Origin: an uncultured Acidobacteriota bacterium
Lineage (GTDB): Bacteria > Acidobacteriota > Thermoanaerobaculia > Multivoradales > JAHEKO01
Direction: 5' to 3'
Assembly (NCBI GenBank): GCA_963713825.1
Contig: CAVQNG010000001.1
Location: 350,272-414,271 of the forward strand
Length of the DNA: 64,000 nt
This document shows, in pieces, positions 1 through 64,000 of this stretch. The position numbers and the translations under genes were made by a program. Numbering within the stretch: position 1 is the first letter of the stretch; every line of letters starts with the position of its first letter. The notes beneath the pieces are model-generated. The model did not search any database. It worked only from the letters and a program-made list of their open reading frames with translations, and was not told the origin of the DNA.

Positions 1-1071
1 GAGTCCAACCGGCTTCTCTAGAACTCTAACTAGGAGGGGCGGGTTGAAGAAGCCGGCGCCATCACCCAACAGGTTCCCCATTCGATTGGTTTCGAGGTTC
101 GTGAGTGTTAGATCGACGGAGCCATTGAGGTCGAGGTCCTTGGCAATCAAGGCTCTGGGATTACCTGTGTCGTTGATCGGGTGGTTCTCATCGGTTCTGA
201 AATGTTCGGGTGCGCCAAACTGGCCAGCGCCGAGATTCATGAACGTGGTAGCGAAATCTCCTGCCGGCCCCGTCGTCACCACCGCAACATCGACCTTCTG
301 GTCACCGTCGAGGTCACCTGCTGCAACGCCCCCGCTCGGGCTCAAGTCGGTGCCAACAGCGAGACTCGAATCGAGTCCGAGGATGCCGCTGCCGTCGTTG
401 AGGAGGATATCGACCATACCGGTGTCGCTGCTGGCGACGGCAAGGTCCAAGCTACCTTCGCCGTCGAAGTCGGACAACGCCAGTCCCCGTGGACCCGAGC
501 CAACGGCGTATGCAACCCCAGAGGACAACACTCCCGTGGTGTTGAACAAGACTGAGACGTCGGAGGAACCTCGATTCGAGGTTACGATATCCACAAAGCC
601 ATTGCCGTCGATGTCTCCCGCTGCGATGTCACTTGGCAGAGTACCTCCCACTCCGGTGGTTGCTCCGAGCGACAGAACGCCACCAGTATTCGTCAGGACT
701 TGCACGTCGTTCATCCCCGTCAGCGTGACCACGAGATCGAGGTCCTCGTCGTTGTCGATATCGACAGCTACGACAGAATGCGGTGCACTACCTCCGGCTA
801 GTGGGATGTCGAGGGCTGGATCGAATTGTGCGCCCGCCCTGGAGTTCATCAGAATGGCGAGTTTGTCATCACCTTGAACCGCGACCGCAATATCGGTCCA
901 TCGGTCGGCGTCGAAATCAGCGAGGGCCACGCCGGTTGGATTGGAACCTGCTGCAAAATAGTAGGGGCTGCACCAGCGTCCGGAGCAAAGGACCGGAGTG
1001 GATTGGGCAGCTCCGCCCAGGAATGCTGCTGATGCCGTGATTCCGACTGCAAGTGCTACCGATAGCTTCAT
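1..1071 (-). CDS. Secreted FG-GAP/VCBS-repeat (beta-propeller-like) protein, 3' end outside window
   Basis: Absent from the ORF track because its stop is off-window. Manual translation from ATG 1071 (RBS AAGGAG): MKLSVALAVGITASAAFLGG signal, then repeats GSNPTGVALADFDADRWTDIAV and GSAPHSVVAVDIDNDEDLDLVV. The frame still reads open at positions 60-1. Confidence 0.85.
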   Translation of the reverse strand, partial: MKLSVALAVGITASAAFLGGAAQSTPVLCSGRWCSPYYFAAGSNPTGVALADFDADRWTDIAVAVQGDDKLAILMNSRAGAQFDPALDIPLAGGSAPHSVVAVDIDNDEDLDLVVTLTGMNDVQVLTNTGGVLSLGATTGVGGTLPSDIAAGDIDGNGFVDIVTSNRGSSDVSVLFNTTGVLSSGVAYAVGSGPRGLALSDFDGEGSLDLAVASSDTGMVDILLNDGSGILGLDSSLAVGTDLSPSGGVAAGDLDGDQKVDVAVVTTGPAGDFATTFMNLGAGQFGAPEHFRTDENHPINDTGNPRALIAKDLDLNGSVDLTLTNLETNRMGNLLGDGAGFFNPPLLVRVLEKPVGL

Positions 1072-1237
1072 CGAGATACTCCTTCTTGGTCTGATCCTGG
1101 CGAGTTGGCTGCCTCGAGGTGATTCTGCTCGGCGAGACTACACCAGAACGACCTGTAATCGGGTGATCAGGATTTGCGAAGGTGGCTCAAGGAGGCGAGT
1201 TCCGAGATAGAATCGAGCTGGCGAAAGGAGGCTCCGA

Positions 1238-1924
1238 ATGCAACTCTCACGCCGTTGTTGGATCGTCTTGCTGGCTTTCCTGCTTGGACCCGTTCCTCTG
1301 ACATTGATCTCAACCGACTCTGCGCTTGCGCAGACCGAAGAACAGGAACTGATACCCGAGTTGGAGAACGAGTGGGATACCGGTTTCGAACGTTCGGATT
1401 CCGGCAACGTTGCACAAACTGCAAGGACCGAGTACGCGGCAGGCAGTCGGAATCTGACCCAGGCTAGAAAGCTCCGGAAACGGATTGCCGAGACCGACGA
1501 TCCGGAGAAGCGGGCCAAGCTCGAAGAGAAGATGGAGGCCACTTATGGGAGCGCGGCCAAGTCTTTTACCGAGGCGATCGGCTTCGCCCCGAAGATGTCG
1601 GAGGCCTATGCAGGTCTCGGTGAGACCTTGAGGGATTGGGGGAGGCTGGACCAATCGCTCGAGGTTTACGCGGCAGCTGTTCGGCGGTTCCCGGATGACC
1701 TCGAGAACTTCGAGGGCTGGGCGGAGACCCTGATGGAGTTGAACATGTTGGGCAATGCCACGAGCGCATACACGAGCTACGTCGATTCCAATCCGGACCG
1801 GGCCGCGATACTGCTGGAAGTGATGGAGGACTGGTTGAAACGCCGGCGGGCCGATCCTGGGGACCTAAGGCCCGAGGACGTCGAGAGATTGGCAGGATGG
1901 CTGCAGCAGCAGGGAGCCGGCTAG
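1238..1924 (+). CDS. Exported TPR-repeat protein
   Basis: Signal peptide; TPR-like helices (EAYAGLGETLRDWGRLDQSLEVY); GGAGG RBS. Confidence 0.75.
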   Translation: MQLSRRCWIVLLAFLLGPVPLTLISTDSALAQTEEQELIPELENEWDTGFERSDSGNVAQTARTEYAAGSRNLTQARKLRKRIAETDDPEKRAKLEEKMEATYGSAAKSFTEAIGFAPKMSEAYAGLGETLRDWGRLDQSLEVYAAAVRRFPDDLENFEGWAETLMELNMLGNATSAYTSYVDSNPDRAAILLEVMEDWLKRRRADPGDLRPEDVERLAGWLQQQGAG

Positions 1925-1955
1925 ATCCGCCTCAAGGGTAGGGTGTAGAAAATGC

Positions 1956-1984
1956 GTGACAAACAGGACGATTCCTGCTAACCT
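1956..1984 (+). promoter_or_regulatory. Sigma70-type promoter GTGACA-17-TAACCT with extended -10 TG
   Basis: -35 at 1956-1961, -10 at 1979-1984, 17-nt spacer. Confidence 0.55.
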
Positions 1985-2038
1985 AAGGGCGAAATGGCGG
2001 ATCTAAGTTGATCTGCCGAGGCGGCTAGGGCAACGAAC

Positions 2039-2074
2039 AAAAGGACCTGAAGCAGGCTTTGGTCCTTTTTTTTT
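2039..2074 (+). terminator. Intrinsic terminator upstream of cspA (ends a leader RNA or sRNA)
   Basis: AAAAGGACC...GGTCC followed by a 9-T run. Confidence 0.7.
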
Positions 2075-2219
2075 GTGCCTTCGGCAGCCAGCGTTTCGAG
2101 CCGGCAATTGGAGTCGACATCGAAGCGATCCAATACTAGGCGGCACGTGCCCGCAAGGAAATGGGCGCCGGTTTGCACGGACTCTCGGGATTACCGGCTC
2201 CAGTTAGTAGGAGAAGTAG

Positions 2220-2432
2220 ATGAGCGTTACAGGAATCGTAAAGTGGTTCAACGACACCAAGGGCTTCGGCTTCATTACTCCGGATGACGGGTCGAAGGAC
2301 TGCTTCGTCCACCATACCGCGATCCAGGGAAGTGGCTTCAAGTCGCTTTCCGAGGGCGATCGGGTGCAGTTCGACGTTGTCCAGGGCCAGAAGGGCCCGG
2401 CAGCCGAGAACGTGGTCAAGATGGACGCCTAA
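2220..2432 (+). CDS. cspA: Cold-shock protein
   Basis: [13 protein letters not shown] (RNP1) and CFVHHTAI (RNP2); AGGAG RBS. Confidence 0.97.
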
Positions 2433-2462
2433 TTGACCTGCGCCTGAGGCGCGAAGGTTCAA

Positions 2463-2501
2463 GGGCCGCTCCGATTCGTCGGGGCGGCCCGTTTTCTTTT
2501 G
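2463..2501 (+). terminator. Intrinsic terminator of cspA
   Basis: GGGCCGCTCCGA-TTCG-TCGGGGCGGCCC followed by GTTTTCTTTT. Confidence 0.85.
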
Positions 2502-2528
2502 TTCTCGATGCAGGTTGAGTGATCTGCG

Positions 2529-3176
2529 ATGCAAAGGCCATCACCGGGTCGGAAAGAGCCGAGCTCTCTGATGAGCGCGGGCCAGACCCTTCTCATGAGG
2601 GTGGTAACCACCTTCTACAGGCGAATGGTCCTGGTCGAGAGAGAGCTCTCTCCTCCGCCTCCAACGCCGGTCGTGCCATTCCCGGTAGAGATCGGTGGCC
2701 TGAAGCTCTCGACGGACTTGGCTGGTTTAGAGGGCTTCCGTCCGGCTCTTTCCAGAAGGTCTATTCTGGAACGATTGCAGAAGGGCCACAGCTGTTTCGC
2801 GGTCTGGCTCGACGGAAGAATCGTTCATACCGCATGGGTAGCGGTCCAACGGGCAAGAGTCGAGTATCTGTCGAGAGACATAGTCCTCGAGAAGGACGAC
2901 ATCTATATCTTCGACACGTACACCACTGCCGAATTCAGGAACCTGCACTTGGCCCAGTCTCGGGCCGCCTTTGTGTCGAAGTACTACTCAGCGCGCGGGT
3001 TTCGGCGCTCGTTGGGACTGGTCGCCGTAGAGAACAAGGCGGGGCTCGCCGTACCCGAAGTTCTCGGATACCGTCGCATCGGCTCCTACAGCGCTCTTGG
3101 TGTGAGAGGCTGTTGCCGCACCTGGAGCGAGCCCTGCCTGGGAGAGAAGATCCCCCCACTCGTCAGAATGACCTGA
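2529..3176 (+). CDS. GNAT-family acetyltransferase-like protein
   Basis: DIYIFDTYTTAEFRNLHLA (motif A-like), ENKAGL..LGY; start may be 2571. Confidence 0.65.
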   Translation: MQRPSPGRKEPSSLMSAGQTLLMRVVTTFYRRMVLVERELSPPPPTPVVPFPVEIGGLKLSTDLAGLEGFRPALSRRSILERLQKGHSCFAVWLDGRIVHTAWVAVQRARVEYLSRDIVLEKDDIYIFDTYTTAEFRNLHLAQSRAAFVSKYYSARGFRRSLGLVAVENKAGLAVPEVLGYRRIGSYSALGVRGCCRTWSEPCLGEKIPPLVRMT

Positions 3177-3203
3177 AATCACTGCCGTCAGCCGCGTTCA
3201 CAC

Positions 3204-4016
3204 TCAAGGCAGAGCGGCGATCCAGGAGCCGTCCTCGAGCCATTTCTTGCGTAGACCATCGAGGATTCCGGTGCCTTCGAAGGCCGCCAGGTAGTTCTCC
3301 AACAGGTTGCGCAATTGGGGATCCGAGGGCGAGAGGGCAATTCCAATCGGCTCGATCGACAGGGGCTCGGTAAGGGTAGCGAGGCCCCTGTCCGGGAAGC
3401 GGAGCATCGTCAGGATACAGATCGTCATGTCGGCAACCAGAGCATCCACCTCGTCATTGAGCACCATGTTCACCGCGGTGTCGTAGTCCTTCGTGGTCAC
3501 CAATTGGGCCTCTGGCATGACCAGTTTCACGAACTCCTCGCTGGTCGAGTTTCCCAGAGCCGCCAGCTTGAGGTCCGCGCGATTGATCTCTCCCGATTCC
3601 TGCGCCGCCGCCAGGGCCTTCGAATTCGTGAGGATCGACTTGCCGGAGAGCATATAGGGGCCGACGAACGTGGCATCGATGCTTCGTTCGGCGGTGATCG
3701 CCATTCCGGAAAGGACGATATCGACCTCTCCCGCCTTCAGGGTGGCCATGAGATCGGGGAAAGGCTTCTTGACGAACTCGGTCTTGACCCCCAGGGCATT
3801 GCCCAGGAGGTTCGCAAGATCGACTTCGAGGCCAAGAAGATCTCCTGTGCGGCCCGTCGCGTTCAGGGGCGGCTGGGCTCCGGAGAGACCGACGCGCAAC
3901 TCACCGTTCTTCACAATGCGCTCGAGCACAGGGGCGTCGGCAGCCATACCGACCCCGGCTGCGAGCGTCATCAATACAGCCATCAGGGCGATGGCAGACC
4001 ATTTCTTCATCCACAT
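3204..4016 (-). CDS. Amino-acid ABC-type substrate-binding protein (family 3)
   Basis: LRVGLSGAQPPL, GLEVDLA, DIVLSGMAITAER; signal peptide; AAGGAG RBS before ATG 4016. Confidence 0.9.
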   Translation of the reverse strand: MWMKKWSAIALMAVLMTLAAGVGMAADAPVLERIVKNGELRVGLSGAQPPLNATGRTGDLLGLEVDLANLLGNALGVKTEFVKKPFPDLMATLKAGEVDIVLSGMAITAERSIDATFVGPYMLSGKSILTNSKALAAAQESGEINRADLKLAALGNSTSEEFVKLVMPEAQLVTTKDYDTAVNMVLNDEVDALVADMTICILTMLRFPDRGLATLTEPLSIEPIGIALSPSDPQLRNLLENYLAAFEGTGILDGLRKKWLEDGSWIAALP

Positions 4017-4183
4017 GGGGTTGAGCTCCTTTCGCGACTCGCCCGTGATGGCGAGCATGCAGGTTGTCTAGAACCGCTCTTTGGCGCGTGCTTTAGAGAC
4101 GGTTTCGGTCGAGAAGGGCGTAGAAGAACCCCTGGTCGAAAGTCGGCACAGGGGCTTTGAGTGATTCCGAGCTGTTGCTACTT

Positions 4184-4462
4184 CTATGACCTGCCTTGGA
4201 GGCCTTCGATGTCGAGGCTTCTGGCTTTTTGAATGGCGAACTGCAGATCGTCGGCGACATCAGCCAGGGCCCGCCGCTCGCTTTCCCGGAGCTCGATGTG
4301 GCTCAGGATTCCACCGAGACGCCGAATAGCCTCTGCTGCGGCCTCGACGACTTCGTTGGCCATCCTCTCCGCAGCGAAGCTCGCTGCGTCGCCCCGGTGC
4401 TTGAGGTACTGGTCTGCCAACCGGTCGATTTCTTCCAGGTTCAGCTTTCGTTCGCTCATCAT
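4184..4462 (-). CDS. Small helical hypothetical protein
   Basis: Protein-like composition; upstream TTGACT-16-TATCGT promoter-like sequence (4552-4525). Confidence 0.6.
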   Translation of the reverse strand: MMSERKLNLEEIDRLADQYLKHRGDAASFAAERMANEVVEAAAEAIRRLGGILSHIELRESERRALADVADDLQFAIQKARSLDIEGLQGRS

Positions 4463-4623
4463 CGATTCCCCGCCCAGATACGAATTCCCCACGGGCCACC
4501 TTCAAGGCCCGAATTGCCTGCCTGACGATACCAAGAGATAGCAAAAAGTCAAAGTATCGCCTGAGCTTTTAATGCCAAAATGGCATAACCAGGAAGATTC
4601 GTATCAGCCTGGCTCCTGTCGGC

Positions 4624-5985
4624 TCAGAGCAGATTCTGTGACGAGACGATCTCCAGGGGACGGTTCTTCTTCCAGCTGCCGCGAGTGAAGTCGGGGAAGT
4701 CGACGGGCTTGCTGCGGTTCGCAACCGAGGTTTCCGTCAGTTCGCAGACGACGCTCCAAGCCGCTGCATCGTAGACATCCATATCGGTGGGGGTTCCCGA
4801 TCGAAGGGATTGAATGAGCCGAAAATCCTCGAGAAAGTCCATGCCCCCGTGTCCTGCTCCCTCCGCCGCCTTGGCCAGCTCGAGCCAGAGGGGATGCTCG
4901 AACTCGTCGCGATACGACTCCACTGTCTCCCAATCGTGCTCGGCAGATCGCCCCTCGACGTAGACCCGATCGGGGTAGCCAGTGACGGTACCTCGGGTCC
5001 CTTGGACGAGGTTGATCCTGCTGTACGGACGCGGGCTGGTCGTATCGTGTTGCAGGAGAATCGTTCGACCGAGCTTGGTTCGAATGAGACTCGAGTTCAT
5101 GTCACCCAGGGCGTAGTGTCGGCGTCGAGGATCCTCGGGGGTCAAGTGCTCGTCCGCATACAGGTCCAGGCCCCGCGCGTTGCTGCTCATCGATACCAGG
5201 AAGTCGAACTGGTCGCCACGATTGATGTCGAAGCACTGCGCGAGCGGTCCGAGGCCGTGCGTTGGGTAGAGGTTGCCATTGCGATCGATGGAGTGTTCCA
5301 GGCGCCAGAGACCTTCGTTCTTGTCGCTGAACTTGATGCTCCTGAGGTCATGGATATAGGCGCCTTCCGCGTGCAGCAGCTCGCCGAAGAGTCCCTGACG
5401 GACCATGTTGAGAATCATCATTTCTCGTTGCCCGTAACAGCAGTTCTCCATCATTACGCAGTGCCGCCGCGTCTTTTCTGCCACTTCCACAAGGCTCCAA
5501 CAGTCGTCGACGGTGTACGCCGCTGGCACTTCAACGGCAACGTGTTTCCCGGTCTTCATGGCTTCGACGCAGACCGGGACGTGCCATCGCCAGGGCGTTG
5601 CAGTGAACACCAGATCGATGTCGTCCCGTTCACAGAGTCGGCGGTAGTCAGTCTCGCCGCGGGTGTAGAGGTCGGGTGCGGCCTCGCCACTTTCGAGGAC
5701 CCATTCCCGAACTTCGCGGGCCCGGCTCTCATCGATGTCGCAGAGGGCCTTGACTTCGACTCCTTCGATCTTCAGGAAGTTGCGCACATGCCAGCCACCC
5801 TGCAGGCCGATGCCGACAAAGGCCATTCGAACGGTGTCCAGTGGTGGCGCCGAGAACCCGGTCGGAGGGCGGTAGTCCTCGCTCTGACCTTGGCCGCGAG
5901 CAGGACTCTGGAGACTGAGAGCAGCCGCGACGCCTGCCATGGTCGAAACCCTCATGAATTCTCGTCGATTCGTACCTTGGGTCAC
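4624..5985 (-). CDS. Tat-exported NAD-dependent glycoside hydrolase, GH109 (alpha-N-acetylgalactosaminidase-like; Gfo/Idh/MocA fold)
   Basis: NRREFM Tat motif; GIGLQG; AVEVPAA; MENCCY; YPTHGLGP; GHGGMD; GTG start at 5985 with AAGGAG. Confidence 0.9.
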   Translation of the reverse strand: MTQGTNRREFMRVSTMAGVAAALSLQSPARGQGQSEDYRPPTGFSAPPLDTVRMAFVGIGLQGGWHVRNFLKIEGVEVKALCDIDESRAREVREWVLESGEAAPDLYTRGETDYRRLCERDDIDLVFTATPWRWHVPVCVEAMKTGKHVAVEVPAAYTVDDCWSLVEVAEKTRRHCVMMENCCYGQREMMILNMVRQGLFGELLHAEGAYIHDLRSIKFSDKNEGLWRLEHSIDRNGNLYPTHGLGPLAQCFDINRGDQFDFLVSMSSNARGLDLYADEHLTPEDPRRRHYALGDMNSSLIRTKLGRTILLQHDTTSPRPYSRINLVQGTRGTVTGYPDRVYVEGRSAEHDWETVESYRDEFEHPLWLELAKAAEGAGHGGMDFLEDFRLIQSLRSGTPTDMDVYDAAAWSVVCELTETSVANRSKPVDFPDFTRGSWKKNRPLEIVSSQNLL

Positions 5986-6049
5986 GCGTTTCTCCTTTCC
6001 ATCATGAGCGTAGTCCTGCAATTGGAATCGAGGCTGCAAGGGAGGAGCA

Positions 6050-7855
6050 TCAAGAACCCTTCCCAGAGATCCTGCCCCAAGCACGAACGAGCAGAATGCC
6101 GGCTGCGGCGGCGACGGCCGCGAGTGCGGCGCTCAGGAGGTAGTTTCCGTAGATCCAGTGGCCTACCGCAAACAGGGCACTGTAGACGGCGAAGCAGCCC
6201 GCCAGCATGGCCATGACGCCGGTGGGAACATCCCACTCAGCCTCTCCGGCGGCGATCGGGTCACCCGCGGCGGCGGCACGCTCGATGACAGCCGTCCATC
6301 CTGGTCCGCCTGGCCTGGTCCGGCGATAGAAGGATCGCAGTTGCCTCTCATCCGTCGGTCGCGTCAGAAAAGTGACGCCCACCCAGGCTACAGTGGTCAA
6401 GGCGACGCCGATGAGCAGCTCCTGCCAGCTCTCGAGTGTCGGGCCGCCTGTTCGAGCCGCAGCTCTGTGTTGCAGGAAGAGCACCAGGGCGACGCTGAAG
6501 GAGACCACCATCGCGGCGAGCTCGCTCCAAGCGTTGATGCGCCACCAGAACCACCGAAGGATGAAGAGCAGGCCGGTTCCCGCTCCGATCTGCAGCAGGA
6601 TCTGAAAGGCCTGCAAGGCATTCTCGAGTTGAAGAGCGAGGCTGGCTGCCAGCAGCATCAGAATGACAGTCGAGATTCGACCTACCAGAACCAGTTCCCT
6701 CTCATCCGCGGCAGGACGCAGAAAGCGGCGATAGAAGTCGTTGACGACGTAGGAGGAGCCCCAGTTCAGGTGTGTCGAGATGGTTGACATGTAGGCGGCT
6801 GCCAGGGAGCCTACAACTACGCCCAGCAACCCGTGAGGGAGGAAGGTCAGCATGGCCGGATAGGCCAGATCGTGGCGCAGCACTTTGGGGTCGATATGCG
6901 GGAAGGCGGTGGCCAGGGATTCGAGATCCGGAAAGACGATGATGGAGGCAAGCGCCACGAGTATCCACGGCCAGGGCCGCAAGGCATAGTGAGCTACGTT
7001 GAAGAACAGGGTAGCGGCAGTGGCATGGCGCTCGTCCTTCGCCGCCAGCATCCGCTGCGCCACATACCCTCCACCGCCGGGCTCCGAGCCGGGATACCAG
7101 GCAGCCCACCACTGAACGGCGAGAGGAATGAGGAAGAACGGGACCACGAGGGCGGGATCGGAGAAGTCGGGGAGAAGCGACAGTTTGTCCGCCAACAGGT
7201 CGTTTTCGAGAAGACCTGCCAGGCCGCCGACTGCTGGATGACGGAGCGAATAGACAGCGGCTGCGATCGAGCCGGACATCGCGACCACAAAAAGCAGCGC
7301 ATCGGTCCAGAGAACTCCCCGCAACCCGCCAGCCGTGCTGAAAACAACTGTCACAACGAGGGCGATTCCGACAGTTTGAAGGGGCGACCAATGGAGCATC
7401 ACGCCACCGATCTTGATGGCGGCAAGGGTGACCGATGCCATGACCATGATGTTGAAGAAGACGCCCAGATAGATGGCCCTGAAGCCCCGGAGGAAGGCTG
7501 CCACCTTGCCGCTGTAGCGCAGCTCGTAGAACTCGATGTCGGTCATGACACCGGAACGGCGCCAGAGCTTGGCATACACGAAGGCAGTCAGCATTCCGGT
7601 CAGCAGGAATGCCCACCAAACCCAGTTGCTGGAGACCCCTCCAGTCCGTGTGAGGTCGGTGACGAGGTTGGGCGTGTCGGTGGAGAAGGTCGTTGCGACC
7701 ATGGACATACCCAGTAGCCACCAGGGCATGGACCGACCCGAGAGAAAGAACTCCGAGGAGCTTCGGCCGGCGCGGCGGGCTGCCAAAAGACCGACACCGA
7801 CGGTGAGGGCGAAGTAGCCGAGGATCAGCAGGATGTCGACGCGATTGAGGATCAT
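6050..7855 (-). CDS. Sodium:solute symporter (SSS family)
   Basis: FFLSGRSMPWW, SMVATTFSTDT, YVAQRMLAAK, AAYMSTIS; many TM helices. Confidence 0.92.
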   Translation of the reverse strand: MILNRVDILLILGYFALTVGVGLLAARRAGRSSSEFFLSGRSMPWWLLGMSMVATTFSTDTPNLVTDLTRTGGVSSNWVWWAFLLTGMLTAFVYAKLWRRSGVMTDIEFYELRYSGKVAAFLRGFRAIYLGVFFNIMVMASVTLAAIKIGGVMLHWSPLQTVGIALVVTVVFSTAGGLRGVLWTDALLFVVAMSGSIAAAVYSLRHPAVGGLAGLLENDLLADKLSLLPDFSDPALVVPFFLIPLAVQWWAAWYPGSEPGGGGYVAQRMLAAKDERHATAATLFFNVAHYALRPWPWILVALASIIVFPDLESLATAFPHIDPKVLRHDLAYPAMLTFLPHGLLGVVVGSLAAAYMSTISTHLNWGSSYVVNDFYRRFLRPAADERELVLVGRISTVILMLLAASLALQLENALQAFQILLQIGAGTGLLFILRWFWWRINAWSELAAMVVSFSVALVLFLQHRAAARTGGPTLESWQELLIGVALTTVAWVGVTFLTRPTDERQLRSFYRRTRPGGPGWTAVIERAAAAGDPIAAGEAEWDVPTGVMAMLAGCFAVYSALFAVGHWIYGNYLLSAALAAVAAAAGILLVRAWGRISGKGS

Positions 7856-9222
7856 GAGTCGGGAGTGATCTCCATTGCAGGGGCCCCTGCGTCCGTGAAA
7901 AAGAAGGTTGCGGAATCTCGGTGTTGGGGGAATTCGCGCCAGTAGGCTTCTCTAAAGTGATACTTGAACTTTTCGGCTTCGCCCCTGGGAACGAGAGCCC
8001 AGACCGCGCCGCCAAAGCCGGCACCAAAGGCCGAGGCAGCGACAGCGCCGAGCTGGCGAGCTTTGGTGGCCAGAAACGAAGTTTCAGCGATCTGATTCCC
8101 GAGTAAGGACTCGGCCAGATGCATCGATTCATCGATCCACTCTCCGAATCGTCCCAGGTCGTCGGCCTCCAGCGCTTTCGCGGCGCCCGGAACGATGACC
8201 TCGTTCTCCTGCTCGAAGTGCTGGAAGCGGGAGATCAGCTCGTCGACTGTGAAGTCGGAGTCCTCGAGATGCCCGCCGAGAGACCCGAATGTGTCTGCCG
8301 CCCCTCGATCCGCGGCCAAGATCGAGCCCAGGTCCGACAGGTTCCGGCCTGTAGCCTTTCTCCAGACTGCCGCGACGGCCCGAGATTGAAGCGACAGACG
8401 GTTGTACTCGGCCAGGGCAGAACCCGTCTTTTCGGCCTGGATACCGCTGGCCGCGATAACAAATACGAGATCCGTCGGCAATCTGATCGACCTCTCGAAT
8501 CGGACGGGCGAGTAGCTGTACTGGACAATGCGACCCTCCTGGCCACAGAGAATCGCGGTGTGATCCTCGCTTCCACCGAACGTACCGACGCCCACGGCCC
8601 CTGCGAGGGAACCGTGAGAGTACCCGTTCTCCACAGCACCAAGGTACCCAGCAAGCGCCTCGCGGGTGGGGATTGCCTGTCGAAAGGCTTTCCTGTCCTG
8701 CAGGCTGTTTACCCTGGCAAGAGCCAGGAATGCACCGACGACAAGGGCACTCGAGCTGCTGAGCCCGGCGGCCGCGGGCAGATTACTGATAAAGGACAGG
8801 TTTGCGCCGTGGGTCAGGCTGGGGAAATTCTGCTCCAGCCGGCGCGCCACCTCGACGAAGTAGGTTCGCCAGTCCTGCCGTCGATTCGTGGTCTGCTCAT
8901 CCAGAGACAGCTCGAAGCTCTGCTGAGAACGAGCGTCGACGACGAAGATGTTTCGGTCCCTCCTGGGAACCACGATCATTGCGATTCCCTGCTCCGTGGG
9001 AGCGATCAGGCTCCTGCCGCCGGCGTAGTCGGTGTGCTTTCCGGCGATCTCGATCCGGCCCGGTACCCAGATCAGATGAGCCTTGGAGCTCTCGGCAAGT
9101 CTGGACTGAAGGGCGGTTGCCGCCTGCTCGAAGAGAGGACCGCTGCCTTTCGACAGGGTTGGATGGGTCGAGGCGAGCCTCTCCGAACTGGTCAGGTCCT
9201 GCAGCTGCCACGAGCCGGTCAG
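7852..9222 (-). CDS. Galactokinase-like GHMP sugar kinase, probable CTG start
   Basis: PGRIEIAGKHTDY lies in frame upstream of the first ATG (8979); PAAAGLSSSSA; GAGFGG. CTG at 9222 overlaps the upstream TGA and follows GGAGG. Confidence 0.85.
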   Translation of the reverse strand: MTGSWQLQDLTSSERLASTHPTLSKGSGPLFEQAATALQSRLAESSKAHLIWVPGRIEIAGKHTDYAGGRSLIAPTEQGIAMIVVPRRDRNIFVVDARSQQSFELSLDEQTTNRRQDWRTYFVEVARRLEQNFPSLTHGANLSFISNLPAAAGLSSSSALVVGAFLALARVNSLQDRKAFRQAIPTREALAGYLGAVENGYSHGSLAGAVGVGTFGGSEDHTAILCGQEGRIVQYSYSPVRFERSIRLPTDLVFVIAASGIQAEKTGSALAEYNRLSLQSRAVAAVWRKATGRNLSDLGSILAADRGAADTFGSLGGHLEDSDFTVDELISRFQHFEQENEVIVPGAAKALEADDLGRFGEWIDESMHLAESLLGNQIAETSFLATKARQLGAVAASAFGAGFGGAVWALVPRGEAEKFKYHFREAYWREFPQHRDSATFFFTDAGAPAMEITPDS

Positions 9223-10040
9223 AGAGCGACCTCCAGGTTCTCGAGGTAGGCGGCGATAGGAGCGATGTCCCCGCGCTCGGACAGATCGAGTACGGCCGCA
9301 GTCGAGGTCGATACCCGAAAGATCTCACCCAGTTCGTCGATGGCGAATTGTACGGCGGCGGTCAGCTCCAACTCGCCCCGCTCTGACAGGGGGATCTTCT
9401 CGCAAGCCGGAAAGATAGCCGGGGAGAACCGCCAGCAGTTCAGACTGACCAGCACGGGCTCTGGAAGCGACGCATAGGTTACCGAATCGGGTTTCTCGAC
9501 AATTCGGGTCAGCGTTTTTGTCGAGTCCGCCTGGACAATTGCGAAACGTGCCATTCTGTCCCGATCGAGATTGGACTCTCCACGCTCCAACAGGCCCGCT
9601 CGATCGAAGGCCACGAGGCCGGGTCCCTCGAGAGCCTGCAGGGCTCTCAGGACTTCTACGGAGTAGTAGTTGTCGCCGTTGAGAACCGCGAACTCACCAT
9701 CCGCTCCGACTGCCATTCTTGCCGCCAGCACGGCGTCGGCGGTTCCCTTCGGTTCGGCCTGTGTCACAAGCTCGATTTGAAGCCGGTCGGTGTCGAGTCC
9801 TCGGCAGTGACTGACCAGGTCGTGCTGATGAGGAGAGACTACGAGACAGACCCGCTCGAAGTCAGCCTCCGCCAGGGCCCCGAGACTGTAGTCGAGGAAT
9901 GGCCGCTTGAAAGGAATCAGTGCCTTGACACCGGAATCAGCGGTGTCTTCTTGTTGGGACGTAACCGTGGCGGAGGTGTCCTGCTGTCGCATTCTCTTGC
10001 CAATGCCGGCAGCCAGAATCACGGCAGTGGGCACCGTCAT
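9219..10040 (-). CDS. Sugar-1-phosphate nucleotidyltransferase
   Basis: VILAAGIGKRM, KALIP, QAEPKGTADA, NGDN, VEKP, SERGELEL. Confidence 0.9.
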   Translation of the reverse strand: MTVPTAVILAAGIGKRMRQQDTSATVTSQQEDTADSGVKALIPFKRPFLDYSLGALAEADFERVCLVVSPHQHDLVSHCRGLDTDRLQIELVTQAEPKGTADAVLAARMAVGADGEFAVLNGDNYYSVEVLRALQALEGPGLVAFDRAGLLERGESNLDRDRMARFAIVQADSTKTLTRIVEKPDSVTYASLPEPVLVSLNCWRFSPAIFPACEKIPLSERGELELTAAVQFAIDELGEIFRVSTSTAAVLDLSERGDIAPIAAYLENLEVAL

Positions 10041-10340
10041 GAACGGTCCTCCTGAGAGATCGAGCGGCGCACAGGACTGATTGTCTGCATTGCCCGGAAA
10101 AGTAACAGATAAACCTCTCGAAATGGCGAACCCGCAGAGCAACTCGAGTTACGAGGCAGTTCGGGTGCGGGAGATCGAAGGTGGGATTCGGATCATCAGT
10201 ACCAGCGCCGCTATCGATGCCAAGGAAATCGCTGGCGCAGCGCCAACGTCCGTCTGAAGTATCAGTAGGCTGTCCTCTCCAGGTCCGCTCAGACCAGCGC
10301 ATTCTCTATAATGGTGCTGACGTAACTGGAGGGAGGTGTC

Positions 10341-11255
10341 GTGCAGCAGCCTGCGGTCATCTGGGGCGTTCTGGTCGCGATTCTGTTCGGTGCGATCGGC
10401 TTTGCCCTCTGGCTGTTCTCGAAGCAGCCTGCACCCGCCACGGCTGGAGTGGAAACGAACCTGCCGAGCTCAGTGAATGGCTGGCAGCGGGCCCCGGATA
10501 GCCAGCACTACGATCCAGAGAGCATCTTTTCCTATATCAACGGACACGCCGAGGTGTATCTCGCCTATGGCATGCGGGGTTGCGATGCGCAGCGATACAT
10601 CGGCCCTGACGGCGAGCCCGATCTTATTCTCGACATCTTCGAAATGGCATCGCCCGCCGATGCGTTCGGAGTCTTCACTCACGACACCGAGGGTGAATCG
10701 GTTGGGATCGGTCGTGACTCTCGATACCGGTATGGCTGGCTCTCCTTCTGGCAAGGCTCTCACTTCGTCTCGATCGTGGCAGAAGGGGAGAGTGAGCTCT
10801 CCGAGCAGGCGACTCTCGAGTTGGGCCGGCTGGTTGCGGCTGGGCTCCCTGCAGAAGGCGCCATGCCGGCGATCCTCGAAGCCCTGCCTGAAGAGGGGCT
10901 GGTAGCTGGAAGCGCCCGGTACTTGCATCACCCACAGATTCTCAATACTCACCTGCCGGTGGATGCGGAGAACCTGCTGGAGGTAGGAATGGACACCCCA
11001 GCGGTCCTCGGCAGATACAACCGGGAATCGGCATGGGCCTACCTGTTGATCATCGACTATCCGAACGAGGAGAGAGCGGAGCAGGCGGAGCGTAATCTGC
11101 TCGAACGACTGTCTACGAATGTTGCAAGAGCAGACGCAACGGCCTCGGAGTCCGGGTTCTCTGCTTGTCGGCGGGAGGGGATGCGCCTGGCCGTAGTCGC
11201 GGAGACGCCAGATGGGGAGTGGGCACAAGGCCTTCTACAAACTGTTTTCGATTGA
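10341..11255 (+). CDS. Membrane-anchored periplasmic protein (DUF6599-like)
   Basis: N-terminal TM helix; IFSYINGHAEVYLAYG and DIFEMASPADAFGVF motifs; family assigned from memory. Confidence 0.7.
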   Translation: MQQPAVIWGVLVAILFGAIGFALWLFSKQPAPATAGVETNLPSSVNGWQRAPDSQHYDPESIFSYINGHAEVYLAYGMRGCDAQRYIGPDGEPDLILDIFEMASPADAFGVFTHDTEGESVGIGRDSRYRYGWLSFWQGSHFVSIVAEGESELSEQATLELGRLVAAGLPAEGAMPAILEALPEEGLVAGSARYLHHPQILNTHLPVDAENLLEVGMDTPAVLGRYNRESAWAYLLIIDYPNEERAEQAERNLLERLSTNVARADATASESGFSACRREGMRLAVVAETPDGEWAQGLLQTVFD

Positions 11256-11266
11256 GGACTCTCGAC

Positions 11267-12187
11267 ATGAAGAAGAGGCACTCGGGGATTACACGCCGCG
11301 GATTTCTTCGTGCCACATCGAGCTTGGCAGCCGGCGGAATCGTCGGACTCGGGAGCCAGGGGTATGCGAGCACCATCGGTTCGCAATCTCCGGCAAAGGC
11401 CGCTAAAAGCCGAGTCGTGCTGGTCAGAAATCCCCAGGTAGCGGTGGCGGCAAACGAGGTGCCACCGGAGCTGTTGCACGACATGCTCAATCAGGCCATG
11501 GCTGCTTTGATCGAGGTGCGGGATCCGAGCGAGGCGTGGGGACGGCTCTTCTCGGCTGAGGATGTTGTCGGAATCAAGACCAACGTCTGGCGGAATCTGC
11601 GCACTCCCGAAGCCCTGGAACAGGCCATCCGAACAGAGCTCCTCGAAGTCGGCGTGTCCGGATCCGATATCGCGGTGGACGATCGTGGCGTGCGGACCAG
11701 TGAGCTCTTTCGTCAGGCCAGTGCCATGATCAATGTCCGCCCAATGCGCACGCATCACTGGTCCGGACTCGGCACCTGCTTGAAGAACATGATCATGTTC
11801 GTGCCGAGACCGGCGGACTACCATGGCGATTCCTGTGCCTCCCTCGGAGCCATTTGGCAGCTTCCGGAGCTCGCCGGGAAGGTGAGACTGAACATCCTGG
11901 TCCTGCTGACGCCGCAGTTTCATGGTGTTGGCCCGCACAGCTTTTCCTCTCGGTTTACCTGGCCCTATGGCGGTTTGTTGGTGGGAACAGATCCCGTGGC
12001 AGTCGACGCCACTGGGGCGCGCATTATTCAAGCGAAGCGGAATGAGTATTTCGGTGAGACAAAACCGATCAGTCCGCCACCCCATCACATTGAGATTGCC
12101 GACACCCGTTATGGGCTGGGCAACGCCAGCCCCGACAGAATCGACTTGGTTGAGCTCGGTTGGCAGGAGAGCTCCTTGCTTGGATGA
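11267..12187 (+). CDS. Tat-exported DUF362-domain protein
   Basis: ITRRGFL; VGIKTN; INVRPMRTHH..LKNM; TDPVAVD. Confidence 0.8.
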   Translation: MKKRHSGITRRGFLRATSSLAAGGIVGLGSQGYASTIGSQSPAKAAKSRVVLVRNPQVAVAANEVPPELLHDMLNQAMAALIEVRDPSEAWGRLFSAEDVVGIKTNVWRNLRTPEALEQAIRTELLEVGVSGSDIAVDDRGVRTSELFRQASAMINVRPMRTHHWSGLGTCLKNMIMFVPRPADYHGDSCASLGAIWQLPELAGKVRLNILVLLTPQFHGVGPHSFSSRFTWPYGGLLVGTDPVAVDATGARIIQAKRNEYFGETKPISPPPHHIEIADTRYGLGNASPDRIDLVELGWQESSLLG

Positions 12188-13239
12188 GGGTGCCACGATT
12201 GAAGATCCCAAGAGAAGACGCGCCCAGCGCTGAGCATCCGAGGACCGATCGAGAGCAGCCTGGTGGGGGAGAGTCCTCGAGCCTGGTGGGCCGTCGGCAG
12301 CTGCTCCTGACTTGGGGACCGGTGGCCCTTGCAAGCCTGGTCCTAGGCGGTGCGGGAAAACTGCTCAGAGATCGTCCAGGCCGCCACCAACCCGTGAATG
12401 CTGCCAGCCTTCCAGGCAGGCGGGATTGGCGGGCAGCGCCCCAGGCTCCTGGCCAGATAGCCCTGGCTGGCGGATCGGGTCCTGCAGTGAATGTACAACG
12501 GGCCATCAGCGCTTTGGGTGGCATAGGAGCCTTTGTTGGACAGGGCCATCGGGTGGTGATCAAGCCGAACTCCGCCTGGGATCGGACTCCAGAGCAGGCC
12601 GCCAACACCAATCCGGAGCTGGTGGGGCAGCTGGTGCGCATGTGTCTGGCTGCTGGGGCTTCGTCTGTGATTGTCGCAGACTGCACCTGCCACGATCCGG
12701 ACCGGGCTTTCGCGCGATCTGGGATCGGTGACGCTGCACAGGAAGCTGGTGCCCGTGTTGCCCATCAGACTCGTGGAGGTACCGTAGCGCTCGATCTCGG
12801 TGGCACTCAGCTGGGCTCATGGCAGGTCTTGCGCTCTCTCGCAGAAGCGGACCGCGTCATCAACGTGCCGGTGGTCAAGCATCATTCCCTGGCCAGAGGA
12901 ACTCTGGGAATGAAGAACTGGTTCGGCGCCCTGGTTGGGCAGAGGTCGCGACTGCATCAACGCCTGCCGCAAGTCTCGGCAGAGCTGGCAGACGTTTTCC
13001 GACCGACACTCACCGTCGTCGACGCAACTCGAGTTCTGGTAGGGGGAGGGCCGACTGGCGGCTCTCTCACACTTGTCCGCGACCTGGATCAGATCGCCGT
13101 TGCAACGGACCCCGTAGCGGCGGATTCATGGGGGGGATCGCTGTTGGATCTGGGAGCACGTGAGCTGCCTCATCTAGACATCGCGCGTCGACTGGGTCTA
13201 GGAACTCCGGACTGGCAGTCGGTCTCGATCCAAACCTGA
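12184..13239 (+). CDS. DUF362-domain protein, second paralog with Tat-like motif
   Basis: GRRQLL; VVIKPN; INVPVVKHH..MKNWFG; DPVAAD; ATGA overlap with upstream gene. Confidence 0.8.
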   Translation: MRVPRLKIPREDAPSAEHPRTDREQPGGGESSSLVGRRQLLLTWGPVALASLVLGGAGKLLRDRPGRHQPVNAASLPGRRDWRAAPQAPGQIALAGGSGPAVNVQRAISALGGIGAFVGQGHRVVIKPNSAWDRTPEQAANTNPELVGQLVRMCLAAGASSVIVADCTCHDPDRAFARSGIGDAAQEAGARVAHQTRGGTVALDLGGTQLGSWQVLRSLAEADRVINVPVVKHHSLARGTLGMKNWFGALVGQRSRLHQRLPQVSAELADVFRPTLTVVDATRVLVGGGPTGGSLTLVRDLDQIAVATDPVAADSWGGSLLDLGARELPHLDIARRLGLGTPDWQSVSIQT

Positions 13240-13242
13240 ATC

Positions 13243-14745
13243 GTGCCTACGACCCATCCAAAGAAGGGCTTGCGCCCTCGCCACCTGAGAACCGTTGTTC
13301 AGACCTGCTTCCTCCTGGTTTTCTGTGGCCTGTTCCTGGGGCTGTCCTGGGCTCCGATCCGCGGCGAGCAAGCCTCTTTCTTGCTGGTTCTGGACCCCTT
13401 GCCAGCTGTCACGACAGCTCTGGCAGACTGGACCCTGCCGCGCTGGACCTGGGTGGGATTGGGCGTCCTCGCTCTGACAGCGGTCTTTGGCCGCGTCTTT
13501 TGTGGCTGGGTCTGCCCGCTGGGCACTTTGCAGCAGCTCGTGTCCTGGGTGGCTGGGCCGCGCAAGCGCAAGTCGGTGGAGCGCAATCGATACCGACGCT
13601 GGTTCAGTCTCAAGTACCTGTTGCTCACAGCGCTCCTGGTCTGGGCGGCCCTGGGCGCCAACCATGCTGGGTGGCTCGATCCCCTCCCACTATTGCATCG
13701 TGGGGTGGCGGCAGGTCTTCGCCCACTCTGGCATGGCGGTGTAGTACCTGGAGGCTGGGTGGCGTTCGGCCTCCTGGCTTCGATCTTGGCAGCTTCGGCC
13801 TGGATGCCACGTTTCTTCTGTAGGGCCCTCTGTCCGTCCGGGGCCCTGATGGGCCTGTTTTCGCGGTTGGCTCCGTTTCGGATCCGCCGACACGGTTCGA
13901 CCTGCACCGACTGCAATCTGTGTCTGATGGCCTGTCAGGGTGCGGATGAGCCTCTGGGGAAGCACCGGGTCAGCGAGTGTCACGTTTGCCTGAACTGCCT
14001 GGATGCCTGCGGGCAAGAGAGCCTGAGCTACAACTCGCGTCCCAGTCAGCCACCGGCCGATGCCATGCCCCTGGATGTCGGACGGCGCAGATTTCTGACC
14101 ACCGCGGTCGCCTCCGCTGCCATCGCCCCCGTGCTCCGAGTCTCTGGATCGGGGTTTGGCGCCCGGGCGCACGACGCTGTTCGCCCCCCTGGAGCTCTCT
14201 TCGAGGAGGCCTTCCTGGCGCGGTGCATCACCTGCAGTGCGTGCATGGCCGCCTGTCCGACGGGAGTCATCGTTTCGGATCTGGGGAAGACCGGCGTCGA
14301 AGGGCTGTTCAGCCCGGTTCTGGAAATGAGGCGTGGCTGGTGTGAGCCCTCCTGCTTACGGTGCATGGAGGTCTGCCCGACGGGCGCTCTGACGATCGTC
14401 GATGTCGACGCCAAACAGGCGATCGGAGGCCCACCGGGTTTCAAGATCGGTACTGCCTTCATGGATCGCGGGCGTTGCCTGCCCTGGGCGATGGACATTC
14501 CCTGCATCGTCTGTGAGGAGATGTGCCCCACGTCTCCCAAAGCTATCTGGTTGGAGACAGTCGAAACGACGCGAAGGGATGGCAGTCCTGTCGTTCTGCA
14601 AAGGCCGCACGTCGAGCCATCGATGTGCACCGGCTGTGGCCTTTGCGAGAATCGCTGTCCAGTCGGTGAGAGTGCCGCAATCAGAATCTCGAGCGCCGGT
14701 GAAACGCGAGATCCCGACAATCGGATGGTCCAGTCGCCAGCTTGA
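13243..14745 (+). CDS. Membrane polyferredoxin (NapH/MauN-like TM domain fused to NapG/MauM-like domain)
   Basis: GRVFCGWVCPLG, RFFCRALCP, several CxxCxxCxxxCP motifs, internal GRRRFL, RPPGA. Confidence 0.9.
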   Translation: MPTTHPKKGLRPRHLRTVVQTCFLLVFCGLFLGLSWAPIRGEQASFLLVLDPLPAVTTALADWTLPRWTWVGLGVLALTAVFGRVFCGWVCPLGTLQQLVSWVAGPRKRKSVERNRYRRWFSLKYLLLTALLVWAALGANHAGWLDPLPLLHRGVAAGLRPLWHGGVVPGGWVAFGLLASILAASAWMPRFFCRALCPSGALMGLFSRLAPFRIRRHGSTCTDCNLCLMACQGADEPLGKHRVSECHVCLNCLDACGQESLSYNSRPSQPPADAMPLDVGRRRFLTTAVASAAIAPVLRVSGSGFGARAHDAVRPPGALFEEAFLARCITCSACMAACPTGVIVSDLGKTGVEGLFSPVLEMRRGWCEPSCLRCMEVCPTGALTIVDVDAKQAIGGPPGFKIGTAFMDRGRCLPWAMDIPCIVCEEMCPTSPKAIWLETVETTRRDGSPVVLQRPHVEPSMCTGCGLCENRCPVGESAAIRISSAGETRDPDNRMVQSPA

Positions 14746-14842
14746 CGAAGAGCTTCAACGGTCTTTCTGCCTGTGGGATGGCTATCGTGCGTCGACGAGC
14801 CGTTTGCACCGATGTCTCTGAAGCGGTAAGTTAGCCCGCATT

Positions 14843-15664
14843 ATGAAAAACCTAACCGGAATTGTCGTTGTTTTCGTCGCAGTTCTCAGCCTGATCCCTG
14901 GTGTAGGCGTCTGGGGAGCAGATGCGATTCCCGCGCCTTCGGACGTCGCGGCCCCACCGACCGATGCCCAGGTGACGGCCTCGGGGCTGGCTAGCAAGGT
15001 CCTTCAGCCTGGAACCGGCACCGAGCACCCGGCTGCCGCCGATATCGTCAAAGTGCACTACACCGGATGGACTACGGATGGCGCCATGTTCGACAGCTCT
15101 GTGGCACGCGGCGAGCCCATCGGTTTGCCCTTGAACCGTGTCATCGCGGGCTGGACCGAGGGTGTACAGCTGATGGTCGTCGGAGAGAAGCGGCGTTTCT
15201 GGATTCCGGAAGAGCTCGCCTATGGTGGACAGCCGGGCAGGCCGGCAGGAATGCTGGTCTTCGATGTCGAGTTGCTGGCGATGCAGAAAGCTCCCGAGCT
15301 ACCCACTGCGCCGCCGGATGTCGCGGCACCTCCGGCCGACGCTCAAGTGACGAAGTCGGGGTTGGCTAGCAAGGTTCTGATGGCCGGAAACGGCACCGAG
15401 CATCCAAAGAAGAACAGCAAAGTGACGGTTCACTATACGGGCTGGACGACCGACGGCGAGTTGTTCGACAGCTCCGTGGTCCGCGGTCAACCTACCTCCC
15501 TCGGCCTGAATCAAGTCATTGCTGGCTGGACCGAGGGGGTGCAGCTGATGGTCGTCGGGGAAAAGCGGCGTTTCTGGATTCCCGAGAAGCTGGCCTACGG
15601 TGGTGAGGCTGGCAAGCCGGCCGGCACCCTCGTGTTCGACGTCGAATTGATCTCGATCGACTAG
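14843..15664 (+). CDS. Exported FKBP-type peptidyl-prolyl isomerase with two tandem FKBP domains
   Basis: Two copies of VHYTGWTTDG.FDSS..VIAGWTEGVQLM..LVFDVEL. Confidence 0.95.
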   Translation: MKNLTGIVVVFVAVLSLIPGVGVWGADAIPAPSDVAAPPTDAQVTASGLASKVLQPGTGTEHPAAADIVKVHYTGWTTDGAMFDSSVARGEPIGLPLNRVIAGWTEGVQLMVVGEKRRFWIPEELAYGGQPGRPAGMLVFDVELLAMQKAPELPTAPPDVAAPPADAQVTKSGLASKVLMAGNGTEHPKKNSKVTVHYTGWTTDGELFDSSVVRGQPTSLGLNQVIAGWTEGVQLMVVGEKRRFWIPEKLAYGGEAGKPAGTLVFDVELISID

Positions 15665-15711
15665 CGTCGGTGGGCCGGTGACTCCTGTGTCGCGCCGCAG
15701 GGCCGTCTGAA

Positions 15712-18483
15712 CTAACCTTCGACAGCCGCGGCGTAGGAGCCTGGGAACAGGGCCGGCGCTTGGCCATCCTGGTCGACGGGCTCGATTCTCGCAGCACAGA
15801 CTTTGTATTCCCCGGTGCCGGTGACTTTGTCACCGGCATCGGTTGTCAGGTAGTTGGTGCGTGCCTCTGGAAAGTGGAACGGCATCCAGATGGCGTGGCG
15901 GCGAACCTGTCGGCTGATCATCGCCCGACAGCGCACGCGACCTCTCCGGCTCACTACATCGACCAGCTGCCCATCTTCGACGCCTAGCTTGCGGGCGTTC
16001 GAAGGATGGATCTCGACGAAGGCCTCTGGCTGCTTCGTAGTCAGGCCCTCCGACCGCCGCGTCTGGGTCGCTGCATTGTAGTGGTAGAGAGTCCGACCGG
16101 TGGACAGGACCAGAGGGAATTCCGGGTCGGTCTCCTCGAATGGGGGAGAGTAATCGACGGGTTGAAATAGACCTTTCCCACGCAGCACGCCGTCTCTGTG
16201 GAGGTACTCGGTGCTGGGTGCATCCTCGCTTGTCACAGGCCACTGTAGCCCACCTTCCCGAGCTATCCGGGCATGTGAGATGCCAGCAAATTTCGGCGCT
16301 AGCGCAGCCAATTCGGAGTAGATCTCAGCTGGGCTGGAGTAGTCGGGCTGCTCGAGACCGATTCTCTTCATGACGTCCAGAATGATCTGCCAGTCGGCTC
16401 GCGCCTCACCGGGGGGATCGACTGCTCGGCGCACGAGCTGAACCCGCCTGTCCGAGTTTGTGAAGACGCCCTCTTTCTCGGCAAAGCAGGCTGCGGGGAG
16501 GACGACATCGGCGAAGCGACAACTCTCATTGAAGAAGATATCCTGCACGACCACGAAATCCAGCTCGTTGAGGGCCTTCTCGACGCGCCCCACATTCGGT
16601 TCTGAGATGACGATGTCTTCGCCCATCAGGTAGAGACCGCGAAGCCTACCGTCACCCATTGCTTTCATCATCTCGTTCAGATTGAGGCCCGTGGTGGAGC
16701 TTTGCTCGACTCCCCAGGCAGCGCCGAACTTCTCTCGCACTGCCGCCTCTTCGGCGCGCTGGTAGCCCGGATAGAAGACCGGCGAAGCACCGGAATCGTT
16801 GGCCCCTTGGACGTTGTTCTGCCCTCTCAAGGGGTTCAAGCCGGCTGAGCGGAGGCCAAGGTGTCCGGTCATCAACACCAGATTCGACAGGGCGTAGACG
16901 TTATCGGTGCCACATGTGTGCTCAGTAATTCCCAGTGTGTAGTAGATCCCCGCCTTCCTGGTCGAAGCGTAGGCGCGAGCCACCTCTCGAATACTCTGAG
17001 CGGGAACGCCTGTCGCCGCCGCCGCTGCTTCAGGGGTATACCGGAGGACGGTCTCTCGAACGGCTTCGAAGTTCTCGGTATTGGCTTCGATCCAGGGACG
17101 ATTCTCCAGACCCTCGGTGACAATGACGTTGGCCATGGCATTGAGGAGCCAGACGTCCGACCCCGGTTTGAGCTGCAGGTGCCAATCGGCAATCTCGGTC
17201 AGCCAGATGGCTCGCGGGTCGGCGACCGCCAGTTGGGCCCCTCTCTGCACTGCGCGCTTCATCTCCATGGCGATGATGGGATGTGCCTCGGTCGTGTTCG
17301 ATCCGGTTACGAAGAGGAAGTCCGCGTCCCGAATCTCGGGGATCGAGTTGGTCATCGCGCCCGCTCCGTAGGTGGTCACCAGACCGGCGACCGTGGGAGC
17401 GTGTCACGTAGCGGCGCATTGATGGACGTTGTGGGTCTGAAACCCCGCGCGAGCCAACTTCTGCATCAGGTAGTTCTCTTCGCCCGTGCAACGGCTCGAG
17501 CTGATGAAGGCCAGCGCATCGCCACCATGCGCTGCGGCAACTCCGAGCAAACCCGCGCTGACCCGATCCAGGGCCTCATCCCAGGTCGCCGGGACCAACT
17601 CACCAGCATCGTTGCGCACGAGCGGCTCCTGGAGTCGATCGGGATGATGGATGAAGTCGTTGGCGAAGCGCCCCTTGACGCAGAGGTTGCCGTCGTTGAC
17701 GGTCGTCCCCGGTGGCGGACTGGTCACTTTGACGACCCGATTCGCTGCGACGTCGACATTCAGATCGACCTGGCAGCCGACTCCACAGAAGTTACAGGTC
17801 GTGCGAACCTTGTCGAGATCTTTCTCGGGTTTGCCCCAGGCCAAGGCCGACTTCTCGGTCATGGCACCGGTAGGGCAGACGTCGATGCAGCCGCCACACA
17901 ACTCGCAGGTCGTGTCGGTCAGGGTGCGCTCGTCGGCTGTCGAGATCGTGGTCCTGGCTCCTTTGAAAGCCAGTGTGATGGCGCTCACCGCCTCGACTTC
18001 GTCGCAATACCGGGTGCACAGAGAGCAGGCTATGCATCGATCTGGTCGATACTGGATATAGGGATTGTCGTCCGCAGGGCGCCCCTGTCTGGGAGAGTCA
18101 ACGGGAATCCACTCGCCAGCGGTGCCGTAGTGTTCTGCTAGATCATGGAGCCGTGAAGGGTTGTTGTCCTCCGCCAGCTCCCGATCCTGAATCGTGTCGG
18201 CGAGATGGAGAGAGAGAATGAACTGCCGATTGCGCGCAACTCTCGGGGTCGAAGACCGAACCACCATCCCTGGCGACACGCGGGTCGCACAGGCCGGTTG
18301 CATGAGATTGGAACCCTCGACCTCGACGAGGCAGATTCGACAGGCGCCTGCCGGTGTCAGGCGATCGTCGTGACACAGCGTAGGAATCTCGACTTCGGCT
18401 CGGCGAGCGGCCTCGAGGATGGTCTCACCGGCCTCATAGTCGAGCTCGTTGCCATCGATAATCACGAATCGGCTCTCAGTCAT
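15712..18483 (-). CDS. fdhF: Selenocysteine-containing Mo/W formate dehydrogenase alpha subunit (923 aa, Sec at residue 360)
   Basis: ORFs 17404-18483 and 15712-17379 are in frame across a single TGA (17404-17406) in CAAT-U-HAPTVAGL; LRGQNNVQG; N-terminal Fe-S motifs; CNFCGVGC. Confidence 0.93.
17363..17400 (-). promoter_or_regulatory. Bacterial SECIS element
   Basis: Just 3' of the UGA: GCTCC..GGTCGCC-GGTCT-GGTGACC..GGAGC hairpin, resembling the E. coli fdhF SECIS. Confidence 0.85.
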
Positions 18484-18488
18484 GGTAT

Positions 18489-20018
18489 CTAGCTACCTCC
18501 CGATTTCGGATCCACTCCGAACTCACTTGGAAAGTACTTCAGTGCGCTGGTCAGGGGCAGAGCGGCGGCCTGCCCGAGTCCGCAGATGCTCGCTTCGCCC
18601 ATCCCCCATGCCACGTCTTGCACATAGGCGAGGGCTTGCCGATCGCCATTGCGGTAACGCTCGAGCGCTTGCCGCAGGATCTGGGTACCAATGCGACAGG
18701 GTGAGCATTGCCCACAGGCCTCCTCTTCGAAGAAGAGGGCCTGGGTCAGGGCGGCGTCAACCATGTCGACCGTGTCGTTGAGCACGACCACTCCCGCAGA
18801 TCCCAGCATGCTGCCAGCGTCGCGAAGGGAGGAGAAGTCCATCGCAACGTCGATGCTGGAGGCGGGCAGGAAGCCACTGGAAGCACCGCCGGGCGAGAAG
18901 GCCTTGAGGTTCCCTGTCACGCCACCCGCCAGATCGAGCAGCTGCCGCATGGTCGTTCCCATGGGGGCCTCGTAGACGCCGGATTTCGCCACGTGCCCCG
19001 ACAGACAATAGAGCTTGGTCCCTGGCTCCGTCAGGCCGAGTTCTCGGAACCAATCACCACCACGGCTCAGGATGCTGTGTAGACAAGCGACCGACTCGAC
19101 GTTCTGAATAAGCGTCGGCTTGCCTCGAAAGCCCTTTTCCACTGGGAAGGGAGGTTTCATCCGCGGCATTCCCCGTTTGCCCTCCAGTGCCTCGAGAAGC
19201 GCTGTCTCCTCGCCGCAAATGTAGGCGCCGTGACCGTCCACGAAGTGCCAGGTGACGTCGTCGTCGATGTGACCAGCGTCCCGAGCTTCCTCGAGCGCTG
19301 TTTCGAGCGCGCGACGAACTCGGCCGAATTCGCCTCGCACGTAGGCATAGACGTGGCGCGCTTGCAGGCACTGGGCGGCGATTGCCAGACCTTCGATGAC
19401 GAGATGGGGCCGTCTGAGAATGACCTCGCGATCCTTGAAGGTTCCGGGCTCGCCCTCGTCGGCATTGAGTACCACGTAGCGGTCTGTCTCTGCTTGTTCG
19501 CGGATCGCCTGCCACTTGATATGAGCAGGGAAGCCAGCTCCGCCGCGACCTGTGAGGCCCGAGCTCTCGAGCTGCCCGACCACCCAGTCAGGCCCCTGGG
19601 AGACGGCCTCCCGAAGCGCTTCGTACTCGGCAGAGTCCGCCGCTTCGAGGTCGATCGCCAAATCAGGGCTACTTGGCGAGCTGTTCGCCTTCGCGATCGG
19701 ACTCTCTTCGGTCGGGTCCCAGGAGGCCGGAGCCTGATCGCAGCGGCCCAAGCAGGAGGCGAAGACAGCTGGCTTGCCCGCAGTAGTCAGCTCCGACATC
19801 AGATTGCGGCAGTCGGAGAGTTGACAGGTCAAGCCCTGACAGACTCGAATTCCCGCCTCGGGTTGCTCGAGGAGAGAGAAAAACGTCGCAACGCCGTAGA
19901 TATCGGCCTCGGGTACCAGCGTCTCGCGGTGGACCTGCGTCGCGACGCCGGTGCGCCGTCCTCCAGCCTCTTCGAGCTTTTCGAGAACCTCTTCACGACG
20001 AGCATTCTTGGGCTGCAT
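18489..20018 (-). CDS. NAD(H)/FMN-binding diaphorase subunit of the FDH (NuoE-NuoF-like fusion)
   Basis: CQGLTC..CLGRC [2Fe-2S]; GRGGAGFP; [12 protein letters not shown]; YICGEETAL; CGQCSPC..C. Confidence 0.9.
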
Positions 20019-20228
20019 GTTCAGGACTCCCGACTGCGAGTAGGCCTTCAGCTGAGGAGCTCGAGGCTTTTCTCCGAGCGGTTGGCTGACCTCGATTTAG
20101 CGATCGAATCTACCATAACGGCTGTCGATCCTTTGGCCTGTCGGTCGGTAGGCGACCGCGACTCATCACCGGCGGATCAGGGGTCTCGATGGCAGGCAAG
20201 ATCTCTGGTCCGCGATAGAATTGGCTCG

Positions 20229-23200
20229 ATGAGGCGAGAAATCGAGATCTACCGACCCAAGAATCACATTCGAATTGTCACCGCTGGCGCGCTCTTTGAT
20301 GGCCACGACGCGGCGATCAATATCATGCGGAGGCTACTGCAGGCCTCTGGGGCCGAAGTGATCCATCTCGGTCATAACCGGTCGGCAGCTGAGATCGCTG
20401 AATGTGCCATCGAGGAGGATGTGCAGGGGGTCGCCATCACTTCGTACCAGGGCGGACACCTGGAATTCCTCAAGTATCTGCACGACTTGTTGGGAAAATC
20501 CGAGGCCGACATCCGAATCTACGGTGGTGGTGGGGGAACCATCCTTCCCGACGAGATCGAAGAGCTTCATGCCTATGGGATCGATCGGATCTTCTCGCCG
20601 GACGATGGTCGATCTCTCGGCCTGCAGGGGATGATCAATGAGGTCCTGAAGGGTTGCGATTTTCCAACTGTGGAGCCGCCGCTCGAACCGTACCTGACGG
20701 CGCTTCAGGGCAGAAGTGCAAAGGCCGTCGGGCAGATGATCTCGTTGGCTGAGAACTATCCAGACCTCGCACCAGAGATCGACGAGGCTCTGAGTGGACT
20801 AACCGTTGGGGTTTCCACGCCGGTTCTCGGCATCACGGGCACGGGCGGCTCCGGCAAGTCCTCGCTGGTTGACGAGCTGGTTCGCCGGTTCCTGCCGGAT
20901 TTTCAGGACAAGACGATCGCTGTTATCTCTGTGGACCCGTCGAAGCGCAAGAGTGGAGGAGCCCTGCTGGGGGATCGTATTCGAATGAATGCGGTCTACC
21001 ACCCCAGGGTCTACATGCGGTCGTTGGCCACTCGGCAGTCCAATCTGGCGCTCAGCAAGTACGTTCGCGAGTCGATCGAGATCTGCAAAGCCTCGGGGTT
21101 CGATCTGATCATCGTCGAGACTTCTGGAATCGGGCAGTCGGATACCGAAATCGTGGAGCACTCCGATGTTTCGATGTACGTCATGACAGCGGAGTACGGC
21201 GCCGCTACCCAGCTCGAGAAGATCGATATGTTGGACTTTGCCGATCTGATCGTCATCAACAAATTCGACAAGGGGGGCTCTCTGGACGCACTGCGCGACG
21301 TTCGTCGCCAGTTCCGACGCAACCACCAGGCATTCGAAGGAGACGACGAAGAGCTACCGATCTATGGAACGGTGGCGTCTCAATTCAACGATCCGGGCGT
21401 CAACCGGCTCTATGCCGAGCTCTTGAAGTGTCTCGAGGACCAGCAGGGTGAAACGTTCGAGCGGCCTGACTCGGGGACCACCGAGGGTGAGTCCAAACTC
21501 CAGGTCATCCCTCCGGAGAGAGTCCGCTACCTGGCCGAGATCGTCGAAAGTAGCGAATCTCGCGACCGCTTCGTGCAGGAGCAGTCTTCGATCGCCCGGC
21601 GGATGTATCAACTCAACGGCACCATCGAGCTTTTGCGGGCCGAGGTCGGCAGACAGTCTCTCGAGGTTGTCGAGCCCGGTGCCGATCGGGTCGTTCAGGT
21701 CATCGAGCATGAGGAGGCGGAGCCCGCATACCTGAAAGATCTCATCGACCGCTACAACACCCTCGAAGCTAGCCTCGATCCGGAGTGCCGCGAGCTAATG
21801 AAAGGCTGGCCTGCCACTGTCAGAAGGTACCGCGCCGATCGATACCGCTTCCAGGTGCGCGACAAGGTTGTCGAACAGGATCTGTTCACGGTGAGTCTGT
21901 CCGGGACCAGAATCCCCAAGGTGTGCCTGCCGCGATATCAAGATTGGGGTGACGTCCTCGAGTGGTTGCTGACCGAGAACGCGCCAGGGATGTTTCCGTT
22001 TGCAGCCGGCGTTTTTCCCTTGAAACGAATGGGCGAGGACCCGACTCGGATGTTTGCCGGCGAAGGGGGGCCCGAGGCGACGAACCGTCGTTTTCACTAC
22101 CTCTCCAAGGATATGCCGGCCAAACGACTGTCGACAGCCTTTGATTCGGTAACGCTCTACGGGGAGGACCCCGATCGCCGGCCCGACATCTACGGCAAGA
22201 TCGGTAATTCGGGAGTCAGCATCGCTACCGTGGACGATGCCAAGAAACTGTACTCGGGTTTCGACCTGGCTGATCCGAATACCTCCGTCTCGATGACGAT
22301 CAACGGTCCAGCACCAATGATCCTGTCCTTCTTCATGAATGCGGCGATCGACCAACAGTGCGAGCGATACGTTCGCGAGCAAGGCCAGGAGAAGGCGGTT
22401 GAGGAGCGGATCGAAGCGATCTACGCCGAGAAAGCACAGCCTCGACCCCAATACCAGGGTTCGCTGCCGCCAGGCAGCGATGGTCTGGGTCTTCTGCTGC
22501 TCGGGGTGAGCGGTGATCAGGTGCTCGATCGAGAGGTCTACGAACGGATCAAGGCCGATTCGCTCAAGCGGGTCCGCGGTACGGTGCAGGCCGATATTCT
22601 GAAAGAAGACCAGGCGCAGAACACCTGCATCTTCTCGACTGAGTTCGCGCTGCGGATGATGGGGGATATCCAGGAGTACTTCATCGAGCAGGGTGTGAGG
22701 AACTTCTATTCCGTCTCCATCTCGGGGTATCACATTGCCGAAGCAGGGGCCAACCCGGTGACCCAGTTGGCCTTTACGTTGGCCAACGGATTCACCCTCG
22801 TCGAGTATTACCTCTCTCGAGGCATGCCTATCGACGACTTCGCTCCCAACCTGTCCTTCTTCTTCTCGAATGGCATGGATCCGGAGTACTCGGTGATTGG
22901 GCGGGTGGCACGCCGCATCTGGGCCAAGGCGATGCGACTGAAGTACGGTGCCAACGAGCGCTCTCAGAAGCTCAAGTATCACATTCAAACTTCAGGCAGG
23001 AGCCTGCACGCCCAGGAGATTGCGTTCAACGACATCAGAACCACACTGCAGGCGCTGTACGCCATTTACGACAATTGCAACTCCTTGCATACCAATGCCT
23101 ATGACGAGGCCATTACAACGCCCACAGAGGAGAGTGTACGGCGGGCAGTGGCCATTCAGTTGATCATCAACAATGAGTTGGGTCTGGCCACGAACGAGAA

Positions 23201-23675
23201 CCCGCTACAGGGGTCGTTCGTGATCGAGGAGTTGACGGACCTGGTTGAAGAAGCCGTCCTCAACGAATTTCGAAGTCTTTCAGAACGAGGCGGCGTCCTC
23301 GGAGCCATGGAGAGAATGTACCAGCGGACGAAGATCCAGGAAGAGTCGCTATCCTACGAGTCTCTGAAGCACAGCGGGGAGCTGCCCATTATCGGAGTCA
23401 ATACGTTCCTGAATCCCGAAGATTCGGCGACGCGGGTGCCACATGAAGTGAGGCGGTCGACGGAGGAGGAGAAGGACTACGCGATTCAATCTCGGCAGGC
23501 ATTCAGTCAGCGCAACACGCCAGAGGGAGCCGCGGCTCTGCAGCGTTTGCAGGAAGTGGCTGTCGAACAGGGCAATATCTTCGAGGCGCTCATGGAGGTG
23601 GGAAAGATCTGCAGCCTCGGTGAGATATCCAACGCTCTCTACGAGGTCGGTGGCCAGTATCGGCGGAACATGTGA
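20229..23675 (+). CDS. icmF: Fused isobutyryl-CoA mutase/GTPase
   Basis: N-terminal DGHD B12 domain; GTGGSGKSS MeaB-like domain; mutase barrel with TRMFAGEG (Phe). Confidence 0.93.
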
Positions 23676-23697
23676 TGCGAGCGGAGCAGGAGTTCTG

Positions 23698-26600
23698 ATG
23701 GCAGCGTCGGAAGAAGGGTTCCCTCCGATCTCGTACGCCGATTGGCGCCGCCGCGTCGACTCCGAGCTACGCGGCGCAGACTTTGCCACCGCGCTGACCT
23801 CGACAGGCTCCGAGGGTTTCAGTGTCGATCCGCTGTTTACCTCGAAGTACCCCACACAGTCTGCAAACAGGGATTCGGTCAGCTGGTCGAAGTCTAGGAT
23901 CGGCTCTCTGCATCGTTGGAGGGAGTCCCAAGGCTCTACCTCAGGCAGTCGCGTGCTCTGCCAGGAGTATGGTGATGACGATCCGGTCGAAATCAACCGG
24001 AGGCTGGGAGGGGATCTGGCTGGCGGCTCGACGGGTGCCTGGCTGCACCTCGGAGCCAGAGGCTCTGCGATCTCGAGCTTGGAGGAGTTTGACGTCGCCA
24101 CGAAGAAGCTACCCATTGCACCCAGCCTCTGGATGTTCTCGGTCGAAGGGGATCTCCCAACGTCGGCTGCTCTTGCGAGTGAGGCGTTCGAATCCCGTAG
24201 GGAGAGCGCCAGTGACCCGACTGTCGTGTTGAGGTTGGATCCTCTCTCAGGTCTTGGGGAGGATGCGTCGCCATCGTCAGGTCTGGATGAGGCAACGGGC
24301 GTCTTGGCGCGGGTTGTCGAGCGCTTCGGGAAGCGGTTTCCGAACTCTCGGTCCATTGTCGTATCGACAGTTGCCCTAGGCGCTGACATTTCGAGCCTGG
24401 TTCAAGAGCTCGGCCTGGCGACGGCTTCGGCAGCCCGGTACCTTCGCTACCTTGAAGATGAAGGACTGGAGAAGGCCGCAACAGCGTCGCAACTGGGTTT
24501 CTCCTTTGGTATCGGCTGCGAGGTCTTCTCAGAGATTGCCAAGCTGCGTGCAATCCGCCTCCTCTGGAGCAGGCTTCTTCTGGAAGAGGGCGTAACCGAG
24601 CCGTCAGAACCTTGGATCCACGCCGTTTGCGGCGCTGGTGGGGAGACGTTGGAGGCTGAGGCGTGGCGGCATCTGCTGCGAAGCACGACGTCCACCTTTG
24701 CAGCGATCTCGGGAGGTGCTGATGTCATCAGCTCGATTCCCTTTGCCCTGGGAGACGAACCGCACCAAGATCGTCTGGCACGAAACATCCAGCTGATCCT
24801 TGCTGAAGAGTGCTCTCTCGAGGCAGTCACAGATCCCGGCGCTGGCTCCTACTATCTCGAGTGGCTGACCGAGGAGCTCGCGCAGCAAGCCTGGGATTTC
24901 TATCGACAAATCGACAGTCGCGGTGGACTCCCACCGTCGAACCGCAGGGGACGCAGTCTGGAAGACTCGGCTAGCGGACCTGAGACGGAAGCTGGACTCG
25001 AGTCGCGTCCTCTCGACGGAGTGCCCTACACGGACACAATGCCCGGCTTCCCGCCCTTTTTGCGTGGCCCATATCCGACGATGTACGTTCGGCGACCGTG
25101 GACGATCCGACAGTACGCCGGGTTCTCGACAGCGGAGGAATCGAACGCATTCTATCGCCGCAACCTGGCGGGCGGGCAGAAGGGGCTGTCGATCGCATTC
25201 GACCTGCCAACCCACCGCGGCTACGACTCTGACAACCCCCGGGTTGCCGGAGACGTTGGTATGGCAGGCGTCGCCATCGACTCGATTCTCGACATGCGAA
25301 TCCTCTTCGAGGCCATACCGCTCGACAAGATGAGCGTTTCGATGACCATGAACGGTGCGGTTCTTCCTGTGATGGCCCTCTTCATCGTGGCTGCGGAGGA
25401 GCAGGGCGTGGCACCACAACGGCTCTCAGGGACGATTCAGAACGACATCCTGAAGGAGTTCATGGTCCGCAATACCTACATCTATCCCCCGTCTGATTCG
25501 ATGCGGATCGTTCGCGACATCATCTCCTATTGTGCCGTGCACATGCCGAAGTTCAATAGCGTTTCGATCTCCGGGTATCACATGCAGGAGGCGGGCGCGT
25601 CGGCCGATCTCGAGCTGGCCTATACCCTCGCCGACGGCTTGGAGTACATCCGGACAGGTCTCAGCGCTGGACTCGGGATCGATGATTTCGCTCCCCGGTT
25701 GTCCTTCTTCTTCGGCATCGGGATGGACTACTTCACGGAAGTGGCCAAGCTCCGAGCCGCGCGCCTGCTGTGGGCCGAGCTCGTGCAGGATTTCGAACCA
25801 CGGGATCCCCGCTCCTTGATGTTGCGCACTCACTGTCAGACATCTGGCTGGTCCCTCGCGGCCAAGGACGTTTTCAACAACGTATCCCGGACGTGTATCG
25901 AAGCCATGGCGGCGGTGCACGGGCAGACCCAGTCCTTGCACACGAATTCATTCGACGAAGCCCTCGCTTTGCCGACGGACTTCTCGGCTCGGATCGCCCG
26001 CGAGACACAGATTCTCTTGCGAGACGAGTCAGGTACCTGCCGTGTGATCGATCCTTGGGGTGGTAGCCACTTCGTCGAGAAGCTGACCCATGACCTGGCG
26101 GCCAAGTCCAGAGATCTGATTACCGAGGTCGAGCGAATGGGTGGAATGGTCAAGGCTGTCGAAGCCGGCCTACCGAAGCTTCGAATCGAGGAGGCCGCAG
26201 CCCGCACACAGGCGAGGATCGATTCCGGCCGCCAGCCCATCATCGGCGTCAACAAATACATCTCGAGCGTGCCGGATTCGGTCGAGGTCCTGAGCGTCGA
26301 CAATCAAGTCGTCAGACAGACGCAGATCGATCGACTCGTTCGCCTCCGTGCGACCCGAGATGACAAGCTGGTCGAAACCGCTCTTAGGGAGCTGACAGAG
26401 GCCGCAAAGTCGAACGATGCGAACCTCCTTGACCTCGCTGTCCGTGCGGCAAGAGCCTGGGCTACCGTGGGAGAGATCTCTGCCTGTCTCGAGGAAGTCT
26501 TCGGTAGACATCATCCGACGAGTCGTGTGGTCGGCGGGGTGTACAGTAAGGAGATGGGTGAAGGTCGAACCGAGGTCGAAACCGTTCGCAGTCGGGTAGA

Positions 26601-27024
26601 GGAGTTCCTCGCTCGGGAAGGGCGTCGGCCCAGAATCCTGGTCGCCAAAGTCGGCCAGGATGGGCATGATCGAGGTCAAAAGGTCATCGCGAGTGGCTTC
26701 TCTGACCTCGGCTTCGACGTTGATATAGGGCCACTATTCCAGACTCCCGCAGAAGTCGCCAGGCAGGCGGTGGAGAACGACGTGCATATCGTCGGCGTGA
26801 GCTCGCTCGCCGCCGGGCATGCGAGTCTCGTTCCGAGCTTGTGCCGAGAACTGGAAGATCTGAGTCGCAGCGACATTCTGGTCGTGGTCGGAGGAGTCGT
26901 GCCCGAGAAGGATCAACCATCTCTGCTCGCAGCCGGGGCCAGTGCAGTCTTCGGTCCCGGCACACCGATTCCGACAGCGGCAGCGGAATTGCTGGATAGC
27001 CTCGAGAACATGGTTCAGGAATGA
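23698..27024 (+). CDS. Methylmalonyl-CoA mutase: degenerate small-subunit barrel fused to the catalytic large subunit
   Basis: N-terminal ~430 aa MutA-like ([32 protein letters not shown]); then [17 protein letters not shown] and a C-terminal DGHDRG. Confidence 0.88.
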
Positions 27025-27082
27025 GTTCTCCACTGGTCCACAATTCTGCGGCCGAAGGTCTGTCGAGCCGAGGGCTTGGCGA

Positions 27083-28096
27083 GTGAAGAACTCCCAAGCT
27101 TCAGATCGACGGACGTTGAGTGTCGATGAGTACGTCGAGGGCATCCGGCGCGGCAGCCGCAGGATCCTTGCACAAGCCATCACGCTGGCAGAGAGCCAGC
27201 AAGAGGCAGACGGCCAACAGACACAGGAAATTCTCAAACAGCTGGTTCCTTTTACGGGGGAGTCGCACCGGATCGGGATCAGTGGCATCCCGGGTGTCGG
27301 TAAGAGCACTTTGATCGATGCTCTGGGGATGCGGCTCGTCGAGTCGGAGCATCGAGTAGCGGTACTGGCAGTCGATCCTTCGAGCTCTCTGTCTGGGGGC
27401 AGCATTCTCGGCGACAAGAGCCGCATGCCCCGATTGGCTTCCGCCGATGGCGCCTTCATCCGCCCCTCGCCCAATGCTCAGAGCCTCGGTGGAGTGACCC
27501 TGAGGACGCGCGAAAGCATGCTCCTTTGCGAGGCTGCCGGGTACGACGTTGTTTTGGTCGAGACCGTGGGTGTCGGTCAATCCGAAACCATGGTTGCGAA
27601 TCTGGTGGACACCTTCTTGCTCCTCATGCTTCCCGGAGCGGGGGACGAGTTGCAGGGCCTCAAGAAGGGTATCGTCGAGCTCGCTGACATCATCGCGGTC
27701 AACAAGGCGGACAATGACAACCTGGCGAAAGCGCGGATAGCCCAGCAGGAGTACATGGCGGCTCTGCACTACCTGGCGGACAAGGATGGGACATGGTCTC
27801 CTCCGGTGCTGACCGTGAGCGCCCAGACCGGCGACGGTCTCTCAGAGCTCTGGCACAGCCTGAGAGAGCACCGAACGATGCTTGTGGCGACGGGCGGTCT
27901 CGAATCGAAGCGGCAGGAACAGCTTAAAGACTGGATATGGACAGTGATCGAGGAGCGCCTCCTGAGCACCTTTCGATCGGATCCAGAAGTTCAGAAGCGA
28001 CTTCGCGAGATCCAAATAGAAGTGGGCCAGGGGCGGCTCACTGCCTCAGTGGGCGCTGACGAACTGGTCCGCATCTACCGAGAAACCGGCGATTGA
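27083..28096 (+). CDS. meaB: Mutase-associated GTPase MeaB/ArgK
   Basis: GIPGVGKST, VDPSS..GGSILGDK, ETVGVGQSE, NKAD; start approximate. Confidence 0.93.
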   Translation: MKNSQASDRRTLSVDEYVEGIRRGSRRILAQAITLAESQQEADGQQTQEILKQLVPFTGESHRIGISGIPGVGKSTLIDALGMRLVESEHRVAVLAVDPSSSLSGGSILGDKSRMPRLASADGAFIRPSPNAQSLGGVTLRTRESMLLCEAAGYDVVLVETVGVGQSETMVANLVDTFLLLMLPGAGDELQGLKKGIVELADIIAVNKADNDNLAKARIAQQEYMAALHYLADKDGTWSPPVLTVSAQTGDGLSELWHSLREHRTMLVATGGLESKRQEQLKDWIWTVIEERLLSTFRSDPEVQKRLREIQIEVGQGRLTASVGADELVRIYRETGD

Positions 28097-28250
28097 TGCT
28101 AGGGAGTTCGGGCTGCCGTTGACAGCCCCAGGCCTGAGCGGGTACGGTCTCACCCAGGCGCTGAAACCAGATCTCGGCAGCTTCGGTTTGGTGGCCAGGC
28201 GCACTGATGGTAGAGATATTGAAGAAGGTTCTTTGACTCGGGAGAATGGG

Positions 28251-28754
28251 TTGAGCAAGCGGCGAAGAGCGCGAGAGATGGCCATCCAGATGCTCTATCA
28301 GAGCGACATGGGGCAGGAGTCCTGTGACAGGGTTCTGACGGACTTCAAGCCGGGTGACTACCTGAGTGAGGAAAGCGATGAGACTCCTGCGGAATCTCTG
28401 CGAGCGGTACCCGCTGTCGACTCGTCTGTTCGTAATGAGGCAGAGCTCGACAGCGCCCTGGAGTATGCCAAGACTCTCGTACGAGGTACGCTGGAGCATC
28501 TGGAGCATATCGACAAGCTGATACGCCAGCAGGCCGAGCACTGGAGGTTGGAGCGGATGCCGCCAGTCGATCGCAACATCCTGAGGCTCGCCGTGTATGA
28601 GTTCCTCTTCGAGGCCGACGTTCCCAAACTCGTCATTTTGGACGAAGCCATCGAGCTTGCAAAAGAGTTTGGCACCGAGCAGTCCGGGCGTTTCGTGAAC
28701 GGCGTTCTCGACGGAATACTCAAGAGTCATAGCTTGCCAGGGAGCCTCACTTGA
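28251..28754 (+). CDS. nusB: Transcription antitermination factor NusB
   Basis: RRRARE.AIQMLY, DRNILRLAVYE, EAIELAKEF, FVNGVLD; TTG start after GGAG. Confidence 0.95.
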   Translation: MSKRRRAREMAIQMLYQSDMGQESCDRVLTDFKPGDYLSEESDETPAESLRAVPAVDSSVRNEAELDSALEYAKTLVRGTLEHLEHIDKLIRQQAEHWRLERMPPVDRNILRLAVYEFLFEADVPKLVILDEAIELAKEFGTEQSGRFVNGVLDGILKSHSLPGSLT

Positions 28755-28800
28755 GCGATTTCACAAGCGGCAGCCTGGCTTCGGGACTGCGGAGGTCGAA

Positions 28801-29322
28801 TTGAAACAGAGAATCCTTCTGACGCTACTGGCGCCGGCTCTCCTCGGGCTACTCGGCTGTGGTTACGGGCTGATGGGCCGGACCAGCAATTTGCCCGAAG
28901 ACGTGACCCATATCTTCGTGGAAACTCTGCAGAACCGGACCACGCGATCTCGGATCGAGCTGCAGCTGACGCAATCCATCATCGACGAGCTGGTAACCCG
29001 ACGACGCTACACGATCGTGCGGAGCAAAGCGGAGGCCGATGCCATCCTGAGCGGTGCGCTGACCTCCTTTATTGTCAGGCCGGTGCAATTCGGGGCGGAT
29101 GGGCGGGCCACGGACTACGAGATCACGATTCGGGCAGATATGGATCTGATCCGAACAGGCTCGGACGAGGTCCTATGGGGCCAGGATGACTACATGTTCA
29201 AAGGTGACTACGCGTTGGAGCTCGGAGAGAACACGGTGTTCGACTTCGAGGACGCTACCATCGCGGTTGTAGGGCGAGAGTTCGCTCAATCGGTTGTCAT
29301 CGATTTGATGGAAGGGTTCTAG
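28801..29322 (+). CDS. lptE: LPS assembly lipoprotein LptE-like
   Basis: Lipobox LLGCGY; ADAILSG; size and location next to rpsT. Confidence 0.8.
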   Translation: MKQRILLTLLAPALLGLLGCGYGLMGRTSNLPEDVTHIFVETLQNRTTRSRIELQLTQSIIDELVTRRRYTIVRSKAEADAILSGALTSFIVRPVQFGADGRATDYEITIRADMDLIRTGSDEVLWGQDDYMFKGDYALELGENTVFDFEDATIAVVGREFAQSVVIDLMEGF

Positions 29323-29351
29323 GAAGGCCCTTCGTTCCAGACAGAATCTCC

Positions 29352-29391
29352 AAAAAAGAAAACGCCTCGGGGCCGTGGGCCTCGAGGCGTT
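29352..29391 (-). terminator. Terminator of rpsT (between convergent genes)
   Basis: AACGCCTCGGGGC..GCCTCGAGGCGTT hairpin with an A-run on the left. Confidence 0.75.
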
Positions 29392-29418
29392 GGTCATTGC
29401 GAGCTAACAAGCGCTGAG

Positions 29419-29688
29419 TTAGCTGGTCTCTAGATTCGCCACAGCCTGCGACAACCGCGACTTGGTCCGCGCGGCGGCGTTGCGGTGGATGATCTTCTTT
29501 TGGGCTGTCGTGTCGATCAACTTGAGAGTGTCGGGTAGGAGCTCTTGAGCTTTACTGACATCTCCGGCACTCACAGCTTCTCGTAGCTGCCGGACCGCCC
29601 GACGCATGCGAGACCGCTGCGATCGATTGCGATCCCTATCGCGCTCTGTCTGGCCGATTCGTTTCTCGGCTGATTTGATATTCGCCAT
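29419..29688 (-). CDS. rpsT: 30S ribosomal protein S20
   Basis: MANIKSAEKR..IIHRNAAARTKSRL. Confidence 0.97.
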   Translation of the reverse strand: MANIKSAEKRIGQTERDRDRNRSQRSRMRRAVRQLREAVSAGDVSKAQELLPDTLKLIDTTAQKKIIHRNAAARTKSRLSQAVANLETS

Positions 29689-29778
29689 CTACACCGTTCC
29701 TTTTCGAGTCTGCCTTGGATTGGATTTCTTGGCCACCGCGCGCGATTGGCGCGACGGCGGGGCAGTGTAGCCCGATCC

Positions 29779-30582
29779 CTATCCCGAGTCAACTCCGAGA
29801 GCGGCCAGTCGCTGTCGAGCCAGATTCGCTTCGTCGGTCCGCGGGTATTCACGAATTACATGCTGTAGCTGCAAGATTCCCTGTTCGCTCTCACCCAGCT
29901 CCAAGTAGGCATAGCCCTTCTTGAGCAGCGCGCTGGCCAACTTGTCGCTGCGCGGGTAGCGGCGAAGAATGGAGTCGAACTCGCGAATGGCCTGCTGATA
30001 CTTGGCCTGGCTGAAGAACGACTCGCCGATCCAATAGGCCGCATTGTCGGCCAGCTCGGTATCGGGGAAAGTCTCCAGATACTGCCTGAACCCCAGAATC
30101 GCCAGATCGTAGTTTCCCCGAAGATAATCGTTGTAGGCTGTTTGGTACAGGGATTGGGGATCCGACGGCGGGGTCATCGGCGGCTGAGAAGTTTCGGCCG
30201 GACCCCCGGTAGCACCGAGGGTCGTCCGTACGGACTTGAGCTCTTGATTCGTGGCAGCGATCTGCTGCGACAGCTGAGAGAGCCGATAGTTCGTGTCCTC
30301 GAGATTCGCCTCCAGCTGGTCGATCTGCATGGAGAGATTCTGCACCGCGACCTGAACGTCTGCTTCGGACTTCAGGAGAGACTCGGTGTGAGCCGAGATC
30401 TGTAGCTGAAGATCGCCGACCTCCTCCTTGCTGGAGGTCTGCTTCTGAAGCACAAGAACCTGCCGCTGAATGTCGGAGAGTTGGGTATGCAACTCCTCGA
30501 TGTCGCTGCTGGAAACGCAGGCACCGAGGAGGAGCGGTAGCACAAGAAGGAACAGTGGTCTTGACACTTTCACGATCGTCAC
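29779..30582 (-). CDS. cpoB: Tol-Pal associated CpoB/YbgF
   Basis: Lipoprotein-like signal, coiled coil, TPRs (LADNAAYWIGESFF); follows pal. Confidence 0.92.
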   Translation of the reverse strand: MTIVKVSRPLFLLVLPLLLGACVSSSDIEELHTQLSDIQRQVLVLQKQTSSKEEVGDLQLQISAHTESLLKSEADVQVAVQNLSMQIDQLEANLEDTNYRLSQLSQQIAATNQELKSVRTTLGATGGPAETSQPPMTPPSDPQSLYQTAYNDYLRGNYDLAILGFRQYLETFPDTELADNAAYWIGESFFSQAKYQQAIREFDSILRRYPRSDKLASALLKKGYAYLELGESEQGILQLQHVIREYPRTDEANLARQRLAALGVDSG

Positions 30583-30597
30583 CTGTCCTATCAGCCG

Positions 30598-31167
30598 TTA
30601 GTTGCGGCCTCGGATCACGAAGTGGGCGCGGCGATTCCGCCACCAGCACGCCTCGCTCGTCTCCTGGCATTGCGGCCGTTCTTCTCCAAAGCTGACGATC
30701 TGGATGGGACCGGCTGGAATGCCCAAAGACATGAGGTAGTTCTTGGCGGCATTGGCTCGCCGGTCGCCGAGCGCGAGATTGTACTCGGCAGTACCTCGCT
30801 CGTCGCAGTGCCCCTCGATCAGCATCTGGAACTCGGGATGGGCACGCAGAAAATCGGCGTTCTTCGCCAAGCGTTCTCGGGCCTCGGGTTTGAGGTCGTA
30901 CTTGTCGAAGTCGAAGTAGACATCTCCGAGCAGACCCTGCTCGTAGGCTGCGACGTTCGCGGTCTCGATGTCCTCACTGAAGGGATCGGAGTAGGTCTCG
31001 TCAACGCTTTGCGGCGGCACCGGAACCACGATCTCTTCCACTGGCTCTTGAACCTCTTGGAGCTCGATCGTTTCTGTTGGTGCGGGCTTCTTCTTCGGGC
31101 AACCGACAAACAACAGCGAAACTGCCAAAACTCCTACCCAGACCGTCACCAGGGACTTACGGTTCAT
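30598..31167 (-). CDS. pal: Peptidoglycan-associated lipoprotein
   Basis: FVGC lipobox; VYFDFD, EGHCDERGTAEYNLALGDRRA, NRRA. Confidence 0.95.
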   Translation of the reverse strand: MNRKSLVTVWVGVLAVSLLFVGCPKKKPAPTETIELQEVQEPVEEIVVPVPPQSVDETYSDPFSEDIETANVAAYEQGLLGDVYFDFDKYDLKPEARERLAKNADFLRAHPEFQMLIEGHCDERGTAEYNLALGDRRANAAKNYLMSLGIPAGPIQIVSFGEERPQCQETSEACWWRNRRAHFVIRGRN

Positions 31168-31290
31168 TGAGGCACTCCTTGCTTTCGGAAAGTGGCGTTT
31201 GACGTCCAAATCTGCTTTTTGAAACGAAAACCTCGCGCCAACTTTAGCAGAACGTTCCGCGGACCATCAATAGCGGAGCGAAGATCCGAC

Positions 31291-32685
31291 CTACTCCTTG
31301 AAACCGGACCAGACCGGTGCGGAGTTGTTACCCTCGGACGTCAGTTGCTTTCGGTTGCCGCCCGTTGCATCCATCACATAAATCTGAGTTGTAGTTCTAT
31401 CTCTGGTCGTTCGCTTGAGCGTATAGAGAATTCGACGCCCATCGGGCGAGAACGATGGGGTCTCGTTGCTGCCGCCGCCGTTGGTCAAGAGCCGGCTCTC
31501 CAAGGTGACGACATCCGCCACTGCAACGTCGAAATTGCCGGTACGACGTGACGCATAGACCAGTCGGGTTCCGTCCGGGCTCCAGGCGGCACCGTCGTTG
31601 TAGTTGCCTTCGAAGGTCACCCTACGAAGATTGGCGCCTTCCGCATCCATGATGTAGATCTGGGGAGAGCCGGTGCGGCTCGATGTGAACGCGATCTCTC
31701 TGCCGCTGGGGCTCCAGGCCGGATTCGTATCGATGCCAGAGGAATGGGTCAATTGCTGCAATGCGCTGCCATCCCGGTTGCAGAGGAAGATCTCGGTGTT
31801 GCCGTCGCCGATCGAACGGGCGAATGCCATTTTGAGGCCATCGGGAGAAAACGAAGGTGAGATATTCAATGAGCCCGTGGTGATGACAGGCGTCTTTCGC
31901 CCACTGCTGAGATCCACCAAGTAGATGCTGGGAGAGCCCGAGTAGTAGGAGATATATGCGATCTCGCGTCCATTCGGATTCCATTCCGGCGACATGGAGA
32001 TCGACTTGTGGGCCGTGATGGGGCGCTGATTCGCACCATCGGCGTCCATCAGGTAGATCTCCTTGAATCCACTTCGGTCGGCAGCGAACGCGATGCTGGT
32101 CAGCGCCAGCCCCTGTCGGCCACTGAAGTAGAGAATGATCTCGTCGGCGAAGGTGTGGGCAATGCGGCGGGCAATCGAGGGATCCCCTCTGTACCGCTTG
32201 CCGAGCACGACCTTCCCGCTCGCCAGATCGAAGACCCGGCCCTCGAGAATCAGGCGTCCCTGGTCTTGCTTGACGTCGGCTCTCAGGAGCAACTCGTTGC
32301 GCAGCGACCGGTAGAGCTCGAAATCCCGTTCATCGCTGCCTGTGAGTGTCAGGACAGAAAGCTGCGTTGGCCCTTGCACGTCGAAAACACCGCTCTGATC
32401 GAGATCGGTTCTCAGGGTCTGCTCCAGCAGGTCGGCTGCTTCTCGTACCTGCGGACCGAGAGTCCCCTCCCTCTGAATTGCCGGCATGGCCATTCGAAAC
32501 CGCGACCGTTGACGTCCCTCGAGGACAACGCTGACTTCGGGATCGCTGAGTTGTTCGTCCGTAGGGGGCGTCGATTGCTGGCCAGGGGCAGCGCCGGGGA
32601 CCAACCACAGGACTGCCGCGGTCGAAAGAGATAGGGCAATCGTATTCAAAGCTCGCGTCATGCTGAAGATTCCTTGCCAGTTCAT
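31291..32685 (-). CDS. tolB: TolB
   Basis: RRIAHTFADEI; PD40 repeats (PAWSPSG, PSFSPDG). Confidence 0.93.
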   Translation of the reverse strand: MNWQGIFSMTRALNTIALSLSTAAVLWLVPGAAPGQQSTPPTDEQLSDPEVSVVLEGRQRSRFRMAMPAIQREGTLGPQVREAADLLEQTLRTDLDQSGVFDVQGPTQLSVLTLTGSDERDFELYRSLRNELLLRADVKQDQGRLILEGRVFDLASGKVVLGKRYRGDPSIARRIAHTFADEIILYFSGRQGLALTSIAFAADRSGFKEIYLMDADGANQRPITAHKSISMSPEWNPNGREIAYISYYSGSPSIYLVDLSSGRKTPVITTGSLNISPSFSPDGLKMAFARSIGDGNTEIFLCNRDGSALQQLTHSSGIDTNPAWSPSGREIAFTSSRTGSPQIYIMDAEGANLRRVTFEGNYNDGAAWSPDGTRLVYASRRTGNFDVAVADVVTLESRLLTNGGGSNETPSFSPDGRRILYTLKRTTRDRTTTQIYVMDATGGNRKQLTSEGNNSAPVWSGFKE

Positions 32686-33449
32686 CGAAGAATGAGATTG
32701 ACCCCTAGAGACTTGTGCTGGTAGCTCTGGGGAAGTCGGGGGAAGGGTGCCGCTTGTTGCACGGCCCGTAGGCCAGCCAGATCGAAGGAGTTGTATCCCG
32801 AGGACTGAGAGACCCGCACATCCGAGATAGTGCCGTCCCGACCGATTCGAAAGTGAACCGCAGCTTCGACCTGTCCACCGATCGACGGCCGCAGCCAGTT
32901 GGCGCTGATCATGGCCAGCATTTGATCGACGTAGTAGCTGTAGACGAAGTCCGGGTTATCGAGTCCGCCAACCGTGGCACCCAATGGTGATGTGCCCAGC
33001 GAGCTGCCAAGAGGGGAGCCCAGCCGCTGGCCGAGGTCGGCACCGGACCTCGAGTCCTGTCTGGAACTGGGCTGAGATTGCGGACTCTCTGCAGGCTTCG
33101 GGGTACTCCGTGCGTTCTGGTTCGGTTCGGGCAGCGCAACCTGCTCGGCCGGCAATGGCTCTGGCTCCGGTTCCGGCTCGGCCTCCTGCACTGGTGGCGC
33201 TGGTTTTGGCTTGGCTTTTTGGACGGGGGCTGGAGCAGGGGAAGTGACTCCAAGCGCCTGGACTGGAACGATCTGCACTGCGACGAATTCCAAGGGTTCG
33301 GGATCGCCGGCTGTAACCAGAGGCGCCAGTAGCACAGTCGCGAACAGAAGAACGTGCAAACCGAGGGACAGTAGAACGCTCGGCTTTCGATAAGCCTCGG
33401 ATCCGCTTCGAATGCGGCTCGATAGCAGTGTGTCTAGATTCTGGTGCAC
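32682..33449 (-). CDS. TolA/TonB-like energy transducer
   Basis: SLGLH TM motif, Pro-rich linker, TonB C-terminal domain (SSGYNSFDLAGLRAV). Confidence 0.85.
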   Translation of the reverse strand: MHQNLDTLLSSRIRSGSEAYRKPSVLLSLGLHVLLFATVLLAPLVTAGDPEPLEFVAVQIVPVQALGVTSPAPAPVQKAKPKPAPPVQEAEPEPEPEPLPAEQVALPEPNQNARSTPKPAESPQSQPSSRQDSRSGADLGQRLGSPLGSSLGTSPLGATVGGLDNPDFVYSYYVDQMLAMISANWLRPSIGGQVEAAVHFRIGRDGTISDVRVSQSSGYNSFDLAGLRAVQQAAPFPRLPQSYQHKSLGVNLILR

Positions 33450-33466
33450 GTTGTGGGCGCTATCAA

Positions 33467-33889
33467 CTAGTCGAGCTGTTCTGTGACCATGCCGACCTGG
33501 AGAATGCCGCCCTGGTTCAGGATGGCCAGAATCTCCATGATGGTCCCATAGGGTAGCTCGCGGTCTCCCTTGAGAAAGACGGTGTCTTCGTCGCGCGCCT
33601 CCAGGAGGGGCGCCAAGCGCTCCAAGAGCTGGCTGGGATGGATCGGCTCGTCTTGTACATACACCAGGCCGTCTCGGTTGACTGAGAGAACAAGGGGGTC
33701 ATCCACCCTGAGAGTGATCGGATCGGCGTCGGCCTGCGGCAGGGCGACCTCGATTCCCTGGTGCAGCATCGGAGCCGTGATCATGAAAATGATCAGCAGA
33801 ACCAACATTACATCGACCAGCGGCGTAACGTTGATGTCTGCGAGCTCGGAGTGCTCCTCGTCACCGAGCCCTGAAATGGAAAAGGCCAT
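33467..33889 (-). CDS. tolR: TolR/ExbD
   Basis: INVTPLVDVMLVLLIIFMITAP. Confidence 0.92.
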   Translation of the reverse strand: MAFSISGLGDEEHSELADINVTPLVDVMLVLLIIFMITAPMLHQGIEVALPQADADPITLRVDDPLVLSVNRDGLVYVQDEPIHPSQLLERLAPLLEARDEDTVFLKGDRELPYGTIMEILAILNQGGILQVGMVTEQLD

Positions 33890-33905
33890 CGGTCAGCTCG
33901 CTTTC

Positions 33906-34640
33906 CTAGAGGAAGTTCCTTTCTGCGAGATTGAGGAACTCCAATGTGAAGTCAGTCATCTGGGTCCGAAATTCGCGGATTCGATTGGCAAAGTAGTTGT
34001 AGCCCATGAGCGCGGGGATAGCGGCTCCCAAGCCGAGCGCGGTGTTGACCAGCGCCTCAGCGATCCCAGGTGCTACCGCCACGAGGGAGGTCGAGCCACT
34101 GGCTCCGATGTCCTGAAACGCGACCATGATGCCCCATACCGTTCCGAAGAGACCGATGAAGGGACTGGCGGCCGCGGTGGTCGCCAAAAGCCCGGTGCCA
34201 CGACTCAGAAGCGCCACTTCGACGTTAGTGGCGCGTTTCAGACTGCGCTCCAGGCCCGTCAATGACTTGATTTTGTAGGACTTCTCTGCTTGCGGATGAT
34301 CCTGGTTGTAGGCCTTCACTTGGGCATCGATCTCGATATAGCCAGCACGAAAGAGTCCAACCAGAGGCGAGGCCTGTAATCGATCAGCCTGCGATGCGAC
34401 TTCGCTGAATCTCTGACTCTTGCGGAAGACTTCCAGGAACGAAGCGGTCTGCGACTGGCCCCGTTGGTACTGGAGGTAGCGGGCGATCATTACGGCCCAC
34501 GAAGCGAGCGATAGCCCAATCAAAACGCTCGCTACGAACCAGGCCATCGGTCCACTGCGCGCGAAGAGCTCAAGAATGTTGATGCGGGAGGCACTTTCGA
34601 CCTGTGCCAGGAAAAGCGGAATAGGGATTATCGGTTGCAT
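33906..34640 (-). CDS. tolQ: TolQ/ExbB
   Basis: SPFIGLFGTVWGIM, APGIAEAL. Confidence 0.93.
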   Translation of the reverse strand: MQPIIPIPLFLAQVESASRINILELFARSGPMAWFVASVLIGLSLASWAVMIARYLQYQRGQSQTASFLEVFRKSQRFSEVASQADRLQASPLVGLFRAGYIEIDAQVKAYNQDHPQAEKSYKIKSLTGLERSLKRATNVEVALLSRGTGLLATTAAASPFIGLFGTVWGIMVAFQDIGASGSTSLVAVAPGIAEALVNTALGLGAAIPALMGYNYFANRIREFRTQMTDFTLEFLNLAERNFL

Positions 34641-34905
34641 GGGTCTCCTTGATCAGCGGGCAAAAGGTAGCACGGCTCTCTGAAGGATGTCCATGCGTGG
34701 TGGCCAGTTGAGACGCACTGCGGCATGGTAGACTTGCCGCCGAGCAGCCGCCCGTCGCGACCGTGCGAACGGCTCCGCGTCTTACCGACGGACGGTTCAA
34801 TCTTGGATTACAGCCCTCGGCGTGGAGATCGATTTCGACTCACCAATGATGGGCGCTGATTCGCCATCCACGGATCTCTGAAGCGACTGTGGAGGAAGGA
34901 GGATC

Positions 34906-35700
34906 ATGAGGATCGCCGTCTGTATCAAGCAAGTACCCGATACCGAAGCCCGCCTTCGCCTGACCGGCGACGGCACTTGGATCGACGAAGAGGATCTGTC
35001 GTTCGTGATCAACGAAAGCGACGGCTATGCACTCGAAGAAGCGCTCCAGATCGCCGAGCGCACAGGTGGGGAGGTCGTCGTCTTCAGTCTCGGCCCCGAG
35101 AGAGTACGAGAGGCCCTGCGCAAAGCGCTGGCTCTGGGTGCGGTCAGAGCAGTGCACTTGAAAGACCCTGCTTACCTTGGTGGGGACAGTCTTTCTACAG
35201 GACGCGCCTTGGCTGCTGCGCTGACGCCCGAGGAGTTCGATCTGGTCCTGACGGGCTCTCAATCCGACGATGTCGGTTTTGGCTCGACCGGTTCCGTCAT
35301 TGCCGGCGAACTCGGATGGCCACACGCCTGGCTCGTCATGGGTGTCGAGCTCGACGAAGCGAGCAAGAAGGTGAAAGTATCTCGGGAAATGGAAGCCGGT
35401 ATGAACGAGATCTCCAACCTCGATCTGCCTGCCGTGCTCGAAATCCAGGCCGGATTGAACAAGCCTCGCTATGCCTCCCTGAAAGGCATCATGCAGGCCA
35501 AGAAGAAGGAGATCAGCGAGCCCTCTCCGGGGGACCTGGGGCTCTCGCCGGAGACTCTGGGTGAAGCCGGAGCCAAGGTCGAAGTTCTCTCGGTTGCCTT
35601 CCCCGAGGCTGGGAAGGGAGCTCAGATGATCGAAGGGGATGCAGACACCGCCGCGAAGACCTTGGTTGACAAACTACAGAAAGAAGCGAGGATTCTGTGA
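34906..35700 (+). CDS. etfB: Electron transfer flavoprotein beta subunit
   Basis: VCIKQVPD, PRYASLKGIMQAKKK. Confidence 0.95.
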   Translation: MRIAVCIKQVPDTEARLRLTGDGTWIDEEDLSFVINESDGYALEEALQIAERTGGEVVVFSLGPERVREALRKALALGAVRAVHLKDPAYLGGDSLSTGRALAAALTPEEFDLVLTGSQSDDVGFGSTGSVIAGELGWPHAWLVMGVELDEASKKVKVSREMEAGMNEISNLDLPAVLEIQAGLNKPRYASLKGIMQAKKKEISEPSPGDLGLSPETLGEAGAKVEVLSVAFPEAGKGAQMIEGDADTAAKTLVDKLQKEARIL

Positions 35701-36686
35701 TGTCCGAGAAAATCTGGATCGTTCTTGAGCAAAGAGACGGCAAGATCCACAAAATGTCGTGGGAAGCGATTCAAGCCGGCCAAGCGCTGGCTGCCGCAAT
35801 CGGCGGCACAGCCGAAGCGGTTCTCTTGGGCTCGGATTTGCAGGAGGTTGCCAGTCAGGTTGCGCAGACCGCCCTCGCCTCCGTCCATGTCGCCGACGAT
35901 GAGAGCCTGGCGGTTTACACCCCGGGGCGCTTCGTCACGACACTCGAGAAAGCGATCGCAGTCGGCCAGCCGGCGTATGTCCTTTTTCCTCACACCTATC
36001 AGACGGTCGATTATCTCGCCCGACTCGCTCAGTCCTTGGATGCAGCATTGGTTCCCGAGGCGGTGTCCTTCGAATCCACCGACGGCTCTGTGACCTGGCA
36101 GCGCCCGGTGCTGGGCGGCAAGTTGTTCGCCAAGGTCCGAGCCAAGGGTTCGGGGCCCGTTCTGGTGTCGCTGCAGTCGGGGAGCTTCTCAGCGGACGAG
36201 GTGGAGAAGGGGAGTGCATCGATCGAGACCCTGAGTCTGGACTTCTCGGCCATGGCTCCCGGTCGGGAGATCCTCGGTATCGAAGAAGCTGCTGCTGGCG
36301 ACGTCGATCTGTCGCAAGCCCCCGTGATCGTCTCGGTTGGTCGGGGCATCGGAGACGCAGAGAACATGCCGATCATGCAGCAGTTGGCAGATGCCCTCGG
36401 GGCGGAGCTAGGAGCCAGCAGGCCAGTCATCGACAACGGCTGGCTGCCACGAGACCGTCAGATCGGATCCAGCGGCCAGACCGTCACACCGAAGCTGTAT
36501 TTCGCCGCCGGAATCTCAGGTGCCATTCAGCACCTGGTGGGAATGAAGGGCTCGCAGGTGATCGTCGCGGTCAACAAGGACGCCGGCGCGCCTATCTTCA
36601 ACGTGGCGCACTACGGAATCGTCGGCGACCTGCATGAGGTCGTGCCGGCAGTGACGGCAGCCCTCAAAGAGGCCACGGGAGACTAG
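35697..36686 (+). CDS. etfA: Electron transfer flavoprotein alpha subunit
   Basis: GASRPVID, QIGSSG, GISGAIQHLVGM. Confidence 0.95.
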   Translation: MMSEKIWIVLEQRDGKIHKMSWEAIQAGQALAAAIGGTAEAVLLGSDLQEVASQVAQTALASVHVADDESLAVYTPGRFVTTLEKAIAVGQPAYVLFPHTYQTVDYLARLAQSLDAALVPEAVSFESTDGSVTWQRPVLGGKLFAKVRAKGSGPVLVSLQSGSFSADEVEKGSASIETLSLDFSAMAPGREILGIEEAAAGDVDLSQAPVIVSVGRGIGDAENMPIMQQLADALGAELGASRPVIDNGWLPRDRQIGSSGQTVTPKLYFAAGISGAIQHLVGMKGSQVIVAVNKDAGAPIFNVAHYGIVGDLHEVVPAVTAALKEATGD

Positions 36687-37465
36687 GTCGCGACAGCTCG
36701 GTGTTGCCCGATCTGCCACAGGACAACGCTGGCGGCCACTGTGACGTTGAGAGATTCCACCGGGTCGAGCATGGGAATCGTCACCAAGGAATCGGCACCC
36801 CTGAGCATGGATTCAGGCAGGCCGGCGCCTTCGGAACCCACCATCAGCAGCAACGGAAACTGGGGGCGAAATCGATCGAGAGGGATGCCCTCCCTCGGAA
36901 CCAGGGCCAGTGAAGAGAGGTTTGGAGGCAGCACAGAGGAGGGGAGCTCGGCCGGCTCGACTCCGACCGCGATGGGCAGTCGCAGCAGACTGCCGGCAGA
37001 GGCCCTGAGTGCTCTGGGGTGATTCGGATGAACCGTATTGGCCGAGAGGATGAGAGCGCTGGCGCCGAAGGCTTCGCCGGTCCGCGCCAAAGCACCCAGA
37101 TTTCCCGGATCCTGGATTTGGTAGGCATACAAGAAGACCTCGGACTGTGGCAGCGCTGGTAGATCCGCGAGGCCCCGGCGCGGCAGTCGGACGACCCCGA
37201 GAATCCCCTTCGGCGAGTCCGCATCGCACAGATCCTCGAGGATCGACTCAGCGACTTCAGTCACAGAGGTCGAAAGCTCGGGCAGTAACCTCTCACCCTC
37301 GGCCGAAGCGAGAAATGCAGGCGTCGCAACGATCAGCTCGAGTTTCAACCCGCCCGCGATAGCCTCTTGAACGAGGTGCGGACCCTCGAGGACGGCGTGA
37401 TCGCCTTTACACCGCAAAAACCGGCGAATATCCTTGACCTTCTGATTCTTCGAGCTGACGATCAT
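36683..37465 (-). CDS. TrmH/SpoU-family RNA methyltransferase
   Basis: QDPGNLGALAR, GSEGAGL, ESLNV; likely start MIVSSKN at 37465. Confidence 0.92.
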   Translation of the reverse strand: MIVSSKNQKVKDIRRFLRCKGDHAVLEGPHLVQEAIAGGLKLELIVATPAFLASAEGERLLPELSTSVTEVAESILEDLCDADSPKGILGVVRLPRRGLADLPALPQSEVFLYAYQIQDPGNLGALARTGEAFGASALILSANTVHPNHPRALRASAGSLLRLPIAVGVEPAELPSSVLPPNLSSLALVPREGIPLDRFRPQFPLLLMVGSEGAGLPESMLRGADSLVTIPMLDPVESLNVTVAASVVLWQIGQHRAVAT

Positions 37466-38063
37466 GGAAAGAGATCTTAGGGCCTTCTGGCGCCGCTTCC
37501 AAGATGGTATCGAGATCGCGGTGGCGAGCTCGGCAGCGGACAAGCTGCTGGGAGTCCGCGACGGGTTCGTTCGTTACTTCCATCAGGGTCTTGGACGACA
37601 GCTACCGATAGCCGTGGTTCCCCAGCAGATCGGGGAGCCGATGCTGGGCCTGCCGCTGAGCGATGAAGAGACGATCGAGCTTGCCAGGGACCGAGCGGCC
37701 GAGCTGCGAGAGACGTTCGGTGCTGCGTATCATTTCTATGTTGCCGCTGAAGGAGGCCTGCACTCCATCGAGATCCAGGGCAAGGTCCATTACTTTGTGC
37801 GTGCATGGTCGGTGGTTCTTGGTCTAACTGGCGAAGCCTGGGGAGGGAGCAGTTCGGTCGAGATACCTCAGCGCCTCATCGAAGGTCTGGACGACCAGCA
37901 GGTGCCCTTTGCGATTCCGGGGACGCGGCGAAAGGGTGGCATGACGTCCTCATTGACTGGTGGCCTGGAGACTCGTCGGGCCGCTGTTGGGACGGCCACA
38001 TTCAATGCCGTTTCCTCGGTCCTCTACGGAATTATCGAGAGTCATCCTCTACGTCGCCAGTAG
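37464..38063 (+). CDS. YjjX/DUF84-like inosine/xanthosine triphosphatase
   Basis: PLSDEETIELARDRA, VAAEGGL, GMTSSLTGG..R; divergent N-terminus. Confidence 0.65.
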   Translation: MERDLRAFWRRFQDGIEIAVASSAADKLLGVRDGFVRYFHQGLGRQLPIAVVPQQIGEPMLGLPLSDEETIELARDRAAELRETFGAAYHFYVAAEGGLHSIEIQGKVHYFVRAWSVVLGLTGEAWGGSSSVEIPQRLIEGLDDQQVPFAIPGTRRKGGMTSSLTGGLETRRAAVGTATFNAVSSVLYGIIESHPLRRQ

Positions 38064-38532
38064 GAAGATCTTCGATCGTCAGGTCGGCCGGCTTGTCCCA
38101 GCTCTTACCGTATTTGAGGACGTCGTGCTTCAGGAGATCGAATTCCTTCTGCCTGGCCCCCGGTCGTGCATCTCGATAGACAGTGTCGCAGCGATAGCAA
38201 ACCACCGCCTCTCGCAAGCGATAGTACAAGGCCAGGTCGACCAGGGAGAGGACTACGAGAGACAGTCCGTAGGTCCATGGCACCAGAATGGCCCCGATCA
38301 ACACCAGTAGGCAGCCCAGACCGCGATTGAAGTCGCGCTGACGGTAGAGGTGCCGACAGCCGCAGATAGGACAGACCTCGACAGCCGGTGGATTGTCGCT
38401 CCAACCTTCTTTGTCGACGGCAATCGTGTGCTGGCAGTTATCACAATCGACACTCGAGACTCCCGAATTCAGCCGTGTTTTGAAGGGTAATCCGCAGGAT
38501 TTACACTGAATCCGAATTCTCATGGCTGCCAC
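38032..38532 (-). CDS. Hypothetical zinc-ribbon membrane protein
   Basis: Four CxxC motifs flanking a TM hairpin. Confidence 0.75.
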   Translation of the reverse strand: MAAMRIRIQCKSCGLPFKTRLNSGVSSVDCDNCQHTIAVDKEGWSDNPPAVEVCPICGCRHLYRQRDFNRGLGCLLVLIGAILVPWTYGLSLVVLSLVDLALYYRLREAVVCYRCDTVYRDARPGARQKEFDLLKHDVLKYGKSWDKPADLTIEDLPTGDVEDDSR

Positions 38533-38538
38533 AATCGA

Positions 38539-39354
38539 TCAGACTGGCACGCCGGTGATGACGGTCAAGTAGAGCGCGGTGATCTCGCCGATCAGGCTAC
38601 CCATGACCAGAACATACAGAATTCCGGTGGCCGACTGATTGGCCCTGCGGCGAGCACAACTCAGGGACATGATGGCCAGCAGTAGGGGTATCGCGAGACC
38701 CCACATCAAGCGGAACCAGAAGAACATCCCGTGTCCACTCAGGCCAATGAGAATTCTGAACGGATGGGGCTCGATCAGCGGGTCGACCGAGGCGGCCAGA
38801 GCGATGGATACGGCGACGATCAAGATCCTCAGAACGACGGTTCCGAGAAGGACCTGGCAGAAAATCACCAGGTGCCGAAAGCGCAATCCAGGGACCACCA
38901 GATACCAATGTCCGAGAAGCATGGTGGACAGTGACCACCCTAGCAAGAGGGCAGAGGACACCAGATCTACCGTCAGCAAGAGGCTGCGGTGGGGTAGGGG
39001 AGTGGGGTTGCCAACCATCGCCAGTCCAGCGATGAGGAATGCGGCACCGGCTCCGAGCAGGGCGAGCGCGCCGAGCCAATGGCTCAATTTCCATGCCTCT
39101 CGCCAGATGGCGCCGTAGTAAAGGAATGCGGCTACCACAGCCATCCATAGGGCGGAGGACCCGAGACCGACCAACTCTCCAAAGGGCTCGAGTGGATAGA
39201 AGATCCAGACAGCGACGGACAATCCGAGTAGCCCGAGAATGATCAGCGCATTGGTCTGAAAAAAGCCCCGCCCGAAGTCGGAACCGGGCACCCAGAATTG
39301 AGTCGTCAAAAAGCCTACGATCAGGGAGAGCAAGAAGAGAAAAAAGACTGTCAT
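38539..39354 (-). CDS. Hypothetical polytopic membrane protein
   Basis: About 8 TM segments; MLLGHWYL and QSATGILY motifs. Confidence 0.75.
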   Translation of the reverse strand: MTVFFLFLLSLIVGFLTTQFWVPGSDFGRGFFQTNALIILGLLGLSVAVWIFYPLEPFGELVGLGSSALWMAVVAAFLYYGAIWREAWKLSHWLGALALLGAGAAFLIAGLAMVGNPTPLPHRSLLLTVDLVSSALLLGWSLSTMLLGHWYLVVPGLRFRHLVIFCQVLLGTVVLRILIVAVSIALAASVDPLIEPHPFRILIGLSGHGMFFWFRLMWGLAIPLLLAIMSLSCARRRANQSATGILYVLVMGSLIGEITALYLTVITGVPV

Positions 39355-39374
39355 GAGCTGGTGCGTTTCATCGC

Positions 39375-41759
39375 CTAACTGCGGACACCCAACATGAGAT
39401 AGATCGAAAGGATGATAAAGGCGATGCTGGGGCTCCACACGGCCAACATTGGCGGTAACGCGCCAGTTTCGCCCAAAGTACTACTGAAGGCGAGCAATGC
39501 GAAGAAGACCATACCCAACACGACACCGATACCGACGCCGTAGAGGGTGCCTTTCCGGCCCAGGCGAAACGAGAAAGGCAAAGCAACAAGAGACATGACG
39601 AGCGATGCGAACGGCAGTGACACCTTCTTATGCAGCTCCACCTGCAGCTCGGGGACTGCCTGGCCGCTGCCTTCGAGCTCATCGATGTACTCCTTCAGCT
39701 CGCCGTAGGACATGGCCTTGGGCAGTTTGTACTCCGATTCGAAATAGTCCGGGGTTTCAGGGTAGGCGTCGATCACTGGCTGATCGAAGACCCGAAAGTC
39801 GAGGACCTCGCCGGCATCGAACGACCGCACCCAGCCGTTTTCGAACAGCCAAGCTTCTCCCAGGTACTGAGCAGTCTCCGCAAACAACCGTCGCGTGAAA
39901 CGATCCTCCTCGTTGAACTCGAACACCTGCAAGCGACTCAAGGCCTGAGTCTCGCTATCGTAGCGCAGGTAGTTGTAGATGTAGCGACCCTGGCCGAAGA
40001 GCCACTGTCGATCGGCCCTCCGGTAGGAACGTGCGGCGGTCCTGCCTTTGATGGTGTCGTCCGCCTGAGCCACGCGTGCATTGGCTGCTGGAAGAATCCT
40101 GGCTTCCAAGAAGCCGCAGAATGCCACCACCACCAAAGCCGAGAACAGTGCTGGGACAGCAATTCTGAAGAGGCTGATACCGAGGGCTTTGGTTGCCGTG
40201 ACCTCGTTGGACTTCGAGAGGATTCCGAAAACGATCAGGGTCGTGACGAGGACCGCGATCGGAGCAATCTCGAAAATGATCTGCAGGGTCAAGTACTTGT
40301 AGTAGGTTGCGACGACGCCAATTCCGGGGTCGTTCTTCAGGATGTCGTCCATGCGGTCGGCGATGTCGGCAACGATGTAGACAGCAAGACCCGACAGTAC
40401 GACCAGGGTGAAGACGCTCGTGAAGAGGCGAATGACATATCGATCCAGAATATTCGGGAAGCGAATGCGCAGCCTGGGTAGGCGCAGAACGACATGTGGG
40501 CTCTCGGCAGCGGCCTGAACGACGCCGGAATCAGCATCTGTTGACTCTCGTGCCATGGGAGTCCTGCGGAGCCAGTTCTTGGGACTCAACCATGGGCGTT
40601 TGCGCAGCCATTGATCGATGCCGCCCAACATGAAGGACTTGTCGCTGTTGCGCCGAATCAGGAGGTAAAGGCCGAGAGCACCAAGGACGAAGTTGGGCAG
40701 CCACATGGCGACCCAGGGCTCCAGCTTGCCAACGCGAGCGGCCTCTTCGCCATTGGTCAGCAATATGTAATAGACCATGATGACCCCAATGGACACGGCG
40801 AAGCCGGAGGAGCGACTGCCCCTACCGGTGCTATAGGCCAGAGGCAGAGCGAGCAGGCCGAACACGAAGCATGCTGCTGGAATCGAGAACTTCTTATGGA
40901 TTTCGATCTCAGTAGCGAGGCGGAGCTCCTTGCTCAAGGCGGAGTTAGAGGCTTGCGCTCGAAGCTCCGTGAGAGTCTGCTCGCGGACCCCCTTTGACGT
41001 ATTGGCGGTATTGCGCTGCTGAGAGGTGTACTCGTCGACCAGGACCCGATCGAGACTGGAAATCAGCGTCGTGTGGTACTTCTCGGGCGACCGAAAGTCC
41101 ATTTTGTGGATAACCGCATTCTCCAGGTGTAAGATCAGACGATCTCCGGCTTCGTCGAGCCGAACCTGTCCACGCTCGGCAACCGTTACCTGATTCTCGT
41201 TACTGGGTAGATCCTCCGCAACGAAAACTCCCTCCCAGTATGGGGACTCTTGGGGAGCCTCGAAAATGTAGAGGACAAGGCCCTCCCAGTCCTGGTAGAA
41301 CACCCGCGGCTCGACCTGTCGGGTGACGCTGCTACCCAGAATATCGATCCTCAGGTGTTGGAGGGCGTTGTTTCCCCGCGGCAGAGCTCCGATCATAAGG
41401 ACACCATTGACAACGGTGAGCAAGGCCGAGATCGCCAGCACGGGGCGGGCCAAAGAGAAGAGACTGATCCCGTTGGCGCGCATCGCCACCAATTCGCTGT
41501 CTGCCGCAAGTCGACCGATCGCAACAAGAATCCCAAACAGAAGGGCCATCGGTATGGTCAGGACGACGATGTTGGGAAGAGTGAACAGCAGGAGCTTTCC
41601 AACCTGGGCAGCTGGAACTTCCCGACGGATGATCATGTCCGCCGAACGGAAGAGAAACTGCATCAAGAGCAGAAAGGTATAGACCACGAAGCCGAGGGTG
41701 AGTGGCCCGAGGACTTCACGGAAGACGTACTTGTCGAGCTTGCGCATTCGTAGGGGCAC
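39375..41759 (-). CDS. Fused LptF-LptG LPS export permease
   Basis: Two tandem LptF/G modules (DSELVAMRANG; SNEVTATKALG). Confidence 0.9.
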   Translation of the reverse strand: MPLRMRKLDKYVFREVLGPLTLGFVVYTFLLLMQFLFRSADMIIRREVPAAQVGKLLLFTLPNIVVLTIPMALLFGILVAIGRLAADSELVAMRANGISLFSLARPVLAISALLTVVNGVLMIGALPRGNNALQHLRIDILGSSVTRQVEPRVFYQDWEGLVLYIFEAPQESPYWEGVFVAEDLPSNENQVTVAERGQVRLDEAGDRLILHLENAVIHKMDFRSPEKYHTTLISSLDRVLVDEYTSQQRNTANTSKGVREQTLTELRAQASNSALSKELRLATEIEIHKKFSIPAACFVFGLLALPLAYSTGRGSRSSGFAVSIGVIMVYYILLTNGEEAARVGKLEPWVAMWLPNFVLGALGLYLLIRRNSDKSFMLGGIDQWLRKRPWLSPKNWLRRTPMARESTDADSGVVQAAAESPHVVLRLPRLRIRFPNILDRYVIRLFTSVFTLVVLSGLAVYIVADIADRMDDILKNDPGIGVVATYYKYLTLQIIFEIAPIAVLVTTLIVFGILSKSNEVTATKALGISLFRIAVPALFSALVVVAFCGFLEARILPAANARVAQADDTIKGRTAARSYRRADRQWLFGQGRYIYNYLRYDSETQALSRLQVFEFNEEDRFTRRLFAETAQYLGEAWLFENGWVRSFDAGEVLDFRVFDQPVIDAYPETPDYFESEYKLPKAMSYGELKEYIDELEGSGQAVPELQVELHKKVSLPFASLVMSLVALPFSFRLGRKGTLYGVGIGVVLGMVFFALLAFSSTLGETGALPPMLAVWSPSIAFIILSIYLMLGVRS

Positions 41760-41862
41760 CGTGGCCGATTATACGGTCGAAAGGGTGCCCGCGTCGCAAA
41801 GAAGTCGAGTGCGAGTTATTGAGAAGGAGTGTCAGCTCGGCCTATCAAGGTGCCTACATCCG

Positions 41863-41890
41863 GAGTCCGATAAGATATATTATGTAAACC
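41863..41890 (+). other. dif: dif-like XerC/XerD recombination site
   Basis: GAGTCCGATAA-GATATA-TTATGTAAACC has the 11-6-11 layout of E. coli dif (GGTGCGCATAA-TGTATA-TTATGTTAAAT); AT-rich and intergenic. Confidence 0.85.
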
Positions 41891-41939
41891 TACGCTATAT
41901 AGACTGGCTCAGGAGGCCCTCCTCTGCAGGAGGCGTTCC

Positions 41940-42827
41940 TTACTGCTCCTTCGCTTCTTGCAGCTGGGTAAGGATTTGCTCTAGAGCCTGAATGAGATCC
42001 TGCTTGTCCACCGTGCTCTTGCGAAAGGTCAATGCCAGATTGTAGGTCTTGTCTGGCGACTTGAACCGAAACACATAGGGCTTCTGACGGCCTCTGCTTG
42101 GCGCATTTTGGCCTTGACGCTTGCGGGCTTTCGCCGCCTCCCGCAGATCGTCCCGAGTCAGCCCTCGGCTTGCAACCTCTTCCAATAAGCGGACCATTTC
42201 CCCTTCGTCGCCCCCCGACGCCTTGAGCACCTCCAGAAGAAGAGACTTTGAGAGCAGATCCAGGGCCATGGCGACGGTTCGGGCTTTCGGTGGAATCTGC
42301 AGGAGTCCGAGGCTTTCGGTGACAACGCTTCGAGATTTGCCAACCGCAGCCGCGATCTGCTCGTGCTTGTACCCATACTGTTCAGCCAACCGCCGGTATC
42401 CTTCTCCTTCTTCGAAGGGCGTCAAGTCCTTTCTCTGAAGATTCTCGACCAGGGCGATTTCGAGCGCCTCCTCGTCGTCCAGGTCCATCTCGATAACCGG
42501 CACATCGTAGAGGCCGGCCTCGATTGCGGCCTGGAATCTCCTTTCTCCGGAAACGATCCAGAAGCATTCTTCTTCGTCACTGTCGCCTCCGCGCGGACGC
42601 ACCAATATAGGCTCGAGGACACCCTTGTCGCTAATCGAGGCGGTCAAGTCGGTCAAATCGCCCATCTCCGTTCGTGGCTGCTCCGGATCCGGCATGATCA
42701 GGGCCAAGGGCACCATTCGACCAACCGGCTCGACTTCCCTCGAGGTCAATTCATCAACGAAGTGAGAATCGTGTCGCATCTTGACGCGGCCGGGAAGTCC
42801 CCGCTTCTTGCCCTGGGTTTCAGACAC
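41940..42827 (-). CDS. parB: ParB-family CTPase/DNA-binding protein with divergent HTH
   Basis: QPR, GVLEPILVR, SGERR, ENLQRKDL, GKSRS; GTG start overlaps the parA stop region. Confidence 0.92.
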   Translation of the reverse strand: MSETQGKKRGLPGRVKMRHDSHFVDELTSREVEPVGRMVPLALIMPDPEQPRTEMGDLTDLTASISDKGVLEPILVRPRGGDSDEEECFWIVSGERRFQAAIEAGLYDVPVIEMDLDDEEALEIALVENLQRKDLTPFEEGEGYRRLAEQYGYKHEQIAAAVGKSRSVVTESLGLLQIPPKARTVAMALDLLSKSLLLEVLKASGGDEGEMVRLLEEVASRGLTRDDLREAAKARKRQGQNAPSRGRQKPYVFRFKSPDKTYNLALTFRKSTVDKQDLIQALEQILTQLQEAKEQ

Positions 42828-43578
42828 GGCTGAGGATCTCCTCGGACAACTTGTAGTACTGGAAGGCTCCACTGGACCGAGGGGCGTAAGAGAAGATTGG
42901 TTCCCGGTAGGCAGGGCTCTCCTCGAGCCTGACACTCTTGGAGATTACGGTCTCGAACAACTTGTCTCCAAAGACCTCTTTGACCTGGTCTCGAATGTCC
43001 CGCGACAGAATCGTTCGCCCATCGAAGAGCGTCAAGACTGCTCCCAGTATCTGCAGGCGCCGATTCGCCCGCTGCTTGATCTTGTCGATCGTCTCCAGGA
43101 GATCATCCGTACCTTCGAGAGCGAAGTAACTGGATTGAATCGGAATCAAGACATGGGTTGCGGCCACCATGGCGTTGACGGTGATAATCCCCAAGGCCGG
43201 GGGTGTGTCTATGATGACGTAATCGTATCGGCGACGTACCTTGCTCAGCTTGTCCTTCAATCGATAGTAGCTGTCCAACTCTCCGAGCAACGTGGCCTCG
43301 ATCTTGGCAAGGGCGATGGATGAAGGTGCGACATGCAGATTCGGTACGTGCTCCGCCTCCAAGACGACATCGGCCATGTCGATTGCTGGGTCGGTCAGCA
43401 CGTCGTAAATCGTGCGCTCGAGCTGGTGAATCTCGACGAATGACAGCGAGCTGTTCGCTTGAGGGTCGAGGTCGATGAGCAGGGTCTTCAGCCCCTTCAA
43501 CGCCATCGCCGCGGCCAGATTGATGGCCGTCGTGGTCTTGCCGACTCCGCCCTTCTGATTGGTGATCGCGATGATCAT
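42820..43578 (-). CDS. parA: ParA/Soj ATPase
   Basis: NQKGGVGKTTT, DLDPQAN, DTPP, VRLEESP. Confidence 0.95.
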   Translation of the reverse strand: MIIAITNQKGGVGKTTTAINLAAAMALKGLKTLLIDLDPQANSSLSFVEIHQLERTIYDVLTDPAIDMADVVLEAEHVPNLHVAPSSIALAKIEATLLGELDSYYRLKDKLSKVRRRYDYVIIDTPPALGIITVNAMVAATHVLIPIQSSYFALEGTDDLLETIDKIKQRANRRLQILGAVLTLFDGRTILSRDIRDQVKEVFGDKLFETVISKSVRLEESPAYREPIFSYAPRSSGAFQYYKLSEEILSRV

Positions 43579-43590
43579 GGGATCGGCAGG

Positions 43591-43619
43591 AGTCTATTTG
43601 AACGATTCGAGAGGGTCAA
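43591..43619 (-). promoter_or_regulatory. Sigma70 promoter of parAB (TTGACC-17-TAGACT), nearly leaderless
   Basis: -35 at 43619-43614, -10 at 43596-43591, ATG at 43578. Confidence 0.65.
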
Positions 43620-43670
43620 GTGTGGCATCGCCCTGCTGCTCGAAAGTTGAAGCGAGCACCCTCTTGCAGA

Positions 43671-43692
43671 CAATGTCGGCGCGCCGACATTG
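43671..43692. promoter_or_regulatory. Perfect 22-bp palindrome, candidate parS-like site
   Basis: CAATGTCGGCG|CGCCGACATTG; 16-bp core TGT-N10-ACA as in parS. Confidence 0.55.
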
Positions 43693-43778
43693 GAGCTAAG
43701 TCACTGAAAACAATGCTTTTCATCGTTGAGGTGAAGCGATTGTCAGGTGCTGAGGCAGGGCTGTTGCGAACAGTCTCT

Positions 43779-44291
43779 CTACATCTCGTAGTTGCCCAGA
43801 TCATCGGATGAGGCGTCCTCGAGCCATTTTCTGAGGCGCTCTCTTTCCGATCCGTCTGCTTCGGCATCAGTCCGCTGGGCGGCCTCTAGCACCCTTTCGA
43901 GCACATAGATTGGAGCCTGGGCGCGGAGAGCCAGGGCGATAGCATCGCTCGGTCGCGAATCCAATTCGACGACTTCTCCACTGTCACCGACCTTCAGAAA
44001 AATGGTGGCGAAAAAGGTACTCTCCGCCAGGTCATGAATGAGAACTCTCTCGACCGCAGCCCTGGCAGCCAACAGGACGTCGCCGAGGAGATCATGGGTC
44101 ATGGGACGCGGAACTTCGACTCCTTCAAGGCTGATTGCGATGGCATTGGCTTCGAATGCGCCGATCCAGATTGGAAGCTCAGCTTCACCACCCTCTTCCC
44201 GCAGAATTACGATCGGGGTCTTGGAGGAAGGGTCCATCATCAAACCCTGGACTTCCATTCTTCTCGCAGAACCATCTTTCTCAGTCGCCAT
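43779..44291 (-). CDS. Bifunctional nuclease family protein (DUF151)
   Basis: LPIWIGAFEA, RPMTHDL, DSRPSDAIALALR. Confidence 0.92.
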   Translation of the reverse strand: MATEKDGSARRMEVQGLMMDPSSKTPIVILREEGGEAELPIWIGAFEANAIAISLEGVEVPRPMTHDLLGDVLLAARAAVERVLIHDLAESTFFATIFLKVGDSGEVVELDSRPSDAIALALRAQAPIYVLERVLEAAQRTDAEADGSERERLRKWLEDASSDDLGNYEM

Positions 44292-44375
44292 GAGCAGAAC
44301 CCTCTCGGTCGGTATTCTGCGATCCTCCGTGCACTGCGTCAAGCTCTGCACGGGGCAAGAGATATCCAGCTCGAC

Positions 44376-45707
44376 CTAGGGGAGTTCTGTTTGGCGTCCG
44401 AGGAGGCTGTGGGGATTGGCCTTCTCGATGACAATCGGCGCAATGCTGCCCAGGGGGTGGGTCGCTGGCTCGGCTGGGAAATGGACGATCCTGTGACAAG
44501 CCGTGCGGCCGCTCTGGAGTTGCGGCTGCTCCGACCACCCTGTCACCAGTACGTCCATCTCAGACCCCACCAGCTGTTCGTTCAGGCTGCGCTGAATGGA
44601 TTCCTGTACCTGAAGTAGTTTCTGAAGTCTTCGACTGGCGATACTGTCGTCTACCGGGTCGGGCAGTTGAACCGCTGCAGTCCCTGGTCTCGGGGAGTAC
44701 TTGAATGCATAGATCGACGCGAACCCAGTCTCCTCGACGAGAAGGCGCGTCTGTTCGAAGTCGCCCTCCGTCTCACCCGGGAATCCCACAATGAGATCCG
44801 TGGACAGGGCCAGGTCGGGCCTGGCTTGCCTGAGCTGCCCCACGAGGTCCTTGAAGGCACCGACGGTGTAGCCACGACCCATTCGCTTGAGAATTCGATC
44901 CGAGCCCGATTGGACTGGCAAATGCAGGTAAGGGCAGATGTTGGCATGGCGCGCGAATTGCTCCACCATCCGTGGGCTGAAGTCCCGCGGATACGAGGTT
45001 ACAAAACGCAGCCTCTGGACCCCAGGAATCTTCGCCACGCGGTCCAGGAGATCGGCAAAATCCCAATCACCGTTTGGTTGCCGCCAATGATTGACCGTCT
45101 GTCCCAGGAGCTCGATCTCGAGGAAACCGTAGTCGACAAGATGCTCGACTTCGCTGACGATCTCCTCGATCGGGCGACATCGCTCGGGACCCCGTGTGAA
45201 TGGCACTATGCAGAATGTGCAGTTCTTGTCGCACCCTTCGATCACGGTGACCATGCCCTTGTAGGTCCCGACGCGAGAGATCGAATCGATGTCGAACTGG
45301 CGCTCTGCGGGAAAGCCTGTGGCAACGATTCGCTCGCCGGGCTGCCGGCGGGCGAGAATTTGGGATAGCTCCCCGACTCTGGCAGGCCCGAGCACGAAGT
45401 CCAGATCAGGATTGCGATCGAGAGCCGTCTCCCCCACCTGCTGGGCGACACAGCCACAGAGACCGATGAGCAGTTCTGGGTGGTCAGCTTTGAAGCGGCG
45501 ATACCTGCCGAGTTGAGAGAAGACCTTGTGCTCCGCTTTCTCCCTGACACTGCAGGAGTTCAATAGGATGATGTCGGCATCCTCGACATTGCGGGTCGGC
45601 AGCATGCCGGACTGCATGAGCTGCCCTGCCATACGCTGAGTGTCCAGCTCATTCATCTGGCAGCCCCACGTCTCGATCCAGAATGTCTTTGCTTTGGAAG
45701 ACCTCAC
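44376..45707 (-). CDS. miaB: tRNA methylthiotransferase MiaB
   Basis: GCQMN, NSCSVRE, CDKNCTFC radical SAM motif, TRAM domain. Confidence 0.95.
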   Translation of the reverse strand: MRSSKAKTFWIETWGCQMNELDTQRMAGQLMQSGMLPTRNVEDADIILLNSCSVREKAEHKVFSQLGRYRRFKADHPELLIGLCGCVAQQVGETALDRNPDLDFVLGPARVGELSQILARRQPGERIVATGFPAERQFDIDSISRVGTYKGMVTVIEGCDKNCTFCIVPFTRGPERCRPIEEIVSEVEHLVDYGFLEIELLGQTVNHWRQPNGDWDFADLLDRVAKIPGVQRLRFVTSYPRDFSPRMVEQFARHANICPYLHLPVQSGSDRILKRMGRGYTVGAFKDLVGQLRQARPDLALSTDLIVGFPGETEGDFEQTRLLVEETGFASIYAFKYSPRPGTAAVQLPDPVDDSIASRRLQKLLQVQESIQRSLNEQLVGSEMDVLVTGWSEQPQLQSGRTACHRIVHFPAEPATHPLGSIAPIVIEKANPHSLLGRQTELP

Positions 45708-46651
45708 GCTCCGTCCCCCCCGGGGTCTGGAGCAACCACTGGGTCTGTAATCTCCTCGTCCATCAGGTCCGGTTCACCCGGCCTTGAAATGCCGACCCCC
45801 TCCTCCTCTGCCTGCACTGGCTCCAGCTCGATGCCTTCCCGTAGCCAACCCGGCAAGGCGCCCGCCACTCTGCCTTCCTCCATGAACTCGTCCAACTCCT
45901 GCTGCTTCAGGTCGACTTCCTCCCGAGCACGATTCAACTCTTCGATCGCATGGTCCCATGCAGGCTTGATCTGGGCATCGCGATAGAAGGGATCATCCTC
46001 GGCGTAGAATCTCATTCGTAGATTGAAGACGTCTCCCTCGAGCTCTTCAATCCTTTCGTCAGCTTCCTTCCAGGCCAGTCGAATGTCGTAACCCCGATCA
46101 CGCCAGTAAGCCTCGTCGAGCGCTAGATCCTTCTCGTCTCGAGTCTCCGATCCCAGGCTCTCATTCGTGATCACGGTGGTCGAGCTCTCGGTTTCCGTCA
46201 ACTGCCCAGTCGCATAGTCCGACAGGTTCTTGTCGTTGATGACGATTTGGGTCTTTTGCGTCTCTCCCCGCCGATTCCTCTCCGCTCGCGCGCTCTCCAC
46301 GAGAGTCATCTCCCGCTCCCCGGCCGCCGCCACCTGATCTTCGATCACGATCATCGTGTCGTCTTCTTCCAGCACCACGTCGTCAGCCACAATCGCATCG
46401 TTAGTCACAACCGCATCGTCGCTGCTCGGCTGCTCTTCGCTCTCCTCTTGAACCACCGCTGGCTCGACTTCCTCGTAGACGGGTTCGTCTTCCTCGGTCA
46501 CCACGTATTCCTCGAACTCCGAGTCCTCGAGGGTGGCCTGACTGACGCTTTGTGGTGGCAAGCTGTCGGACTCGGACTGAAGACCCGAGCAAGCTGCCAC
46601 AGAGAGCAAGAGTATTGCTGCTGCAGCGCAATCGATGATGCGGCGGGTCAC
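45704..46651 (-). CDS. Very acidic hypothetical lipoprotein
   Basis: VAAC lipobox, E/D-rich N-half, helical C-half ending LPGWLR. Confidence 0.75.
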   Translation of the reverse strand: MTRRIIDCAAAAILLLSVAACSGLQSESDSLPPQSVSQATLEDSEFEEYVVTEEDEPVYEEVEPAVVQEESEEQPSSDDAVVTNDAIVADDVVLEEDDTMIVIEDQVAAAGEREMTLVESARAERNRRGETQKTQIVINDKNLSDYATGQLTETESSTTVITNESLGSETRDEKDLALDEAYWRDRGYDIRLAWKEADERIEELEGDVFNLRMRFYAEDDPFYRDAQIKPAWDHAIEELNRAREEVDLKQQELDEFMEEGRVAGALPGWLREGIELEPVQAEEEGVGISRPGEPDLMDEEITDPVVAPDPGGDGA

Positions 46652-46655
46652 GCGG

Positions 46656-47009
46656 TCAGCTTCTTCCGTAGCGATCTTCCAAGCGAACGACATCTTCGAG
46701 CTCCGGAGTCGAGACTTCGATAATGTCACAACCCTCCGGTCCGGCCGTCATCCGGTGCTGAGTTCCAGGGTGGACCCTGAAGACCATCCCAGGTCGCACT
46801 GTATGGTGGACGAGCTCGCCGTTCTCCTCGAGCACGAGCTCGTATTCTCCCTGCAGCAAATAGAGAGTCTCGTCCTTCTCTTCATGGTATTGCAGGGAGA
46901 GGGCCTCTCCTGCATTGACATGCAAGATCTTGCCGGCGTACTTCTCGGTATGGGCGAAGATCAATTCGTAGCCCCAAGGTTTGTCGACTGTGCGAACCGC
47001 AGATTCCAT
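46656..47009 (-). CDS. Cupin (mannose-6-phosphate isomerase type II C-terminal-like)
   Basis: KPWGYE, SLQYH..KDE, HR, EVSTPE.DVVRLEDRYGR. Confidence 0.85.
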   Translation of the reverse strand: MESAVRTVDKPWGYELIFAHTEKYAGKILHVNAGEALSLQYHEEKDETLYLLQGEYELVLEENGELVHHTVRPGMVFRVHPGTQHRMTAGPEGCDIIEVSTPELEDVVRLEDRYGRS

Positions 47010-47055
47010 TCAGGATCCTCCGTCTCTGGCACTTATCGCCAGGCAAGATGTCATT

Positions 47056-48813
47056 CTAGGGAAGCGCAGCCTGGCGCGCCAGGTAGCTGTCAAGGCACCG
47101 CTCGACTTCGGCCGCCGAGCCCATCGTGAGGCAGCGCTCCGTGGCTTCTTCGAGCTCTCGCACTTCCAGGCTTCGAATCTGACTCTTGATCTCTGGAATC
47201 GATCGCGGGCTGACCGACAGGCGCCTGAGACCCATCCCGAGGAGCAGGGCCGTATAGCGCTGATCACCGGCCATCTCTCCACACATCGACACTTCTACAC
47301 TGTTGTCTCGGGCGCAGTCGAGAACAAAGCGAATCATCCGCAAGATCGCCGGATGCAGGGGACGGTAGAGGTAGGAAACGTGCTCGTTGTTGCGATCGAC
47401 AGCCAGTGAGTACTGAATCAGGTCGTTGGTCCCGATGGAGAAGAAATCCACTTCCTGCGCCAGAATGTCCGCGATCATCGCAGCTGACGGCACTTCGATC
47501 ATGATGCCGAGCTTGAAGTCTCGACTGAACTCGATGCCTTCGTCTTCGAGCTCCTTCATCACTTCGTCTGCGAAGGAGCGAAATGCCAAGATCTCATCCC
47601 TTGCCGAGACCATGGGTAGCATGATCCAGAGATTGCGACCAACACCAGCCCTGAAGAGGGCTCGCAGCTGAGTCTTGAAGATGTGGGGTCGGGCCAACGT
47701 CAAGCGGATGCCGCGCAGCCCCAAGACTGGATTCTCCTCATCCGTCGCCATGACTTCGCGGGCCAATTTGCGACCACCAAGATCGAAGGTTCTTATGAGG
47801 ACTGGATAGGGATCCATGGCGTTCAGGAGTCGAATGTAGGACGAGAGATGGTCGTCTTCGGTCGGCAGCTCTGGGGCACGCTCAATGTAGAGGAACTCAC
47901 TTCGATACAAGCCGAGACCCGCTGCGCCGAAGCGTTTGGCGTCATCGAGCTCCTCGGGGAGGTCGATGTTGGCCATCAACTCGATCGCAACGCCATCCCG
48001 AGAAACACAGGGAAGAGGTCCCGTCTCCAGTAATCTGCGCTCCTGTTCACTCTGCTTTCTCCGCTTCTCTCCGTATTCAACCAGTTGGGCCTCGAGCGGA
48101 TGCAAAATAACCGTGCCCGCTGTGCCGTCGACGATCACGGGATCGTCGTCGGTAACCATGTCCGTGACACCGTCGAGTCCGGTGACCAGGGGAATATTGA
48201 GATCCCGCGCGATGATCGATGTGTGGGAGGTCGGGCCGCCGGTCTCGATCGCGAAGGCTACGACCTGCTGTCGCCCGAGGCGAACAGCCTCCGAAGGCGT
48301 CAAATCGTGCGCCACGATGACGACATCGCTGCCGAGCTCCGATAGCTCATGGTGGGCAATTCCCTGGAGAACTCGCAACAGGTGGCGAGTCACGTCGCGA
48401 AGATCATCACCTCTCTCCCGCAAGTGCTCACTTTCGAGTTTCTCGAATCGGTCCAGGAACTCCTCACTGACCTTGTTCACGGCCCATTCGGCGTTGACTT
48501 TCTCGTCGCGGATTCTCTGCTCGACTCGCTCGAGAAACGATGCGTCTTCCAGGAGCAGGGCCTGTGCTTCGAAGATGGCCGCAAGACCGTCGCCCAGCTG
48601 CTCATGGGCCCGTTGACGAGTTGCTTGCACCTCAGCTCGAGTTTTCTGAGTGGCATTCCCCAGACGAGAGACCTCGCCTTCGACATCACTGGCAGGAATC
48701 GGGATTCGGTAAACCTCGAGGTGGTGAATGCTCAGGCAGACCGAGCGCCCGATCGCCACGCCGGGAGAGGCTCCCAGTCCTTGAAGAACCTGCGGTTCCT
48801 GCTTCGAGTCCAA
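47056..48813 (-). CDS. ptsI: PTS enzyme I
   Basis: TSHTSIIAR, GLYRSEF, NPVLGLRG, SIGTNDLIQY. Confidence 0.95.
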   Translation of the reverse strand: MDSKQEPQVLQGLGASPGVAIGRSVCLSIHHLEVYRIPIPASDVEGEVSRLGNATQKTRAEVQATRQRAHEQLGDGLAAIFEAQALLLEDASFLERVEQRIRDEKVNAEWAVNKVSEEFLDRFEKLESEHLRERGDDLRDVTRHLLRVLQGIAHHELSELGSDVVIVAHDLTPSEAVRLGRQQVVAFAIETGGPTSHTSIIARDLNIPLVTGLDGVTDMVTDDDPVIVDGTAGTVILHPLEAQLVEYGEKRRKQSEQERRLLETGPLPCVSRDGVAIELMANIDLPEELDDAKRFGAAGLGLYRSEFLYIERAPELPTEDDHLSSYIRLLNAMDPYPVLIRTFDLGGRKLAREVMATDEENPVLGLRGIRLTLARPHIFKTQLRALFRAGVGRNLWIMLPMVSARDEILAFRSFADEVMKELEDEGIEFSRDFKLGIMIEVPSAAMIADILAQEVDFFSIGTNDLIQYSLAVDRNNEHVSYLYRPLHPAILRMIRFVLDCARDNSVEVSMCGEMAGDQRYTALLLGMGLRRLSVSPRSIPEIKSQIRSLEVRELEEATERCLTMGSAAEVERCLDSYLARQAALP

Positions 48814-48815
48814 GG

Positions 48816-49085
48816 TCAGGCCTCCTCGTCGAACCGATTCGCTATCAGGTCGGAGATCGCGTCCATTGCCTCGGTCTCATCCTCTCCGTCGCACCGCACG
48901 ACAATCCGGGAGCCTTGAGCGGCCGCCAATAAGAGCACGCCGAGAATACTCTTTGCATCCACTTCTTCACCGTCTTTCTGCAGCTTCACCCGACTCGAGT
49001 ATCGGCCGGTGACGTGAACCAGCTTTGCAGCTGCGCGAGCATGCAGGCCAAGTCGATTCTTGATCTCCAATTCGCGCTCGATCAT
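48816..49085 (-). CDS. ptsH: Phosphocarrier HPr
   Basis: GLHARAAA (His15), DAKSIL (Ser46). Confidence 0.95.
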   Translation of the reverse strand: MIERELEIKNRLGLHARAAAKLVHVTGRYSSRVKLQKDGEEVDAKSILGVLLLAAAQGSRIVVRCDGEDETEAMDAISDLIANRFDEEA

Positions 49086-49534
49086 GAGTCCTCTTTCACT
49101 GGCGGCGGCCCTGTGCTTGGAGTGGAGGTCCCTTCTTCCTGGAGGTGCTCACCTGCTCGACAGATCGCGCCGCGGGCCTTACCCTGGATCCAGCCAGCCA
49201 GCTCAGCAACTTCCATTTCGTTGACCCCAGGGCACCCCAATCGCACCACCATAGGTAGATTGACGCCAGACACCACCTCGATCTCACCTGGTTTATGGAA
49301 ACTGGCCGCAACATTGTAAGGGGTACCGCCATACATGTCTGTGAGAATCAAGATACCGCCCGCGCCGTCCAGTTTCGACAAGGCCTCGCGAGTCTTGGCC
49401 GCCGAGTCCTCGAACGTATCGGTCCAGGACAGGCTGAGTGAATCGAATTCGGGCTCTCTGCCGAGGATCATCGCGGCCGCGTCGACCAGTTCTCGGGCCA
49501 GTCCAGCGTGCGTGAGAATCAAAGTGCTGACCAT
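49082..49534 (-). CDS. PTS mannose-type IIA
   Basis: LTHAGLA, TDMYGGTPYN, GVNLPM. Confidence 0.92.
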   Translation of the reverse strand: MVSTLILTHAGLARELVDAAAMILGREPEFDSLSLSWTDTFEDSAAKTREALSKLDGAGGILILTDMYGGTPYNVAASFHKPGEIEVVSGVNLPMVVRLGCPGVNEMEVAELAGWIQGKARGAICRAGEHLQEEGTSTPSTGPPPVKEDS

Positions 49535-49578
49535 GATCGCTACCTCTCGACAACCAGTCTTGTGCAATCGTCCGCCGG

Positions 49579-50454
49579 CTATCTGGCGATGTCGCGGTGG
49601 ATGACCCTGACAGACCAGTCACCTTCTTGCAGCCGAAGCGCCAATTCCTCGGCTACCGCGACCGATCGATGCCGGCCGCCAGTGCAACCGACCGCGACGG
49701 AGACATACGATCGATTCTCTCGGGCATAGCGCGGCAAGAGGAACTGCAGAAGCTCCTCTAGTTTCTGCAAGAGCTCGTGATACTCATCGAGTTTACCGAG
49801 AAATTGCCGCACCGCGGCATCCTGTCCGGTCTGGTCCTTCAGCTCGGGCACGAAATGTGGATTGCTCATGAATCGGACGTCGAAAAGAAGGTCTGCCCCC
49901 GTCGGAATGCCGTGTTTGAATCCGAAGCTCATCAGGGACACGACGGGACCCATCACACCTTCGGTCTTCGTGCTCTCGGCGAATTCGCGAAAGACCTGAT
50001 TTCGAACCTCGTGAATGGACCAATCCGACGTATCCAATACCAGGTCCGCGATGCCGCGAACCTCGGCGAGAAGTTCCCTCTCCTGGCGAATTCCTTCCAA
50101 TAGCGGCCGGTCACCGGCCAACGGATGCGGTCGCCGGGTCTCGGAGAATCGTCGCACGAGGGCTTCTTCAGAAGCATCGAGAAAAAGCAGAGTCACACTC
50201 AGACGACTGCGGTCCATCTCCCTGACGAGCCTCGGAAACTCCTCAGCGAACCCCGGAGCGCGAACATCCGTCACGATGGATATCTGCTCATGCCCCTCGA
50301 CCAACTCGAGTGGGTGACTCAGGAACCGCCGTAGCAACGGTAGCGGGAGATTGTCGACGCAGTAGTAGCCGAGATCCTCGAAGCACTTGGCGACACTGCT
50401 CTTGCCCGAACCGGAAAGGCCCGTGATCAGGACGAGTCGGAGTTCTCTGCTCAC
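49579..50454 (-). CDS. rapZ: RNase adapter RapZ/YvcJ
   Basis: GLSGSGKS, VDNLP, ETRRPHPL, GCTGGRHRSV. Confidence 0.95.
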   Translation of the reverse strand: MSRELRLVLITGLSGSGKSSVAKCFEDLGYYCVDNLPLPLLRRFLSHPLELVEGHEQISIVTDVRAPGFAEEFPRLVREMDRSRLSVTLLFLDASEEALVRRFSETRRPHPLAGDRPLLEGIRQERELLAEVRGIADLVLDTSDWSIHEVRNQVFREFAESTKTEGVMGPVVSLMSFGFKHGIPTGADLLFDVRFMSNPHFVPELKDQTGQDAAVRQFLGKLDEYHELLQKLEELLQFLLPRYARENRSYVSVAVGCTGGRHRSVAVAEELALRLQEGDWSVRVIHRDIAR

Positions 50455-51446
50455 GTATCGAGGTCCGCCGTGGGATGTGCACCGCGCGGACTGCGCTTCT
50501 GGCGACCAAGATCGAGCTGCTCCTCGAGCCGGCGCGCAAATTCCCGGGCCGAGTGATGCCCCTGCAGTTTCAGAACGTGGTTCCGGGTGGCGATCTCGAC
50601 CAAGATCGAGAGATTGCGCCCCAATGCCACTGGCATCTTGATGTAGGGACATGGAGTATCGAGGATCTTGTACAGCGTCTCATCGAGACCCAATCGGTCA
50701 TATGCCCGTTGCTCGTCCCAGGGTTCGAGATCGATAACGAGATCGATCGATTTTCGATCGCGAACGGCGGCGAGCCCAAAAAGATCCTTGACATTGATGA
50801 TGCCGAGCCCCCTCAGCTCCATATGATGACGCAGTGGCTCCTCACAATAGCCCACCAGATCGCCATACGGGTATCGCTTCACCGTCACGCGATCATCTGC
50901 CACCAGGCTGTGGCCACGCGAGATCAGGTCGAGCGCACACTCACTCTTCCCTACCCCACTGTCACCGATCAGCAGCACTCCGAGACCATAGACATCCAAG
51001 AGCACGCCGTGCAGGACTGTGGACGGCACCAGGTGCTCTTCGAGGAAATACCCAACTCGCTTGATGATGAGAGAAGAGAGCGACGGCGAGGAGAAGACGG
51101 GCAGGTCGCGCTCCCGGCACGCATCCAGAAAGCCCGGCAGGGGCTCGAGGCCCTTGGTGATGATGAACACCGGCACCGGCAGCGAGGAGATGTGCTCGAA
51201 GCGCTTTCGACAAGTTTCAACGTCCAGCGTTAGAAGGAACTTGGTCTCACTCTCGCCGATGATCTGCACACGCCCGGGCTTGATGTAGTCGTAGTAACCC
51301 GCGAAGGCCAATCCAGGCTTCTGCACTCGCGGATGCGTGATGCGCTTGTTGAGGTGATCGCTGGCGCAAAGGACCGTGCAATGGAGATCGTTCAACTCCT
51401 GGCCCAGAAGCTCCCGGACCTCGACGTACTCCGAAGGGCTCGTCAC
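50451..51446 (-). CDS. hprK: HPr kinase/phosphorylase
   Basis: GDSGVGKSECAL, LVADD, ELRGLGII. Confidence 0.95.
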   Translation of the reverse strand: MTSPSEYVEVRELLGQELNDLHCTVLCASDHLNKRITHPRVQKPGLAFAGYYDYIKPGRVQIIGESETKFLLTLDVETCRKRFEHISSLPVPVFIITKGLEPLPGFLDACRERDLPVFSSPSLSSLIIKRVGYFLEEHLVPSTVLHGVLLDVYGLGVLLIGDSGVGKSECALDLISRGHSLVADDRVTVKRYPYGDLVGYCEEPLRHHMELRGLGIINVKDLFGLAAVRDRKSIDLVIDLEPWDEQRAYDRLGLDETLYKILDTPCPYIKMPVALGRNLSILVEIATRNHVLKLQGHHSAREFARRLEEQLDLGRQKRSPRGAHPTADLDT

Positions 51447-51889
51447 GTCGAATCGCCCTCTTCCTGGAGAAGCTTCCAGATGTCCTCAGGATGTTCCAGT
51501 TCGAGCAGGCGCTCGACGTGCCGATCCGCTTTGACCCATTTCGAGATTGCCGCGAGCGAGCGCAGATGAGCGGCGGGCTGGTCGGTAGGTGAGACGACGA
51601 GAAAGAACAACCGCACTGGTTTTCCGTCTTCGCTCTCGTACTCGACGCCCTCCTGCGACCGGCCGACGGCCACCAGCACTCGGTCCAAGTTGTCCATCTT
51701 GCAGTGAGGAATGGCCACTCCGCTACCGATAGCGGTAGAGCCCAGCTCCTCCCGCTCGACGAGGCGTTGGTACATTCGATCGGGGTCCACAGCAACGCCA
51801 GACTGTGTCAGGAGGTCGGACATGGAACGCAAGATTCCCGGCCGATCCGTGCCGACAAGGTCCGGAAAGATAAGCTCGCGCCCGGTCAA
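51443..51889 (-). CDS. ptsN: PTS IIA-Ntr
   Basis: REELGSTAIGSGVAIPHC; start uncertain (TTG 51889 or ATG 51979). Confidence 0.9.
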   Translation of the reverse strand: MTGRELIFPDLVGTDRPGILRSMSDLLTQSGVAVDPDRMYQRLVEREELGSTAIGSGVAIPHCKMDNLDRVLVAVGRSQEGVEYESEDGKPVRLFFLVVSPTDQPAAHLRSLAAISKWVKADRHVERLLELEHPEDIWKLLQEEGDST

Positions 51890-51914
51890 CGAGCCGAGGG
51901 ACGGTGGGCTATCG

Positions 51915-52457
51915 CTACTCTGGCGAGATGAGTCCGTAGTGGTTGTCCTTGCGTCTGTAGAGAACGTTGACTTCATCACTCGTTGCGTTGCGAAACACCA
52001 CGAAGCCGTAGTCGCTCTCTTCGAGCTCGATGGCGGCTTCGTCGAGGCTCATCGGCTTGATGCTGATTGCCGTAGACTCCACGATTCGCGGCTCGGTGCC
52101 GATACCGACGGAATCCTGGTCGACAATCTCGAGTGGCCAATGGCTACCGTTGTTGCGGTCCGCCTTTCGTCGCTTGTCCCTGAACTTCTTGCGTGAGCGC
52201 CGAGCTTGCTTTTCCGCCTTGTCGACAGCCAGGTTGATGGCATCGAAGATGTCGTCGGTTTCCTCGTTCGCCTGGATGAGGCCGAATCGGTGAGTAATAT
52301 GAAGATCGGCTGAGCAGCGGTGCTTCTCCTGCTCCATCGTAACCCGGACATCGACCGGTTCGTCCAGGAACTTTCCGACCTTCTGCAGTTTGTCGGCCGT
52401 GAACTCGCGGATCTTGGTGTCTAGCTCGAGGTTGCGCGCAACGTATTCGATATTCAT
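51915..52457 (-). CDS. hpf: Ribosome hibernation factor (long HPF)
   Basis: S30AE domain plus C-terminal KPMSLDEA..NVLYRRKD.YGLI. Confidence 0.93.
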   Translation of the reverse strand: MNIEYVARNLELDTKIREFTADKLQKVGKFLDEPVDVRVTMEQEKHRCSADLHITHRFGLIQANEETDDIFDAINLAVDKAEKQARRSRKKFRDKRRKADRNNGSHWPLEIVDQDSVGIGTEPRIVESTAISIKPMSLDEAAIELEESDYGFVVFRNATSDEVNVLYRRKDNHYGLISPE

Positions 52458-52502
52458 GTCTCTCCTCAATCTAGGTTCCTGTTCAGGTTCTACCCTCCAC
52501 GT

Positions 52503-53975
52503 CTAGAAGATCTGCTTGCGATTGGTGGACGAAGGAACACCTAGCTCGTCGCGGTATTTCGCTACCGTGCGCCGCGCAATGTTGATGCCTTCACGCTGCA
52601 GCATTCGGGTGAGCTCGCTGTCCGACAACGGTCGCTTGGCATCCTCGTCGTGAATGAGTTGTTGGATCTTTCCCTTGACGGTCAGCGATGAGATATCCGA
52701 GCCGTACTCGCGATCGATCCCGCTGTGGAAGAAGAACTTCATCGGGAAGAGGCCCCGAGGTGTGTGCATGTACTTGTTCGACACTACCCGACTGACGGTC
52801 GACTCGTGCATCCCGATATCGTCGGCCACATCTCTGAGCACCATCGGTCGCAGGTACTCGATGCCCCGCTCCAGAAAGGCCTGCTGCTGGCGCACGATGG
52901 AATCCGACACCTTGTAGATGGTGCGCTGCCGTTGATCGAGGCTCTTGATCAGCCATATAGCCGAACGCAGCTTCTCTTTGATGAACTGCCTGGCGTCGGC
53001 CTGCTTGCCGTCCCCCATCATGTTTCGCAGCATTCTTCGATAGGAGTTACTGATCCGCAGTCGTGGCATTCCATCGTCATTCAACAGAATGACGTACTTC
53101 CCACTGACTTTGGCGATGTGCACATCGGGCTCGACATAGTGGGTTCGCTCGGTGTTGAATTTCCGTCCCGGTCTCAGCTGCAGGCCACGGATGCTATCTA
53201 CCACTGGCTCCAATTCGGAGAGTGGCATTTCGAACTCCCGGGCGATCTGCTGAAACTGTCGCTTGAGGAACAGATCCCATGCCTCTTCGACGACCCTCCG
53301 AGCCAGGGAGTTGGCCGGCTCCCCTCGAGCGTCGAGTTGGCGCGACAGACTCTCTTGCAGACTCTGGCATGCCACGCCAGGGGGGTCGAAGCTCTGGACC
53401 AGGCGAAGAGCTTCCTCGACGTGATCCGCGGTGTAGGTAAGACCAGGTTCCTCCTGCCAGCCCATCAACTGCAGCTCCTCTTTGCTCGCCACGAGAAACC
53501 CGTCGGGATCCAGATTGCCGATGATGACCTCCGCGATCTCACGCTGCTGCTCAGATACGTCTGTCATGTGCAGCTGCCACAGAAGGTGATCGTAGAGATC
53601 CGGTTCCCGAGTGAGTGTGTTCTCGAGTGGAGGTGCTTCCCGTGCTTCGAACATCGGTGGGCCTGTCGAGCCCTCCAGGTAGTCGTTGAAATAGGCATCG
53701 AGATCGATGTCATCCATCGACTCCTGATGGTCCAACTCCTCGCTGGCAACTTCCTCTGCCTTAGGCTCGGCAGCTTCCTCTTCTTCTTCGCTGGGTGTCT
53801 CGCTCTCGAAGGTCTCGTCACCCTCCTCGAGCACAGGATTCTCGACCAACTCCTGAGCTACCACGGTCTGCAGCTCCATGCGGGTCATCTGTAGCAGCTT
53901 GATCGCCTGCTGCAGCGACGGCGTCATGACCAGCTTCTGGGACAGCTTGAGTGAGAGTTTTTGCTCGAGCGCCAT
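52503..53975 (-). CDS. rpoN: RNA polymerase sigma-54
   Basis: LQQAIKLLQ, HESTVSR, RpoN box ARRTVAKYR. Confidence 0.97.
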   Translation of the reverse strand: MALEQKLSLKLSQKLVMTPSLQQAIKLLQMTRMELQTVVAQELVENPVLEEGDETFESETPSEEEEEAAEPKAEEVASEELDHQESMDDIDLDAYFNDYLEGSTGPPMFEAREAPPLENTLTREPDLYDHLLWQLHMTDVSEQQREIAEVIIGNLDPDGFLVASKEELQLMGWQEEPGLTYTADHVEEALRLVQSFDPPGVACQSLQESLSRQLDARGEPANSLARRVVEEAWDLFLKRQFQQIAREFEMPLSELEPVVDSIRGLQLRPGRKFNTERTHYVEPDVHIAKVSGKYVILLNDDGMPRLRISNSYRRMLRNMMGDGKQADARQFIKEKLRSAIWLIKSLDQRQRTIYKVSDSIVRQQQAFLERGIEYLRPMVLRDVADDIGMHESTVSRVVSNKYMHTPRGLFPMKFFFHSGIDREYGSDISSLTVKGKIQQLIHDEDAKRPLSDSELTRMLQREGINIARRTVAKYRDELGVPSSTNRKQIF

Positions 53976-53986
53976 TCGCCTTCAGC

Positions 53987-54718
53987 CTAAAGAGTGAAGT
54001 CTTCCCCTAAGTAGATTTTGCGGACTTGTGGATCGGAAGAGAGCTCTTCAGGAGCCCCGAATCGGAGGATTTCACCATTGTTGATGATATAGGCGCGGTC
54101 GGTGATTTTCAATGTTTCCCGCACGTTGTGGTCGGTAATCAGCACGCCGATTCCCATGGCTTTGAGCTGTTTCACGATCTTCTGAATGTCGATTACAGCG
54201 ATGGGATCGATGCCGGCGAAGGGCTCGTCCAACAGAATGTAGGAAGGGCTCAAGACCAGGGCGCGAGCAATCTCGACCCGTCGACGCTCACCGCCCGAGA
54301 GAGCATAGCCCTCGGTCTTCCGAACTGTCTCGAGACCGAAGTGACGAATCAGCTGTTCTGTGCGCCGTTCCTGCTCCTTCTGGGGAATCTCGAGCGTCTC
54401 GAAGATCGCCCGCAAGTTGTCTTCGACGCTCAGTTTCCGAAAGACCGACGGCTCCTGGGGGAGGTAGCTGATGCCGCGCTTCGCCCGCAAGTACATGGGC
54501 AACTCGGTGATGTTCTGCTGGCCGAGAAAGACGTTCCCGGAATCGGGCTGCGTCAGGCCTACGACCATATAGAAAGTCGTCGTCTTCCCCGCACCGTTCG
54601 GACCCAACAGTCCGACGATCTCCCCAGGGTGCACCTCGATGGACACATCGTCGACCACGGCGCGGCCGGAATAGACCTTTTTCAGGTTGCGGGTGCCAAG
54701 AACTGGAGGCCCGGTCAT
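53987..54718 (-). CDS. lptB: LPS export ATPase
   Basis: [31 protein letters not shown]. Confidence 0.96.
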
Positions 54719-56748
54719 GGCTCTCCTTCCCCGTCATCTTCGGAGCTTTCGACCGCACGATTCTCGCTTCTGACTCGCGCCGTACCGGTCACGAAGTCAT
54801 AGAGCAACTCTTTGCCCTGAATTCGACCCCCTTTACCATCGATCATCACGACCGGGTTGCCTGTCACCGTGGCTTGCTCATCATCCGGACGATAGACCAT
54901 GCGATCACCAGTCACGACGTGGCCGGTCTCGCCGTCCTCCAAGCGGACAGACCCCAAGCAGATGATCTCATCGAATTCATCCTCTGCGCTGAGGTGCGCC
55001 TGGATTTCGTCACTCGACATGATGCGCTTCGATTGGACTGCCCGCGCTTCGCCGGAGTACGTCAAGACTCTGGCGTTCTGGTCGTAGACCAAGCCACTTG
55101 CGGTCACCTCCAGGGGTTCTGCAGGCAGCTTCGAGGCGAGATCGTCTTCGCTCCTGGCGGTATCCTCCTCCTCGCTTTGAGCTGGACGCCAGACGGTCTT
55201 GACACCACCCGAGGCAAGGAGTCGGGACGTTTGTATCTCGCCGGTCAGTGTGTCTGCCAGCATGAAGTTCTCGCCCTGCCAGGCGCGGACATCATCGGTA
55301 AACGAGACGGTTCCAGCCAGGTCGGACCAGATCGCTTCTCTCGCCTCGATCCGGATCGGCTCGCTCGGAGACGAGCCTCCAAGTGCTGATCCGGTGCCGG
55401 AGCCTTGATACAGCACCGCTTTGGCGGGCTCACCGGCTCGTACCTCCTGGCTCTGACCGTCGTACACAATGCGCGGCGCTCTCAATTCACCCTGCTCCCG
55501 CAGAGCCCAAGCGGGCTCACCGGTCAGAACGACTTCGCTCTCGGGATCGGCCATATCCACCCTGTCACCGGTCGCCTGCAGGTCATCTCCATGCAGCTCC
55601 ACATCGCCCTCCAAAGAGAAGGAGTCCAATTCACCCTTGGCGAAGTTGGCAACTGCAGAGTCTCCACAAGCACTGCGCAGGATGATCTCGGGATCGACAT
55701 CCAGAAACTCGTCCATCTCCACGCCATCCAGACCTTGAGCCTGCCGCAGATCGCCATCGGTGAAGTCTCCTACGAGGTAGTCTGCTTTGATTCGTCGGCG
55801 CAGACCTGAGGCATCCTTCACTGACAGGACCGCCGGCCCATAGGGACCTCTCAAGAGCTCGGCTTTCTTCGGCACCTCGGGATCACCCTCGAGGGTAACG
55901 GAGAGCTCGCGTCCCTCGAGAGTGACGATGCTTGTCGAGCCATCCTCAGCGGGTTGCAGGAAGCCTCCGAAGACATCCCAACGGGCCTGAATGAACTCGA
56001 TTCGCCGTTCGTCCTGAGACAGCGTCACAGTCAGCCTTCGGGTCCGTAAATAGTCGTCCCCCCTGCGCAGCCGAACTGAGCCCTCGGCACGCAGCAACCG
56101 ACGATCACGCTCGAAGGCGAAGCGCCGACACTGCAGTGACATCGGACTGGCATCGCCGGACAAAGTCTCGACGCTGACATGGCCGGCGAGAATGAAGATA
56201 TTGCGACCTGGAGTGATCCTGAGTCGATCTGCCTTACCGCGAAATCGGTCCAGAAAACGGAATCGCACCGGCGAAGAGCTGACGATTATCCTGCCGTCGT
56301 CGACCAACTCGAGTCCGTCCGCTGTCAGATAGACGCCCTGTGGCCCGGAAAACTGTACGTTGCCGCGGAAGGAGGCTGCCTGGGTCTCGAGATTGTAGAG
56401 AGCGCTGTCACTGCGGAGGCTGTACTCACCTTCGTCCTGCCGTACCATCGTCAGCTCGACACCCTGCAACTCGTAGTCGTCCTCCTGCATCGACAGAACC
56501 CGTTCGGCCTTCACATGAATGACTTTTCGACCACTCCGACTAACCTCGTAGTCGAAGCCTTCACCGGAGAATTGGAGCTCTGTATCGGCATTGTCGAGCA
56601 AACTGCCGGTGCTGGAGCGTACGGCTTCGGGTCTGCCCATCCGACCCAGAAAATACAGACCTATCACCGCTACCAGAAACCCGACCAGAGCCACGAGGAG
56701 GGCTCGTCGAATCAGACGGATCGGGAGTTCGCGAGGAGGCTTAGCCAT
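54715..56748 (-). CDS. Long LptC/LptA-like beta-jellyroll protein (677 aa)
   Basis: N-terminal TM helix, repeated OstA-like strands, directly upstream of lptB. Confidence 0.8.
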
Positions 56749-58489
56749 CAGGGTTCATTCTACGTGGCACGGCACCTTCGTGGGCACTCGTTTCTGCATG
56801 CCGCTCCCAGGGCCGGGCATCCACCAGACGAAGGACAGGCCTCTTTGTATAGTCGTTCATCTCCAAACAGCCGAGAACCTCGAATGAACCTTCGAGGTCT
56901 GCTGCCCGATCTGCCCAACCCCATCCCAGCAAGTCGATCGGTGCCCCGTCCTCTCCTTCTGCAGCTATCCCGAGGTGCCCTTTTCCGAAGAGGCGAGGGC
57001 GGCCCTTCGCGATCAGGGGCCCGACGCGCAGCACTGGTTGCTGGTTGCCAATTCCGAATGGCTCGAGGCACCCGAGCTGCGCTACCAACTCGTTGTTCAG
57101 GGCCGACACCGGCATCTCCAGCTCGAATCGATACTCCCTGGTAAGAGTCTCTTCGTCCCACAGCTCTTGCGCTTTGTCTTCCCACAGCGTTCGCAGTCCT
57201 TCGAGCCTCTGCGCCGGGACCTTGATGCCGATGGCCTGAGCATGTCCGCCGAACCGCTCGTACTCTCCTGTCCAGAGCCCAAGGAACTCATGCAGATGAA
57301 TATCGCTGATGCTCCTCCCGGAGCCCGTCGCCCACTCCCCCTCGACACTGAAGAGCACGGTAGGTCTGTGAAATTTCCGCGCGACTCTTCCCGCCGCGAT
57401 CCCGACGACTCCAGGATGCCAGTCGTCGCTCCAGGACACGAGGACGGGCGGCAGGGGATCTCTGCCTGCGAAGATCTCCAGAGCCTCCTCGAAGGCCCGT
57501 TTCTCCGCCGCCTGGCGAGACCGATTCCATTCGTCGAGGTGTTCGGCGAGTGACGCGGCCCGGTTGCGGTCTCTCGTCATCAGCAATTCCAGGGCATCAT
57601 CCGGGCGCGACATTCTGCCGGCGGCATTGAGCCGGGGCCCGATGCGAAAGCCGACATCGCTGGCCGTTACCGGCACGCGAACATCCGCTCGTCCTATCAG
57701 CTCTTTCAAACCAACGGAGCGGGTTCTGCCGAGCTCCTCCAAGCCCACCGCAGCTATGGTCCGGTTCTCGCCCACGAGCGGCACCATGTCGCAGATGGTT
57801 CCCAAGCAGGCGACTCGCAGCAAGGCGCCGACTTCGATCGAACGGTCGAACTCGTCACACACTGCCAAGGCGAGCTTCAACGCGACTCCGGCTCCCGCGA
57901 GGTTGGGGGACGCGTAGTCGTGCTGTCGTTTCGGGTTGATCTCTATCACCCCTGAAATCGGCTCCGAATCCGGCAAATGATGGTCGGTGACGATCACATC
58001 GATGCCACCGACCTGGGCTGCTTCGACTGCCTCGACAGCTGTCGTGCCGCAGTCTGCCGTAACGATGAGTGAGCAACCCGACTGCCGCGCTCGCTCGACA
58101 TGCAGCGCCTGGAAGCCATACCCCTCGTCGAGACGGTTCGGCAGGATGGCCTCGGCCTCGAGTCCCGAGGCCCGAAAAACCGCCAACAGAAGCGCGGTCG
58201 CGGAGATGCCATCCACGTCGTAGTCTCCGACGATGGCAATCTTCTCGCAGCGTTCTCGCGCTGTCCGAATTCGCTCGACAGCCGCCGAGATTCCCTGTAG
58301 GTCGCTAGGTGGAAGCAGGTTCTCTGCTCGCGGGTTCAAGAAGGTGTCAGCGGACTCGAGATCGGCAACTCCCCGTCGTGCCAAGAGCACCGCGAGCCAC
58401 GCTGGGGTCCCGCCCTCTTCGAGAATCCCTGCTGACTCGGGAATCGGAGCCGGTGTCCAGCGTCGGGTTGGCTGGGAAGGCAATGGCAT
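56741..58489 (-). CDS. recJ: ssDNA exonuclease RecJ
   Basis: GDYDVDG, TDHH, PRLNAAGR, GGHAQA. Confidence 0.95.
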   Translation of the reverse strand: MPLPSQPTRRWTPAPIPESAGILEEGGTPAWLAVLLARRGVADLESADTFLNPRAENLLPPSDLQGISAAVERIRTARERCEKIAIVGDYDVDGISATALLLAVFRASGLEAEAILPNRLDEGYGFQALHVERARQSGCSLIVTADCGTTAVEAVEAAQVGGIDVIVTDHHLPDSEPISGVIEINPKRQHDYASPNLAGAGVALKLALAVCDEFDRSIEVGALLRVACLGTICDMVPLVGENRTIAAVGLEELGRTRSVGLKELIGRADVRVPVTASDVGFRIGPRLNAAGRMSRPDDALELLMTRDRNRAASLAEHLDEWNRSRQAAEKRAFEEALEIFAGRDPLPPVLVSWSDDWHPGVVGIAAGRVARKFHRPTVLFSVEGEWATGSGRSISDIHLHEFLGLWTGEYERFGGHAQAIGIKVPAQRLEGLRTLWEDKAQELWDEETLTREYRFELEMPVSALNNELVAQLGCLEPFGIGNQQPVLRVGPLIAKGRPRLFGKGHLGIAAEGEDGAPIDLLGWGWADRAADLEGSFEVLGCLEMNDYTKRPVLRLVDARPWERHAETSAHEGAVPRRMNPDG

Positions 58490-58534
58490 CGGGGTCGAGG
58501 TCGGTTCGCTGCATGCTTGCAGCGCCTCGGAATC

Positions 58535-59488
58535 CTACCGTTCCTCGAACTCACCCAGAGCTCGGAACCGATCGTACCTCTGCTGCACGAGCTGTTCCGG
58601 TGTCAGACGTTCAAGCTCCTCGAGGGCTGTGGAGATCTTCTCGCCAACGCGCCGGCAGGTCTCGGCAATTTCTGCATGGGCTCCACCCATGGGCTCGGGG
58701 ATGACCCCGTCGACGAGACCCAACTCCAAGAGGTCCGGTGCCGTCAGCCGCATGGCTTCGGCTGCCACCTCTCGTTGCTCCTGGTCCTTCCAAAGAATCG
58801 CGGCACAGCCTTCAGGCGAGATCACCGAGTAGGTCGAGTACTCGAGCATGAAGACCCGGTTGCCCACACCAAGAGCCAGGGCGCCGCCGCTGCCGCCTTC
58901 CCCCGTAATCGTGGCCACGATGGGAACACGCAGGCGCGCCATTTCGAACAGATTACGGGCGATCGCCTCGGCCTGCCCACGTTCCTCCGCGCCGACGCCC
59001 GGATAGGCGCCCGGGGTGTCGATGAGCGTCAGGATCGGCAGTTCGAACTTCTCCGCCAAGCGCATGACTCGAAGCGCCTTGCGATACCCCTCGGGCCGGG
59101 GCTGGCCGAAGTTCCGGTCGATCCGGTCCTTGGTGCCGCGCCCCTTCTGATGCCCGATGATCGCCACCGAACGGCCCTGAAACGTCGCCAACCCGGCCAC
59201 AATCGCGGGGTCATCGGCGAAGGCCCGATCGCCATGAATCTCCACCCAGTTCTCGGTCAGGGTTTCTACATAGTCCAGAGTGTGCGGCCGGTCTCGGTGC
59301 CGGGCGACAAGGGTCTTCTCCCAGCGGCTCAAGCTGCCGTAGATCTCTTTCGTCTTCTTGGTCAGCTGAGTGCGAAGCGCCTCGAGCTCCTTGCGGCGCC
59401 CGGTTCCTTCCGGATAGCTCTCCAACTCGTCCAGCCGTTGACGCAGCTCGATCAGGGGCTCTTCGAATGGCACATCTTGGGAAGCCAT
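58535..59488 (-). CDS. accA: Acetyl-CoA carboxylase carboxyltransferase alpha
   Basis: HGDR..DD, PEGYRKA, GEGGSGGAL, SVISPEGCA. Confidence 0.96.
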   Translation of the reverse strand: MASQDVPFEEPLIELRQRLDELESYPEGTGRRKELEALRTQLTKKTKEIYGSLSRWEKTLVARHRDRPHTLDYVETLTENWVEIHGDRAFADDPAIVAGLATFQGRSVAIIGHQKGRGTKDRIDRNFGQPRPEGYRKALRVMRLAEKFELPILTLIDTPGAYPGVGAEERGQAEAIARNLFEMARLRVPIVATITGEGGSGGALALGVGNRVFMLEYSTYSVISPEGCAAILWKDQEQREVAAEAMRLTAPDLLELGLVDGVIPEPMGGAHAEIAETCRRVGEKISTALEELERLTPEQLVQQRYDRFRALGEFEER

Positions 59489-59557
59489 GACTTTGGCGAC
59501 GCTAGCAAAGGCCACCTGGTGAGTCAATTCGACGGTACGGTGTAGCAATTCAGAAAC

Positions 59558-62011
59558 TCAGAGTAGCTCATGAGGATCGACGTCGACAACCAGATCACCC
59601 GGGACGGAATCCGGCAGCGCTTCCCGGACCAGCTCACGAAGGCGGCTGCCCGAGGTACTCCGGAGAAGCAGCTGGAAACGCCACTTTCCACGCAGTCTCT
59701 CGAACGGTGCCGGTGCCGGCCCTGAGATTCGCACACCGCTCGCCAACGGGTGTCGCTGGAGGGCCTGCGCGATCTCGTCCATGGTTCTCTCGGCCCTCTG
59801 GCGATGGGTGTCTCGAAGCAGAAGCTGAACCATCCGGGTGTACGGGGGGTAGTGGAATATCCGTCGGTAGCGCATCTCTTCCCGTGCGAACAGCTCGTCG
59901 TCGTGATTCAGCGCTGCCTGAATTGCGTAGTGTTCCGGATGGTACGTTTGAATGACGACCTTGCCGGGACGATCTCCTCGGCCGGCCCGGCCTGCGAGCT
60001 GAGTCAGGAGGTTATAGGTGCGCTCCACTGCCCTGAAATCCGGGAAGCCCAGGTAGGTATCCGCCAAGAGCACACCGGCCAGTGCGACCCTCGGAAAGTG
60101 GTGGCCCTTGGACACCATCTGCGTGCCGATCAAGACCTGAGTCTCACCATTGGCGAACCGCTCGAGAACCGCGGCAGCCTCTCCACGACGGCGAGAGGCA
60201 TCCCTGTCCAGAACTCCTACCGAGACCCCTGGGTAGAGCTCTTGGAAGGACTCCTCCACTCTCTCTGTTCCTGCACCGATTGCTTCGAGTGCCTCTTCCT
60301 CGCAGGTGGGACAGGCAGTCGGAACTGCGACTCGAGATCCGCAGTAGTGACAGCGCAGAACGGACTCCTTGCGGTGATAGGTTCGAGGCAGGCCGCAATC
60401 ATCACAGCGCATGTCTTCACCACAGGCTCGACACAAGAGCACCGGGGAATAGCCGCGACGGTTGCGCAGCAGGATGATCTGGTCACCGGCAGCAAGGCTC
60501 GAGTCGATTTCTTCCCGTAGACGCTGCGAGAAATGGACTTCTCCAGGGCGGCGCGACAGGCCCTCCTGACGCAGGTCGACGAGCACTCCCTCAGGCAAGG
60601 CCCCCTGCCCCACCCGCTCTGACAGGCGAAGTGATCGAAGCTTGCCCACCTCGAGGTTGTGCCTCGCTTCGAGGCTGGGGGTGGCGGAGACCAGTGCCAC
60701 GACCGCACCTTGTTGGTAAGCCCGAAGCAGGCTCACGTCCCGCCCGTGGTACCGGGGTACATGATCCTGCTTGTACGACGAATCCTGTTCCTCATCCACG
60801 ACCACCAGGCGGAGGTCCCTGACCGGGCTGAAGATTGCCGAGCGGGGACCCAAGACCACTTGTGCTTCACCAGAACGAATCCTCTCCCACTCCTGGTGAC
60901 GCTCCGAAGGGGACATTGCTGAATGCAGAATCGCAGTTCGCTGCCCGAATCGCTCGCGGGCTGCCCGGGCGAGTGCTGGAACCAAAGCGATCTCCGGGAC
61001 GAGAATAATGACGGTTCCGCCATCCCTGAGGACCGATTCTGCCGCTCGAAGGTAGACCTCGGTTTTCCCCGAGCCCGTGATACCGGCCAGCAGGAAAGCA
61101 CCGTAGGTGCGCGAATCCAGCGCTTCGAGCAGGCCATCTACGGCGAGCTGCTGATCTCGTCGAAGCTCGAAAGGAACCGCGCTCTCGTCGGTGGGAAGCA
61201 CATGGTCGTCGAGCGAGAGTCGCGACACCTGGGTGAAAGTTCTCAACACGCCCAGCTTGATCAGACGACGCACCACGGCCGAGGTGCAACCCACCGCCTC
61301 TGATATCTCGCTGAAGGTTGCGGGGCGCCCCAGGGCGGACAGGTAGTTGACCACCGCCTTTCCAGGCTTCGACCTACCACAGCTCTCGAGCAAGCTCTCG
61401 AGGTCGCCTTGCGCCAACTCCACCGCTGACTGATACCGGCCTCTCGAGCCGGCCCCTCGCGACCTGATCTCGACTCTACCTGCGGCGATCATTCGGTCGA
61501 GGGCGTTGCGGAAACCCTCCCCTCCCAGTTGCGCTGCCAGTTCTCCAACACGGCGGGCTTCTCCGCCGCGCAGGGCCTCGGTGATTTCCTGCTCGGTGGC
61601 CCCAGATGGCTGCATCAGGGCACCCGCATCAGTCAGCTTGATTCGGCCGTCGCCCCAACTCGATAGCTCCGGAGGCAACATCGTCCTCACGACATCTCCC
61701 GGCGGCGCCATGTAGTAGTCCGAAAGTGTCTTCGACAGCTCCAACAACTCGGGGCTCAAAACGGGAGATCGATCTAGGACCTCCAGGATCGGTCGTAGCG
61801 TTACTCCCTCCGGAGCAGAGCTCTGGTGGCCGAGAATCACCCCGACCATTCGTTTTCGAGCCACCTGCACCCGGACCCGGACTCCTGGCACTGCAAGCTC
61901 AGCGAGACTCGCCGGGACCGAATACGTTAGCGCTTGATGGAGTGGAACGGGAACGGCGACCTGGACCAGGGGCTGCTGAGATATAGGCTGGGAACTCATT
62001 CCACTGACCAC
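59558..62011 (-). CDS. priA: Primosomal protein N'
   Basis: GITGSGKTEVY, DEEQ, SATPS, Cys zinc motifs, QLAGRAGR. Confidence 0.96.
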   Translation of the reverse strand: MVSGMSSQPISQQPLVQVAVPVPLHQALTYSVPASLAELAVPGVRVRVQVARKRMVGVILGHQSSAPEGVTLRPILEVLDRSPVLSPELLELSKTLSDYYMAPPGDVVRTMLPPELSSWGDGRIKLTDAGALMQPSGATEQEITEALRGGEARRVGELAAQLGGEGFRNALDRMIAAGRVEIRSRGAGSRGRYQSAVELAQGDLESLLESCGRSKPGKAVVNYLSALGRPATFSEISEAVGCTSAVVRRLIKLGVLRTFTQVSRLSLDDHVLPTDESAVPFELRRDQQLAVDGLLEALDSRTYGAFLLAGITGSGKTEVYLRAAESVLRDGGTVIILVPEIALVPALARAARERFGQRTAILHSAMSPSERHQEWERIRSGEAQVVLGPRSAIFSPVRDLRLVVVDEEQDSSYKQDHVPRYHGRDVSLLRAYQQGAVVALVSATPSLEARHNLEVGKLRSLRLSERVGQGALPEGVLVDLRQEGLSRRPGEVHFSQRLREEIDSSLAAGDQIILLRNRRGYSPVLLCRACGEDMRCDDCGLPRTYHRKESVLRCHYCGSRVAVPTACPTCEEEALEAIGAGTERVEESFQELYPGVSVGVLDRDASRRRGEAAAVLERFANGETQVLIGTQMVSKGHHFPRVALAGVLLADTYLGFPDFRAVERTYNLLTQLAGRAGRGDRPGKVVIQTYHPEHYAIQAALNHDDELFAREEMRYRRIFHYPPYTRMVQLLLRDTHRQRAERTMDEIAQALQRHPLASGVRISGPAPAPFERLRGKWRFQLLLRSTSGSRLRELVREALPDSVPGDLVVDVDPHELL

Positions 62012-62019
62012 TCGACCGA

Positions 62020-62064
62020 TGTTACCTGTGCCCCTGTTACTTGTACCCCTGTTACCTGTACCCT
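62020..62064. repeat. 15-bp tandem repeat, three copies
   Basis: TGTTACCTGTGCCCC / TGTTACTTGTACCCC / TGTTACCTGTACCCT. Confidence 0.9.
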
Positions 62065-62100
62065 AAACAAGAAAAGGCCGCCCAACTCATGGGCGGCCTG
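62065..62100 (-). terminator. Intrinsic terminator of carD
   Basis: AGGCCGCCCA..TGGGCGGCCT followed by TTTCTTGTTT on the minus strand. Confidence 0.85.
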
Positions 62101-62132
62101 ATGATGCGCTCGTGACGGACCTTCGCTGGACG

Positions 62133-62651
62133 CTAACAGGCCTCTACTTCGGCCAGGCGCTTTTCCATGCTGGATTCCAGCGCTCTTTCGACCTGCTTCT
62201 CGGCCTCGATCTCTTCGATCTTCTTGACGTGCGCCACTTCACTGACGATGAAGTACTTGGCCCGCTCGTACATCTTCTTCTCGCGAAAGGAGAGGCTCTT
62301 CTTGCTGCTCACCAGTCTGAGGTTCTTCAGGACCTTGGCCACTTCGGTGAGCTGCCCGGTCTTCATCTTGTCCAGATTCTGCTTGTAGCGACCCTTCCAG
62401 TCCTTGTAGGTATCGATGTCCCCGTTTCTGAGAGTCGTGAACAACCCCCGGATCTTCGTGGTCGGGCAAAGTGCCCGCAATCCGACGAGATCCAGGTTCT
62501 CTTTGGGGACCATCACCTTGGAATTATTGGAAAGAAGACGCAGATGGTAGTAGGTCTGCTCGACTCCTGCGATCGAGCCCCTTTCGATCTTTTCCACAAC
62601 GCTGACCCCGTGGTTGGGGTACACGACCTTTTGTCCGATCTTGAATGCCAC
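62133..62651 (-). CDS. carD: CarD/CdnL transcription factor
   Basis: FKIGQKVVYPNHGV; conserved Trp in DWKGRY. Confidence 0.93.
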   Translation of the reverse strand: MAFKIGQKVVYPNHGVSVVEKIERGSIAGVEQTYYHLRLLSNNSKVMVPKENLDLVGLRALCPTTKIRGLFTTLRNGDIDTYKDWKGRYKQNLDKMKTGQLTEVAKVLKNLRLVSSKKSLSFREKKMYERAKYFIVSEVAHVKKIEEIEAEKQVERALESSMEKRLAEVEAC

Positions 62652-62737
62652 GTATATAGCTCCCTTTCGAAGATTCTCGGTCGAAAATGCTGTTCGGGTC
62701 GTGTAAATGCCTGATTAGCATTTACTTAGGCTTACAG

Positions 62738-62766
62738 ATGGTACGCTAGAATCGCTGTTTTGTCAA
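62738..62766 (-). promoter_or_regulatory. Sigma70 promoter of carD (TTGACA-17-TACCAT)
   Basis: Consensus -35 and 17-nt spacer. Confidence 0.75.
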
Positions 62767-62896
62767 CCCCTAGCAGGCCAAACTACCCTTCCGGAGCTGA
62801 CTATCTGAAACAAAACGTAACATCGAGTGCCAGATTGGCAGTCCGAGTAGAGACTGCCAAAACAACGTTAATACCGATTCTGAGGGCCTAAAACCG

Positions 62897-62925
62897 TTGA
62901 CTCCCCTTAGACGAAAGCCTAGGAT
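62897..62925 (+). promoter_or_regulatory. Sigma70 promoter of tRNA-Leu (TTGACT-17-TAGGAT)
   Basis: Near-consensus boxes ending 27 nt before the tRNA. Confidence 0.7.
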
Positions 62926-62952
62926 TCTCGGTGCCAGACAAGCTCACTCCAT

Positions 62953-63038
62953 GCCGGAGTGGCGGAATGGAAGACGCAGCGGACTCAAAATCCGCCGGTA
63001 GCAATACCGTGGGGGTTCGAATCCCCCCTCCGGCACCA
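62953..63038 (+). tRNA. tRNA-Leu(CAA)
   Basis: Acceptor GCCGGAG/CTCCGGC; anticodon arm GCGGA-CTCAAAA-TCCGC; long variable arm; GTTCGAATC; encoded CCA. Confidence 0.96.
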
Positions 63039-63242
63039 ATCAGACGCTCCCCGACTCGGAGAACAGATTCCTGCCCGTTGGGTTCGTCGTTCTGTCCACT
63101 CCGGGCCGCCAGCAGGGCATTTTGGAGACCGACCGCTGGAAATGCCCCAAGAACGTTTAGCACTATTTCATCGAATTCCGGCAACGGGCCGATCGAGAGG
63201 ACGGAGTCCAACCCCACTGCAGATCGGAGCGCAGGATGGTTC

Positions 63243-64000
63243 TCACCAAAGCGACCAACGCCCTGTTGTCGCGACAAAAATCGCGATTGCGAGATTTGCC
63301 AGTCCATGCACGACCACTGCGTCTACGAGCCGGCCTCGTCGGTAGTAGGCAAGAGCGAACAGCACTCCGGCGAGCGTTCCTGCAATCCAACGCTGATGAA
63401 ACAAACCGAATGCTAGAGAGGATATGACTAAGGAGAACCAAGTTAGGGCCCCAGGGCGCACCACTTCGAAGTCACTCGAGATCAATCGACGCGTCAGGTA
63501 TCCCCTGAAGGCCAGTTCCTCGGCTGCAGGCACGACAAGAACAGCTCCGACGAGCCTGAAGAAGACCCAGACCGACGCCACGACAAGAGGAGTCTCAGCC
63601 AGAGCCTCAGCGGGATCGAACCCGACCTGGTCGCTGGTTTGAAGCAGCCCGATTCCGATCCACATCACGGCAACGATCAGACTCAAGACCAGGTTGACGG
63701 GATTGACGAGACTCTCCTTGATCCGTTGTCGGGACAGCCCACGCCAGTAGGCCCACAGCACGGCCCCGGTGCCAATCACACGGACCGGATAGAGCCAATC
63801 GAATCCGTCGGAGAAGGCGGCAGTGACCATCCCCAGAGCCATCCAGACAACAAACGGCAGTAGGTGACTCGCCTCAGGTTGGGTCAAGCCTCGAGCCCGC
63901 TGGACTTGCGGCCTCTTCGACAAGAACCTGGAGTGATTCGCAGCCGTGGCTAGTCCGAGCGAGACTGCAAGGAATGACAGCCAGCCCACTTGAGAGTGGA
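63243..64000 (-). CDS. Exosortase/CAAX (CPBP) protease fusion, XrtE-like; 5' part outside window
   Basis: Frame open to the window edge (HSQVGWLSF, like an exosortase C-terminal motif), followed by CPBP motifs EELAFRG, FGLFH, HGLAN. Confidence 0.75.
   Translation of the reverse strand, partial: HSQVGWLSFLAVSLGLATAANHSRFLSKRPQVQRARGLTQPEASHLLPFVVWMALGMVTAAFSDGFDWLYPVRVIGTGAVLWAYWRGLSRQRIKESLVNPVNLVLSLIVAVMWIGIGLLQTSDQVGFDPAEALAETPLVVASVWVFFRLVGAVLVVPAAEELAFRGYLTRRLISSDFEVVRPGALTWFSLVISSLAFGLFHQRWIAGTLAGVLFALAYYRRGRLVDAVVVHGLANLAIAIFVATTGRWSLW

What the first reader, a model, noticed from the sequence alone, without database searches (positions are those of the whole stretch)
41863..43710. Candidate terminus-linked ParABS-like system: dif site, parA-parB and a different parS-like palindrome
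Seen: within 1.85 kb lie a dif-like site 49 bp past the parB stop, an intact ParA (KGGVGKT), a ParB retaining the CTPase motifs (GERR, ENLQR), and a perfect palindrome upstream of the parA promoter. The ParB recognition region reads GKSRSVVTESLGLL...SKSLLL rather than the usual GKSRSHVANxLRLL...GHAR. I saw no canonical parS and no origin-neighbourhood genes (dnaA, gidAB) in the window. Known: chromosomal ParABS is normally oriC-linked, dif marks the terminus, and ParB paralogs such as Noc changed DNA specificity through these helices. Inference: a second, specificity-shifted ParAB may position or segregate the terminus or couple it to division. The flanking core genes argue against a plasmid or prophage.
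Basis: partly seen in the sequence, partly recalled or inferred. Interest (0 to 1): 0.85.

Follow-up and report, generated by a model that had tools for sequence, protein, structure and literature searches.

The report
Second ParABS system at chromosome terminus
This Acidobacteriota chromosome carries, besides the usual origin-side partition genes, a second complete partition system with its own DNA target placed right beside the dimer-resolution site at the replication terminus, which suggests that these bacteria actively position the end of their chromosome.

Summary
Window 41864-43692 holds dif, parB2, parA2 and a 16-bp palindrome (TGTCGGCGCGCCGACA, "parS2"). The dif-like 28-mer is unique in the 5.4-Mb genome. 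It lies 35 bp from the cumulative G-C maximum of a 414-kb contig, so this is the terminus. A canonical yidC-jag-parS-rsmG-parA1-parB1 cluster lies 24 kb from dnaA at the skew minimum on another contig.

ParB2 is a separate clade from ParB1 (40% identity; split support 100). It keeps the CTPase motifs but is replaced at 4 of 8 published parS-contact positions. It was found in 145 of 251 sampled Acidobacteriota genomes. The exact parS2 pattern occurs in 107 of those 145 and in 1 of the other 106.

In 5 of 5 complete genomes the module lies 42-50% of the chromosome from dnaA. One of them has all 5 parS2 sites within 130 kb around dif. In one family the only site lies 44-51 kb from the genes, so it is not merely an operator.

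Best reading (inferred, 0.55): an orthogonal "terminus centromere" that positions or segregates dif. I found no report of it in the papers searched. Binding, localisation and phenotype are untested.

The parts
41831..41831 (.). GC-skew switch point: maximum of cumulative G-C for the whole 414-kb contig C1
   Evidence: Skew is positive for about 390 kb to the left and negative to the right; the best single breakpoint is at 42100.
41864..41891 (.). dif-like Xer site (11-6-11): AGTCCGATAA G/ATATA/ TTATGTAAACCT region. Family consensus GTCCGATAA-GATATA-TTATGTAAAC.
   Evidence: Unique in the genome at up to 6 mismatches. No second copy or single arm in the window. Found in 41 of 56 parAB2 loci of relatives, with arms at least 90% conserved and a variable centre. 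Found in 0 of 20 origin loci. XerD, a XerC-like gene and FtsK-gamma are present.
41940..42827 (-). parB2: 295-aa ParB paralogue. GTG start overlaps the parA2 stop by 8 nt.
   Evidence: Pfam ParB_N and HTH_ParB. TIGR00180 136.8 bits, above the cut-off. AF2 model pLDDT 82.8, with best fold matches to chromosomal ParB and Noc. The start column is ATG in 4 orthologues. It forms its own clade against ParB1.
42820..43578 (-). parA2: 252-aa deviant Walker-A ATPase of ParA/Soj type with no N-terminal HTH
   Evidence: Pfam AAA_31 1e-59 and CbiA. 44% identical to ParA1. 58-97% identical in 24 orthologues. Always directly upstream of parB2.
43591..43619 (-). sigma-70-like promoter match (TTGACC-17-TAGACT) between parS2 and the parA2 start
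   Evidence: This is a consensus match only.
43671..43692 (.). parS2: perfect 22-bp palindrome; conserved 16-bp core TGTCGGCGCGCCGACA at 43674-43689
43779..45707 (-). context: bfn (43779-44351, bifunctional-nuclease domain) and miaB (44376-45707), conserved upstream neighbours
39375..41759 (-). context: fused lptF/lptG (794 aa), conserved neighbour on the other side of dif

Best explanation
This is a second, orthogonal ParABS system that lives at the replication terminus of an Acidobacteriota (class Thermoanaerobaculia) chromosome.

Shown here:
- The module parS2 - parA2 - parB2 - dif sits at the GC-skew switch, opposite dnaA.
- It coexists with a canonical origin-side parS-parA1-parB1.
- It is conserved, with its own 16-bp palindrome, across much of the phylum.

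Inferred:
- ParB2 dimers load at parS2 as CTP-dependent clamps and coat the few kb that include dif.
- ParA2-ATP on the nucleoid is stimulated only by ParB2's variant N-terminal peptide, so the two systems do not cross-talk.
- As with a single-copy plasmid, the ParA2 gradient holds the unreplicated terminus at mid-nucleoid, at the future septum.
- After terminus replication it drives the two sister dif regions apart, which aligns dif with FtsK/XerCD and clears the division plane.
For: Terminus and origin.
- The cumulative G-C maximum of C1 is at window position 41831, 35 bp from dif.
- dnaA lies at the skew minimum on C3, next to yidC-jag-[2 parS]-rsmG-parA1-parB1.
- The genome has exactly two ParB_N genes.
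- XerD, a XerC-like gene and FtsK-gamma are present.

Conservation.
- ParB2 orthologues (53-81% identity) were found in 37 of 40 relatives in 12 families of the order, and parA2 lies directly upstream of parB2 in every one of the 30 loci fetched.
- ParB2 was found in 145 of 251 sampled genomes of the phylum. There is a clear score gap to canonical ParB: at least 141 bits against at most 119 bits.
- The ParB1|ParB2 split has SH-aLRT 100 (65 and 21 rows).

dif linkage.
- dif lies within 1.5 kb in 41 of 56 parAB2 loci and in 0 of 20 origin loci.
- In 5 of 5 complete genomes, dif and parB2 lie 0.42-0.50 of the chromosome from dnaA, while parB1 lies 6-25 kb from dnaA.

parS2.
- It is present upstream of parA2 in 28 of 28 order-level loci that have upstream sequence. 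27 match the pattern exactly and 1 has one mismatch.
- The exact pattern occurs in 107 of 145 ParB2-positive genomes and in 1 of 106 ParB2-negative genomes. The reversed control hit 9 of 251.
- In other classes the site lies inside parB2.
- In family f14 the only site within the stretches fetched lies 44-51 kb from parAB2, at a syntenic place. No site with up to 2 mismatches lies within about 10 kb of the genes in 4 of 4 genomes.
- In complete genome G145, 5 of 5 sites lie within 130 kb around dif on a 6.49-Mb chromosome. In G189, 4 of 4 sites lie within 53 kb.

Specificity shift.
- Jalal et al. name 8 parS-contact residues (PMC7383237, passages). The ParB2 class keeps G170, K171, S172 and R173.
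- It has class-wide replacements at the other four: Q162H, N178E (100%), G201S and R204L.
- parS2 keeps the outer TGT/ACA, including the G that R173 contacts, and differs in the inner bases.
- 0 of 56 parAB2 loci carry a canonical parS at up to 2 mismatches.

Biochemical competence.
- GERR and ENLQR are invariant.
- The ParB2 profile hits solved chromosomal ParBs at 1e-52 to 1e-39.
- The fold matches the Caulobacter ParB-parS complex with TM 0.83.
- The N-terminal motif is a conserved variant, RGLPxxVKMRHDxHFVEEL, with a 9-residue insert relative to RGLGRGLDALL. That is the region that binds ParA in canonical ParB (PMC12462528, passages).

Weak hint of expression.
- Contigs from two metatranscriptomic libraries lie on parA2. 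One 627-nt contig bridges the parA2/parB2 junction. DNA carry-over is not excluded.
Against: - There is no experimental datum on binding, localisation or phenotype.
- In this genome there is only one parS2, and it sits about 55 bp upstream of the promoter-like site. Taken alone, that fits simple autoregulation.
- 38 of 145 ParB2-positive genomes lack the exact pattern.
- 15 of 56 loci show no dif within the 1.5-kb flank.
- At 20-kb scale the skew changes sign across parB2 in only 3 of 5 complete genomes: G109, G145 and G031 do, G128 and G275 do not.
- 106 of 251 sampled genomes lack ParB2, so the function is dispensable in the phylum.
- The cassette sits exactly between bfn and dif. 3 of 4 ParB2-negative complete genomes have bfn followed directly by dif. 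That is what an old Xer-mediated insertion would leave behind.
- The dif orientation relative to parB2 is flipped in 7 of 23 order-level loci.
Confidence: 0.55

Rival explanations
1. A terminus organiser without ParA-driven transport. The ParB2-parS2 complex acts locally at dif. It might pair sister dif sites for XerCD synapsis, act as a roadblock or landing mark for FtsK, or load or unload SMC at the terminus. ParA2 would only regulate the complex.
For: parS2 is 1.8 kb from dif in this genome, and dif is within 1.5 kb of parB2 in 41 of 56 loci. That is well inside the range over which ParB clamps usually spread (recalled). The CTPase motifs are intact. XerD, a XerC-like gene and FtsK-gamma are present.
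Against: ParA2 is the best-conserved part of the module, at 58-97% identity, and it is never separated from parB2. That argues for an active ATPase role. In family f14 the only exact parS2 lies about 45-55 kb from dif, too far for a strictly local action on dif.
Confidence: 0.2
2. A Noc-like or KorB-like paralogue. ParB2 would be a site-specific regulator, either a nucleoid-occlusion-type division regulator or a transcriptional repressor of its own operon, rather than a segregation device.
For: There is a single site next to the promoter-like element in this genome. ParB paralogues with changed HTH residues are known to take on such roles (PMC7383237, passages). Fold and profile searches also hit Noc and KorB.
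Against: ParB2 scores below the Noc model cut-off (129 against 315 bits). Noc has no ParA partner of its own (recalled). parS2 lies inside the coding region in other classes, or 44-51 kb away with nothing near the promoter in f14. Up to 5 sites are spread over 130 kb around dif. None of this fits an operator.
Confidence: 0.1
3. A domesticated or merely persisting remnant of a plasmid-like element that integrated at dif by Xer recombination (IMEX-like), with no present role in terminus biology.
For: The cassette occupies exactly the slot between bfn and dif. ParB2-negative genomes have miaB-bfn-dif (3 of 4). Partition genes beside dif are known from the gonococcal genetic island (recalled).
Against: There is no second dif-like site (up to 10 mismatches) and no single arm in the 64-kb window. 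Core genes flank both sides, and the block miaB-bfn-parA2-parB2-dif-lptFG recurs in 5 of 5 complete genomes. ParB2 identity falls with taxonomic distance: 81% within the genus, 53-68% within the family and order, 38-52% across the phylum. Plasmid ParBs are no closer (at most 36%) than the cell's own ParB1 at 40%. parS2 sites tens of kb outside the cassette cannot belong to a 1.8-kb element.
Confidence: 0.08

Closest known systems
Canonical chromosomal ParABS (Soj/Spo0J, ParA/ParB-parS)
   Same: A parA-parB operon with a type Ib ParA. ParB has the N-terminal CTPase domain (GERR, ENLQR), an HTH and a C-terminal domain. The centromere is a 16-bp palindrome with TGT...ACA ends, and in some lineages a site lies inside parB itself.
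   Different: It sits at the terminus beside dif, not near oriC. The inner 10 bp of the site differ. 4 of 8 published DNA-contact residues are replaced. [quoted passage not shown] It coexists with a canonical copy on the same chromosome.
Noc / NBS (Firmicutes nucleoid occlusion)
   Same: A ParB paralogue that coexists with ParB and has shifted DNA specificity through HTH-region substitutions (PMC7383237).
   Different: Noc has no ParA partner and its sites avoid the terminus (recalled). ParB2 has its own ParA and its sites are only at the terminus. ParB2 keeps R173 and changes Q162, N178, G201 and R204, a different set from Noc's. It falls below the TIGR04285 cut-off.
MatP/matS (E. coli) and ZapT (Caulobacter) terminus organisers
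   Same: A sequence-specific protein-DNA system confined to the region around dif, thought to coordinate the terminus with division (listings and abstracts; otherwise recalled).
   Different: The protein families are unrelated, they have no ATPase motor, and they anchor passively to the divisome. MatP (PF06303) was not found in this genome, which is 96% complete, while the E. coli control was positive.
Second ParABS of multipartite genomes (e.g. Vibrio cholerae ParAB2/parS2) and plasmid type Ib systems
   Same: An orthogonal ParA/ParB pair with its own centromere sequence working in the same cell as the main chromosomal system (listing).
   Different: Those systems serve the origin region of a separate replicon. 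Here both systems are on one chromosome, at opposite poles of the replication map. Plasmid ParBs are at most 36% identical.
Xer-integrated elements (IMEX), e.g. the gonococcal genetic island with parA/parB homologues (recalled)
   Same: Partition-type genes immediately beside dif.
   Different: There is no second dif, there are no mobility genes, and the flanks are conserved phylum-wide.

Membership tests
ParABS partition system | ParA with deviant Walker A (KGGxGKT) of the ParA/Soj type | tested here: met
   KGGVGKT; Pfam AAA_31 1e-59 and CbiA. Invariant in 25 orthologues.
ParABS partition system | ParB with ParB_N CTPase fold (GERR, ENLQR) plus HTH | tested here: met
   Pfam. TIGR00180 136.8 against a cut-off of 58.45. 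Invariant motifs. PDB profile hits at 1e-52. Fold match.
ParABS partition system | N-terminal ParA-binding and ParA-activating peptide on ParB | tested here: inconclusive
   A conserved but variant motif, RGLPxxVKMRHDxHFVEEL, with a 9-residue insert. Its interaction with ParA2 has not been shown.
ParABS partition system | Cognate cis-acting palindromic centromere linked to the genes | tested here: met
   By comparative evidence only: 28 of 28 order-level loci; 107 of 145 ParB2-positive against 1 of 106 ParB2-negative genomes; clusters around dif. Physical binding cannot be tested here.
Canonical chromosomal ParABS | Origin-proximal location | tested here: not met
   At the skew maximum and 0.42-0.50 of the chromosome from dnaA. 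The canonical copy is the origin-proximal one.
Canonical chromosomal ParABS | Canonical parS and the conserved parS-contact residues (R173 and G201 described as invariant in ParB orthologues, PMC7383237) | tested here: not met
   0 of 56 loci have a canonical parS at up to 2 mismatches. G201 is S, R204 is L, N178 is E and Q162 is H; R173 is kept.
dif / XerCD chromosome dimer resolution site | 28-bp 11-6-11 site with conserved arms and a variable centre, single copy, at the GC-skew shift point, with XerC/XerD and FtsK-gamma encoded | tested here: met
   General properties are taken from PMC3025954 (passages). Recombination itself cannot be tested here.
Noc | Reaches the curated Noc model score; no ParA partner | tested here: not met
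   TIGR04285 129.4 against a cut-off of 315. A dedicated parA2 is always adjacent.
IMEX (Xer-integrated mobile element) | Element bracketed by two dif-like sites; patchy presence among close relatives | tested here: not met
   No second site or arm in 64 kb. Present with the same flanks across the order and in 5 of 5 complete genomes.

The most novel reading that the evidence does not exclude
Many Acidobacteriota segregate both ends of the replication map actively. A second, orthogonal ParABS with a new centromere sequence (TGTCGGCNNGCCGACA) forms a "terminus centromere" over dif. This is an ATP- and CTP-driven functional counterpart of MatP/matS. It keeps dif at the septum and then splits the sister termini. 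It probably arose when a partition cassette inserted at dif was domesticated.
Probability: 0.5. Interest if true: 0.9.

Novelty: new variant of a known kind. Interest (0 to 1): 0.86.

Why it matters
Reviews describe ParABS as the machine for the origin-proximal region and list terminus segregation as a separate step (PMC7333895, passages). The known terminus organisers are unrelated, passive DNA-binding proteins.

A conserved, terminus-resident ParABS would show three things. The ParA ratchet can be applied to the last-replicated locus. Two orthogonal ParABS systems can work on one chromosome. ParB specificity has diversified along a third natural path besides parS and NBS.

It also yields a ready-made orthogonal ParB/parS pair for labelling loci. 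And it gives a sequence-level handle on cell-cycle biology in a poorly studied, environmentally abundant phylum.

Tried and rejected
- **Structure-based binding test.** I ran complex prediction with two ParA2 copies, ATP and ParB2 residues 1-48. The result was no verdict (0.25, under the mark of 0.32). It is not evidence either way.

- **Expression from public runs**. Only contigs were available, not reads. Two RNA libraries hold pieces of parA2 and parB2. Uncovered parts of the locus say nothing. DNA carry-over was not controlled.

- **Literature.** Seven searches found no report of a terminus-linked ParABS, of an Acidobacteriota ParB paralogue, or of the parS2 16-mer or 14-mer (0 occurrences each). 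An eighth search was made to find the ParB/Noc specificity paper. The library lacks most subscription journals. Livny et al. 2007 is not held. I could not see either.

- **Distribution outside Acidobacteriota** could not be tested. The genome search reaches only the phylum, and the single genome-contig scan returned only Acidobacteriota records. The protein atlas gave Acidobacteriota-dominated clusters for the top ranks and an Elusimicrobiota cluster without an HTH at rank 18. That is a lead only.

- **Intrinsic terminator reading of the palindrome.** I considered that the palindrome might terminate bfn. I rejected this because no T-run follows it on the minus strand and the scan did not call it.

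- **bfn as part of the system.** I considered this and rejected it as unsupported. miaB-bfn sits at the terminus in ParB2-negative genomes too.

- **Statistics.** The Fisher test overstates significance because the genomes are related. I rely on the counts instead.

- **Unpublished genomes.** G006 (locus L027, which is in the order-level counts and in alignments A1 and A2), G062, G182 and G087 are included in the counts. Without them the phylum table reads 105 of 143 against 1 of 105.
Full report
**What is in the window**

Reading the minus strand from right to left:
- miaB (44376-45707) and a bifunctional-nuclease-domain gene bfn (43779-44351).
- A 200-bp gap that holds a perfect 22-bp palindrome (43671-43692; 16-bp core TGTCGGCGCGCCGACA at 43674-43689) and a sigma-70-like match (43619-43591).
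- parA2 (42820-43578, 252 aa, KGGVGKT).
- parB2 (41940-42827, 295 aa). Its GTG start overlaps the parA2 stop by 8 nt. The same alignment column is ATG in four orthologues.
- 48 bp further on, a 28-bp dif-like site (41864-41891).
- The fused lptF/lptG gene (39375-41759).

Pfam calls ParA2 AAA_31/CbiA and ParB2 ParB_N plus HTH_ParB.

**Is this the terminus?**

GC skew is positive for about 390 kb of contig C1 and turns negative in the last 22 kb. The maximum of cumulative G-C over all of C1 falls at window position 41831, 35 bp from dif.

The sign convention holds in this genome. On contig C3 the cumulative minimum (about 800-810 kb) coincides with dnaA at 812,042. Next to it lies the classical neighbourhood: yidC, jag, two near-canonical parS sites (835,277 and 835,313), rsmG, parA1 (836,223-836,987) and parB1 (836,984-837,838, N-terminus MTRKKRGLGRGLDALL).

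The genome has exactly two ParB_N genes. The dif 28-mer has no other match with up to 6 mismatches in 5.4 Mb. XerD (364 bits, over the cut-off), a XerC-like gene and an FtsK with a gamma domain are encoded. MatP was not found (the genome is 96% complete).

**Who is it?**

Close loci in public records are titled Thermoanaerobaculia or Acidobacteriota MAGs. DNA runs that hold the stretch are sediment, marine and salt-marsh metagenomes.

**Conservation in the order**

- With ParB2 as query, 37 of 40 relatives spanning 12 families have a hit at 53-81% identity. They also have a second, canonical ParB at about 35-49%. The three without a ParB2-class hit are 91%, 70% and 62% complete; a fourth relative (G011) has only a 69-residue C-terminal fragment.
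- In all 30 loci fetched, parA2 lies directly upstream of parB2.
- A dif-like site lies in 23 of 30 loci, mostly less than 100 bp past the parB2 stop. Its orientation is as here in 16 and flipped in 7.
- The palindrome is upstream of parA2 in 28 of 28 loci that reach that far. 27 fit TGTCGGCNNGCCGACA exactly and one has a single mismatch.

**Conservation in the phylum**

I sampled 251 Acidobacteriota genomes of at least 90% completeness.
- 145 have a ParB2-class hit (at least 141 bits). Canonical ParB scores at most 119 bits with this query, so the two are well separated. 106 have only the canonical kind or nothing.
- Seven genomes of family f54 seemed to have ParB2 alone. A family search of five of them showed two ParB_N genes in 5 of 5, with ParB1 about 3 kb from dnaA.
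- An ML tree of 65 ParB2 and 21 ParB1 sequences splits them with SH-aLRT 100.
- Plasmid ParBs reach at most 36% identity, less than the 40% to the cell's own ParB1.

**The cis site behaves like a centromere**

- The exact pattern occurs in 108 of 251 genomes. Its reversed control occurs in 9.
- Cross-tabulated, it is in 107 of 145 ParB2-positive genomes and 1 of 106 ParB2-negative genomes. The genomes are related, so I give counts rather than a P value.
- Where positions were listed, the sites are on the parB2 contig.
- In several other classes the site is not upstream of parA2. It lies inside parB2, about 520-540 bp into the gene, where it encodes C-R-x-A-D just before the SKSxLL helix.
- In family f14, 4 of 4 genomes have no site with up to 2 mismatches within about 10 kb of parAB2. 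Their single site lies 44-51 kb upstream, in a syntenic AT-rich spacer.
- In the complete 6.49-Mb genome G145, all 5 sites lie between 875,554 and 1,005,002, around dif at 928,246. In G189, 4 of 4 lie within 53 kb around parB2. G025 has 3 within 260 bp plus one elsewhere.
- A site that moves between promoter, coding region and distant spacer, yet always stays in the terminus region, is selected as a chromosomal address. It is not merely an operator.
- This genome has one exact site and two one-mismatch copies on other contigs.

**Position in complete genomes**

In 5 of 5 single-contig genomes, parB1 lies 6-25 kb from dnaA. A dif-like site beside parB2 lies 0.417-0.497 of the chromosome away from dnaA.

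Twenty-kb skew windows change sign across parB2 in G109, G145 and G031. In G031 the local cumulative maximum is 73 bp from dif. They do not change sign in G128 or G275.

Over the 56 genome-search loci, 41 have dif within the 1.5-kb flank. The consensus is GTCCGATAA-GATATA-TTATGTAAAC, with arms at least 90% conserved and a variable centre, as expected for a Xer site. In f14, dif is 0.9-6 kb from parB2.

Controls: 0 of 20 origin (parB1) loci have dif or parS2, and 0 of 56 parAB2 loci have a canonical parS at up to 2 mismatches.

**The protein**

- ParB2 keeps GERR and ENLQR in all 25 aligned orthologues.
- It passes TIGR00180 and fails the Noc model.
- Its profile finds solved chromosomal ParBs at 1e-52 to 1e-39, Noc at 1e-44 and KorB at 1e-23.
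- An AF2 model (pLDDT 82.8) superposes best on Caulobacter ParB-parS (TM 0.83, rmsd 3.1 Å) and otherwise on Myxococcus ParB and Noc.

Jalal et al. (PMC7383237, passages read) list Q162, G170, K171, S172, R173, N178, G201 and R204 as parS contacts. They describe R173 and G201 as conserved in all ParB orthologues. A constant offset of 22 maps these positions onto ParB1 here. The ParB2 class keeps G170-R173. It has H at 162 (89%), E at 178 (100%), S at 201 (95%) and L at 204 (86%).

parS2 keeps the outer TGT, which includes the G that R173 contacts according to that paper, and changes the inner bases. The match between kept contact and kept base is my inference.

[quoted passage not shown] Its role in canonical ParB is described in PMC12462528 (passages). 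ParA2 is 44% identical to ParA1 and 58-97% identical among its orthologues.

**Origin of the cassette**

The block miaB-bfn-[parS2]-parA2-parB2-dif-lptFG recurs widely. bfn is upstream in 25 of 30 order-level and 25 of 26 phylum-level loci. lptFG is downstream in 22 of 30 and 9 of 26 within the short flanks. The full block is present in 5 of 5 complete genomes.

In four ParB2-negative complete genomes, miaB-bfn is followed directly by a dif-like site in three. That locus lies 0.34-0.48 of the chromosome from dnaA.

So miaB-bfn-dif is a terminus landmark of the phylum, and the parAB2 cassette sits exactly between bfn and dif. This fits either an ancient Xer-type insertion that was kept, or precise losses. 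There is no second dif or arm in the window.

**Mechanism**

I commit to a terminus centromere. ParB2 loads at parS2, spreads over dif, and is positioned and then split by a ParA2 gradient, insulated from the origin system. The steps shown are anatomy, location, conservation and co-occurrence. All biochemical and cell-biological steps are inferred. Rivals are a local dif/FtsK/SMC accessory, a Noc/KorB-like regulator, and an inert relic.

**Novelty**

Seven literature searches and passages of a 2025 census of the ParB fold (PMC12704722) turned up nothing on a terminus ParABS or this motif. Supplements and many journals could not be seen. I rate it a new variant of a known kind, of high interest.

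Noticed in passing
window 43779-45707 and 39375-41759; loci L109, L111, L112: miaB-bfn-dif (often followed by lptFG) is a conserved terminus landmark across Acidobacteriota. It is present even in ParB2-negative complete genomes, where bfn is followed directly by a dif-like site.
   Followed up: partly
loci L011, L015, L016, L017, L026, L027, L030: The asymmetric dif site is inverted relative to parB2 in 7 of the 23 order-level loci that have it.
   Followed up: no
e.g. L039:3541, L058:2020, G145:C1:928746: In other classes parS2 lies inside the parB2 coding region, where it encodes C-R-x-A-D just before the recognition helix. This recalls the parS inside B. subtilis spo0J (recalled).
   Followed up: partly
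L113-L116 (G106, G118, G094, G078): Family f14 keeps its only parS2 44-51 kb from parAB2, in an AT-rich spacer that shares a flanking motif (…CCGGTTTTTCGGATCGGAAAA…) among the four genomes.
   Followed up: partly
G000:C5:355925 and G000:C32:12658: Two one-mismatch parS2-like copies (TGTCGGCGCGCCGAAA) with the same flanks sit on two other contigs, probably in a repeated sequence.
   Followed up: no
window 39375-41759: LptF and LptG are fused into one 794-aa protein, with two LptF_LptG domains in Pfam.
   Followed up: no
G147:C1:39439 and 3513465: One ParB2-negative complete genome has two full-length dnaA-like genes about 126 kb apart.
   Followed up: no
G183:C5:1606328-1606774: A second, truncated ParB2-like copy (residues 2-149, 59% identity) exists besides the full one in one genome.
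   Followed up: no
window 45704-46729: A 341-aa, very acidic (E/D-rich) protein is encoded upstream of miaB. It is conserved in close relatives (hits in L034 and L038). It was not searched against any family library.
   Followed up: no
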